Below, in pieces: positions 1-64,000 of a stretch of 64,000 nt of DNA. Where the stretch lies: assembly GCF_006345805.1 (NCBI RefSeq), contig NC_043000.1, positions 85,994,001-86,058,000 on the forward strand, written 5' to 3'. The translations under genes and the position numbers were made by a program. Source of the DNA: Octopus sinensis. Lineage: Eukaryota. The notes under the pieces are model-generated. The model made no database searches, was not told where the DNA came from, and worked only from the letters and a program-made list of their open reading frames with translations. How positions within the stretch are numbered: the stretch's first letter is position 1; each line of letters starts with the position of its first letter.

Positions 1-23
1 ATTTAAATATATATATATGTATG

Positions 24-84
<61 letters not shown>

Positions 85-85
<1 letters not shown>

Positions 86-1042
86 GTTGAAATTTACAGA
101 AAAACAAAAGATGAAGACAGGTGTATAAACAACAAGAATGTGTATTAGTTTGATGCTCGGGATGGTGAGAAAGTTTTTTACATTTCAAGCCTATGCTCTT
201 AAACAGAAAGAAACACGAGGAAATAAACAGAAAGAGAATAAAAATAAACTTGTGAATTCAGTGGGCAATCAAGGTGATTGGTTAGAAACAGGTAGTTGGA
301 TAGGAGAGCTAAGAAGAAGGGACGATAATAAAGTACTGGCGATCCCAAAATGAAGGTGTGCATGCTTGTGTATGTGAGAGTGTGTAAGTGTGTGTGCCTG
401 GATAGGGGCTGGTGACTTTGACATGTGGATGTGTGTGCGTCAGTAATGTGTGGGTGTGTGGATGATGGTGTGGGTACTGGTAAGTGGTTAGTGCTAGTGT
501 GCAGAGTGGTATGGGGTGGTATGATGTGGTGTGGTGGTGTGGTGTGTGGTGTGGCAGTGTGGGTTTGGGGGTGAAGATTTGGAGGTGTGGGGGTATGGGT
601 GGATTATGTGGATGAAGGGAGAAGGTGGTAGGAGTGAAGAGAGGAAGTAGGTGTTAGGGCAAGAGAGGAGAGGAGAGGGGCAGGAGTGGAGAGAGAGGAA
701 GTAAGTGTCAGATGAAGAGAGGAGAGGAGGAGAGTCAGATGAAAAGGGGAAGAGAGTCGAGCTCATGTGGCACAAAGGAGTGAAGAGAGAAGATTAATTC
801 TTGTTCATGAAGGAGTCTGGATGGCCCCTGAGCAAAGACAATTTGAACACAGACAGGTGTTGTAATGAATGACCAGTAGAGCGGAAATGGCATGAAACTG
901 GGGTGTCATTGCCAAGTCTAATGTCTTGGAGGTGCCCTGCGAACAAGTCAACCAAGTGGCATCCCATCTGATGTACAGAGAAGGGCAGAAAGAGCAGGAG
1001 ATGCAGGAAATGACATTGCTAGAGGTGCAGGTAAAGGAGTCA
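85..1042 (-). mobile_element. Penelope-like retroelement 3' part (degraded GIY-YIG endonuclease plus 3' UTR/pLTR)
   Basis: Minus-strand ORF 805-1053 reads DSFTCTSSNVISCISCSFCPSLYI, the FTC..SNVIYCI.C..C..LYIG pattern of PLE GIY-YIG domains, with frameshifts after it. Bases 85-240 match 48789-48960, contain a decayed hammerhead-like motif and end at a (TA)n(CA)n tract. Confidence 0.75.
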
Positions 1043-1401
1043 CATAACAACATATGTGCTTTTCTTTGGACTATTTGCTCCTGTCTCCTTTACCTGTTCT
1101 CTGGACCTTTCCCTTTATCTGGCAAAGAGCCATGCTTGAAATATCATTTCTACTCTTATTTTTCCATCTAAAACTTTCACTGAACATTTATCTAATATAC
1201 TTACTATGTCCAACTGACTTTTGTTATTTTTTCCTGTAGTTTTTGTTCATGAATTTGCTTACACACACACATCTTAAAGAAGTCTAATGAAATATTTACA
1301 AGAAAATAACAGGCAATATAAGAACAATTTGAACAAGAAAATTCCATGTTGAATATTGTGTTAACTTTGATATAAAAATAAATAAAACTGAAAATATTTA
1401 C

Positions 1402-3325
1402 TGATATATTCATATTCTGTATCACTGTCTGTTTCATTATCACCAGAGGACTCTTCTTTTCTATTTGGAAACCCTTCATTTTTATCTATTTTCATTTCTC
1501 TTGATGCTTTCATTCTCTCGACATCCTCATAGTCATGTTCAGTAATATAACTGTATGTTTCCTCAGGGGCAGTATTTAGTGAATCTATAGCTGTGTATGC
1601 AGGTTTTTTATCTTGGACACTTCTTATACTAGCATATAGTGGTTCACTTCCAATTTTTGTCCAGTCACTAACATCATGTATTTTTTCATCTTTAATGTCT
1701 AGAACATCATCATATACTTTATTCGTATTATCAGGTGTTATTGTAGGCTGAGTGTTTAAGATATCGTCATATACTTCATTCATATTAGCAGGTGTTACTT
1801 TAGGCTGATTGTTTAAGATATCGTCATATACTTCATTCATATTAGCAGGTGTTACTTTAGGCTGAGTGTTTAAGATATCGTCATATACTTCACTCATATT
1901 AGCAGGTGTTACTTTAGGCTGAGTGTTTAAGATATCGTCATATACTTCATTCATATTAGCAGGTGTTACTTTAGGCTGAGTGTTTAAGACATCATCATAT
2001 ACTGGTGTTATATCTACATCTGTTGATTTAGTGTTAAAGAATGCCAGTTCAGTATCAGATTTTTGTGTTAAAATATCATGAGATATTTTAGTGTCAGACC
2101 CATTTCTTGTTCCAATGCTGGAATGGGCTACTCCAACATTTGTCTTTGTTATGAAGTTCTCAGACATTTTGCTATCACTATCAGAGATTCCAAGGGATAT
2201 TTTAGTGTCAACTCCTTTTCTTGTTTCAATGCCGGAATGGGCTACTCCAAAATCTGTCTTTGTTATTAAGCTTTCAGACATTTTGCTATCACTATCTGAG
2301 ATTCCAAGGGGTATTTTAGTGTCAACTCCTTTTCTTGTTTCAATGCTGGAATGGGCTACTCCAAAATCTGTCTTTGTTATCAAGCTTTCAGACATTTGGC
2401 TATCACTATCTGAGATTCCAAGGGGTATTTTAGTGTCAACTCCTTTTCTTGTTTCAATGCCAGAATGGGCTACTCCAAAATCTGTCTCTGTTATCAAGCT
2501 TTCAGACATTTGGCTATCACTATCTGAGATTCCAAGGGGTATTTTAGTGTCAACTCCTTTTCTTGTTTCAATGCTGGAATGGGCTACTCCAAAATCTGTC
2601 TTTGTTATCAAGCTTTCAGACATTTGGCTATCACTATCTGAAATTCCAAGGGGTATTTTAGTGTCAAGTCCTTTTCTTGTTCCAATGCTGGAATGGGCTA
2701 CCCCAAAATCTGTCTTTGTTATCAAGTTTTCAGACATTTGACTATCACTATCAGAGATTCCAAGGGGTATTTTAGTGTCAACTCCTTTTCTTGTTTCAAT
2801 GCTGGAATGGGCTACTCCAAAATCTGTCTTTGTTATTAAGCTTTCAGACATTTGGCTATCCCTATCAGAGATTCCAAGGGGTATTTTAGTGTCAGCTCCT
2901 TTTTTTGTTCCAATGCTGGAGTGGGCTACTCCAAAATCTGTCTCTGTTATCAAGCTTTCAGACATTTGGCTATCACTATCTGAGATTCCAAGGGATATTT
3001 TAGTGTCAACCCCTTTTTTTGTTCCAATGCTGGAATGGGCTACTCCAAAATCTGTCTTTGTTATCAAGCTTTCAGACATTTGGCTATCACTATCAGAGAT
3101 TCCAAGGGATATTTTAGTGTCAGCTCCTTTTTTTGTTCCAGTGCTGGCATGGGCTACTCCAAAATCTGTCTTTGTTATTAAATTTTCAGACATTATACTA
3201 TCTCTGTCAGAGATTCCAGGACTCTCTGGTTCACTTATAGTAAAATATTTTGCTTCTGTATTGGAAGAGAGGGTTTCAACTCTAGGCATCTTCTTTGCTC
3301 CATCAACAGTCATAAAAACTGGACC
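1402..3325 (-). CDS. Large internal coding exon (641 codons + 1 nt): Ser/Thr/Asp-rich repeat region and tyrosine-motif cassette of an unidentified signalling/scaffold-like protein
   Basis: 650-aa stop-free frame 1361-3313 extends upstream to an acceptor (tttttag|GGT CCA GTT TTT ATG, phase 0 at 3325). A donor (ATATCA|gtaaat, phase 1) follows 1402. Unique flanks and both repeat arrays stay in frame, and the repeat units contain no indels. Confidence 0.85.
1700..2002 (-). repeat. Coding minisatellite: 5 x 57 bp plus partial unit (19 aa, VYDDILNTQPKVTPANMNE)
   Basis: taggctg recurs at 1801 and 1858 (57-bp period). Six YDD[VI] motifs in the translation. Confidence 0.95.
2078..3217 (-). repeat. 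Coding minisatellite: 10 x 114 bp (38 aa, GISDSDSQMSESLITKTDFGVAHSSIETRKGVDTKIPL)
   Basis: cagacatt recurs at 2161, 2275 and 2389 (114-bp period). Ten units are readable in the translation. Confidence 0.95.
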
Positions 3326-4249
3326 CTAAAAATAATTAATAAAAGAAACAGTTGAGGGCCATTGAATATTAAATCCATTGGAGTGAAAAATGTGTCAAAA
3401 TATGTTAGATAATACACTTTTCATAAAATAAAATTTTAAGGAATATATTTTAGTGATATGTAAACAAAAATAATGGATTAATATCAAACTTGAGACTTTA
3501 GGTCGATCAAATTTGACAGTTTAGGTTGTGAAATTAATTTATTAGCTTATGTTTTAAAGGAGAATTAATCAGAAATGTATATATTTATCTCCACATGGTG
3601 GGTTCTGGTTTTACATACAGTTACTGAAATTCAAATGTTTAATTCACATGATTGAATCAAGATTTGAAAAGTTCAACTCAAAGTGACTGTTGAATAGATT
3701 TTAGTTAACAAATGTTCTGTATTTGATGACTGAAGAGGTTATCAAAACATCCAATTCTACAAGGGGTTCACCATTAATTTTGTTGATTGTGCTTAAGCTC
3801 TTAACAAATCAAATATTTAAAAGATAAAAAGTAGAATGATCCTTAACTGGTTCAGTCATGTTCTATAGCATTAAGGTTCTCTTTTTTCGTTCCTGAAATA
3901 AAAAGCTATCTACATGTTGTAACAAAATTCTTTCTTCCCTTTACTCCAGCCATGTGGTCTTGAGTTTAGTCCCAGTGTATGGCACCTTGGGCAAGTGGTT
4001 TCTAATATAGCTTTGGGTTGAGCAGAGCTGTGTGAATTGATTTAGTTATGTGGAAACTGAAAGAGGTGCATTGTATATATATGTATCTGTGTATGTAGGA
4101 TGTGTGTACGCGCACATGAGCGCATGTGTGTGTATATATATATATATAAACATAATAAATAACAATAGGGTAATAAGAAAATTATTATTACCAGTGGCCT
4201 AGCACAAAAAAAATTAGTCATTAGACTATATATTATTCACATAGAAATA

Positions 4250-4523
4250 CAATAAGAGGCTTCCAAATAGGAAAGCCTTGTGCTAGAAAGAGCAGTAGAA
4301 AACTCAAAACCAATAAATAAGGATAAATTTTCGAAAGGAATGAAAATTAAAAACGTTTACCATCTCAATTATTTCCTAGACCATGGTTTCTAACTATTTC
4401 CAGCAAAAAAATATTTGCTGAAGGCCAGTTTCATTAGTGGGACAGCCTTTCGATTTTGAGTGGTTTTGAGTTTTCTACTGCTCTTTCTAGCACAAGGCTT
4501 TCCTATTTGGAAACCTCTTATTG
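4250..4523. mobile_element. TA-flanked MITE with ~63-bp near-perfect terminal inverted repeats
   Basis: caataagaggcttccaaataggaaagcc...ctcaaaacca (4250-4312) is the reverse complement of 4460-4523 with one mismatch. TA on both sides. Confidence 0.8.
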
Positions 4524-4557
4524 TATCTCTCTCTCTCTCTATATATATATACATATA

Positions 4558-4850
4558 TCATCATCATCATCATCATCATCATTTAACGTCCGTTTTCCAT
4601 GCTAGCATGGGTTGGACAGTTCAACTGGGGTCTGGGAAGCCAGGAGGCTGCACCAGGCTCCAGTCTGATCTGGTGTTTCTACAGCTGGATGCCCTTCCTA
4701 ACGCCAACCACTCCACGAGTGTAGTGGGTGCTTTTTACATGTCACTGGCACAGTTGCCAGGGGAGGCTGGCAATGGCCATGATCAGTTGATGCTTTTTAC
4801 ATGCCACTGGCATGTGAGTGTAGTGGGTGCTTTTTATGTGCCACCGGCAC
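4558..4850 (-). mobile_element. RTE-LINE 3'-end-derived repeat with (GAT)n tail
   Basis: Reverse complement matches the 3' end of the RTE LINE at 62250-62440 (ggaagggcatccagct...ccatgc(t/c)agcatgg...ttaaac-gatgatgat). Related fragments at 25050-25330 and 35290-35345. Confidence 0.7.
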
Positions 4851-6444
4851 ACACACACATGTATGTATATATGTATATGTGTGTTTGTGTGTGTGTATTC
4901 TTGTTTTGACACCATGTGATGGTTGTAAATTAGCCTCGCCATCATACAAATGATGTTTGTTTCTTGCCTTCATGGTGAAATATTATATTGTTTGGAAACA
5001 GATGAGATTTGGCAACTGGAAGAGCTTTTAGGTGTAGAAGATCCATTTCAACAAATTGTGTCTGATCCATGCAAACATAGATAAGTTGATGTTAAGTGAT
5101 GATAATGATGTTGATGATAATGAATGTTTCATTCATTATATTGCAGCCATTCTAGGGCATTGCTGGAAGAATAGGTAAGTACTAGCATCAGGAAGTGCAT
5201 ACTGTAAAACAGTGCCTTGATGATATAATCACCTAACCCATGCCAGCATGTAAAAACGAATGAATGAAAGGAAAGATGAATGAGGAATGAAAACTGGAAA
5301 TATTTGATGAGTATTTACAAACTACTCAGTGTTAATATTCACCACAAGCAGGTTAGAACATGCAAATCTTTATCATCATTATCATTCCATGGTCAGGTGG
5401 AGATCTTTGAACTAGATTTTCTATGGTTGGATGTCTTTCTCTGTCACCAACCTTTATCTGTTTCAAAGTAAGGTCTATATTTCCCCATGGTCAGACATGT
5501 TTTCATGGAAGATTAAAAATGAACAACACTGCTTGTATGATGGTGACACTCATTTACAACTATCATGTTATACCTAGACAAAGAAGCACAAGTACACACA
5601 CTCACCCCCATGCATAAATACATCTGCATACACACACATGCAATAGGCTTCTTTTAGTTTCTGTTTACCTAATCCACTCACAAGGTTTTGGTCAACCTGG
5701 AACTGTAGTAGAAGGCAATTATTCAAAGTGCTGCACAATAGGACTGAACCCAAAACTATGTCACTGGAAGGTGAACTTCTGAACCACACAGCTAACTATA
5801 CCTGTGCCTGTAGAAACAAAGTCATGTCTTTTTATAAGAAAGAAGAGAAGCCAGCATCTTCCTGTTCTTTCTCATTTTGCTTCCTCTTGGACAAAATCCT
5901 CATAACTTTTTCTGAGACAATGTTGCTATTGATTTCTGTTCCATAATTTTTCTATTCAGGAAATTATTAATGCATTTACTAGTTTTATGCAACAAACAAA
6001 AAAGTCTTTTGTTTAAGGAGTTACAGAAAATGACTGTGTGGAAGTTAAATTCTGTGTTTTATAACTTTTGATATTTCGTTTACCTAAATAATTAATATTT
6101 AAAAGACTAGCAACAATAAAACTTTCATTATCCTTTCTTGTGTATTTTCTTGTAGCAAAGATAAAAAATAGAGAAAAATCATGAAATAAGCAGCTGCCAT
6201 AAATGACCTGTGTTTTGCAAGTAAAGCTGATGTTGCAACATTGTTTGAAGTTCAAGAGTTACAAGAAAAAATGGTGACAGTAGCAAGAATAACATGTTCT
6301 ATGTATTGTGATAGAAAGATATACTGAACTGTATAGTGCAGGGTGGAAGAAATCATTTGTAAATAAATTTGCATTTTGCCTAGAAGATTGTAGAAGTTTA
6401 ACCATTTTGTTATCATATTTCTGGTAAAATATATTGCCTTTGTT

Positions 6445-6662
6445 TTAACCCTTTCATTACCAACCTGGCTGAAACCAGCTCTGGCTCTGAGTACAAATGT
6501 CTTGTTTTGAATTAAAATCTTCCATCAAACCTTAGTCACAATTTATGTTCTTAACACTAGCTGAATGATAATTAAGTTATTTTACTAAATTCTTTGTTAT
6601 ATTTAAAGTAATTGAAAGAAACACAGAGCATTTCAAAATAAATACAGTAACAAAAGGGTTAA
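6445..6662. mobile_element. piggyBac-type MITE (TTAA-CCCT...AGGG-TTAA)
   Basis: TTAA target on both sides and imperfect TIR ccctttcattac / gtaacaaaaggg. A second element end (aaaagggttaa) follows at 6839. Confidence 0.7.
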
Positions 6663-7834
6663 TTAATTCCAAAAATAATGAACAATTTGTTGAAATTACT
6701 GTTGTTGTTAAGCTGGTGTTTGGAACACAAATTAACTTGAAATTTTGATGGAAACCTTTAATTTAATTAACTTTAAAAAAGGGAATTTGTATCATAAAAC
6801 TATGGGTGGTCTCTGGTGGGTTGATATCAAAAGGGTTAAAAAGAAAAATGATTCAAAGATCTGGTAAGGGGACATGTTAATAGCATATAATGTCACTGAA
6901 CAATTGCTTCCATAGTATTCAATAAAAACTTCTTAATGATGTTACATCAATAGTGAGTAAATAGAAAGACAAGGGTGTTGGAATATATGCATTATAGCAT
7001 TTAGTTACCACCCTCTACATTCAAAGTTCAAATCCTGAATGAAGCACCAGTCCATCACAGGGTTGTCCATTTACAGCTGAGTGTGAAATGAAATGTTTTG
7101 CTCAAGAACACAACACATGCTGTCTGGTAATTGAAACCACAATTTTGAAGTTATGAGTGCAACATCCTGATCACAAGGCTGTGTGTGTATGTGTGATTGT
7201 GAGAATGTTCATATTTTGCAATCACATATGTTACAGTCAGTGTTTTCTGTTGCCACTTTTCTGTCAACAAATCATCTGATCAATCTGTCCTTTGAAAGAA
7301 ATGTAGATAGACAATTTTTTCTTGCTTGGTTAATGACAGAAAGGGCATTTGGCCATAAAACTATACTTCAATAATATGTATTCATATAATGCATGCTAGC
7401 AAGGAAAAATGGACATTAAAATGATCAAACAATATGATATCAATGTTATATTATCAATATAATATCAGCTTTTAGTCATGGAATTATAGGAAAGTCTACT
7501 TCATCCAGTTGACTCAGCATAATATGATGAGCCAAAGTGCATAATATTTTGGCTTATCATGTGAAATTTGGACTAAGATTTTAGTAGCCATTTTCCCAAT
7601 ATTCCACATGTTATTCTCCACATCAGCAGAATCAGCTTCTGAGATCTTTTTCAGAGATGAAAGGAAATGGAACTTGCTTTTTTCTCTTCTAAAATGTAAA
7701 TGTCCATGGATTTTCAGTCACATATCTTGGGTTTGCTTTACCAAAAAATAGTTTTCAAGTTGTTATGATATTTCCTTTCAATAAACGTATCAGCTGTTTC
7801 TCCAGTAACAACAACAACAAGAATAAAAATAAGT

Positions 7835-7865
<31 letters not shown>

Positions 7866-8607
7866 GTGTAGTAGTAATAATAATGATAATATTAATGTAG
7901 TGAAATGGCAGATTTATGTGTGAATTAATATTTCCTAATGATTTAAATATGAAAACAGATGAAGAAATAAGAAGTATCAGTGTTGCAAGAATGTACAAAC
8001 AATATTAAAAATAACCTAGAAACAGTAAATGTGGGTACATTTGATCAGTTTCATGAATACTCAATTAATGCTTGATATATAAATTAAAACATATTACAAA
8101 ATACTAAAGCCAGGTTTCCTCTCAGCAAGTGTTCTAGATTTTTCTCAATTGAAACAGAGAAAGAAAAACAAACAAATAACAACATGAGTTTTCTGAGTAA
8201 GTACTACATAGTATTGAAAACTATAACATGCCTTAAATGAATTAAAGAGATCGTTTCATTTGGTTGCACTGTCAATGATTTAGTGTTTGATGTTGATATG
8301 ATGAAGGTAAAAGTGTGAAAGAAATGTTCAAGCAGTGACTTTGGTTTCACATTACAAATTATAACACCCACCACGAAACCTCACAAGAGTTAAAGTTCTC
8401 ATTTCACTGCACTGTTGGCACATTGACTTGTATGGGCACTTAAGCATGCATGGAAAAAGGATGCTAAATGATGATGATAATACACACACACATGCCTATG
8501 TGTATATGTATGTATGTACGTATATATGTGTATGGGTGCGATTGGCTATGAGTGCTCTGTCATGTGAGCCTTTCTCATACTTCCTCACCCTGTCATGAAT
8601 GTACTCA

Positions 8608-8639
<32 letters not shown>

Positions 8640-8640
8640 G

Positions 8641-8822
8641 AGGCGTAGGAGTGGCTGTGTGGTAAGTAGCTTGCTTACCAACCACATGGTTCTGGATTCA
8701 GTCCCACTGTGTGGCACCTTGGGCAAGTGTCTTCTACTATAGTCTCGGGCCGACCAAAGCCTTGTAAGTGGATTTGGTAGACAGAAACTGAAAGAAGCCT
8801 GTCGTATATATGTATATATATA

Positions 8823-8884
<62 letters not shown>

Positions 8885-9085
8885 ATGTATATGTTTGTGT
8901 GTCTGTGTTGGTCCTCCCAACATCGCTTGACAACTGATGCTGGTGTGTTTACGTCCCTGTAAGTTAGTGGTTCAGCAAAAGAGACCGATAGAATAAGTAC
9001 TAGGCTTACAAAGAATAAGTCCTGGGGTTGACTAAAGGCGGTGCTCCAGCATGGCCACAGTCAAATGACTGAAACAAGTAAAAGA

Positions 9086-9086
<1 letters not shown>
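8641..9086 (+). mobile_element. Full-length tRNA-derived SINE, family A (CORE-like centre, internal (TA)n)
   Basis: Head ggcgtaggagtggctgtgtggtaag...ggttctggattcagtccc and a ggcaccttgggcaagt CORE-like block. Near-identical copies at 14022-14428, 19839-20236, 46731-47108 and 60331-60690. Confidence 0.8.
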
Positions 9087-9136
<50 letters not shown>

Positions 9137-10298
9137 TACACACATATGTATGTATATGTACATATATGTATGTATATGCTAATACATACATACATACATA
9201 TATAAATAAATACATACATATTTAAATTTATGTACATATGTATAAACATAGACATTTCTGTGTGCATGTATCAAGCAACCTTTGCAAAATACACCAAATA
9301 TTCAAAAGACCATTGCATGAATGAATTATCTATTTGTGAGTTGATACAGTGTACATTTCCCACGGATGGGAGGGATAATATTTTGTTGGGTCACTTCTCT
9401 AGTTGGTTCCATTACACTAATACACAATTAGGCAAACAGAGTGAGCATGATATAGGCATGGTTATATGGTGAAGGGGTTTATTTTGCAACCACATCCTTC
9501 CGGGTCCAGTCCCATTGCAAGGCATTTGACCCATACATTGTGAAGGGAATTCTGTAGATGGAAACTGTACAGAAGCTTGGTGTGTGTGTGTGTGTGTGTA
9601 TGTGTGTGAGTGTGCACATGTGTGTATTTTCATAATTTATGATAATTTATATTGGGCAAAGCACATAATCAATTGTGTGGAAACCAAGACACTTGTTTTG
9701 GTTTCCACACAATTGATTTTCAGGTCTCTGGACCTAGAGTCTTTTATAATTCAAAGGAAAGATAAGGTTTTGTTTTTCTTTTAGAGAGGACTCCCTGGCT
9801 CTCTGAATCCCAGACTGATATCCAAAGCCTTGTGATTGGTTTTGTGGATTTGGTAGAGGGAAAATAGAAGGTACCCATCATATATATACATACATACATA
9901 CATACACATGTATAAACTAGCACTATGGTAATGAGAGTTGCAATTGATCCAATCAATGGAATAGCCTGCTTGTAAAATTAATGTGCAGGTGGCAGAGCAC
10001 TCCATGCACATGCATACCAAAAATGTAGCGCTTAGGGAGATTCAGCATGACAGAATGTGACAAGAATAGCCCTTTGAATTATAGGTACAACTCATTTTCA
10101 CCAGCTGAGTAGACTGGAACAACATGAAATAAAGTGTTTTGCTCAAGGACACAAAGAACTGTCAGGAATCAAACTTATACTGTGAGCCAGATACCACAGA
10201 GCCACGTGCCTTCACACATGTATATATATATTTCGTTTTGGGATTTGGTTTGCAAGATTCTTTATATGAGTTCGTGTGTTGAAGTATATTCTGTTGTA

Positions 10299-10435
10299 TC
10301 TGGGGAGAGTCATTTTCTTTTTGTGCCTTATAATGTAACACACTCACCGGTAAAATAAAAATAAGAAATAAATGGAAATTTTACCGGTGAGTGTGTTACA
10401 TGATAAGGCACAAAAAGAAAATGACTCTCCCCAGA
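10299..10435. repeat. Inverted repeat, ~58-bp arms with ~21-bp spacer
   Basis: tctggggagagtcattttctttttgtgcctta...caccggtaaaat versus attttaccggtg...gactctccccaga. The left arm belongs to a dispersed repeat also seen at 16381-16490. Confidence 0.8.
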
Positions 10436-10685
10436 CACAACAATATATATATTCACAATTTAGGTTACTTGAAATATGTTTGTCATATATTTCAGCTGCT
10501 AAAGGCAAATACACTCTCTTATAGTAAAAAGGTGTGAAAATATCCAATTCGTTCAGTGTCGCCATCTCTTGGAAATCTCAGACATTGATGTTTTGAGTTT
10601 ATTGACTCTTGTTGATGTACCTAACGAACTAAATAAAGCTTATAGCTTTATATATAATTCAGCCAAGACATTGACAGATTTATGC

Positions 10686-10865
10686 TAGTAGATCACCCAA
10701 TTGAGAAAAATATCGGAGTAATGATGCAAAGCAGTGTTTACGTATAATCACAATTTAGGTAAGTTGAATTGTGATAAACATATTTTAACTAACCTAAATT
10801 GTGATTATACATAAACACTGCTTTGTGCCATTACTCTCATATTTTCTCGATCAGGCGATCTGCTA
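10686..10865. mobile_element. MITE-like inverted repeat, ~80-bp imperfect arms
   Basis: tagtagatc...gcagtgtttacgtataatcacaatttaggt mirrored by acctaaattgtgattatacataaacactgc...gatctgcta. Confidence 0.65.
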
Positions 10866-11686
10866 ATCCTCTGTAAATATCTGAAGTGGAACATCCACTG
10901 ATCTTATTGCAATGAGCATCTGATGACATACTAAGTGTCAGGTGCCCACACTCAGCCTATCCTTTACCCAGGACTGCAGCTCCATCAAAGAGATGAGCTG
11001 TGGAAAGGCATGTCTCACAAATGGAGCCCACACACATTCACCTTCTAGAAATGCTACAGGTGGTGCAATAATAATAATAATAATAATAATAATATAATAA
11101 TAATAATAATAATAATAATCCATTGTACTATAGGCACAAGACCTGAAATTTTAGTGGAGGAGACTAGTCATTTACACTGACCCCAGTACTGAAAGGATGA
11201 AAGGCAAAGTCGGCCTCAGTGGTATTTGAACCGAAGTCAACTTTGCCTTTCATCTTTTGGAGTTGATACAGTTTCAAATTTTGGCAGAGGGCCAGCAGTT
11301 TTTGAGAGGTGGGGGATAGCTAATTACATCAACCCAAGTGCCCAACTAGTACTTATTTTACTGTCCCTAAAACGATTAAAGGCAAAGTCTACCTCAGTAG
11401 AATTTAAACTCGGAACATAAAGCTGAAAGAAATGCCACTAAGTATTTTCTTCAACATGCTAATGATTCTGCCAGCTCACTGCCTTATACAATGAATAATA
11501 AAGAGCTTATATATATAGGCACAGGCATGACTGTGTGGTTATGAAACTTGCATTGCAACCATATGGTTCTGACATTCAGTCTCACTGTGCAGCACTTTTG
11601 CAAGTGTCTTCTACTATATCCTTGGGTTGATTAATGCCTTGAGAGTGAATCTGGCTGACAGGCAGAAGCTATATATATATATATAA

Positions 11687-12110
11687 GGCAGTGAGCTGGC
11701 AGAAACATTAGCATGCCGGGTGAAATACTTAGCAGTATTTTGTCTGCCGCCACGTTCTGAGTTCAAATTCTGCCAAGGTCGACTTTGCCTTTCATCCTTT
11801 CAGGGTCGATTAAATAAGTACCAGTTATGCACTGGGGTTGATATAATCGACTTAATCCATTTGTCTGTCCTTGTTTGTCCTCTCTGTGTTTAGCCCCTTG
11901 TGGGTAGTAAAGAAATAGGTATTTCATTTGCTGCTATGTCCTGAGTTCAAATTTCACCGAGGTCAACTTTGCCTTTCATCCTTTTGGGGTCGATAAATTA
12001 AGTACCAGTTATGCACTGGGGTCGATGTAATCGACTTAATCCGTTTGTCTGTCCTTGTTTGTCCCCTCTATGTTTAGCCCCTTGTGGGCAATAGAGAAAT
12101 AAGAAGCTAT
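11687..12110 (+). mobile_element. tRNA-derived SINE family B, one full copy plus a tandem 5'-truncated copy
   Basis: A-box-like gagctggcagaaacattagc and B-box-like tgagttcaaattc. The body from ctgagttcaaatt onward is repeated at 11941-12090. Confidence 0.8.
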
Positions 12111-12399
12111 ATATATATATAATATATATCTGAGGGTGTGTATGTGTGTGTGCCTTTGTATCTGTTTGTCTTCCCACCACTGCTTGACAACTGGTGTTTG
12201 TTTATTTATGTTCCTATAATTGAGTGGTACTGCAATAGGGTCTGACAGAATAAGTACCAGGTATTGGTGTCAATTTCAACAAAAATCCTTTTGAGATGGA
12301 GCTCCAGCATGGATACAGTCAACAACTGAAACAACTAAAAGATAAAAAAATTGTAATATGCAGTGCTAAGATGCAATCTAACTTGTCAAAAAAGCGTTG

Positions 12400-13077
12400 A
12401 AAAAAGGGACAAAATGCAGCGATAAATCAAGTAAAGAAAGACCAGTAGAGGATATTTGTCTGGTTGCACATTCCTAGACAGCTCTAAACACATCAATATT
12501 GGGAGGTAACTGTAGATTTACCTGGGTGCCAGGTTTTCTTTCCCATCCCAGTTACGAAAAAACCAGATACTTTGACGTGGTGTGAAAAAGGAAAGTTAGT
12601 CGAGCTAACAGTTCCTCATGAAGATAATATGGACGCCGCTCAGGCTCAAAAATTGAACTGTTATGTAAACCTCCTTGAGGAATGTGAAGATGCAGGCTGG
12701 AAAGCGGAACATTATCCTATCGAAGTTGGATGTAGAGGGTTTCTTGGACACAGCGTGAGATGACTGTTGTTATTGCTAGGCCTAACTCATCGTAAAGTCA
12801 ATACCACCATGACTGATATCCAATCTACAGTGGAGAAGGCTAGCCACTGGATTTGTTTAAAAATGGCTAGAAGGATATTGAGTTTAACTTTATAACCAAC
12901 TGATCTAGCAAGTGGGGCCTCATATCAGTGAGGGAGGCCGGTGCGCATTGATGCCGTCGAGAGGTAGGCCTCGAAACGGCACGCATTCTCTCCTGATGAC
13001 ACCATACACTTGCTGGCTTCCAGTATACGGAGCTTTTGACTGGTAGCACTTGCATGTGCAAGTTGTTTGCAAGACAT
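12400..13077 (+). mobile_element. 5'-truncated Hero/NeSL-type non-LTR retrotransposon (restriction-like endonuclease C-terminus plus 3' UTR)
   Basis: WEVTVDLPG...KKPD...LVELTVPHEDN...K...Y..L..EC..AGW.....PIEVGCRGF...EKASHWI is the PD..ELTVP.E..K..KY RLE signature. One in-frame TGA at 12761. Confidence 0.8.
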
Positions 13078-13329
13078 CAACAAGAGGAGTTTTACAGACT
13101 TGAGGTACATACTGTAAATGTGGACATACCATAACCATAATAGATAACTGATGAGTGGCTGAGTGGAACTTAAACCCTTCAGCCTTTTTTATGATTTTAT
13201 AAATATGGCTTGCCTAATGCAGATCATAATTGACAATAATGCTTAGGTCACATTCTCCAGTAGGCATCATATAATAAGGTTGGTGTTGTGGAGGAAGTAG
13301 TTAAATTCCAAATATATATGTTAGGGCCA

Positions 13330-13585
13330 GGTTCAACAATCACACCTTGAGTTTTGGGCACTAGGATAAAAGAAAAAAGACCAAATTATCCAGTCATATA
13401 TGGTCCTTAAAAGATAAAGGTGCCAGTTACAACATCCATTGGAAGATCTTAGCCAAGTGTAAGCCAAGTGATATGGAAAGATGGCTCAACTGGAAAAGCA
13501 GCTTAGACCTTGCTACATGTCTAAATTCAAGAACTGAACTTTTTGGTTCATGTCCACATATGGCTAAATATTTGTTGTTTTTGGT
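13330..13585 (+). mobile_element. Degraded Naiad-like Penelope GIY-YIG remnant
   Basis: Reads NNHTLSF...TKLSSHIWSLKDKGASYNIHWKIL...LNSRTELFGSCPHMAKYLL, the same type as the ORF at 38441-38923. Confidence 0.65.
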
Positions 13586-14021
13586 CCCCCCCCCCAAGAT
13601 CACAGATGGAACCTGCCTTTTATATTGCGTCCATGTACAAGAATTTTATCTCTCTATATTTTTATATATATATTTTTACATACTTTTTGCATATTTTTAC
13701 ATATATACATACATACATATATTATATATATATATATATATTATTGCTTTATCTATTTTTACATGTTTTTCTGTATTTTACCTTTCACCCCGCATTTTTC
13801 TTGTGCATATGCATATATAGACATGTATATGAACATTTCTGTGCATGTATGGGTATATATACATGTGCGTGGTATGTATATATGTACATGTATATGTACA
13901 TGTGTATGGTTGCATATATATGTGGGTGTACATGCATGTGTTTCATGCGAGTGTGAGTGAGCAAATGCATATATAGCATGTGTATATTTAGACGTGTATT
14001 TGAATATAATTGTGCGCATAT

Positions 14022-14428
14022 AGGTGCAGGAATGGCTGTGTGGTAAGTAGCTTGTTTACCAACCACATGGTTCCGGGTTCAGTCCCACTGCGTGGCACCT
14101 TGGGCAAGTGTCTTCTACTATAGCCTCGGGCCGACCAAAGCCTTGTGAGTGGATTTGGTAGACGGAAACTGAAAGAAGCCCGTCGTATATATGTATATAT
14201 ATATATAATATGTGTGTGTGTGTTTGTGTGTCTGTGTTTGTCCCCCTAGCATTGCTTGACAACCGATGCTGGTGTGTTTATGTCCCCGTTACTTAGCGGT
14301 TCGGCAAAAAGAAACCGATAGAATAAATACTGGGCTTACAAAAAGAATAAGTCACGGGGTCGAGTTGCTCGACTAAAGGCGGTGCACCAGCATGGCTGCA
14401 GTCAAATGACTGAAACAAGTAAAAAGAG
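14022..14428 (+). mobile_element. Full-length SINE family A
   Basis: High similarity to 8641-9086. Confidence 0.8.
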
Positions 14429-15505
14429 ATATGGGTATGTGCACATGTGTGTGTGTGTGTGTGCGGATATGTATATGTGTACATCGTGTGTGAGTGCATG
14501 TGTATGGGTATGTATATATGTAGATGTATATGTACATGTGTATGATTGCATATATATGTGGGTGTGCATGCATGTGTTTCACACGAGTGCGGGTATTCTT
14601 TCAGTTTGTGTCTACCAACTTCGCTCACAAGGCTTTGGTTGGGCTGAGGCTTTAGTAGAAGATATCTGCCCAAGGTCCCATGCAATTGTACTGAATCTAG
14701 AATCATATGGTTGAGAATCAAGCTTCGTACCTCACAGCCACACCTGTATATATATATATTATACATACACACACATATGTATGTATCAATATAAGTATAC
14801 ATGTGTGTCTGTGTGTGTATAAGTATATATATGTATAATCCATTGAAGAAGATGAATTTAGCACATTGTTTTTACTAGAGATGTAAATGAATTTTCTGCA
14901 CCAGTGGGCTTTCAATAATCCCCTCTAATTAGAGCTTTCATATAGCCAAGGGCTTGTATTGCTTGCTGAATTGGAAATACACCAATTTTCTACCATATCA
15001 GGACCCCCACCCCCACCCCACCACACACACATCTTTTATCTCTTACTTGTTTCATATATATCACAATGGATTCTCCTATTGTTAGACAACATATGAGGGT
15101 TTGCAATTTCTTGCCAAACAACCACACACTTACTCCGTCAAATCAACATTACCTGTACATGTACACTATGTGCCACAAGTCAGATGATGAAATGATTGCA
15201 GAGCAATGTGAAATGAAGTGCTTTGCTCAAGAACACAATGCGATGCTCGGTCTGGGAACTGAACCCATGATCTCACGATTGTGAGTGCAACACTCTAACC
15301 ATTAAGCCATGCACCTTAACAATATAAGCCTTCATATATGTACATATATATATATATGTACATCAGTATACATGTATGTATGTGTGTGTGTGTGTGTGCA
15401 TGTATGTGTGTGGATGTATATATATGCGTGTGTGTGTACGTTTGTATGTATGTATTCTGCATATTCATGTGTTTGTGTGTTCATGTTTGTGTGTTTGTGT
15501 ATGTA

Positions 15506-15540
<35 letters not shown>

Positions 15541-15794
15541 GTACCTCTGTCTCTTTGTGTGTACAAGTTTGAGCGTGTCTATGTATATGGGTTTGTGTTA
15601 CTATGTATATGCATCTGTTATGTACACCACATAAACTGGGCCCTTTTATTGTAATGCCAACACCAGTGAAGCCACCAAACAACTTCTAAGACTGCAAACT
15701 ATGAGGGCTAAAAGTATGGGAGGCCAGAACAGAACAGGTTTCTTGCTGTAGAAGAGCTACATGACTGCTAACAAACACTAAGACACACATACAT

Positions 15795-16156
15795 ATGTAG
15801 AGGGTTTGATGGACACAGTGTGAGATGACTGTTGTTATTGATAGGCCTAATTCATCGTAAAGTCAATACCACCATGACCGATATCCAAACTACAGTGGAG
15901 AAGGCTAGCTACTGGATTTGGTTAAAAAGAGATGATGAGCAATGGCTAGAGAAATAGTGAGCTTTATTTAATAACCAGTTGATCTAGGAAGTGGGGCCTC
16001 ATATCAGTGAGGGGGGCTGGTGCACATTGATGCCATCGAGAGGTAGGCCCCGAAACGGCGTGCATTCTCTCCTGATGATCCCATACACTTGCTGGTTTCT
16101 GGTATGTGGAGTTCTTGACTGGTAGCACTTGCATGTGCAATTTGTTTACAAGACAT
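15795..16156 (+). mobile_element. Second, shorter Hero-type 3' fragment
   Basis: Aligns to 12730-13077 and keeps the natural C-terminus EKASYWIWLKRDDEQWLEK*. Confidence 0.8.
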
Positions 16157-16620
16157 GTTCACTGCTAGGAAACTTCTGATCACCAAAAAATAAAGAAAAA
16201 GAAAACAAAAAACAAACAAATAATCTAGTTTCAAGTGGAGTATTCCACATAACATTGGGAAATTTGACAAACAGTTTACCAAAGATTGAGAATGCTGAAG
16301 GAGTCCAGAATGACTAATAAGAACAAATCATCTGCATATATTTGAATTTTGTAAAATAATTGAATAACCATTTCAGAATATTTCGTTTTTCTATCTGGTC
16401 TGTAAGATTCTTTATGTGAATTCATGTGTTGAAGCATATTTTATTGTCTGGGGAGAGTCATTCTCTTTTAATGCCTTATTTTTTAACACTTATTTACTTA
16501 TTTATTTTCTCTAAAATTTTCATTGCATCTTGCAACCTTATCAATAGTCATTGACTCTGTCCGTTATCAGAGTTGCATTCATTTTGCTTGTTTGTTTGTG
16601 TGCATGTGTATACACATATG

Positions 16621-16654
<34 letters not shown>

Positions 16655-17159
16655 TGTATGTATGTATGTATGTATGTATGTATGTATGCATGCATGTATG
16701 TATGTATGTATGTATGTATGTGTGTGTGTATGCATGTATGTGTGTGTATGCATATATATATATATATATATATATATTCATATGTATACATGTGTGTACG
16801 TTTGTATGTATGTATTCTGCATATTAATGTTTTTGTGTGTTCATGTTTGTGTGTGTGTATGTGTATTTGTGTGTGTACTCCTGTCTCCTTGTGTGTGCAT
16901 GTTTGAATGTGTCTATGTGTATGGATTTGTGTGACTATGCATGTGCATCTGTTATGTATGGCTGTGTCTCCATGTGTCCTTGTGAGAGTTTGCGAAGTGT
17001 GCATGTGTGTATATGGTCATGTGTTTCAGTCTTCATTTGTGTATGTATGTGTTTATGTGTGTGTGTGAGTGTGCTTGTCTGTTCATATTACCTATGTATC
17101 TATCTATTTATCTATCTGTTTACTTACATATCCATTTACCTGCCCCCCATGTCTACATA

Positions 17160-19400
17160 ACCGCCTACTAACAACTCTGCCTGTGTATATATAAATTGTG
17201 GGTATTGGGGTTTGACTACCTTCTACGTACATTTCCTATTTAGTACTGGGGATGTTTCATTTATGAGGACGTACTCCTGTATTTGTCTGAGTGTTGAGTC
17301 CTCCGGGTATGTGGATAAAATGCAGATCTCAAGTTGACCCAGTGTGACTCTATGCTGGTCTTTGGCATGTTGGTAGAGTATGGACGACTATTTCTTGGCG
17401 TCATATTGTCTCAAATGTTCATTTACTTTCTCCACAATGCTTCTAGATGTCTCACTTATATATATCATGTTTTCGGCTTTACAAGCATCCTCTATGCACC
17501 TTATGCAGTAGACTACATTTCTAATTCTACAGTCAATACCAGGGTTAATCTTACATATTATGCAGTTATCATTGGTGCATATGATATTCTCAAAGGGGTA
17601 CATCCTACATAGTTGTGGTCTGATAGAACTCCCTAGCTTATCAACGATCTTAAAGTTGTGTGTGGCCTCCTTCAGATGTTTCCTAAATCCATAGGGTTGT
17701 GGCCTCTACAAACATCATTCCTTGATATTTGTTGGTCTTGTATCATGTGTTCATCCTGTTTGCTTTGTCACAAACTCTTTGTATCCTATTCCAGTCTTTA
17801 CACCTATATCTAGGGCAGGTACCACTAGTTTCATTACATATAATGCTAACTTCTTTCTAGCTCTCCTGTATACCCAAACCCTATCTTTCTGATAATATCC
17901 AGAGAATTGCATGCAGTGCATAAAGTTCTGTACATGTTTCTTTGTTTCATAGGGTTTGCATAGTGGGGACACACTCATTATCTTAAGTCTACTATCACTA
18001 TGTTGATTTTCATGATGTGTGACAAAGCTGGTTTCTGAACAACATATTTAGAAGCTATGAGTTTCATATAATAGGAGTGGAGGAGCTGCACCCTATTGTT
18101 CACAGTCTCTAACCAAAGTTCAGTATCAAGGACAGGGAGTCTATTGTTAGGGTACTTAGTGGGGTAATCTATAGTTACCTTAATAATTTGGTGGAAGCAC
18201 CTTGAGCCTGCATGTACAGTTTCCTGTTAAACTTTACTATGCGGTTCTTCAAGGTGGTTCTTATGCTAGCCCCTATTGCATGCACAATAATTTTTTTCAC
18301 CTGACTGCTGTTCTCAGGGCCCTGGGTGGGTATGGTCCAATCTCTCCAGTGTTCTGTGGTGCTTTTCTTCACTGCCTAGGTGATGGTGGGTGGTCTTCTT
18401 CTCTGTGACCTTGTAGGGCAGAATCTACTAATGTCATGGTTGTCTAGGAAGTTACAGTCATAGCTTAGTTTAAGGAGGAGGTCCAGTTCCCTTGTGTTGA
18501 CTTCATGGAACTACTTCCCTCTCACTGATAATCTCAATGTATTTTTCCACAGTAAAATCTATGTCTATAGATCGGTAGAGAGAAACTACATCCATACTAC
18601 CCACTAGACAACCTGTGAGGTCGTTGGAGTAGTTGTAACTACTGATTCAACTGAGGAGATCCTACATGCTCACACGGACATCTGGGGATATTTCAATGAG
18701 TGGTTGTAACTATAAATGCTGGAAATATTCGCTCTGCAAACTGGCCAGGTTGGAGGCCCCATAACAAGGTTTACGTAAGGTTTATGGTCCTTACATAACC
18801 CATATAGTGTAAGAACATCGTTGTTGAATGCTTGAAAAATTTGTGCAATCCATTTCTTGGGTTGGATTATGTTGCACTACATTCCCATGTGTGCATTGAG
18901 GAGTTTATCCACTCTTTCATGTTCCTGAGGTGCAACTTCTCTCATGCTCCTGATGTGTTGTTGCATGGTCTGGACATAGTTCTGTGGGATGTTTATCAAC
19001 AGTTTGCTAGGCTTGTCCATAGGGAGGCCCACTAATTCCCTGTTTCAGTTTTTGTAGGCAACAGATGAACTGAGTTGGTGGGTTTCCCCCTCATTATAAT
19101 TTTTAGTGGTTTTGTTGTACCAGTCTAAGATGTGTCGGAGTCTATTTCTAGCTAAGGAAATCTTTGCCTCTGTCTCACTATCAATCTGTGGTGGGATATG
19201 TACTCTTTTGTTGAAGGGTAAGTCTGTGGGGTAGATCCTCATCATGTTGTATGATTTGTTGTTGGGGTTATAAAAGATAGAGTGTAGGATGCTATTGGTG
19301 TTACTATCGTAATGGTGATTGTTGTAGCTGGTGATGGTGGTGGTGGTAGTGTTTGTGTTGTGTTCATTGTTGATAATATTTTTATTTGATATCCTCAAAC
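17160..19400 (-). mobile_element. Degraded near-full-length Penelope-like element (RT, Cys linker, GIY-YIG)
   Basis: YGLCKDHK (18781-18805), GSMDVVSLY.SIDIDF (18553-18602), HQIIKVTIDYP....RLPVLD.ELW (~18120-18190), and C..NCIIC...C..RNVVYCIRC...YISETSR...NEH (17388-17603). Many stops and frameshifts. Confidence 0.85.
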
Positions 19401-19838
19401 AAGTACATTATCTGCCTATATTGATTTCAAAATGTGTTTGTTTCATAGAAAGAGTACAATTTTTAGCATGCAAATAATTTCCTGAAGTAAGACCAGGGTG
19501 GCTAGACCCACTCATAATTTTATGACTCTATAAATGAGGAAAATAGCTAAAAAATTAAACTTAAAATATACACAGGAGATTTGGTTTGTTTTTAATTTAC
19601 CAAAACATAATTGAATATAATGACTAACTAAAGGATATTTGCTTAGCTACAAATTCACCAGTCCATGAAATTATATCTGGAAACAATCCTCAAAGAATGT
19701 TAATACTTTGATAATAAAATCTCTCTTGCCTTAAGATTTCCTTCCTTTCCTGAGTATACTTCTTAGATTTTATTTCATTTTATTCTTTTTTAAGGATTTA
19801 ATAGAGAGCTCATTTAATATATACACACACACACACAG

Positions 19839-20236
19839 AGGCAGTGTGGCTGTGTGGCAAGAAGTTTGCTTCCCACTTGGTTCCGGGTTCAGTCCCACTG
19901 TGTGGCACCTTGGGCATGTGTTTTCTACTATAGCCTCGGGCCGACCAAAGCCTTGTGAGTGGACTTGGTAGGTGGAAACTGAAAGAAGCCTGTCATATAT
20001 ATATATATGTATATATATGTGTATTTGTTATTTGTGTCTGTGCTTATCACCTCACCATGGCTTGACAACCGATGTTGGTGTGTTTACATCCCCGTAACTT
20101 AACAATTCAGCAAAAGAGACCGATAGAATAAGTACTAGGCTTACAAAGAATAAGTCCTGGGGGGTGATTTGTTCAATTAAAAGTGGTGCTCCAACATGGC
20201 TGCAGTCAAGTGACTGAAACAAGTAAAAGAATAAAA
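19839..20236 (+). mobile_element. Full-length SINE family A
   Basis: High similarity to 8641-9086. Confidence 0.8.
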
Positions 20237-20335
20237 GAACATGTATGTATGACTGTATGCATGCATGCTTGTATGCATACACACACACAGATAGACACAC
20301 ACAGATAGACACACACAGATAGACACACACAGATA

Positions 20336-20382
<47 letters not shown>

Positions 20383-20606
20383 GGGTATTTTATGTACTTA
20401 TTGGTTATGGTCGGTCAGAAAATTACCATTGGTTTCATGTCTATAATTGCACTTAACAATACAGGTGACTCATCAGACCTACTGACCTGAGGCATATAAC
20501 CTCTTTACACAACCAATGCCAACTTTCCAACAGGCCATAACCAATGACTGTGCAATATAGTACTGCTCGAAAACATTTTCTAGAGTTGAATGCATTTTAT
20601 TCAGAC

Positions 20607-21310
20607 TTATAAGAAAATGGAGAGGATGCAAAAATGACATCCATCAGCTGGTAGACATTCTAGTATGTCTATTTATTCAAAAGTATTGGAAGAATACGTA
20701 CACATGTAATAACTATAAATACAGAAAAGAGCAAAAGATAAAATTGTCAGTAGTTTCTAGTTTCTTATGGCTCTTTCTGCCAAGTGGCAACGAAATTCTC
20801 CATGCCATCTCCATCTCCTCAGTGTTCTGCAGGGGTGGGCAGGTAAAGTTTGGATGACGAATGTGCCTCTAGGCTTCTTCAGAAGGTCTAACTGGTTGGG
20901 AGGGTTAATACATATAAGAAACAGTTAACATTATGTACAGTGTATTTGTCTTATATGCTTCTTATATGTATTAACCCTCCCAACCAGTTAGACCTTCTGA
21001 AGAAGCCTAGAGGCACATTCGTCATCCAAACTTTATCTGCCCACCCCTGCAGAACACTGAGTAGATGGAGATGGCGTGCAGAATTTCGTTGCCACTTGGC
21101 AAAAACAGCCGTAAGGAACTAGAAACCACTGACAATCTGATCTTTTACTCTTTTGCTCTTTTCTGTAATATTAGTACATGTGTATGTAACACATAGTTAT
21201 TACATGTGTATGTATTTTTCTTATATTTTCTAATACTTTTGAATAAATAGACATACTAGAATGTCTACTGACTGATATATATCGTTTTTGCATCCTCTCC
21301 AATTTCTTAT
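20607..21310. repeat. ~700-bp fold-back palindrome
   Basis: 20821-20920 versus 20959-21058 are reverse complements with one mismatch. Similarity continues, with indels, out to 20607 and 21310. Confidence 0.9.
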
Positions 21311-21849
21311 TTGCTGTATAAATTAAGGGTAAACCACTTTTTACTTCCGTCCATATATAACATTCAATTGCGAGATTGCCATGCAATAAACAGCACTTGA
21401 GTATGAATAATTGGGCACACTACCAGCAGTATATTGGATAGGTACTATCCCTTAGTTGGTTGGTTTCCTAACCTCTAACTCAAACAGAAATATATATATA
21501 TATATATGTATAAAAGATTTACAGAATGCAGTAGGAAAGATCCTTCATTCTGTAATTCTTGTATTCTTATTTGCACACCTGGCAACCCTGGTCACCTACC
21601 ATGGAATATAAAAAGATCTCTCAACTTACCATTCTTTGATAGGAAAAAAATCCACAACCTTCTGTCTCAATAAACCACTATTGTCCCTGAAAGTTGTTTT
21701 TTTTATATTTACTACGGATTGTTTGAAGCTAACTTTCTTCCTACACCTCAATCTCTGGATCTTACATATATAATACATATGTCTCCCCAAAATGTACACA
21801 CACTTTAACAACTGGTAACTCAATTTTCATTTCTTTTTAAACTTAACCC

Positions 21850-22540
21850 ATTAGAAATAGTGAAGGGTCTCAGACTAAGCTTTGAACAAAGGAAATTTAT
21901 TCAAAAGTGCTACTGGAAGTTTGAAAATGCAGTCGCGAGTTTCAAACAGATGCACTTATGCAATTTACCATCACTCAATTTAGAGGTAAGTTTGAAGCAG
22001 AGGAAACTGTTTAGAATGTCTACAAGAAACATTCCAGAAGTCAGCAGACTTTGATGAGCGCAAAGCAAGAAAGTTTACTAGAATCCTGTTGCCAGAGTGC
22101 GAGAAAATTTGTGTGGTAAATGACTCATGAGATAGAAATTTCAAAATCAAGCATCCATCACATTTTGAAGCACTATCACTGGAAAAGTTATATTTCAAGA
22201 ACAGTCTATGATCACACATTTGATTATTATGTGTGGGGCACAGTTGAGCAAGAGACCAACAAAACTCCTTGTAACACCAAAGATGAACCGAAAGCAATGA
22301 TTATGACAGCATTCACCAACTTAAACAAGGAGACCATCCAGAATAGTTGCAGGAGATTCCAAGGTTGTCTGGAGGCTGTGGTTGAAGGCAATGCCGATTT
22401 TATTGAATAAATTTACTCTTTAGTATTTCAAAATATTCTTATGTAATTTTGGTAAATATATTTGTTAAAATAGGATGTCAGTGTTATTTTCTTTTTCCAT
22501 ACTTTAGTTGACAGTTTATTCACCACACCCTGTATATATA
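21850..22540 (+). mobile_element. Internally deleted maT/DD37D-like Tc1/mariner transposon remnant
   Basis: MTHEIEISKSSIHHILK (HTH) and DYYVWGTVEQETNKTPCNTKDE...CRRFQGCLEAVVEGNADFIE. TIR-like caccctgta-ta at the right end. Confidence 0.75.
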
Positions 22541-22559
22541 TATATATATACTGGCCCTC

Positions 22560-22775
22560 TTCTCTCTTTCACTCTAATCATCATCCCGAACTTTGCTTGC
22601 ACCAGACTAGCATTCCAATTGATGAAAGGGCTTGACAGTACAAATGTCATAGTTGTCATGCTTACAGATAATGACATAATCCAGCAAGTGCCAAACTTTA
22701 GATTTTGGATGCATCTACGTTGTTGTGTGATCACCTTTGTACATAAAATGAGTGCTTGCGATATACACACACACA
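22560..22775 (-). mobile_element. RTE apurinic endonuclease fragment
   Basis: Minus strand reads T*MHPKSKVWHLLDYVIICKHD, matching the TWMHPRSKHWHLLDY motif of RTE elements. Confidence 0.65.
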
Positions 22776-22879
22776 CACACCACACACACACACACACATG
22801 ACAGAATTAAATAGACACACTTATAATCATTAAAATTGATTTAAATCTGAAATTATACATTCAGATTATTTTACTCCTT

Positions 22880-23520
22880 TTCAGATATATGAGGATGGAA
22901 TGCCAAATAGGAAAAAAACGAACCTTATCAACACCTCCTTCTATTAGCTTTCATTTTAGGTTCTTAGACTGCCAGAACCACTCAAGACATTTGTGCTGTG
23001 TATGAAAGAACTGCATAGAAATGATTTTCATTCTTCAAGGAGGGAAAATTTGATTTCATAGACCCTGCATTCTGACTAACCTGTTCAGTTCAATGGTGAA
23101 TGATTGAAGAAGCTCATCCATGAGAAACTGCACCAATCCACAAGGGAATTGACCCTGCAGATGGGATGCTTTCATGACGCTGTCACCTGTCATCTTCACT
23201 CAATGGGGAAGGTCTAAAAACTTGGCACATAGGTGCCACACATTTTGAACGAATGAGACAAAATCCAGCTCCCTCTATTGATACCAGTTTGCTTACTTGA
23301 CATCAGGTTACTCACAGACACAAACAAAGAATCCCTTACTACAGCATTAATTACTGTTGATGAAAAATAAAGTCTTTATGTTAATATGAAGCAGAAAATA
23401 GAATGGATGAGCCTTGGTGAGCAAGCAACACCTCAAGCCAAGCCAGATCTGCATCCATGCAAGATAATGATCTGCATTTGATGGGATTGGGAAATCCTTG
23501 AAAACAAAATGTTTGAAAAC
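22880..23520 (+). pseudogene. Heavily decayed mariner transposase remnant
   Basis: Parallels the N-terminal and central parts of the adjacent element (caacacctccttcta...gacatttgtgctgtgtatg; ttactgttgatgaaaaata; caagccaagccagatctgcatcc). Confidence 0.6.
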
Positions 23521-23523
23521 AAC

Positions 23524-24482
23524 TATTGGGTTGGCAACTAAGTTCTCACCACTTTTTTAATTTTGGAATTTATTGCGTTTTAAATTTTGGAATCTATTTT
23601 TTGTTTATTTTCAGATCATTAAAATGGAATGTCAAGTTAAGAAAAACGAGCATTTTCGACACCTCCTTCTTTTTGCTTTTAATCAAGGTTCTAAGGCTGC
23701 AAAAGCTGCTTGCGACATTTGTGCTGTGCATGGAGAGGGTGCCATAGCTGAAAGAACTGCTCGTGATTGATATGCCAAGTTCAAAAATGGAAATTTTGAC
23801 CTCAAAGATGCACCTTGTTCTGGCTGTCCAGTTGAGTTTGATGAAGAGCAATTTAACCAACTTTTGCATGAAAATTCTCGTCAAATGACAAGGGAACTGG
23901 CAGAGAAAAAGGAATGCATTCACACTGCTATAGAGAAGCATCTTCATTTGATGGGAAAGATTCAGACGTATGGTGTATGGGTTCTGCATGCTTTCAGTGA
24001 CAACAACAAAAATCAACGAGCCACAATCTCCGCTGGTTTGCTTGCTTGTCACCGGTCAACTCATTTCTTTACCGAATCGTTACTGGCAATGAAAAATGGT
24101 GCATGTACATCAATATGAAGCAGCGTAAGGAATGGCTTAGCCCCTGTGTTGCTAAATTGACAAAAAATACTATTCAAGAGCTTTGTTAGGAAGTTCTATC
24201 ACAACCAATATATCCTGATATTGCATCTTCAAATTATCACACTTCCTGGTTGCTCTCCAACAGTCTTTTAGGTGTTTCATTTAACAATGATGTGGAGCTG
24301 AAAACATGAATTCTTTGAGTCAAAACCCCGTAGTTTCTACTGCCAACATATTTACAAACTAAAGGAGTGCTGGCAAGAAGCTGTGGACAATGAAGGAAAA
24401 TATATTATTGATTGATTTTAAAAAATTGTTGATGAAAAATAAATGGTTAAAAATGAACAAATTTATATAACAACCTCAATAT
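23524..24482 (+). mobile_element. Mariner (DD34D, Mos1/Hsmar1-like) element with decayed transposase
   Basis: TIR tattgggttggcaac. MECQVKKNEHFRHLLLFAFNQG..AA.A..DIC.V.GEGAIAERTARD*YAKFKNGNFDLKDAP.SG.P, and GVWV.H (WVPHEL). Confidence 0.85.
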
Positions 24483-24587
24483 ATATGTATGGAGGTGAGC
24501 GAGTGAAAACCTCAGTGTCAACCTTTTCCTTATAAATGTTTTGTGTGTGTGTGTGTGTGTGTGTGTACATGCATACACACACACATG

Positions 24588-24641
<54 letters not shown>

Positions 24642-25421
24642 TTCATACATACATATATATAGATACACACACACACACACACATATGTAAATTTATTGTA
24701 AAATTATCATTGTTAATTTATGTAGTTATTAGTTTTGTTGATACTCCTAAATAAAAGACCTATTATATAAATACATATTTTCTAAAAAGAGGACAAGGGA
24801 TTGCAGTGCCTATAACTGATTGATATACTCCTGGAATGAGTATTGTTAATGTTTACGGAGTGGGAGTGCAAAGCAGAGATATTTATAAATGCAATGTTAT
24901 TACCAGTTCAAATGTGCCTCAAGCATATGAATATTTAGTTTGAGCTGTGAAGTGGAAAGCAAAATGTAGTTGAACAATGAATACCTCAGAAATAGTGAAA
25001 ACTAGTGTTAGTTTAGATATCTGTGACTAGATACCCAAGCTCATCATCATTATCACCCTATAACATGCATCTTTCATGCTGGCATAGGTTGGATGGTTTG
25101 ATAGAATTTGGTGTGTTAGAAGACTGTGTATTGTTCCAATGTCTGCTTTGGCATGGTTTCTGTGGCTGGATGCCCTTCTAATGCCAACCACTTTACACCA
25201 TATACTAGGTGCTTTTCTTTTGTAACATCAGCACTAGCGATGTTATGCAGTTTGCAATACTGAAGATCCTCTTTGACTGAGTGGGGCAACAGAGAAAAGG
25301 GAGGTGGTTTTATGCTAGGAGCTAAGAGGATTAAAGGAGGTGGCTTTATGCTAGGAGCTAAGGGGATTAATGTATGAGAGAAGGAGTCAGAACAGAACAG
25401 TTTTCTTGCTTGTATTTCTGT

Positions 25422-26488
25422 ATTATTTCTGTATTATATCATTATTTCTGTATTAGTTAAGTTCAACAAGGCTTTTGTTATCAAATTAAATAATTTAATT
25501 TATAATTATATAAAAACTAATGACACTTGTATAGTAGAAAAATAGTCAAGTAAGAAAAAGATATTGGTTGACTTGCTGAGGGATTATGACTTCAAGTCTG
25601 CTGGTCTTGTTTCATTGTGTTTCTGGGTTAAACACTTCTGTTTACTCTAGATGCTGGTAATAAGTACTAGAGCTAATATAAGGAGGTTACCTCTAATAGA
25701 CTGGCATTCTCTTGAGGGGTAACTGGAGTTAAGAACCTGCTCTTTGGAGAGCACCTTTAGAAGAGCTACATGACCACTCACATTATAGAAGAATGGGTAA
25801 GAGTAATTGGAGTGGAGTTGGAAAGAAATAAAATAGTGGTAATGAGACGTCAGGGTGGAGCATCAATATGAGTACAAGGTGAATAGAAGTGAGAGAAGAC
25901 AGGATAACAGGGAGTGCAGGTGTAGTGCTAGCTTGGGCTATTAAGAATAAATACCCAAGCTAACATGAGACAATCTATCCAATAGTATTTGATATATTGA
26001 CTTGTGTTTGCTTGGGTATCTTATAATAGTATATCTTTGCCAGTTTTGCATATATTTATTTCTGCTTAGTAATTTTTATTGTTGAATTATATGCCATATT
26101 TGCTTAGTTGTTACTGATATATTTAGCTATATTATTGTTTCTGTATCATGTCATTATTTCTGTATTATATCATTATTTCTGTATTAGTTAAGTTCAACAG
26201 GGCTTTTGTTATCAAATTAAATAATTTAATTTATAATTATATAAAACCTAATGACACTTGTATAGTAGAAAAATAGTCAAGTAAGAAAAAGATATTGGTT
26301 GACTTGCTGAGGGATTATGACTTCAAGTCTGCTGGTCTTGTTTCATTGTGTTTCTGGGTTAAACACTTCTGTTTACTCTAGATGCTGGCAATAAGTACTA
26401 GAGCTAATATAAGGAGGTTACCTCTAATAGACTGGCATTCTCTTGAGGGGTAACTGGAGTTAAGAACCTGCTCTTTGGAGAGCACCTT
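25422..26488. repeat. 336-bp direct repeat pair (25422-25757 and 26153-26488), offset 731 bp
   Basis: Manual alignment shows 3 substitutions and no indels. Confidence 0.9.
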
Positions 26489-27950
26489 GATGCCCGAAGA
26501 TACTATTTATTACTACAGTACCTTTGAAAATGCTCGTCTAACATATAAAGACAGAAAGTAATCACATTTATTTCATTACCATGAAAGAATAAAATTAAGT
26601 CTCTCATTTCATTGTAATCCAAAAGTATATTTTTGTTTTGCAAGCATTTTCTTCTGAATTCTTCAGTAGGATATAGTTTTTGTGGAAGGATTATCAAAAA
26701 GGATAAAAACAAAAGAAAAAAAGAAACAATAACAAAAATAACAATCAAAACAACATTTAAAGGATTTTAAAGCAAAATTACTTAAATGTGAACTCTGAAA
26801 AATAAGTTTGGTCTTTGCTGACACATCAAAACTGACAGCAACTTGATATATTTTAAAGTGACTGATTAAAAGACTGAAAGCTGTAATAGTTGTCAGTCAG
26901 GAATAACATAAAATGCTAATGAGAATGTTGAAGAAAAACTGAAATTGTTGGAGGATTACTGAGAAAAATAAATAATCTATTTAATGACTTTACATGAAGA
27001 AAAAGTGTATTAACTTAATTATTTCCTTCTATTAGGATGGTTCATCCATTCCCCTTTATATTATCTAACTTATAAATGAATTGCTTTACTATAATTGCTA
27101 GCAGACAATATTTCATCAGTTTTAGAAGCTACTAGATGGCCTCTTAAAAGTTAACTCGCATGTAAGCTGTATGAGATTTCAATGTTTAAAATCTGATGTA
27201 GCTGTTTGTGAAATTTTTTCAAGATAGTTTAGACAAAAGAAAAAAAGATCTGTAAATTCTTTAGACACACAGCTGTTTTCCACAAATAAGTAAAAGTGAT
27301 AAAGAGAATTTAATAATACTGAGAATAAAAGTCTAAGCAGCTATAACTGGATCTTCTGTGTGAAAAGGTTGTTTATTAAAGAGATGCCAAAAAGAAAAAA
27401 AAAAACTTTGACAAGAGTTATTGAGTGAAATAAAAGTGTTTCTAATGTGCATAATGAGTAAACGTAGTACTTTTTAAAATAAATTTCAGTAATAAGACTC
27501 TATAGTTGTAGAAGTAGTAGTAATAATAGAGGTTGCAAATTTTGGCACAAGGGTAGTAGTTTTGAGGATGGGGCTAAATCAGTTATATTGACACTAGTTT
27601 TCAACTGGTACTTATTTTATCGATCCTGAAAGAATTAAAAGCAAAGTTGACCTTGGTGGAATTTGAACTCAGAATGTAAAGACAGATGAACAACTGCTAA
27701 GCATTTTGCCTGGTGTGGTAACAATTCTGCCAGCTCGCTACCTTAACAGCAAAACAACAACAACAACAATAGTTTCAAATTTTGGCACAAGGCCAGCAAT
27801 TTCAGGGCAGGGAATAAGTTGATTATATCGGCCTTATTGCTCAAATGGCACTTATTTTATTGGAAGCCCTCCCTCGCAAAAAAAAAAAAAAAAAATGAAG
27901 GATGAAAGACAGATTTGACCTCAGCAAAATATGAACACAGAATGTAAAGA

Positions 27951-30222
27951 TATATATATTGATGATATCCTGGTGGATGAGAGCATAATGTTGGCAAAGG
28001 AGTAATAAGCCACTTGAAAGTGTTTTGGGCTAACTGCCAAACTGCCGGAGGCAATGGAAGGAGGAGATGCACTGGGACTCAAGCTACAGAGAGATAAGGC
28101 TGGTGCATTGGTGTTTTGGAGAGGAAATGAGACCCCAGAACTGGGCTCCAAGACAAGTAGGTGGGAACTGTTTTCTGTGTGTTGGAAGCTGCTGGGACAC
28201 TACCCGATTGCAGGATGGCTCCAGATGGCATGCAGCTTCATCAAGAGGTGAGCTGAAGGAGTAAGGTGGAGTGATAATGTGGGCGAGAAGACAACTGCCA
28301 TGATGCAAGAAGTCTTGGAGAGAGTGACTGTGGAGGACCCAGTAAAAAGAAACAGGTCTGTGCCCAAACTAAAGAATGGGATCATGTGGTGTGATACCAG
28401 CAGCATAGCAACAGGAGTTGTCCTGGAAATTGGAGGTGTTGTGGTGGAGGATGTGGCCTGGCTCAGGAAGAAGGATGAATGCAACAATATCAATGTGGCG
28501 GAGCTGGATGCCGTGTTGAAGGGGCTGAACCTGGCCCTGAGGTGGGGGCTGCATACCATTGAGGTCCGAACTGATTTGGCCACTGTACTTAGATGAGAGG
28601 GATCAGTGCTCACTGATGAGCGGAAGGTGCAAACCAAAGAGGGTGCAAAGATGCTGATAAAACTCCGTTTGGGAATTTTGGGTGAGCTAGCTGCTGAGTT
28701 TGACCTGAGGCTGAGCGTGGTTTTTGTGCTCTTCGAGAGGAATAGAGTGGACGTCCTGACCAGAATAAAGAAAGCCTGGTTGCAGGTGCCAGAGGATCTG
28801 GAGCAAGGAGTGGCTGCAGTGTGTCAACTGAGTGACTTAGAGCTGAGGAGATTGCATACCATGCATCATATGGGGGTGGACAGAACCCTGTCCTAGCCAG
28901 GAATGTTGACTCTGACATAACCAGATAGAGTGTGCAAAGAGTAGTTGGGAGCTGTGACAGGTGCCAGTCCATTGACCTTGCTCTGAGTGTGCATGAGGCA
29001 GGAAGCATTCCAGTGGAACACAACTGGAAATGACTGGCAGTGGACATGACATGCTACTGGCAGGGGATATAGCTCTTGATGGTCGACTGCTGACTGAGGC
29101 AGTTGGCCATATGGAGGCTGATGGAAATGGGGACCATGGAAGAAATCACAAGAATACTGAGTTATTCCTAGAACGAGGCCCCATGTATTTCACTAGGAGC
29201 TGCTGGGGGAAATGTTCTGCGGCATGTTCTCTGTTTCTTCAGGCCGGCATACTGGCCAAGTGGCAATGGGGTTGTGGAGAGGCATCCTCGCACCATCAAG
29301 ACCATAGCAGAGAGGGTACACATCTTATCCATTCGAGGCTGTTTTTTGGTATAATATGTCACCAAGGTTGGGACAGGCTGAGGAGTCAGTGCCACAGAAG
29401 GCAATATTCAAGTACGAGTGGAGATATCCATGCACTGCATTGCCACAACCTGCAGAAGAGAAAGAGCATGCCTTTGTACAGGTCAGGGAAGAAGTCTGGG
29501 TTAAATCCCCAAATACGTGGTGCACATCACAATGGAGAAAAGGGGACAATAACCTTTGTAAATTTGAAGAACAATGTGTCCATAGATGGCATACCACGTC
29601 ATGTTTTGGATGTGCACAGGATCATCACTGCAATGGAGGATGGAACCAACAGTAATGGACAAGAGGATGAAGCTGGCAGCAACATGCCAGGAACTGAAGT
29701 CAGTCCTGAAGTCCCATGGTGGTCGCAGAGGAAGCAGTGCCCTCCTCACTGGCTGGCTAATTATGAGACAAGTTAAAGCATGTGGCCAGGGTTGAAGAGA
29801 GAGTGTGGGCAGGCTGGTTGAATGATCTTCAGATTAGGGATGTGTGGTGTTATGAGCCAGGCTGTTTTGTAGGGAAGGATCAGAAGTGAGGGAGTATGCA
29901 TGTCCTGTCGGAAGTGGGGTTTGTGGGTCCCACCAGAAAGGCTGTAGTGGGCATGCAGGGTCAGCGAGGCACAAGCAGTCAGTTGGTGGTGGACAGCACA
30001 TGAGAGCAGATATGTTAGACGGTACGGTGGCAGATGGAGCACATAGATGTTGTGAGTGAACCTTCCAGATTGAAACAGAACATGTGGACTTTGTGAGTGA
30101 CTCTTTCCATACTGACAGGTAAGACTACAGCAATTCTCTCTTTGCTTTTGTCTTTTTCCTCCTTCACATCACATTAAACAGATTGGTTAATGACAAATAG
30201 TAAAGAGCACAACTAAAACACA
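27951..30222 (+). mobile_element. Ty3/Gypsy LTR retrotransposon remnant (RT end, RNase H, integrase, probable 3' LTR)
   Basis: YIDDILV (27955), ELFSVC.KL.GHYPIAGWL, WCDTSSIATGVVLE...NINVAELDAVLKGLNLAL.W...TD (RNase H), H..HHMG...C..C (integrase Zn finger), and C-terminal SQR...PPHWLANY. A TG-starting LTR-like segment runs ~29781-30222. Confidence 0.85.
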
Positions 30223-30576
30223 GTATTTAGCGTTGTCCCTCTTTCTTCTGATAAAATATCCTGTCAAGATTAACTTAAAGTTTTCTGTAATTTATAAAAT
30301 CCTTTTCTTAAGTAAGTAAAGCTTTGTCTTAACACACTTTACAAGTTTCTTGAACATTTTTAATATGTTTATATATCAACAACCCAATCAATAACAAGAC
30401 CAGTAATACTGCTAACAACGACGTCAATATCAATAACATACAATGTTTTGTAGCACATGCAGAAAATATAAGAATCTGAGTTGCTGATGGCAGTAACATT
30501 TGACTAGTAATAGACTTGAGAGGGTAAATAGGGTTTGCAAGAATTACAAAAAAAGTAAAAAAATAAATTTTCTTGC

Positions 30577-30693
30577 CTGTAAACTGCTAGTGATATCATC
30601 CAGTAGATCGCTCCCCTGAGACCCCTCTGAAGAATTTAGTCTTAGGGCTGATGGAGGGTGTGTTGATGATGTTAAACTCATATCACTTTCATA
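30577..30693 (-). CDS. Candidate internal exon YESDMSLTSSTHPPSALRLNSSEGSQGSDLLDDITSSLQ with GC-AG donor
   Basis: Acceptor ttcatttcacag| and donor CAG|gcaag. 117 nt, phase 0-0, only one frame open, locally raised GC and natural residue usage. Confidence 0.55.
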
Positions 30694-31266
30694 CTGTGAA
30701 ATGAACCATGAAATAAAAAAGAATAAACATCAAATGTTAAAATTTGTTAAAAGTTATCTTGTTGAACAAACTGAAACTTCAAACTTTCTTATAATAAAGT
30801 TTATAAAGTTACAAGAGCAATGGAAACATTAATGGACATAAATACTACACAGAGTTAAGTTTTATAATGATTCATTTGTACATCTTCAAGTATGTGTACA
30901 TGTGTATGTGTGCATGCATATGTATGTGTGGTGAGTGTGTGAAATGTATATGGTATTATTAGTCTTAGTCAGAAAAAGATGCTTAAACTTTTGTTTGAAA
31001 TGTAGTAACATATGTATAAAGATCGCAATTTGGAAATGGAAAACAGTTTAAACATGAGGGAAAACATGTAAAGCCAGTTTTTACACTAGTCTGTAATAGT
31101 TTGACAACAAACATATGTAACATATATAATCATTGAAATTATTTAACATTTTATAACAATAAACATATGGATAGGTAGATCCTTTTATACATAAAAGTAA
31201 TAACAGAAAAGAATCCACTTCTTCAATTTTCAATGTTGAAGCACTACTGTTAAAAGTTCATCATAC

Positions 31267-31332
31267 CTGCAGTTGATACATCCAATAAAATTTGAAAACA
31301 AAATATAATTGACTTAATATTTGAACAGTAAG
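31267..31332 (-). CDS. Candidate exon (LTVQILSQLYFVFKFYWMYQLQ in phase 0)
   Basis: Acceptor tatttatttttcag| and donor CAG|gtatga. 66 nt, phase-compatible with the 30693 exon. A second frame is also open. Confidence 0.35.
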
Positions 31333-31683
31333 CTGAAAAATAAATACAATATCTTTGAAATGATTTTTAAAATATCCAATATCCTAATATACTGGAATAT
31401 TATAAAATGCACAAAATAGTTTCTCAAGAACAAAAAAAAAAAAAAATTGCTTCGACCTCAGAAAAGGTTAAGTTCTATTAGCAAGATAACAACAAGTACA
31501 TCTTTCTCCAATCCTGCATCAATGATCGTCCAATGAAAACAATACATATATAACAGAGAACATTGTCCACACGTTACTGACTCTTATATGACCTCTAGTA
31601 TTTTCAGATTTCTATTTTCAGCCAGATGAGATATAGGTTTCTTTCTTAATCTCGATTTCAACTGCCTACAAGTGGTAGCCATA

Positions 31684-31720
<37 letters not shown>

Positions 31721-32389
31721 CAGCGTATTGATTTCTTCCTCATTTCAATATAATTATCTCTTAATTCTGCATAAGGATGTAGTTAACAAAGTGAAATTTT
31801 AAGGTTTTCCCATTTATTTACAAGCTAGAAAGCTTGTTTGCAAGTAATCTAGGAAAAGCAGCCACTTGTAAAGAATTAACCAGTGACTAAGGAAATTTAA
31901 TTTTAAGAGAAGATGATATGCCAGTTACTCTGGAATAATAAGATCAGGTTCACTTGTAGTTTGAGGCTAAATTTTAACTTTGATTAATACTCTTTGTTCA
32001 ATCAGAATCTTGAATTATTTTTAACCATTCCATGGCTGTATTTTATAGCAACCTACAGTTGTTTTGGTTGTTTTTAACTGCTCTATATCCGTATTCTTTA
32101 GTAATTGGCATCTGTTTTGTTTTTTCTTTTTAATACACAAAGTCAGTTTTTTTTTCTCCAGGTAACTAAACTTTGAAAATATCTTCTTTCACTCTCTTTC
32201 TAAATGTAGATTAAATAAATATCTTAAATTTGTCTTTGAGCACCAATCATCTCTTTGCAAGATTCTTTTTGTGATAAAGATCATTAATAATTCATTACTT
32301 GTTATTAGGCATGCTCCACCTTTTTTCTGATGTATTTTTTCTACTTTATATCATTTATCCATGCTAATAAAGATGCTATGATTTGTGGC

Positions 32390-33432
32390 AGAATAATGTT
32401 TTCATAACTGGATGCTCTTCTTGCTACAAACAACTCTAGGTGTGAAGTCTGTTGTTTTGCCAGTTAGGCAAACTGAAGAAAGCAGAACTACAATGGTAAT
32501 TGTTAAAATCTGTAAGTATAGGACATCCAGTTGAGTTTGATGATAAGCTCCTTGAGGCATTACCTGAAGAAAATCTTGCATTGTCAGTTGCAGAATTGGC
32601 AATAAATCTTAGTTCAAACCATACAATTGTTCATCGTCATCTTCATCAATTTGGAAAGGTTCCTAAACTTGGAAAATCGGTGCCTCATGAATTGTCCCAA
32701 AGCAACCACAAATCCCAAGTTAACATCTGCTCTTCTCTCCATTCTCACAAACTCATTTCACCCTTTTTGGATAGACTTGTGACTGGTGACGAAAAATAGA
32801 TCTTCTATCGAAATGTTAAATATTGTAAACAATGGCTTGGTAAAAGGGAAAAAGCTCAACCACAACCAAGAAGGTAACTTCATGGGAAAAAGGTTCTCTC
32901 TATCTGGTGGTATTGCAAAGGAGTAATTCACTTTGAATTGTTACCACCTAATGCAACAATCAATGCTCAAGTCTACTGTCAGCAATTAGAGCGTTTGAAC
33001 CAAGCTTTGAAGAAAAAAGACCTGCTTTAGTGAATTGAAAAGGAGTGATGTTTCATCAGGACAATGCGCAACTCCACACTGCAAAGATCATATCACAGAA
33101 GATCGAAGAGCTTGGTTGGGAAAAAATTCCTTATCTGCCTTATTCTCCCAACCTTGCTCCTTCAGACTACCATTTTTGTAGCTTACAGAATCATTTGGGG
33201 GACATAACTTTCGCAAGCCAGGGGAAGGTTGAAACTGACATTTCAGAGTTCTTTGCTTTGAAACCAAAGGAGTTTTACATTGATGGGATTAAAAAGCTTG
33301 TAAATAGATGGAAGGAAGTCATAGATAATCAGGGAAAAATAATACATTGATGATTAAATTTCAATTAAATATAACATTTGATCACTTGTTTTCTTTATTC
33401 AAAATTCAGACAGAACTTATGGGATGACCTGA
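32390..33432 (+). mobile_element. Mariner (DD34D) remnant
   Basis: GHPVEFDD..L.AL.EEN...SVAELA...H.TI.RHL...GK..KLGK.VPHEL, LVTGDEK, FHQDNA.LHTA, YSPNLAPSDYH. TIR-like ttatgggatgacctga-ta. Confidence 0.85.
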
Positions 33433-33957
33433 TATATATATATATATAATGTAAGATCCAGGGGTCAAGGTGTAGGAAGAAAGTTAGCTTCAAGCAATCT
33501 GTAGTAAATATATAAAAACAACTTTCAGGGACAATAGTGGTTTATTGAGACAGAAGGTTATGAATATTTTTCATATTGAAGTACGATAAACTGAAAAAAG
33601 TTCTTTTTATATTCCACAGTTGGCAACCAGGGGTTGCTGGGCATGCAAATAAGAATATGGGAGTTACAGAATGGAGTAAATAAGATCTGGGCTGCATATA
33701 TTTCATAGTGAGCGGAACCTCAGAAATGGTAAATATCTAGGCAAACTGCGTTAACATGCACCTCCTTGTGGCAATGTAAACTTTCATTTAATCAAGATAT
33801 CCTTGGCCTGAAGAGTAGTCTGTGGTATACACCTCACATGGATATTTACTACTTCTGAGGACCTGCTTGCTATGAAACATATGTAGCCTAGATCTTATTT
33901 ACTTCATTCCATAACTCTTGTGTATATATGTGTGTGTACATATATATATATATATAT

Positions 33958-34749
33958 ATATTGATTTAAAGCCAGAAAATAATTGTATAACTCAGTAAAT
34001 AACCTATTTTTGACGTTAAACCATGTCTAGTGCTTTTAAATGTGTTAAATATTGTACCAGAAAAGCAGAATGCTTTCTGCCTCTCACTCAGTTTTATATT
34101 CTCATCACAGTGTAAGGAATGTGTGTATGTATGAATGTGTATGTGTGTTACATCATTTTCAGAAGAGGAAGACTAAGGAAGAAAAGGACAAAAAAAGGCA
34201 ATTTGAATTTTAACCATTGTCCATGAAAATAGTGACATATATATATGTATAGATGGATAAGCGTATATGTGTGTATACCTTAAGATTATACGTATATTTG
34301 TGAGTGTGTATAAGTATCTATATGATTGTGTGTGCTTGTATATATGTATAAGTAAGGTTATATTTGCATATATGTATCTAAGACATATCCATTCACCATT
34401 AGATAGTGGTAAGAGGGACAAATGCACACACACACACACACCAGCACATAAACACACATTCATATGTACATACACATGTACACACACACAGGCACGTCTA
34501 CCCACTTACCTAAATACGCACATGCATACATAAGTACATGTGTACATACATACATATATATATATACATACATACATACATACATGCGTATAGGTATGCA
34601 CATATGCATACGCACATACATGTACACACACGTACATATATACATACATACATACATACATACATACATACCTTTAAAAGCAACAGACATGGTTTAACAT
34701 CAAAAACTTTACGTTAGTTACTGAGTTATACAATGATTTAAATCAATAT
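33958..34749. mobile_element. Non-autonomous TIR element (~70-bp TIRs) with internal microsatellites
   Basis: atattgatttaaa...ttgtataactcagtaa...tttgacgttaaaccatgtct mirrored at 34684-34749. Confidence 0.7.
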
Positions 34750-36609
34750 TTTTCAAATGGATTAGGAATCATTTACTGTTGGGATTTACTAATTAATTTT
34801 TATAGCTTTTGTCATCGGTCTATCCAAACTGAATAAGAACTAGCAATTTGGGTATGCCAGGGATGTACCATGATTGGCATGATCCTGAAGTATGTATACT
34901 GTTAGTTCAGAGCAGATACAGTAGATGAGACAGAGTGAAGAAATATTGTGTCTATGGTCTCATACTTGAAGTGAGTCTTTGTTACTGTTGTCTAGCTCCA
35001 GGGCAGGCTCATGTTCAAAGATGATCCAGCCATGACTACCCAACTTTTTATGGATACAGTGCACCCAAGGCCACATTACTCAATGCAATATTTTTCTTCT
35101 AAAGATGGCTGAGTTTGCTTTTAGGGAAATTTGGCTGCTATTTTTAGCTAGTAGAAGGACTATCTTGAGTAGTAATTCCTGTTTTACTCAAATGGGCCCT
35201 CATAGCCATTCAATATTCAAAAAAATTCAATAACATTTTTATAATTAAATATTACTAGAAATTTTGTAAAAAAATTTTTTAAATGTCTTGTCCAACCCAT
35301 GCTAGCATGGAAAGCAGACGCTAAACGATGGTGATGATGATGATGATGTCTTGTACATTGGAGAAGTATAACCAATTTATTGCTCATAAACTTCAGCAAA
35401 ATCTCATGTTGACCCCCAAAGGTCATATGGAGCCCAGTTGAAGGCTACTGGTCTAGAGGCCCCAGTAAATTGCCAGATGCCTCTTTTGCATATTGTACAG
35501 AATGTTTTAGTGTGTGGAGTAGCAGCAACAATACTCTCATATGATGTGTACTTGGAAAGAGAGAGAGAAAGAGAGAGAGAGGGGGGGGAGGGAGGGGGGG
35601 AGAATTGTTCCGAGTGTCTTTTCTGTGTTTTCTGGTCTTGAAGAGTAATGTTATAGAAATGGGATCACCATGAAAGATCATCTGAAATTATGAGACCAAG
35701 TATTTGTAGAGAATTTAATGGCTTATCTTGTGTTGTTGGTAATGTGGTGGAATTGTTTCTTTGATGTATTTTAGTTCTGTTGAAAGTAACTACTGGAAGA
35801 TATGATATGTTTATTGAGGTAGTGAAAGTCTTGTATGTAGTGTCTAGGCTGGATTGTATAATGGGATGTGCAGTGTGGTGTTGGAAGTCTTAACAGGAAG
35901 GTCGGTAATATTTCAAAAGAAATATGAGGGTGGTACACCAGAGCTGACAGAATGTAGGACAAAGTGAATTCTTTCCAGAATTCAGATACAAGAGATGGAG
36001 AGACAGCATAAGATGCCATTGGAAAGCAACTTTGTTAGAAAATCCTTATACTGGATATAGTTGAAGTATAAACAGTTGTCAAGGAAAATAAGATTGTTTG
36101 GGCTAAAATTCTCAAAAGCAAGAGATTTAGGAAACCAAATATCTGGTATATATGGCTCCATGAGAACTATATTGATAGTTGTTAAGGAGGGAAAACTACT
36201 CAAAGAGATAAAAGGAAGTTCATGACTATGTATATTAGTTTTGAAATGTGGGTGATGGACCAATAGTTGTCAGGGTTAGAAAGATTGCTTCATTTTGAGG
36301 ATTAAATGTGTCTTCCAATAGTTTGAGACAAATGAAGGAAATCAAAGTTTATTGAGGATTGAAATTGTGTTAGGGACACATTGTTTGATGTGGGTGGGGA
36401 TAAAACATAGTGAAAAGTGTTATTTCAACTATGAAATTAAAATGACAATGAATTTTATCTGACAAAACCGCATATACACCCATTTATTTTAAACATAATC
36501 ACTAATGGGATAGTAGATGAGTGTTTTACTTTAAAAAGTTTAGAGGTGTGAAGTCATGGGGCTGAAACAGAACATTGCTCATACCTGGAAGAAATTTTAA
36601 CTGATCCAA

Positions 36610-36829
36610 TTAACTAATACTTTAGCATTCAGATTACTCTGTCAAATGTAATGCTTATTTATTCACACTGTTTTGAATTCATCCTGCATTATCTTGTTGC
36701 CTTGAGATTTCAATTATGTGACTGTTTATTTTTGTAGGGTAGGTGTGAGAGGCTGGATCAGGCCAGTTTGAACATAAAACAGGTAAATATTTTGGTCAAA
36801 TATGATCAGTTTAAATGTTAAAGGGTTAA
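36610..36829. mobile_element. piggyBac-type MITE, left end decayed
   Basis: Ends ...aatgttaaagggTTAA. The left end tttagcattcaga is complementary in part. Confidence 0.55.
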
Positions 36830-36968
36830 GGAATTTATCTATTTAATATGGATAATCTTTGTTAATCTCACAGAGTATTTAATGAGGAATTGACATTTTG
36901 TCAGTTGTCCTGACCAAGAATGTTTGAATGATAATTTTTGTTCCAGAGTGAAACTTTTCACCACTTAC

Positions 36969-37052
36969 TTCTCTCAAGATTTGTTTTTAATTTGTCAATA
37001 TACAGTTTGTTGTCATATTTCAGAGATGTGTGGCACAGATATATCTCCCCTA
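36969..37052 (-). CDS. Weak candidate exon (GEIYLCHTSLKYDNKLYIDKLKTNLER)
   Basis: Strong donor GAA|gtaagt and a single open frame. The acceptor is ambiguous (37052 or 37066). Confidence 0.3.
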
Positions 37053-37781
37053 CTAATGGTAAACTTCTGTTTTAGTGCTTATTATGTATATTTAATTCAT
37101 GAAGGCTTGAGATAAATCTACAAGTATTACATTGTTAGTGGAGGTTTACAAATCAAACCCAAATATTTTGTTGAAAAAATTTTCTTAATAAAAATATAAT
37201 TTTAGAAATACTTTTTGACAGAAATAATAAAATTTTCTAAAAGTTCCATTCAGGATTGCATCAGATGGTAAATATCTTAGATTTCATGATTAGCTATTTA
37301 CTTTTCTATTTGATAGAAATGATGTTGAAAAAATATATTTCATGATAAATAAACACTCAGTATCTTTCATCACAACTTCAACATACATTTTCCCTTGTTA
37401 AGCAAAAAAAAAAAAAAAATCAAAAGCCGGTTATAGAGATAAAGTATCATACATCGACCCAGCACATTCTAAACCAATATTTACTTCTCAAGATAAGAAA
37501 AATAATAGCAATAGAAATAATAAGAATAATGATTTGAGTTCTAATAACGTCGGCACCCCTGTTCATAAGAGAAATCATTTACGGACCAAGGGAGGCAATA
37601 AACACCCAGCCCCAAATTTCCAGCACAAAAATTTTCCCCTTACTGTCACAAATAGCGATAGGAACAATTCTAAGTCCACAAAAAACTATATTTGGTTTGT
37701 TATACCTTTCGGAAAACAAATCAAATCAAACCTTCCCTTACAGTTCCGAGAAGCCATGGCTAGGAACTTTCCCAGGTATCA

Positions 37782-38109
37782 TCTCTCTCTATAACACGCA
37801 GTTTGTCTACTCTACCCTCACTCTGACATTTCAACGATCTGATGAATCACACTAGCAATGTCATAATTCAAAACTAACGCAGCGAAAATTTGAAAAATTC
37901 CCCCAGTTCTGAAAAAAATCGATAAATTCGACATGGGGTCGAGAATCAGAAACCCAAACCACAGGGGACGCAACTCCACCTTTTTTACTCTCAAAAAATT
38001 TACCATAATTTTTTTTCCATTTTTTTGCTATTTTTTGGCTATAACTCTCTAAAAATGCTTTATAGTTATTTCCATTACAAACCTGAGCAACGCCGGGCGA
38101 CACTAATAG
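37782..38109 (+). mobile_element. 328-bp non-autonomous Helitron-like insertion
   Basis: Sits between A and T, starts TC and ends in CTAG-like ctaatag after a subterminal GC hairpin (cctgagcaacgccggg). Removing it restores the host reading frame. Confidence 0.65.
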
Positions 38110-39446
38110 TTCTATTATAAATGCATTCTCTAACACTAGAAACCTTTCGCAAATTATTGCTTCCCATAATAACAAGCTGCTAAACAAAGATTCTTCACCC
38201 GAGCTTTCCAACACTATTCTTATCAACTCCAACCAAACATTCAATAATAGTAATAGAAATAGTATTGATAGTAGCAGCATTCGTAGCAGCGTTAGTATTA
38301 GCAATGATAATATTAATAATAGCATTAGTCGGGTTAATAACAAAGGTAGTGTTGATGGTAACAACAACAACATTTCTAATGTCAGGGATATTGCCGGTCA
38401 TAATACAATTAATAATAATAATAATAAAAGAAATAGTGTAGTGGTTAACGCAAGCAATAATATAAACAGCAATCATAACAATAAAAACTCTGTCTTGATC
38501 TCGGAGGAAAACCCTAATAGATTAAAATTCTTGTCCAGTAATTCCAAAATTAAAAATTCCATTTACCAGTGTAAAATTTCTTCTGGTACCGATGTATTCT
38601 TCTATATTGGTGTGTCAACTTCAAAATTGTCCAAGAGAATTTCCAACCATTATTCAACTTTCCATGATAGGAGAAAACAACAAAGTACAGGACTAAGTAA
38701 ATTGGTTTGGTGTCTTAAGGACAACAATATAACTTTCAAGTTGGATTGGTCCATATTGTCTGTTTCCTTTCCTTTTGATAAGGGCAGAAAATATTGTGGC
38801 ATTTGTAATTCTGAACTCTTCTATATACTTTTCGCCAAGGTTCCCTTGGTAAACACACTTATAAAAAAATCGTATAAGTGCAAGCATTGGCAAAAACACA
38901 CTTACCACTCATATAAATCATAAATAATATAGATAAACTCTTTGGTTTTAATAATTAGTTTCACGTATACACCACTACCATAGACAAATTCTTTTTTTCT
39001 ACCCCGTTACATGGAACATTAATACTATATACCATTGACGTATGTTTATATCTATCTCTTTCCCTCTCCCCTTCTCTCTCTTTCTCTCTCTCTCTATCAT
39101 ACGCACAATCAAACACACAGACACAAATTTGTCACATCACTACTGGAGGTATTTGACAATTGTCCCCCCACACACACACATAGACACGAATGAAGTCATA
39201 TACACACACTCATACACACACATAAACACTCACACTCATTAACAAAAGCAAATACCCGCACATCCCCATTAATACAGCATACTTTCGGTTCCCTTCCTAC
39301 TTTTAGTACTTCCTCCTTCCAACCAATTTTGACGTCATTGCTTATAACGGATTATTTAAAAAAAAACAATCATTATCACTCTCGACACAATGTAGGCAGT
39401 CATCAAAAAGTTTTTGTTCGTCTTGAGACTGATAGAGGTTCCTTGT

Positions 39447-39529
39447 CTTTCCTGAGGAGAAGACGGCATAATGCACCTTTTATTCCTTCAGAATTAAGAG
39501 TATGCAGTCTTCGAAACATGTGTCGAGAG
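39447..39529 (+). ncRNA. Type I hammerhead ribozyme, canonical core
   Basis: CTGAGGA 39452-39458, helix II gaagac/gtcttc (39459-64/39507-12), GAAA 39513-16, helix III AC-atgt-GT, GTC triplet 39522-24, and helix I ctttc/gagag (one G-U pair). Confidence 0.8.
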
Positions 39530-39726
39530 TAAAGGAATTTTGTTAAAATATTCGTTTGACTCCATTCTTTCATTTATTCATATTAAAAAAAACACACAAA
39601 TTTACACACAAGAACACGGTGTTCCTACCCTTGATATGTAGCTTCAACCGTGTTTTCTGATGTGAATTTGCTACCCAGGTATCGGTTAACCGAATTTTCC
39701 ATATTAGGATAATTCATTCACCTACT

Positions 39727-39759
<33 letters not shown>

Positions 39760-40918
39760 GGATAAAGTATCTAGGTGAGTATCATTTGAGTACTCAATTA
39801 TTATCCAGATTGTGGCTAACTGTATCAAGCTGTAAGGAGCATCTAGGATTACTTAAGGATAAGCAATCCTAATGTAAATTCTGAGTTCATTTTGCAGGAT
39901 TATAAATATTTTACCAAGTGTATATATCCAAGACAATTACAGTGAATACGGAGATTAGTACATCTGCATATTTTTTATTTCTACAGTCATTTGTACAACA
40001 TATTTGATTTAAATGTGCCTGATACATGTTTCTGCTGTAAAGACATTTTGAAATTGCATTTGTATCCTCTTACTTTTGACTGGTTATTAGTCTATGCAAC
40101 TTTATTTAAGGTTCATCCACTGATATGGTTTGAAGCGAAGTGTATGTAGTTTTAGCTAGTATTATATTTGGTAGGTGACTCTATAAGAGATACTGTCTTA
40201 GGAGGAAGACCACAGTTAATTAGGCTTTCAATGATATATCTACTTTAAGTATGAATACTATTGGGAATATGGATTTCAGTACAACCTGTTGCATGATTGA
40301 GCTGTCAATAACAAAACTGGTACCCCCACTAGGCTTGCCTGGTGAGGAGGGTTGCTAGAAACCGAACAGGACTAAAAACAAGACTTGTCAAAAGGACAGA
40401 TGAACCTAGTGAAGATTTAATAACTAACTAGCAATAGCAAGGGTCCTCAAAAATTCTGGGTTTGTGTCTGGCATGCTGGAAGACCACTGGGAATGAGGTA
40501 CTCCTCAGCTTTTGTTAAAGCATTTCTATATACAACCAGATATGCAGGGAGTAGTATTGAACATTTTGGGTACCTTTTGTTTGCACTTGAAATCATGGCA
40601 CGCCTACATTCCTAAGCCTGTGACCCATATTGGTAATGGATATCTTGCCCTGGCTTTTTTCTGGATCATGTTAGTAGGGTGCAGAGAGTCTGTGAGGTGT
40701 TCTGCAAGCCTTATTGGGCCTAAAAGTTTAGGTTGTGCAAGTGTCTCAAATGCAAACCCAGCTGAAGCCGACTACAGGTGCAATAACCTCGTGCATGGTC
40801 ATTGCATGGTCATTTTGCATGGGCAGTGGTCAGTGATGGTCTTCCTTGGTCACAAGTGGACAGCCATCATCATCATCATCATCATCTTATGTGTATGTGT
40901 GTGTGTATGTGTGTGTAA

Positions 40919-41152
40919 ATACCGAGCATAATATCAATTAATGAATGACAAAAGAACAGGAGTGTCATAATCACTTTCATTAGCTTACAACTGTTTCTGC
41001 TGTAAGTATCATTGTACTCAGAGTCGAGTGTTCATGCAACATTTTATGGCTTCTTTGGAGCCATTTATATGAAATAAACATTTGTTGTGGAACCATTGTG
41101 ATTACATGACTCCTGTTCTTTTCTCATTCATTAATTGATATTATGCTCTGTA
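40919..41152. mobile_element. TA-flanked MITE with ~55-bp TIRs
   Basis: gagcataatatcaattaatgaatga...gaacaggagt mirrored at 41098-41152. Confidence 0.75.
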
Positions 41153-41157
41153 CTCAC

Positions 41158-41222
41158 CTGACACTTTATTCTAAAGTATAAGTATAATGAGGTATAACAA
41201 GTGGTATTTAATATTTCTATAC
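41158..41222 (-). CDS. Weak candidate exon (IEILNTTCYTSLYLYFRIKCQ)
   Basis: Acceptor gatttcacttag| and strong donor CAG|gtgagt. Only one frame open (phase 1 to 0). Confidence 0.3.
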
Positions 41223-41289
41223 CTAAGTGAAATCATAATATATATCATCCAGTCAGGCTGATTGCCCTGGTCAGCCTGACTACCTCTCT

Positions 41290-41990
41290 CCATCTCTCCT
41301 GATCTTACATTAGTGTTTTTAGGTCTTCAACTTGGCATCCAACATCTTCTGCAAGCTGTTGTATATATGTCTTCCATGGTCTTCTAGCAGCTGTGGTACA
41401 TTGATTTGTTATTCACAGCAACACTTTACCCACAAGTTCTTCTTTACTTCTCCACCAGGGGCCAGCAAACCTCAATCTCCGCTCTTGGATGGTTGATGAG
41501 AAAGTTGGCACATTCCCATATAACCGTTGTTTTGTTGGGTGCTCCCTCCAAGAGATGTTGAGCACCACACGTAACATTCTGGTGTAGGTACCATCCAGCA
41601 TGCACCTGAGTCTCTTGATGGTCCAAGTTGGAGATCCATATACAAGCACAATTTCAACAACTGCTCTGAAGAACTGTCTCTTCAATTTATCTGGTAGGAT
41701 TGACTTCCATATTGTTCTAAGACTATCTATAGCTGCCCATGCCTTAACAACATGAGATTTGATATCTTTTTCAGTGGACACGATATTGCTGCCTAGGTAA
41801 GCAAACTCGTTGATATTTTCCAAGGGCTTCTGTTTGATGGTCCTGATTTCACCTACTGTGTTCAGGGTGGTAAACTCCGTCTTCTTTTCGTTCACATATA
41901 GTCCTATGTTAGTGGCAGCATTTTCCAGGAGATGGAGTAAATGTTCAGTATCTTTTGTGTTATCTGCGAAGAGCACTCTGTCATCAGTGT
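41290..41990 (-). mobile_element. 5'-truncated RTE-type LINE (RT C-terminal half)
   Basis: 187-aa ORF with GL.VN..KTE, F.YLGS.I, V...LVYGS.TW...LDGTYTRMLR..LN.SW, and RRLRFAG. Confidence 0.85.
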
Positions 41991-42167
41991 AATATTTATA
42001 TTTATGCTTATGTTTGTATCTACATGACAGTTGAGATCAGATGCTTTATAATGTTTATATATAGGCATTTATGTGTGTATGCATGCATGACTGTATGTCT
42101 GTATGCATAAATATATGAATGTAATTTTGTTTTTATAATTTTTGTTAGCTTTATATATACACACACA

Positions 42168-42205
<38 letters not shown>

Positions 42206-42493
42206 CTATGTATATATGTAGATATTATTTGTGCAAATGTATTACATTTACAATAATGAAAAGTGAAAATGATTGGTGAATGTTATATAGGTTGGAAATA
42301 GTTATAATGTCTGGATTTTCATGTATTTTCTATTTCATGTTGTCTTTCACTATTGCAACATTGGCAGCAGTTTTTAATGTTGGAAAACCTAACTGATTCC
42401 TACAAAAAGGTCAATGAAAACATTATAATGTGTCTGATCTCAACTGTCAAGTACCTAAAAATATAAAAACAAAACGCAAGAGAGAGAGGATGA

Positions 42494-43382
42494 TACATCT
42501 GTGGTCTGATCAATAAGTATCCGGACTGCTGCCATAGTAACGAAGCTAAAGCACGCAGAGTAAAGTCACTTGGCACACTTTGATCTTGAACTCTGCTGTG
42601 CATGTGCACTAAGTTTTAACATTCTAGCTCACTTCCGCTGGTTACAGCAGTGCTTGGAAGGAAGGTGTGTAGCATGTGATCGTCACATTAACCATGACAG
42701 AGAAAGTTGAGCAGAGAATCTGCATCAAATTTCGCCAAAAGATTGGCAATACCTGCTCAGTGGCCTATGCAAAGTTTTCAACAAGTTTTCATTGATCTCA
42801 ACACAATCACGGAGATTTTGTGCAACTGAAACCCAAGTGTCTTTTTGGTTAGCTGAAGGCAGTTTTGGTACAAACTTGGCAGATACATGTCTTATACCCA
42901 AATCTTCAGTGATAATGAACTGAACTGAACTGTTATTAATCTGCACATCCTCTGATAAGTCATGGATGGTGATTCGATGATTTCCCCTCACAGCTACATA
43001 CACATCTGCGATGTTTTTCTCAGTTTTGCTGGTTGCAGATCTCCCAGAACATTTGTCAATATCAACATTTTTTCAGAACCACTTGTACACTTGTGAGTGG
43101 CTCATACATTCCTGTCCATACACTTTCTGCAACCTTGTGTAGGCCTCTAAGCAGGCATCTCCATGACAACTTTCTCTGCCATGGTCAATAATGTGATGAT
43201 CATATGCTACACACCTCTTTACCAAGCACTGCTGTAAACAGCTGGAGTGAGCTAGAATATTAAAACTTAGTGTGCATGCATTGCAGAGTTCAAGGTCAAT
43301 CTGTGTCGAGTGGCTTCACTCTGCATGCTTTAGCTTCATTACTATGGCAACAGTCCGGATACTTATAGATCAGACCTCATAC
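42494..43382. mobile_element. Mariner-derived element made of two inverted 5' ends
   Basis: ggtctgatcaataagtatccggactg...MTEKVEQRICIKF on plus (42494-42780), and the homologous TIR, 5' UTR and longer transposase HTH fragment on minus (43382-42790). Confidence 0.8.
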
Positions 43383-44567
43383 ATATATATGCTTTCGGTG
43401 CAAGTCTGTTGTTAAGGAAACCAAAGAGAAATAGGGTAATAATGAAATAAAAGTCATTTGTGGCAAAGGAAATGAATAAGATGTACGGAACAAAATATTG
43501 AAATCAAAGACAGGAAGAAAAGGGGTAAGGTATAAAAGGCTAGAATATAAAGGAGCAGAAATAACTTGAACATGGAGAGGGTGAAGAAGGAAATACAAAG
43601 GTGGGAAAATGAAAAGAATAAGCAGGAGTTGCAGCAGTAGCAGAATTATTAAAATAAATAAGATTAAAGTGACAACTTAGACTTAAAACAGCAAAGGTTG
43701 AATATGGTACAATAAAAACGAAAGGCAAAATAACATCTTGACTCCTTACAATTAGAGTCCACATTGAGTTTTTTGATAGAAAAAGAAAAAAAGAAGAGAA
43801 AAAGAATTTATTGCTTCAGTTAGAGTATTTTACTAGTCATCTGATCATATCTTTGAAAATCACACACTTGATAGAATAGAGTTGATAAGAGTTCAATGGA
43901 TTGGTATTACTCTTCTAGTAATATATTTTGGTTTTAGAATGTATATTGTGATTCCAGCTTTGATGCTAGTAACACCTAAATAATCATATGTAAAACATAA
44001 TGGATTAGTGGATACTTAAGAAGAAATAAATTAGATTATGTAAATTCTGTAATTTCCAAAGAAATAATTCTCTTTCCTTTTAGATGGTAAATGCTGATTC
44101 AATAATTCTTATGTTCTTGGGGCTTAAGAGAAACATTGGTGCCACGAGGAAGGCTTAATGCCATGAGGGACCCCCCCGCCCCCAAAAAACTGCTCCTCTT
44201 TCCCAAACCATCTAGCACATAGTTCTATAGAATTTCAATTGAATTGTCAGTGCTGTCATTGCAGCTGCCATCATTCATGTGTCCTTGACCATGACCACCA
44301 CACCTCCATAAGCATTATGATCAAGATTATCTGTTGTATGTACAAGTATTATATACTGGTCATGGGTTGAATGGCTCTGTTATACAGAAAAATTCTATGC
44401 ATCTTCATCCCCTAAAACTCACAACGTTTGCACTGCTTCTATTTACAAGAATTTTTTAATAATTTAATCATTTTTACCTCAAGATTCAGTTGTACAATAC
44501 AAATGTGAGATCTATTTTCAAGCAGTAGTTACATTTCAGGCAACTGCATCCAACACTCTCAAAATAC

Positions 44568-44612
44568 CTGGAACATATTATTGCTAAGTAAAATGATGTA
44601 AAATTGAGGAAT
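44568..44612 (-). CDS. Candidate exon (IPQFYIILLSNNMFQ in phase 0)
   Basis: Good acceptor ttctgtttctgtacag| and donor CAG|gtattt. 45 nt; an alternative frame is also open. Confidence 0.35.
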
Positions 44613-45211
44613 CTGTACAGAAACAGAATTAATTGCGTGTAACACAAAAGATATAGGAAATCTTATACTTTCCTCCCTCAATTATTTTGAATCTACAGAA
44701 CAACTATGACATTTTAATTTTTATAGAATATATTCTTATCCTCCAATGATTTTAATTTTAAAGTACAATGTCAGAGTAAAACAAACTTTAGACTCAATTG
44801 TCACAGTTAACATTATTTTTCTTATTATTATTAAAATCTCTACACATCTTATATAAAATATCTAATGGAATCAATAATGCATCTCAAATAAGAAATCAGT
44901 TCAGTATTTTTAGAGCATCACTAGTTCTTATAGGCTGGCTAGAGTAATTATTATCATTTCAACTTAATGAAGGCCCATGTTTTCTGAAGAAATATGTTTT
45001 TGATAACTGGATTCTCTAGTTTATGTACTCCCACTTTTTTTTCCTTTATGAAAAGTTTCATTCACTTTTTAGTAAATAATTTTGTATTAATGAAAATTAA
45101 GTAGGAACTGGACCAAAGAGAAGAATGATCAAGAATCACATCAATTTTAATCAATTTGAAATAGAAAAAACTACCAACCAAATTTTTAATTTGAAGTCAT
45201 AAATATATATA

Positions 45212-45745
45212 TACAGGGGTTGGACAAAATAATGGAAACATCTGGCATCATATCATCATAATTTTGAAATATCTATAAAACCGTCAAAAGTTTGTTTATT
45301 TTTATGTTTATTGATTTATTATTAGTGTTGTTTAATATTTTTTGCTAAATTTGCAGTTTCTTTTCAGATATCATCAGAAAAAGGTAATTAAAATTCATTG
45401 GACTTTCAAAGAGGTTAAATTGTTGGTGCTTGTATGGCAGCTGCACAAAGCTGGATTTCATGGGAGGGCTGCAATCAGAAAACCACTACTTTCAAAAACA
45501 AATGTTGCAAAGTATTTAGAGTGGAGTAAAAACCTAGAGAATTGGTGCCTAGAGAAATGGAAGAATGTTATTTTCTCGGACAAGTTATCCTTTACTTTAT
45601 TTCCGACCACCAGCCAAGTATACGTGTGGAGACAGCCAAAAGAAGCATTTGACCCAGACTGCCTTCGTCCAACTGTTAAACATGGAGGAGGATCTGTGAT
45701 GATCTAGTGGGCTATATCTTGGAAATCTGCTGGCCCAATTAATTT
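45212..45745 (+). mobile_element. Tc1-like transposon fragment
   Basis: TA-CAGGGGTTGGACAAAATAATGGAAACA TIR; FHGRAAIRKPLLS...W.NVIFSD...TVKHGGGSVMI. Confidence 0.85.
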
Positions 45746-45925
45746 GTTCCCTACATATGTTTCACCACTGTGGTTAATTGCAACTTCTGCATTGGATGCT
45801 CCAAGGGCTATGGGATGCTGAACCATAATAGATCATCTAGGGACCACTTAATTGCATTATGTTACAGAGATCAAATGTTTAATTATCTCTGTATCATAAT
45901 GCAATAAAGTGTTCCCTTATTATGT

Positions 45926-46205
45926 GAAGGTGCATGGCTTAGTGGTTAGGGCATTTGGCTCACAATTGTAAGGTTGTGTCCTTCAGCAAGATACTTTATT
46001 TCACATTGCTCCAGTCCACTTGGCTTGCAAAAATGAGTAGTACCTGTATTTTACAGGGCCAGCCTTGTCACACTCTGTGTCATGCGGAATCTCCCTGAGA
46101 ACTACATTAAGGGTACACGAATCTGTGAAGCACTCAGCCACTTACACAATAATTTCACGAGCAAGCTGTTCCATTGATTGTATCAGCTGGGACCCTTATC
46201 ATTGT
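45926..46205 (+). mobile_element. tRNA-derived SINE, third family
   Basis: Head gcatggcttagtggttaggg and body gtgtccttcagcaagatactttatttcac. Minus-strand fragments at ~7060-7170, 10040-10200 and 15190-15315. Confidence 0.6.
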
Positions 46206-46244
46206 AACCGATGGAGTGCTCTTTTTTTTAAAAAAAAATATATA

Positions 46245-46730
46245 TACAGGGTATTATGGGTGAATTGTCACTATTTCATATTTTTAATTTTGTGCATTGT
46301 TTGTTTTTGATTTTGTCAACTACACAGTATAGTGGGGGCAGTTGGGCACCATGACACACTTCACTCTGCCAGAAATTTGGAAATGACATGCTATACTGCT
46401 TGGTATTCATGCTGGAAGCTCCAATAAGAACAGATGGTGAACACATAGAACAACTGTGGCTTGATGTGTCCCCAAAACATGTACCAAAAGTGACAAAAAT
46501 CAAACATTCGGTTAACATCATGCTGTTTGGAGTGATCACTGGTGATGGTGATGTTATTCCTCCATTCATCTTCCCACATGGCCTCAGACTCAACATGGCG
46601 GCCTGCATCAAGTGCCTGGAGGAAGTAGTGCTGCCCTGAAACAAGAGGGTGGCTGCTGGAAGACCCTGTGTCTAGTAAAAGGACTCTGCACCATGCCTGA
46701 CAAGCAAGAAAACCCAATCATGGCTGTTAC
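46245..46730 (+). mobile_element. maT/DD37D-like transposon fragment
   Basis: TA-CAGGGT start; KHSVNIMLFGVITGDGDVIPPFIFPHGLRLN...Y/CIKCLEEVVLP, followed by a decayed QQDSAP motif. Confidence 0.8.
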
Positions 46731-47108
46731 TCTTTTACTTGTGACTATGGCCATGCTGGAGCACCACCTTTAGTTGAGCAAATCGACCCCAGGACTTATT
46801 CTTTGTAAGCCTAGTGCTTATTCTGTCAGTCTCTTTTGCTGAACTGCTAAGTTACGGGGATGTAAACACACCAGCATCAGTTGTCAAGCAATGTTGGGGG
46901 GACAGACACAGACACGCAAACACATACATACATATATACATATATACGACAGGCTTCTTTCAGTTTCTGTCTGCCAAATCCACTCACAAGGCTTTGATTG
47001 GCCCGGGGCTATAGTTGAAGACACTTGCCCAAGGTGCCATGCAGTGGGACTGAATCTGGAACCATGTGGTTGGTAAGCAAGCTACTTACCATACAGCCAC
47101 TCCTACGC
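46731..47108 (-). mobile_element. Full-length SINE family A
   Basis: Reverse complement of the 8641-9086 type. Confidence 0.8.
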
Positions 47109-48685
47109 ATATATATTATATATATATATATAATAAGAATAAAGAGCATGAAGACTTGTACATCCACAAAATTTATTTTATAGTTATGTACAGTACATTA
47201 TAATGACCTACATGTATTTCCACTGCAACGACTACTCACTGTTGCAAATGCAATCTTGCAATATTGTTGGTGCAACTTTATCAGGGTCTGTTCATTTGGT
47301 CATCCTCAAAGTGAAATGATTGAAATAGATAGTGTTCTGTGGGCGTGTTGTTATTTATAGATATGCGCTGTTGACCTCAACTTCACCCCAATTACTGCTC
47401 AAAGTTATGGATTGGTCTTAAAATAGGTTAAGGTGAAAATTATTGCTTTCATAAAGCTCTTAGTTTGTTTTAATGGTTGTGTGTGCAATGTTTTTGATTT
47501 TGAGTGTAGTGTTTGTATTGAAGGGTTAATTTTTTGGTTGGGCTGCTCATGATTTGTGTTGTTCATTGGGTAGAATATTTGTTTATTTATTAATGATGGT
47601 TATTAAATATTTTTATGTTTAGGTTATATTATTCTATTTGTTATATCAAACACAATTGTTGCTGGGGCATTGGTTATCTAGAATTATCTCTACATCTTTT
47701 AAAGGTCCAACCATATTTTTTATAGCCATCTTAAAGTTTGTTTGTGTCTTGTATTAATTAATGTGTGTTTTGATGTAAATATTTGGTAAAGTTCCTTTAT
47801 GCATAAGTCACATCTATCTCCCCCTACTCAATACGGCTTGGCAGTGCTAATTAGTTTCCAATCGATAGACTAGCTATTGTTTCTGTCTTTAATTGACCAA
47901 ATTAGTTTAATTAGGCTTGTACTATATATATATATATATTATTGGCCTGCTCACTTAGCCAGCAGGGTGGCGTCATTTGACGGCTAAAACAATGCGAAGC
48001 GCATTGTGACCAGTGATGTGTAGCAACATCTGATAGCCTGGTCGGTAACAGTATCCTATATATATATGTTATATAATATATTATATACACACACATATAT
48101 GTGTGTGTGTGTGTGTTTATATATATATATATAGCTGACCCTGTGCCGCCAAAAATGACGGTTAATTTTAGTATTTTATATATAGATAAGGTATAAAATA
48201 AGGTACATAATAATCACACATACAAACATTCACATATTTCCCTTGTACATGCACACACATATACTCAGAGTTGAAATGCTGCTTGATTTTCCTTTTCAGT
48301 GTTGAATGTTCACCATCCCATTTCCATTGCACCCACCCACACACACACACACACACATACACACAAACATTCGCATACTTCCCTTTAACATACACACACA
48401 TATACTCACACAGAGTTAACACACTGATTTATTATTCACCCCTTCCTTCGATATTCATCTATCACTCCTTCCTTTCTCATTCATATGTTGTGACAGAGAG
48501 AAATACAAGATACACAACGTGCTTTTTGCCATCTTTCTCTGTTGTTATTATTTTCCCTTTCTCTCAGTCAGGGCTATTACTCTCACTACATCTCCTTCAC
48601 TGAATTACTATTTTCTGTCCTCTTCCTTCACTTATACTAATCTTTCTTTTACTCCATCCCACACCTACTCTGTGAATTTGGACAA

Positions 48686-48716
<31 letters not shown>

Positions 48717-48744
48717 CACAAATATATAAAAATGCTACGCTCAT

Positions 48745-48788
<44 letters not shown>

Positions 48789-48792
<4 letters not shown>

Positions 48793-48972
48793 GAAATTTA
48801 TAGAAAAACAAAAGACGAAGACAGGTGTATGAACAACAAGGAAGTGTATTAGTTTGATGCTTGGGAAAATGAAAAAGACTTTTATGTTTCGACCCTACAC
48901 TCTTCAACAGAAAGAAATAAGAGAAAATAAAAGAGAGAGAAAGAAAAAACTTGTAGATTTCAGCATGGCATA

Positions 48973-49029
<57 letters not shown>

Positions 49030-49250
49030 TAAAGTTAATCCAAACATGAAAGCACAAAAAACACAACAACGCGAGGACGTGGAACAGATATAGTATTATT
49101 GGACGCTCAGGAAAGAAGGAAAGAAGGAGGGTTTAACGTTTCGAGTGGAGCTCTTCGTCAGAAACATAGGAGAAGGAAAGATCCAGAGAAGGGAAGACAG
49201 AGGAAAAAAAATCGCCAACGGTATACACGCAGTCACATATAGTAGAAAAA
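48789..49250 (-). mobile_element. Two Penelope-like 3'-end (pLTR) fragments embedded in (TA)n
   Basis: 48789-48960 matches 85-240. 49020-49250 is a different sequence. Each carries a hammerhead-type motif. Confidence 0.65.
49131..49166 (-). ncRNA. Minimal (dimer-type) hammerhead ribozyme
   Basis: Minus strand: gttt CTGACGA a-gag-ctcca-ctc GAAACGT T aaac. Palindromic ACGT helix III and a 4-bp helix I. Confidence 0.7.
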
Positions 49251-50093
49251 AGAATAGAAAATCCTTGGTACAGTATTATAATTATTAAATTATATTATTA
49301 AAGTCGAAAAATTATTAGAAAAGCCATTTCTATTCATTTTTTTTCAATATATATATATATGTATCATTCATTGAAAAATCAAAACAGGTTGAATTAAAGA
49401 AATCTCTAGCCATGCTTCTTCTTACATTTAGACTGTAGATTTGACAAAGCCACAAAATGTTTTGTGATCTATTTTTACTCTTTGAAGTATTAAAGCTAGC
49501 AATACATTGAATTTTATCCACAAAATTACTGCTGTGCAACATCATGTTATAATCAGAAGAAACTCTTATAGGTCTAACTTCACCCAGAGACAAAGAGAAG
49601 CTCTTCTTTTTCCTTGAATGAAGGCACATTTATGAGCACTTCTCATTATTATAATGTTTACTATTATTAAGAATGAGGTTTAGGAAAATATCAGGCAATT
49701 GGTTAGAATTCTAATTAATACAACATACATTTTCAATAGGTTTTCACTAAGGATAGAATAGATTCAAATCTTGATTTATATCTAAAAAAATTATTTGAAT
49801 AATGATTGTTGACTATAATCCTTAAATTTCTTTAAACAACTTTACAAGATCTTTTTCAAGTTTTTCAAATTGCTTGCTATTTGCAGTGAGTCCATCATCT
49901 ATGTATGAGCCTGCCCTAATGTTAGGAAATTTTTGTATAATGCTAAAATATAAATCCTGATAATTTCACATAATTTTCTCTCATCAAATACTCTCATGGT
50001 GGAACATCAAACATTCCATCTCCATTTGTATTATACCAAAAAAGAATTATCAAAAAACAAAAAACGATTTTGTAACAAGGAAAATTATATTAC

Positions 50094-50172
50094 TCTCAGA
50101 ATCACTGATGGATATGATGCTATTTGCTAAGGCTAAAACTTTGAAGAGATGAGGAACATCAGTTCTATCAAA
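50094..50172 (-). CDS. Candidate exon (FDRTDVPHLFKVLALANSIISISDSE)
   Basis: Acceptor aatttacccag| and donor GAGA|gtaata. 79 nt with a protein-like frame. Confidence 0.35.
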
Positions 50173-50431
50173 CTGGGTAAATTTACATTGTTGTCTATTG
50201 TTAATATTATTAGACTGTTGTATAACCTACATATTTCACAGAGGAAAAATATAACAGTATAATTGAATCTAGAACATGTTGATTCTGTTTCTGAGGGATT
50301 AATAAGTGTGCATTTAGGGTTACTAGAAAATTAGATTTGTGATTTTTAAGGATGATAAAAGCAGTTAAAAGTGGGTAAATATTCTAATCTCTCTCCTGTC
50401 ACACATACATATACATCACATAAATAAACAG

Positions 50432-50471
<40 letters not shown>

Positions 50472-51589
50472 AGAGAGAGAGAGAGAGGGAGAGAGAGAGA
50501 AAGAGAGAGCAAACAATTTAACAATATCATCCCTATAAAGAAAAACTGATAGATGACCTGTGGGATAAAATGTGGATACAGTGAACCATTATCCATCTCT
50601 GTGGAAGACAATATGACATCATATGATCTCCATTCAAGTTTAGCTTCTTCACTCTGACTTCAAAATGTTTACAGTTTTAAGAAGGAGATAGTATATTGTG
50701 TAACATCTATTCAAGTAGCAATTTTCTAAAAAAAAATATGTTTTTATACAGCTGGACACTTTTCCAGTTGATAATACTTCAGACACAAAATATGATGTGA
50801 GCCTGTTATTTATTAGGGTGATTGAGGCAGCAAGGGTAATGATTCTGGTATGCATGCTTGAATTTATGACTATGCGTTCAATAGTCAAACATCAAAAGTT
50901 CACCTCTATTCTATTTCTCACAATCTAATCAGTTTAGTTTTTTTTCTGTTCTAGTTTGAATTTTGGGAAGACGACATTGATGATGATGGTGATGATGATG
51001 ATAATGAGGATGATGGGTTATTAGAAGGATGATTTGTAGGCCATTGATCAATATTAACTAATAACCATCAAGGTCACTAAAAATTACAGCCAGTCAAACA
51101 GAATGAAATATATTGGAAAACAGGTGTAATTCATCTTTTTGTTTCTTCTACATTTACTTATAGTTTCAACATATTTACATATACGTTAGTCTATATATGT
51201 TTAATAAGGAATGGTAGACTAACAGTTAATTTGATTCATTTATTCTTATGCACACAGAATTTATGTTTTTGTTTGATAACAAAAAAACTTTCATGTGTGA
51301 CTACAATGTGAGAGATACAATTTATTTATTTATTTATTTATTTCCAGAGGTGTAATAAAAGTATAATTTGATCGGTTTTCCCCCAAAACTATAGCAAAAG
51401 GAAAAAAACAAACAAAACAAAAATGCCCAGCAAAAATATTTGCAATGAATGTGTATACCTCTTTGAACCACATCACCCCTTAGAAAAACAGAAAATGAAG
51501 TAAAGCAAATATTACATGTGATGTGTTATGAATTATAGAAAAATATACAATGCTGTTGTTGCTGCATCAAATAATAATAATAATAATAA

Positions 51590-52641
51590 TTTTGGCACAA
51601 GGCCAGCAATTTCAAAGAGGAGTAAATCAATTGCATCAACCCAAGTACTCAACTGTTACCTATTTTATCGACCCCAAAAGAATGAACGGCAAGGACAACC
51701 TTGGTGGAATTTGAACTCGGAATGTGAAGACGTACAGAATGCCACTAAGCATTTCACCCAGTGTGCTAATGATCCTGCCAGCTCATCACTTGATAATCTT
51801 TATTAGCCAGAAATACAAAAGGAATATATTACAATACCTTGTAATAATAAACAGAAATGTTTTAGTTATTTAATTATTGAGTAGAATTTAAAGTAAAAAT
51901 ATAGACATTCTAATCTGGTCCGATATTTTCTGGATCAAGGCACACTGCAGTCAGACAAGAGTACACTATTTAATACTTGAGAGAATTACAGTTAGCTGTT
52001 TAGCATAGAGTACTAGAGAATATGAGAAGCAGAGAGTAGTACACTAAAGATTATGAGAATGAGAGATCTATCTTCCCACAGTTAGAGAAAAATTGGTTTA
52101 TGGCTGCAGGGAATTTGTCCTGAGTATCTGGTACCTATTCCTCTCAAAGGTTTAAAAGGAAGCATTTAAAATTAAGGATTTTGCACAGAGATGGTAAAGA
52201 ACGAAAAGTATTTTATTTGGGACTCTACTGTTTTAACCACTCTGCCTTGAGGATAATGATGACGATGAAGATAATAATAACAATAATAATAATGATGCTA
52301 ATAATAAGAAGCTAATAATAATAACGATAATAATAGTTTTAAATTTTGGCACAAGATCAGCAATTTTGGGGGAGGAGGCAAGTCAGTTACATTGACCCAG
52401 GTTTCAACTGGTACTTATTTTATCAACCCTGAAAGGAAGAAAGGTAAAGTTGACCTCTGTGGAATTTAAACTCAGAATGTGCAGATGGATGAATAATAAT
52501 AATAACAATAATGATAATAATTCATAAGATAGGCACAAGATTCTAAATTGGTGAAGGGGATTAGTTAATGAATTTGACTGCAGTGTTTGACTAGTACTTT
52601 AGTTCAGTTAAGTACTGAGATTGATATGATGAAGATGATGA

Positions 52642-52712
<71 letters not shown>

Positions 52713-53623
52713 ATAATAATAATAATAAACTGTTCTACTATAGGCACAAGTCTTGAAAATTTTGGGGAGAGGGTTAATCTATTACATCGAGCCCAGTACT
52801 TTTGACCTTGAAAGGATGAAAGGCAAAGTTGACTTTTGTCTTTGTAGATTATAAGTGCATGAGAACTTGTATAAACACAGGATAGAGCCAGTCATGGGGA
52901 ACAATATTGATAAAATTATATAGGGCTTTAAATTACAAATGGGTAGAATGATTTAGTGTTGTTGACTGGTCATCATTTTAGTAATCAAAGAGGCCCACAA
53001 TATTTCCATAATTGTTATAGCAGTCCCAGGTGTTCATAATGTAACAGCTAAAGAAGTTGAATAGATTACCAGTTATGTAAGCTTGGAGGTGGAACTAGAA
53101 AGAATGGGAAACACCACTACTAGAATTATTCCCGTAGTGGCAGGAGGTCCATTTCAAAGAGACTGCTACAATTCCTTAACCAATTTAGAATCAGATATGA
53201 AATTGGTACTTTACAAAAAAAAAAATAAATAAATAAAAAAGAAGAAAAAAATCTGCCTTATAAAGCACTGCTTATATTCTGCAAAAGGTTCTCTCTAGCA
53301 GAAATCTCAGACCTGATGGAAAGACCTAAAAAGAAAATCAAGTCAGTTTTTAGAAACTGAGAAGCACAAGAAGAATGATAATAATGGTTTGAAATTTTGG
53401 CAGAAGGCCAGCAATATCGGAGGATGGGGTAAGTTGATTGCATCGCCCCTAGTGCTCAACTGGTACTTATTTTATCAAGCCCAAAAGGATGAAAAGCAAA
53501 GCAGAATTTGAACTCAGAATGTAAAGATGGACGAAATTCTGCTAAGCATTTTGCCTGGTGTGCTAACGATTCTGTCAGTTTATTGCCTTAATAATAATAA
53601 TAATAATAATAACAACAACAACG

Positions 53624-53657
<34 letters not shown>

Positions 53658-54000
53658 TAATAATAATTTCTAACATAGACACAAGACTCTAAATTGGGGA
53701 GGGGCGTAGTCAATTAAATTGAATCTCGTACTGGATTAGTACTTTAATTCAGTGTAATCTGGAGTTATTTAATAATAATAATTCTTTCTAATTTTACCAC
53801 TAGGCCAGTAATTTTGAGGTGGGAGAGAGTCAACTATATTGACCCTAGTACTTGACTGGTACTTATTTTATCAAGCCCGAAAGGGTGGAAGGCAAAGTCA
53901 ACCTTGGTAGGATTTAAACTCTGAAATTGAAACCAGAAGAAATGCCATTAAACGTTTTGTCTAGCACAGTAACAATTCTGTCAGCTCACAGCTTTAATTA
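51590..54000 (-). mobile_element. Cluster of co-oriented SINE family B copies separated by (AAT)n/(TAC)n
   Basis: ggcacaag-starting copies or stubs at ~51594, 52348, 52532, 52743, 53398, 53678 and 53797. Confidence 0.75.
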
Positions 54001-54079
54001 TAATAAGGATGATGATGATGATGGTAACGATGATTATGTTGATAGTAATATTTATGTTTCTCAAGAGATAACAGATAAC

Positions 54080-57000
54080 TATAATAATGTATTTCCGCCC
54101 CAGATCTCTGTTCCTCTGGAATTTCATCTCTGTGCATGTTTTCTGTGCAAACATCAATTCCTAAATGTTCAGGAGAAATAAATGTTAACCATGCTGTTGT
54201 CACTGGGGCTGAAGGGGTTGAGGACGAAGGTAATGAATCATGTAAAAAAGAGAAAAGGTGTATTTATTAATAGGTAAGATCTTAGAACAAATTAAACTAA
54301 GTTGTGAAACAAACTTAAAACAACAACAACAACAATAAACAAAAAGCCCTGCTTTTAAATAGATCAAGCTTATAACAAAAAATGAGAGAAATTTGACATC
54401 ACAACAGATCAATATCTACAGCTGCATTTCTTTTTCCAAGCCTGTATTCCTTAATTTCACAATGTATTGTTATTGAACAATAACAATAGAAATACCATCT
54501 ATGCAGAAGAGAAGCCTGGCAGATTAAATTAAAATTTAGGAGAGTAGTCATATTAAAAGTAGATGGTTGGTAGAATCATTATAGATGGTATTTGTTCTAG
54601 CTTTCAGTATTTTGAGTCTAAATCCCACTCAGATCAAGTTTTCCTTTTATCCTTCTGGAAGCATTAAAATAAAAGACCAGTCAAGTACTAGGATCAACTT
54701 CTCTCTTTCTCAGTATAGGCTGCACTATGAGAATGACATGGGTGGGGAAACCATTACAACATCACTTTCTTCCTCTAAGAGAATTACTTTTACTTTGTCT
54801 ATATTAGAAGAATGTAATTACTAAAACTTTGGAAAAAGAATGATGATAATTGACACATTACATAACAAAGAAGGGCAGATGACTTAGATGGCACTGGTTA
54901 ATCATTTCAGAAAATTTAAGAACATGTCTGGTATGAATACCAGATGAACAATAAGCACAACTTTGAACACTGGAGAACTTAAAACAAAAGTTATTGATTG
55001 AAAACGATAGATTAAAAGACATAGTATTAGAGAAAATCAGATCTTTTAATGCTTTTTAAAATATTCCCTAAAATTTTTTTATAGAAAGATACATAGAGGT
55101 AAATAAAATATATACCAAAGAAAAGTCAGAGATAGTTTGGAAAACTTTTTAAAAGCAATAAAAATTACAGTTGGTCAGCAGTTTCTGAGCAAGTGTTATT
55201 TTAGATGTTTTTTTATTGACACTGCTTGTATGATGACAGTGACTCAAGTATTCATATGATATCAAGACTAGGAGACACAAACACATATTCAGACATACAT
55301 ATATTAAAAGCACTCTTCCTAAGAGATTATAGTATTTGAGTCAAAGTTTGGCAACTGAAAATACTCTGAAATTGTATGCATCTTAAATGTTTTGGAAACT
55401 GTTATTTAATGTATGCCACAAACTTTCAATATCCTTTTATATCAATAGGGAATAGTTTGCTTAGAAGACATTTTACTTTGAGAGCAAAAATGGTCTCAAA
55501 AAGAGACCGAAAGATGACCCATCTAACTGGTCCTTATTATTACTAGTAATTATCTTATAAAGTGCTCTCAAAAAATATTATCTAATAGGAAGATGGAACA
55601 TTTAAAAAATAATAAGTTAATCCTGATAATCATATAGATTAATTAACCAGCTATTCATTAACAGATACTTTAATAACAAGATGGCCCACTGATACAAATA
55701 TACACAAGATGAACTTGTCAAGTGCTTAAATTAATTACTAGAAAACCTCTTTGATTTAGTACTGCAAGAACTAAAATAACAGCACTTCACAAATTTAACG
55801 AGACTATGATCATCTTCAAAATAGTGATATCTGACAGATTTTATGGTCTCTAGGATGTATCATAGTGGTAGTACATCTGGTCTCAATGTTATTCTCTACA
55901 TGAGGTGAGCCTAACTCTTTTGATACATTTCTGCCTGAGACTACCCCAAGTTCTATGATACAAATTTCCTGTTTTAAAGTGATCCAAATTAAAACTTCCA
56001 TCAAAATTTCATGTTAATTTATGTTCTAAACACTGAAGTTAATTTGATAAATTCTTTATTATTTCCAAAATTAATTGAAACAAAAGCAGTGTATTTCAAC
56101 AAAAATATGGTAACAAAAGGATTAGTGCACTGCAAAAAAAAAATAAAAAGCAACAAATGGTCAGTTTGATAGTTTCTTTGATATTTTGAAATTCAAGTGC
56201 AAGTATTATTTCATTAAAATATCCTTTGGTCTGGAAAAATGCAAGCAGTTAACTACACAATGAAACAGACTGGCGAGTCTGTAAAAGATTAACTACAGAG
56301 GAGTTGGATATTCTACATTGAAAAGATATCTGGGTGTAGTAGTGGACTGGAATATAAATGATTTATTAAATTAGACACAGATACTGAAATCAGAGAGCTA
56401 AACCAGAACCACCCATAAAAATATTTAGGGAGTCATTGAACTAATACAAAACATGAAAAGAAAAGAGAAAATTAGTAATGAATACTATTGAAAGCCAAAC
56501 AAATATTAAAAATTGAATTCCATTTTAGAAATATGATAATTAGCTATCCTAGTTATAAACTACAGTTTGAACTTGATAAAGTTAAATGAACCAGAGAAGT
56601 TAGAAAACCCCAGGAAACTACTTACAGTATTCTGAAGTCATGACTTCAAAGCTGATGTAAAGAAAATATATTTTCCTGCATACAAGGAAGGTAGAAAAAA
56701 CTACAACAAAAATAATTACAGTGGGACAATAAAAATACTTAGAAGCAAGTAAAAAGAAACTGATTACTATAAGAAGGAGATATGAAGGAAACATGAAGGA
56801 GACATTCAAAAAGTTCCTGTGTATAAAAAGAAACAATAAAACATAAATTGGAAATGAACTATATTAAAGAAAATGATTGAGATAAGGACAGCAAAACAAA
56901 AGAAAAACAAAAGACAAAAATCAAAGTAGAAATTCCAAAATATAAGAAAAATGAAGAAATAAAACTATTCCATAACATCATTCCAGAAGACTCAATATGT

Positions 57001-58060
57001 TTATCCAGACAGGCAAGGAGATCAACACAAACAGTTCAGATATAATTATCAAGGGCTAGAATCAAAATGCCATGAAAGAACAATCAGCCACCTTTTCTAC
57101 ATGAATAACCTCAAGTCATATATTGTAGTGATAAGCAACTAAAAACACTGCTGCAGATGGTATATGTATTAAAGGAATTAACATGAGACTCAGATTATAA
57201 AAATGCATCAAAGCAACCTTGAAAAGAGGAAAATTAATTAAGAAGATTAATGTCATACTAGACAAAGAAACAGAGATGAGAGAATTAGATCAACTAGAAG
57301 CTTACAAAGTGGAGGCTCATGGCCTAGTGGTTAGAGCAGCAGACTCGCGATTGAGGGATCATGGGTTTGAATCTCAGATCAGGCAATGTGTGAGTTTATG
57401 AGGGAAACACCTAAGCTCCACATGGCTCTGGCAGAAGGTAATGGTGAACTTCTGCTGACTCTTTTGCCACAACTTTCTCTCACTCTTTCCTCCTGCATCT
57501 AGCAGCTCACTTCTGATGGAGTGGCGTCCTGTCCAGGTTGGGAACCTATACGCCATTGAAACCAAGAAATCTGCCCTTATGAGTCAGGCATGGCTCGAGA
57601 AGGAACAAACAACAACAAGCTTACAAATACCTAGGAATCTATGAATTAGGCTACAGTACAATATACACAAATGAAGTAAAATGTTATGAAAGGACTATCA
57701 TAGATTCATTAGATATACACCTAAAATAAAGCTAAAACAAAAATAACATGAGAGACATCAATATTTAAGCTGTCCTTGTAGTAAGTTGTAGTTATAATAT
57801 TTTCAGCTGAATGCTAAATAAATTAGCAAGACTAGACAGAAAAAAAAACTCGAAGGGAGTAATAACTGCATTTAGAATACACCATACAAAATCTGACAGA
57901 AAAAGAATGTATACACCATGAACCTAGTGGGGGGACTGAAACGCTCTATTAAAAAATTATCATCAAATATCTAGTGAAGAACAATGGGAAACTGATACAA
58001 ATAGCTACAAAACACAAACAAAAGAATTGCAATCTCTTTTCAAGAAAGCCAACAAATACA
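54080..58060 (+). mobile_element. Fragmented R4/Dong-type RLE LINE remnants (further pieces at ~52860-53200 and ~63030-63400)
   Basis: Decayed motifs across frames: N.AVPVV.YSFN...W...LDRKTRK, HH.K.D.DR.Y...GGRGL-like, HWKLSELKNFDRKTRKLL, and a .TD.EI..N..DI.I RLE-like motif. Confidence 0.55.
57311..57618 (+). mobile_element. tRNA-derived SINE, fourth family, with (ACA)n tail
   Basis: A box tggcctagtggttag, B box gggtttgaatctc, and a gatggagtggcgtcctgtccagg block. Confidence 0.7.
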
Positions 58061-58849
58061 GAAAAAGTATCAGACAGATCATTATCATTTTTATGTTAAT
58101 TTTTCTAACTGGTATTAGTTGGGTAGCTTATAACAGTTTGAATCAGTTCTTATCTGGAGATTCTGTCCTCCTACACAGATCAGGGACCATGTTTTGTTAG
58201 TATGTTCCATTTTGTTATGATTTCTATGGCTGGATGTCTTTGATACAAAGCAATTTACAGAGTGTACTGGGTACATTTTATCATGGCACCAGTGGTAAAA
58301 AGTGAAAGGGCTTTGCATGTTCTCAACAAAACTAAAGAGTTTTATATTTCTGGACATGTTCCCTGTAACAGTAAACCAATTTTTCTCTATGGGAAGGTAG
58401 ATCACTCATCTTCATAATGCTGCTGAATCCCTAGTGCACATCTCCTTGCTTCTAGTACTCTCTAGTACTCTATGCTATACCTGTTTGCAGATTGTACTGG
58501 GCACATTTTATTGTTGCATCAGCACTAGAAAGGTCGTCTTGTTTGCTGCAAGACTAAAGCATACTCTCTACTCTATATTGTCCCTGTTGTTTCAAAGCAA
58601 ACATGACTTAGAGGTGAACAGAAAAGAAAGGGATAACCAAAGGGTGAAAGGTAAGAGGATGTGAGTAAAAATGTAAGATGTAAGAGACCCAGTGTTGATA
58701 TACTGTACATGTCAATTTTCCTTGCCACTACTATTTTAATGATAGTTTTAACATGCTTGTACTGGAAGGAACAACTTCTCCAGTCCTACATGTCACTACT
58801 TGTCATGGTTCTTTGTCATCCCCTCTGTAAGTTACTGCTTCTTGAGATC

Positions 58850-59800
58850 AGTCTTCCCTACTTCATCCCATGTCTCTTCTTTATACAACTGACATCCTTC
58901 ATACACATCACACACCCATATTGATGCAGTTTTCTCTTGTAAACTAGATCTCATTTCTTTTATGTTCAACTTTCCTCCCAATTCCTCTGTGCTCGATTGT
59001 TCATGCAAATTAAAATTACACATCCAGAAAAACTTTCTCACTTCATTTCTTTCTAGCCACTGCAAACCTACTGCAAGGTGGCAAGAGGCTCACATTTTGC
59101 TACCATGAAGCATCTCACTTTGTAATCAACATCATATAGTCGATCCTAAAGCAAAATCTACAATCAGAGGTAATATCTACTTGGATTTTTCCACCACGTT
59201 CTTACTCTGTTACTATTAAGCTTTCAAAACACTCACTTCCACAGTCAGTTGAAAGACTTATTTTGCGTGCTAACTACTCCTGTGAATCTGCTACATACAA
59301 AGTCTACCCTCTCTGTCAACCTACCTATGATCCTATTACATCCCTTGATCATTTAAAGGATTACACTGAGTACATCGTATAAATTTTCTCCTTTTCTACA
59401 TATTGACTTTAGCCATTTTCCCCAATAGTATCATCTTCTTTTCTGTTAACTAAAACTTCACTCATTGCTAAGATTACTTCAAAAGCCTATAGATTCCAGG
59501 TTTTACTTGTACGTCTTGAATTTTGTCTATAAATCTTCTACAGATTTTGTTATAAGAACTAGGTCATCAACATCCAGAAGTTGTCACAGACAGCTGATAC
59601 TGAATTCCTCCATTATGGCCTGGAAGAAGGATTATAATAAACCAGAGGAAAAGGTAAGAACTGAGTATTGATGGACCTCTACCTATATGCTAAATTTATT
59701 GAGAAACTCATTGCTAGCTCTTACCTTACTGACTGGGACAGGTAAATGGCTATATGTTTCTTTCAACTATTTATCTACACCTAGTTTCCTTACTGATCAC
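58850..59800 (+). mobile_element. Very decayed CR1/L2-like LINE remnant
   Basis: Only partial motif echoes (AWKK...KP...; K.IEKL). Confidence 0.3.
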
Positions 59801-60330
59801 CAAATTACAGAGCATGTCTCCAAATAGTGTTGGCAAGGGAAATCAGGAAAGGAAATGCCTCCTAAATGAAATCTTAGCCCCCACCAGAGGATAATGTATT
59901 TCTCAAAAAAAAAAAAAAAAAAAAAGAGAAATTATCCATATTTTAAAGTCAGGAGATAACAAGAATTTAGGGATTGAAAATAGAAGCAACACTTTGAACC
60001 TTGAGAATGATTATAAGATACAAATACATAACAAAGTCCCCAAGATTTCATTATTTCATGTTGCTTCAATTCACTCAGCTGTAAATGTGAAACACTATAA
60101 CAGACTGGCATTACATTCAATGGGGAATGTTGGCCTCCCTGCCTAGCTAATGGGGTGGCATCATTCAAAATCTACACCGATGTGAAGAAATGCATTGTGA
60201 CTAGTGGTGGATAACAATATCCAATAGTCTGGTTGATACAGTAATAAAGAAGTGTGCGTGTGTGTGTGTGCGCACGTGCGCGTGTATCTGTGCATGTGTA
60301 TATGTGTACATATGTGTGTATATATATTAT

Positions 60331-60690
60331 AGGTGCAGGCATGGTTGTGTGGTAAGAAGCCTGCTTCCCAACCACATGATTCTGGGTTCAGTCCCACTGC
60401 ATGGCATCTTTGGCAAGTGTCTTCTATAGTTTTGGGCTGATCAAAGCCTTGTGACAAAAACTGAAAGAAGACTGTCGTATATATATGTGTGTATATGTCT
60501 ATGTGTATGTCTTTGTGTCTGTGTTTGTTCCCTTCCCCACCATTTGACAACCAATGTTGGTGTGCTTACATCCCTGTAACTTAACTGTACTAGGTTTAAA
60601 AAAAGTCCAGGGGCAATTTGTTTGATTAAAACCGTCAAGGCAATGCCCCAGCATGGCTGCAGTCTAATGACTGCAACAAGTAAAAGAATA
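60331..60690 (+). mobile_element. SINE family A
   Basis: Similarity to 8641-9086. Confidence 0.75.
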
Positions 60691-60709
60691 GAAGAATATA
60701 TATATATAC

Positions 60710-61260
60710 GGTGATCCTACACAATGAAGGACTTCTCAAATACTTCCTAGACCTTCGACCCAACTCCCAACCCGACATGCCTATACTTCTTTGCCTGGCT
60801 GAACATGTTCTCTCCCTCAACTGCTTCTCACTTGCAGGGGTGTTTCACCAACAGGTCTCGGGAGTGGCCATGGGAACAAGAGCGGGGCCCCAACTATGAG
60901 AACCTATTCATTGGCTATGTTGAGGCCCAAATATTTTCAAGATTTACTGGTCCCATTCCTGAACTATATGGTCATTATATTGATGACTGTATCGGTGCAA
61001 TCTCACTCTCCTGTGAACAGCTAAACTCCTTCCTCTCTTTTGTCCAATCCTTCTATCCTGCCCTCGAATTCTCCTGCACCATTTCCAACACTTCCATCAC
61101 CTTTCTCGACATATTGGTCAACATACACAACTCCACTTTCACTATCTTCATCCACTACAAACACACCGACTCACACTCATACCTCAACTTCTCCTCCTCC
61201 CACCCTACCCACACCAAGCTCTCCATCCCCTACTCCCAATTCCCCCATCTGTGCAGGCTG
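60710..61260 (+). mobile_element. Penelope-like reverse transcriptase fragment
   Basis: QVSGVAMGT..GPNY.NLF.G, YIDDC, FLDI.V, YK.TDSHSYLNFSSSHP.HTK.SIPYSQF. Confidence 0.9.
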
Positions 61261-61269
61261 AAAATGTGC

Positions 61270-62440
61270 AGAAAACAGCTTCTGTCACATGCCAGTGGGG
61301 AAAAGTAGAAGTAGTTGATAGCTTCCATTAGCTAGGTGACCAAGTCAGTAGTGGGAGTGGATGCTCTGAGAGTGTAGCTGCTAGAATAAGAATAGCTTGG
61401 GCAAAGTTCAGAGAGGTCCTATCTTTGCTGGTGACAAAGGGTGTCTTGCTCAGAGTAAAAGGTAGACTGCATGATGCATGTGTGTGAACAGCTATGCTAC
61501 ATGGGCAGTGAAACATGGGGTGTGACTACTGAGGACATGCGTAAGCTTGCAAGGAATGAAGCTAGTATGCTCTGCTAGATGTGTAATGTCAGTGTGCATA
61601 CACGACAGACTGTATGCACACTGAGAGAAAAGTTGGACATAAGAAGCATCAAATGTGGTTGCAAGAGAGATGATTGTGCTGGGATAGTCATGTGCTGTAT
61701 ATGGAAGAGGACAGCTGTGTGAAAAAGTGTCACACACTAGCAGTAGAGGGAACCTGTGGAAGAGGTAGACCCAGGAAAACCTGAGATGAGGTGGTGAAGC
61801 ATGACTTTCAAATATTGGGCCTCACAGAGGCAATGACAAGTGACCAAGACCTTTGGAGATATGCTGTGCTTGAGAAGACCTGGTAAGCCAAGTGAGACTA
61901 TAACTGTGGCCTATGCCAGTGCATCATAACCAGCCCATTTAAGAGTACCCTTCAATTATTGGGCAATAAACTACACTTGCAAAGACTTGTTGAGTCAAAT
62001 AAAGTTATTGTTGTGGCTGATGACAGTACCACCTGATTGGCACTTGTGCTGGTGGCATGTAAAAAAGCACCATTTGAGCGTGGTCGATGCCAGCACTGCC
62101 TGATTGGTCTCATGCTGGTAGCATGTAAAAAACACCATTCAAGTGTGGTCACTGCCAGTGCCGCCTGACTTGTGCATGTGCCAATGGCATGTAAACAGCA
62201 CCATTTGAGTGTGGTCAATGCCAGTACCGCCTGACTGGCACTCATGCTGGTAGCATGTAAAAGCACCCACCACACTCTCAGAATGATTGGTGTTAGGAAG
62301 GGCATCCAGCTATAGAAACTTTGCCAGATCAGATTAGATGCTGGTGCAGCCTTCTGGCTTGCCAGCCCTCAGTCAAACTGTCCAATCCATGCCAGCATGG
62401 AGAGTGGACGTTAAACGACGATGACGATGATGGCGGTGGC
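61270..62440 (+). mobile_element. 5'-truncated RTE (BovB-like) LINE with 3' UTR and (GAT)n tail
   Basis: ARIRIAWAKFRE...LHGSETW...RNEASML..., EGT.GRGRPRKT.DEVV..D...L; the UTR ends ttaaacgacgatgacgatgat. Confidence 0.85.
62055..62270 (+). repeat. 66-bp tandem repeat (3 units plus partial) in the RTE 3' UTR
   Basis: gcatgtaaa starts at 62055, 62121, 62187 and 62253. Confidence 0.85.
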
Positions 62441-62463
62441 AGCAGCAGTGTGTGTGTGTGTGT

Positions 62464-62510
<47 letters not shown>

Positions 62511-64000
62511 TTGTTTGTTTGTACATATCTTTTGGTGATGTTTATTGGCAAAAGAGGTAAACCTCAACAAGAAAATCAAAATTACAAATTCCTTTGTGAT
62601 ATTTGTTCCACATGAGTAATACAGACAATCCTTTGTTGCTAATGTGATTGTAGTTGTGGTGAAACAGCGATTGACTATTTAGTAAAAAGGAGTCAACGAA
62701 TATCTTGTTTACAAAATGTTATATGAAATATAATAAATAAGTGAGAAATAAATGAATTAAAACTGAGAAAATTAAGTTAGATTTAGACATTGAAATTAGA
62801 GAATGAGGATGAAATTACAAATATCAATGCAAAGGAATTGATAGAACTGTTAATGTATGATGTAACAAAATAAGACTTAGAAAGGAGTACCACATAACAA
62901 AATAGAAGGAGAAAGGAATACAATATAGGGAATAGAAAAAACTTAGAAAGGAGTATGACATAGAGAATAAGAGAAACTTAGAAAAGTGTATTATAGGAGT
63001 ATCAAAGTATTGTGACATAGTGAAGTAAACACCAGAAATAACATTATAGATATAAATATATCCTATCTACCTTAACTACCCAGTCACAAACTTTTGCTTC
63101 AATACACTGGAAGCTAAGTGAACTGAAAAATTTTGATAGGAAAACCAGAAAACTTCTCATTTTATTCTGAACTCACCTCAGCTTAAAAGCTGATATAGAT
63201 AGGATTCCCCAGGTACCCAGGTACCCTGACACAAATAGAGCTATTACAAAATAACTACAGTGGGTTTAAGAAAAATATATTTAGATGCAAGCAAAGGCAG
63301 ACTGATTTGTAAGAGAGAATATGAAAAAAGGAAAAAATCTTTTTATACAAGAAACAATAAAAATACAAAGAAAATACATAGCAGAAACTGAAAAAAAAGA
63401 AAGGTTTAGATAAAAGCAAGAACATTATAAAAGTTTAAACCAAAATATAAAATTAAAGCAGAATTCCCAAATATACTAAAGAAAACAAAAACAAAAAAAA
63501 AACAAACAAAAAACTAAGGAAATGGAATTAACTAAAAGGAAAGAAAAAATGACTTGAATGTATCAGATTAAAAGCAGAAATAGAACTTTGATTTTAGCTA
63601 AACAAAAAGAAAATGGTACCAAAATAGATTAATAAAATAATGAAACAATATTAAATAATGAAGCAAAAGGCTACATAACCAACACATACAGCAACCCAAC
63701 CTATATATACTATATAACCAACACACACATCAACCCAACCTATATATATATATATATATAAACTGACCACTTTATTTGTGGCTATCCAGTCTTAAAAAAT
63801 GATGTAATGCATCCATAGACATGACTGTATTGGTAGTTATATCCATTTGACAAAACTGGAATTGAAAATAGAAGATATAATGAGTATACACCATATCCAC
63901 TGTGCGAAAATCACAATCACATAGCTATGATACTTCTGGGACAAGCATGCCCAGACCAACATGGAGATCAAAGTGAACCCTTATCATAAAAGAAATAAAA

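Follow-up and report, generated by a model that had tools for sequence, protein, structure and literature searches.

An internal, tyrosine-rich cassette in an uncharacterised octopus gene is a plausible but unproven multivalent phosphotyrosine docking scaffold for SH2 adaptors, a reading to which we assign a probability of roughly 45%. The cassette makes up the last third, at the 3' end, of a genuine coding exon of 1.9 kb in this gene, located in the window, i.e. the whole 64,000-nucleotide stretch of Octopus sinensis DNA that was analysed. It consists of a 57-bp coding minisatellite followed by a non-repeated acidic tail, and a second coding array precedes it in the same exon (Table 1).

Table 1 Coordinates of the tyrosine cassette and neighbouring coding features in the window.
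Feature	Position	Strand	Basis or details
Large coding exon	1402..3325	-	641 codons and one base of a split codon; acceptor AG 3327-3326, donor GT 1401-1400
57-bp coding minisatellite, six 19-aa units with [VI]Y[DE][DE][VI]L	1685..2026	-	Tandem Repeats Finder and unit table
19-aa units	2026-1970, 1969-1913, 1912-1856, 1855-1799, 1798-1742, 1741-1685	-	
Tyr codons of the array	1999-1997, 1942-1940, 1885-1883, 1828-1826, 1771-1769, 1714-1712	-	
Non-repeated Tyr-rich acidic tail	1402..1684	-	translation; collinear with O. bimaculoides
Tail motif EPLYASI	Tyr 1636-1634	-	
Tail motif PAYTAI	Tyr 1597-1595	-	
Tail motif ETYSYI	Tyr 1555-1553, 1549-1547	-	
Tail motif DYEDV	Tyr 1531-1529	-	
Tail motif TEYEYI	Tyr 1414-1412, 1408-1406	-	
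114-bp coding array, ten 38-aa Ser/Asp-rich units (GISDSDSQMSESLITKTDFGVAHSSIETRKGVDTKIPL)	2084..3218	-	same exon, N-terminal to the Tyr cassette
Preceding coding exon (YESDMSLTSSTHPPSALRLNSSEGSQGSDLLDDITSSLQ)	30577..30693	-	acceptor AG 30695-30694, GC donor 30576-30575

Read on the minus strand from 3325 to 1402, the exon contains no stop over 641 codons, compared with 56 and 119 stops in the other two frames of this 35.6% GC genome, and it encodes no cysteine. Outside the repeats its product is 100% identical to residues 100-778 of O. vulgaris CAI9721300.1, and it shares 76% identity with O. bimaculoides XP_014790228.1. The exon boundaries proposed in the initial annotation are borne out, as the annotated proteins of these two species join exactly at 3325 (..SSLQ/GPVFM..) and 1402 (..EYEYI/ITHK..), and both splice sites are kept in a genomic contig (L001) of a third, more distant octopod. 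An exact-product look-up with the read-through ORF 1361..3313 found no record. The notion that there is no gene feature here, only a chance open frame in repetitive DNA or a pseudo-exon, has a negligible probability: repeats are able to keep frames open, and the 114-bp array is also crossed by two antisense ORFs (216 and 184 aa), but the open frame includes ~260 non-repeat codons in an AT-rich genome, the splice sites are conserved in three species and the annotated proteins of two of them include the exon.

Tyrosine is concentrated at the 3' end of the exon, where the last 205 codons hold 13 residues compared with one in the remaining 436 codons. Tyrosine content amounts to 6.3% in the cassette, 0.2% upstream and 1.7% downstream, a ~30-fold enrichment over the rest of the exon. 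Open frame, repeat finder and translation all confirm the initial observation that six of these tyrosines lie in VYDD[VI] motifs; within the extended VYDD[VI]L motifs they occupy exon residues 443, 462, 481, 500, 519, and 538, a spacing of exactly 19 aa. Tandem Repeats Finder places the repeat at 1706-2003 (period 57 bp, 5.2 copies, 95% matches, score 526), and the array extends over 2026..1685 once the diverged edge units are counted. It is far beyond chance, and with in-frame, head-to-tail units of 19 codons, inside the 10-100 bp range of this class, and high identity it qualifies as a coding minisatellite. The four central units are ~98% identical, separated by single-nucleotide differences that are all non-synonymous. 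Tyr(0) and Leu(+4) are the same in every one of the 19 units compared across four genomes, with V/I at -1, D/E at +1 and +2, and V/I at +3, an invariance partly owed to recent duplication and not to independent conservation.

The five further motifs initially reported (EPLYASI, AYTAI, TYSYI, DYEDV, and EYEYI) are all present in the translation; EPLYASI is single-copy and lies outside the 57-bp repeat. A YASI-x9-YTAI pair occupies exon residues 564-580, reading YASI-x9-YTAL in O. bimaculoides and unchanged in L001. ITAMs are spaced Yxx[LI]-(6 to 8, rarely up to 12)-Yxx[LI], which leaves x9 outside the canonical and inside the relaxed range. Isoleucine or valine stands at +3 of 11 of the 13 tyrosines and, once redundant sequence is set aside, of 7 out of 9 (shuffle p = 9e-5); the Tyr-x-x-[ILV] pattern is non-random (p about 1e-4, shuffle), and acidic neighbours are enriched around tyrosine (p = 0.04). 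Acidic flanks and a hydrophobic +3 place several of the cassette tyrosines in the consensus context of kinases and SH2 domains, and the core of the repeat units is identical to ADAP YDDV/YDDI. Other short motifs considered for the units were dropped by eye, namely an LC8 'TQT' motif (the units carry TQP or IQP), an FFAT motif (which needs Phe/Tyr at a place where the units have Val) and an acidic dileucine (register misfit).

The 114-bp array was recovered by Tandem Repeats Finder with a period of 114, 10.0 copies, 93% matches and a score of 1897, and comparison of its units with the 57-bp units found no sequence relation. The preceding coding exon is separated from position 3325 by a 27.25-kb intron and is 100% identical to CAI9721300.1 residues 61-99 (tblastn) and 86% identical to O. 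bimaculoides residues 1-35. Neither upstream exons (aa 1-60) nor ANK exons or downstream coiled-coil exons were found in the window by tblastn. As judged by sequence comparison, CAI9721300.1 and XP_014790228 with its isoforms are the orthologues of this gene, which spans 218 kb in O. vulgaris. Their models predict a product of ~1,300 aa that begins with a short unique N-terminus and runs through the 38-aa Ser/Asp-rich repeats and the Tyr cassette to ~520 aa of coiled coil, with a conserved C-terminal domain at the end. The cassette thus keeps the place at the end of the exon that it was first given, but it does not end the protein: because the orthologues continue into the coiled coil and the C-terminal domain, it is predicted to be an internal linker. 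Being acidic, cysteine-free and without a recognisable domain, this linker is probably disordered. The only Pfam matches on the exon or its orthologues (Colipase_C over 10 residues, YaiO) are spurious and repeat-driven. The AF2 single-sequence model of an orthologue (P0002) is uninformative, with a mean pLDDT of 38 and a low-confidence helix once per unit.

Homology points to membership of the C-terminal half in the N-Ank family (ANKRD24/UACA/RAI14 ankycorbin), and we regard this as true homology. Members of this family combine ankyrin repeats with a coiled coil and are cortical scaffolds associated with actin and membrane. In phmmer searches, the coiled coil and terminal domain match molluscan ANKRD24-like and ankycorbin-like proteins at E = 7.6e-17 to 2e-15, including Mytilus XP_052098130 (2e-15 over query residues 505-853), with Aplysia XP_005111831 at 5.5e-10 and vertebrate UACA and ANKRD24 at E = 1e-6 to 1e-4. 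As the corresponding exons fall outside the window, the C-terminal domain was tested on two orthologues (P0002 and P0007), where it is present at the end of the long coiled coil and matches end-to-end at the C-terminus. The part in common with the family comprises the last ~350 aa, including the terminal ..YR[TL]HL[LI]SA[VI]QGH[MI]DPDV..II E[LM]R.. domain. Unlike other family members, the octopus models and the window show neither ankyrin repeats nor an N-terminal amphipathic helix. By Pfam, P0001 and P0007 have no Ank domain, the same test yielding 1e-39 for P0020 and P0010, and the 33 kb of the window that lie upstream contain no ANK-like exon by tblastn; 5' exons may be missing from the octopus models. 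The N-terminus of P0007 weakly, but not significantly, resembles the end of an ANK region. A protein search with the decapodiform homologue P0020 returned matches swamped by ankyrin-repeat proteins. A further difference is the linker itself, with two octopod-specific coding minisatellites that are absent from decapodiform, other molluscan and vertebrate members. In mouse ANKRD24, the final ~140 residues (the more C-terminal half of coiled-coil region two) bind TRIOBP, and the protein self-associates through its coiled-coil regions (PMC8859912).

The octopus models contain neither a signal peptide nor a membrane segment (maximum Kyte-Doolittle 19-residue mean 0.5). Because no hydrophobic segment is present and the family to which the C-terminal half is homologous (ANKRD24/UACA/ankycorbin) is cytoplasmic, the protein looks cytoplasmic, and the extracellular or luminal location that the initial annotation had named as fatal to its proposal is not what these data suggest. 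One RefSeq isoform is auto-named 'dentin sialophosphoprotein-like' and the 38-aa repeats are Ser/Asp-rich, which would suit a secreted acidic matrix protein whose tyrosines are extracellular and irrelevant to SH2 signalling. We consider this very improbable, since the absence of signal peptide and hydrophobic segment from the available models, the homology to cytoplasmic coiled-coil scaffolds, the naming of sister isoforms as UACA and the lack of cysteines in the exon all argue against it.

Unit number differs between genomes, as the comparison suggested by the initial annotation reveals. Six 19-aa units are present in the window, four in O. vulgaris CAI9721300.1, six in O. bimaculoides (two annotation releases) and at least three in L001, counts that come from assemblies or gene models, L001 being a Logan short-read contig and possibly collapsed. 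In a protein-level comparison, the flanks of the 4-unit O. vulgaris model are 100% identical to the window and its junction unit is a hybrid. An unannotated intron was rejected as the source of its 38-aa gap, with no GT..AG at the window breakpoints. The existence of a 4-unit version implies that loss of two units is tolerated. Numbers of the 38-aa unit likewise differ between genomes (at least 1, 7, 10, and 12). These comparisons support the view that, from one octopod genome to another, units of the 57-bp array are gained, lost and homogenised, as in coding minisatellites. A steady expansion does not hold up: with six units in both the window and O. bimaculoides, the number shows no simple upward drift. 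The decapodiform homologues P0020, P0058, and P0028 lack the array, which makes it a young, lineage-specific addition.

Such behaviour would also be expected if the 57-bp and 114-bp arrays were near-neutral coding minisatellites, tolerated products of slippage or unequal crossover in a fast-evolving disordered linker. The linker would then act only as an acidic, flexible spacer that separates the N-terminus from the coiled coil, its likeness to SH2 motifs fortuitous and multiplied by the duplication of one unit. The exon indeed evolves almost neutrally, with a dN/dS between the window and L001 of ~0.95 in the non-repeat parts and 0.55 in the post-array tail. Extra constraint on the motif cores is not apparent: positions -1 to +4 around tyrosine are 69% conserved vs 70% for the rest (Fisher p = 0.6). 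The freely differing unit numbers of both arrays, the exclusively non-synonymous differences among central units and the lack of the array in decapodiform homologues also fit a neutral origin. We nevertheless hold it to be possible but somewhat unlikely, given that five more Yxx[IV] motifs occur independently in the non-repeated tail, that the hydrophobic +3 pattern persists in non-redundant sequence and that tyrosine is so strongly enriched over the rest of the exon. Moreover, the tyrosines change less than the background, being slightly over-conserved (p about 0.02-0.07). All 13 are kept in O. bimaculoides, those of the tail included, and L001 keeps 9 of the 10 alignable cassette tyrosines and 6 of the 7 in the tail, with no Tyr-to-Phe change; p is about 0.02 for the retention of cassette tyrosines in the two genomes. 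The PLYASIRSVQ and YTAIDSLNTA blocks are identical across ~30% protein divergence.

The units might instead be non-phospho motifs, either LIR/AIM-type ATG8-binding motifs or another Yxx-hydrophobic ligand (AP-mu-type), in which case the protein would serve autophagy or trafficking as a multivalent adaptor and would not be a kinase substrate. Each of the six units has the aromatic-x-x-[ILV] core together with acidic residues at -2, +1 and +2, and they appear to match the extended LIR pattern. Core, acidic context and a coiled-coil protein are shared with the LIR/AIM motifs of selective-autophagy receptors, which commonly combine a coiled coil with LIRs. This assignment nonetheless seems improbable to us. 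Tyrosine is the least common LIR aromatic yet the only one used in the octopus units, and W/F/Y exchange is normally tolerated in LIRs, whereas no Tyr-to-Phe or Tyr-to-Trp change occurs in any unit or orthologue. In addition, YASI, YTAI, and YSYI in the tail lack an acidic LIR context, and we know of no architecture with six LIRs in tandem. Motifs of the AP-mu type act in the tails of membrane proteins, and the octopus protein has no membrane segment.

In the mechanism that we judge most likely, the tyrosines would be substrates of acidophilic or Src-type tyrosine kinases and, once phosphorylated, would dock SH2 adaptors. Adaptors of the Nck/Crk/SLP-76 class may bind the YDD[VI] units and those of the Csk/SHP2 class YASI and YTAI, which as a YxxI-x9-YxxI pair may alternatively suit a Syk/Shark-type tandem SH2; YEYI may recruit the SH2 domains of Src-family kinases. 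Actin-regulatory adaptors would be tethered to a self-associating coiled-coil scaffold, with unit number (4 to 6) setting the number of adaptors held per chain; because the protein probably oligomerises via its coiled coil, valency could be multiplied further. The closest motif likeness is to ADAP/FYB, which has the same (E)-V-Y-D-D-[VI] core but is not homologous and carries two or three dispersed sites adjoining hSH3 domains in place of a tandem array. The role of YDDV as the SLP-76/Nck docking motif of ADAP, invoked in the initial annotation, agrees with published work in which phosphorylated YDDV and YDDI peptides pull down Nck1/2 and SLP-76, as well as Crk, PLCgamma1, p85, Gads, and RasGAP (PMC2908683). 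YDD[VI] is promiscuous among SH2 domains, and naming Nck specifically is therefore not justified. This promiscuity counts against the phosphotyrosine reading, as do the near-neutral dN/dS, the unexceptional motif cores, the youth of the array and the tolerated 4-unit version.

The p130Cas (BCAR1) substrate domain and the nephrin tail are disordered cytoplasmic segments with many Tyr motifs, comparable to the probably disordered octopus cassette. Such segments, when phosphorylated, recruit Crk/Nck and together with N-WASP form valency-dependent condensates, and phase separation of multivalent pTyr/Nck/N-WASP and p130Cas systems is described in the literature (PMC4238058, PMC8791637). The p130Cas motifs differ in being YxxP, in not deriving from a recent minisatellite and in lying between SH3 and FAT-like domains. 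Nephrin, for its part, is transmembrane and has three YDxV sites. We know of no copy-number polymorphism in either of them. A natural precedent is provided by the Helicobacter effector in which tandem duplication of EPIYA-type segments changes the strength of SH2-protein engagement, a bacterial protein that acts in host cells and is presumably unrelated in sequence.

That unit number serves as a 'genetic dial' on actin-signalling condensates, as the initial annotation ventured, is speculation. In its full form, the proposal would be that the octopod minisatellite adds ~3 to 6 phosphorylatable YDD[VI]L docking modules to the N-Ank linker and that its alleles are a heritable SH2-valency series tuning the threshold of Nck/Crk-type condensates. 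We consider this a long shot; if true, the series would be a metazoan germ-line counterpart of repeat-number tuning in the bacterial effector. Should the tyrosines be phosphorylated docking sites, the locus would constitute a natural allelic series in which SH2 valency changes in 19-aa steps and the rest of the protein stays constant. To date, models of valency-dependent phase separation have been tested on engineered constructs alone, and the locus would therefore, if its docking sites are phosphorylated, be ready-made test material. A lineage-specific minisatellite would also have equipped an old family of cytoskeletal scaffolds (ANKRD24/UACA/ankycorbin) with a signalling input, and this cephalopod gene would gain a first functional handle. 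If phosphorylation does not occur, the cassette is ordinary, another disordered-linker repeat that evolves fast. Each 19-aa unit corresponds to one clean tryptic peptide, VTPANMNEVYDDILNTQPK.

Read on the minus strand, the large exon (window 3325..1402) is open throughout its 641 codons and the single base that it contributes to a split codon, with 56 and 119 stops in the two other frames and a window GC content of 35.6%. It is bounded by a pyrimidine-rich acceptor (tttttAG/GG, AG at 3327-3326) and a CA/GTAAAT donor (GT at 1401-1400). Thirteen tyrosines lie in its last 205 codons (6.3%), versus one in the preceding 436. Six VYDD[VI]L motifs, with Tyr at exon residues 443, 462, 481, 500, 519, and 538, are spaced by exactly 19 residues. 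At 1706-2003, Tandem Repeats Finder calls an array of 57-bp period (5.2 copies, 95% matches, score 526), which becomes six units (2026..1685) once diverged edge units are counted; the four central units differ from one another by single bases, all non-synonymous. The initial annotation had described six such motifs at 19-residue spacing and five later ones in a large exon, an observation that is borne out, and the array is far beyond chance. This exon also holds, directly upstream of the Tyr array, a separate 114-bp repeat that is unrelated to it and in whose 38-aa units SDSDS stretches look like acidophilic Ser-kinase sites. Annotated O. bimaculoides isoforms differ solely in the number of 38-aa units "spliced out". 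Long antisense ORFs through this array (2091-2741 and 2775-3329, plus strand; 216 and 184 aa) were rejected as genes, being by-products of the repeat holding the frame open.

Features located in the window
Feature	Position	Strand	Remarks
114-bp coding minisatellite	2084-3218	-	ten units of 38 aa (GISDSDSQMSESLITKTDFGVAHSSIETRKGVDTKIPL), Ser/Asp-rich
EPLYASI, PAYTAI, ETYSYI, DYEDV, TEYEYI	after 57-bp array, same exon	-	translation
Preceding coding exon	30577-30693	-	non-canonical GC donor, CAG/gcaaga
SINE-like element, 184 bp	11757-12101		tandem duplicate, 1.9 copies, 89% matches
Mariner-like fragment	22120-22410		by eye
DDE_3 (Tc1/mariner-type) remnant	33045-33350		
LINE reverse-transcriptase-like ORF	41413-41976		"FADN" motif (cf. 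RT FADD); no Pfam match at E<0.001
HTH_Tnp_Tc3_2 remnant	45342-45707		
66-bp array	62020-62267		3.8 copies

The exon is 76% identical to O. bimaculoides XP_014790228.1, labelled "dentin sialophosphoprotein-like", with sister isoforms labelled "UACA". An exhaustive phmmer search retrieved O. vulgaris CAI9721300.1 (1,319 aa, "hypothetical predicted protein", GCA_951406725.2, gene span 218 kb), which is 100% identical to the exon when the two repeat arrays are excluded, and likewise to a second window exon (30693..30577). This identity outside the arrays places the window in the O. vulgaris/O. sinensis complex, as another haplotype than that protein model. Both annotated proteins show the junctions ..SSLQ/GPVFM.. 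at 3325 and ..EYEYI/ITHK.. at 1402; the intron between 30577 and 3325 spans 27.25 kb filled with transposon debris, and no exons for residues 1-60 of the O. vulgaris model were found within the window. A genomic contig of a more distant octopod (L001; SRR11869390, Logan assembly) retains both splice sites, and its alignment runs through the intron sequence on either side of the exon with 82-85% nucleotide identity. The splicing initially proposed at 3325 and 1402 has indirect support, from gene models of two species and from splice sites conserved in a third. No published description or annotation of the Tyr cassette was found, the proteins carrying hypothetical or automatic best-hit names.

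Counted in assemblies or gene models, not genotyped individuals, the 19-aa Tyr units number six in the window, four in the O. vulgaris model, six in O. bimaculoides (2015 and chromosome-level releases), and at least three in L001; the corresponding 38-aa units number 10, 12, 7 (in XP_014790228.1), and at least one, the L001 counts being lower bounds because it is a short-read de Bruijn contig. The minisatellite component of the earlier inference is borne out, and unit number does differ between genomes. The final Tyr unit of the O. vulgaris model is a hybrid (VTPANMNE/VYDDVLDIKDE), the pattern left when two units are lost in register; a mis-called intron was rejected as the cause, there being no GT..AG at the breakpoints. 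Over 226 residues, O. bimaculoides aligns with the window without any break in collinearity. Its Tyr units diverge more among themselves than those of the window, whose units 2-5 each resemble O. bimaculoides unit 2, so that the equal total masks unit turnover, whether through homogenisation or because the array contracted and then re-expanded. The Tyr array is absent from decapodiform, other molluscan, and vertebrate relatives. The cassette is a new, lineage-specific case within known kinds: a short linear motif multiplied by a coding minisatellite, and a scaffold of the N-Ank family whose linker has been replaced or extended.

In the 19 units compared among four genomes, Tyr(0) and Leu(+4) never vary, with V/I at -1, D/E at +1 and +2, and V/I at +3. 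Much of this constancy comes from the units being recent duplicates of common ancestry. In the non-redundant part (unit 1, unit 6, and tail), seven of nine tyrosines have I/L/V at +3 versus an I/L/V composition of 18.5% (shuffle p = 9e-5), and acidic residues are over-represented beside them (p = 0.04). O. bimaculoides retains all 13 tyrosines and L001 retains 9 of 10 alignable cassette tyrosines, with no Tyr-to-Phe change among those compared (retention p ~0.02, or ~0.07 with the lone N-terminal Tyr27 included). Two ten-residue tail blocks, PLYASIRSVQ and YTAIDSLNTA, are identical between window and L001. Against constraint, Nei-Gojobori dN/dS for this pair is ~0.95 over the 171 non-repeat codons that could be aligned (0.55 in the tail and above 1 elsewhere, on small counts), and positions -1 to +4 around Tyr show no extra conservation (69% vs 70% in the remainder, p = 0.6). 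Overall, the cassette segment evolves fast and carries a Tyr-x-x-hydrophobic pattern that is real, though under weak constraint.

Orthologues run ~520 residues past the cassette through predicted helix and coiled coil to a C-terminal end ..TYRLHLISAIQGHIDPDVKNGLFSIIEMRSLEEHC; judged from these models, the cassette is internal, not the protein C-terminus, and the exons for the coiled coil and C-terminus sit beyond the window's left edge. The C-terminal third is homologous to molluscan "ANKRD24-like"/"ankycorbin-like" proteins (Mytilus, Mercenaria, Aplysia, Solemya, and a chiton; E = 1e-17 to 1e-10) and to vertebrate UACA and ANKRD24 (E = 1e-6 to 1e-4). These relatives belong to the N-Ank family, in which an N-terminal membrane-binding helix and ankyrin repeats precede coiled coils. 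Pfam detects no ankyrin repeats in the octopus models, unlike the decapodiform homologues P0020 and P0058, and gives only spurious matches on the exon and orthologues; no ANK-like exon was found in the 33 kb of window upstream of 30693. Residues 11-34 of the O. vulgaris model (SKFLGMSPY..ESTEIKNLF) weakly resemble P0020 217-253, the end of its ANK region, at a non-significant E = 9; this resemblance hints that octopus models may miss upstream ANK exons, or that octopus may use an internal promoter. The octopus proteins lack a hydrophobic segment (maximum 19-residue Kyte-Doolittle mean 0.5) and a signal-like N-terminus, which together with the nature of their relatives makes an intracellular location likely, as opposed to the extracellular or luminal one considered in the initial annotation; the "dentin sialophosphoprotein" name reflects merely the Ser/Asp-rich 38-aa repeats. 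A single-sequence AF2 model has a mean pLDDT of 38, too low to be informative. Over residues 130-232 of the O. bimaculoides orthologue (window 2026-1685) it places one short helix per 19-aa unit on the YDD[VI]L core (pLDDT <50), which would suggest amphipathic helical propensity and carries little weight.

The best-supported reading, to which we assign a probability of roughly 0.45, keeps the earlier core idea of putative phosphotyrosine docking but corrects its context: the cassette is read as an acidic linker inside a coiled-coil scaffold that is cytoplasmic, probably self-associates, and belongs to a cortical-actin/membrane family. We infer each step: the cassette tyrosines would be candidate phosphorylation sites, might then dock SH2 domains, and could form condensates. 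They lie in sequence contexts that Src-type and acidophilic tyrosine kinases prefer; YASI and YTAI fit a Csk/SHP2-type preference, and YEYI is close to the Src-family SH2 optimum. YASI and YTAI also form a YxxI-x9-YxxI pair that may resemble a relaxed ITAM. The YDDV/YDDI sequences are identical to ADAP sites, whose phosphopeptides pull down Nck1/2, SLP-76, Crk, PLCgamma1, p85, Gads, and RasGAP (PMC2908683); as pYDD[VI] is promiscuous, naming Nck alone is unjustified. Multivalent pTyr/Nck/N-WASP and p130Cas assemblies are known to phase-separate in a valency-dependent manner (PMC4238058, PMC8791637). In mouse ANKRD24, coiled-coil regions drive self-association and the last ~140 aa (C-terminal half, second coiled-coil region) bind the actin bundler TRIOBP (PMC8859912); homology to this end suggests an independent, indirect link to actin. 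Ankycorbin has been described as a membrane shaper of the N-Ank class (PMC10274853).

A near-neutral coding minisatellite in a spacer is somewhat unlikely, although dN/dS, the tolerated loss of units, and the youth of the array all favour it; the Tyr enrichment and the independent Yxx[IV] motifs of the tail speak against it. Non-phospho motifs of LIR or other Yxx-hydrophobic type would suit the six units, which fit an acidic aromatic-x-x-[ILV] core, but they are distinctly improbable: the aromatic is always Tyr, the tail motifs are not acidic, and the arrangement as a tandem of six units also argues against them. A secreted acidic matrix protein, contradicted by the sequence features and cytoplasmic-type relatives that point to the cell interior, deserves very little credence, and a non-gene artefact even less in view of the gene models and splice-site conservation. 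To be notable, the cassette would have to be shown to be phosphorylated and to behave in a valency-dependent way; its naturally occurring 4- and 6-unit forms would then offer a ready-made allelic series for testing valency models.

Elsewhere in the window, a GC-rich island at 28000-30000 (50% GC vs 35% background) contains overlapping ORFs, one of which has an RVT_3 Pfam match (RNase H-like, "reverse transcriptase-like") at 28279-28596 and probably marks a retroelement remnant within the large intron. Microsatellites of the types (AC)n, (AT)n, and (TATG)n are abundant across the window, as is typical for octopus genomes.
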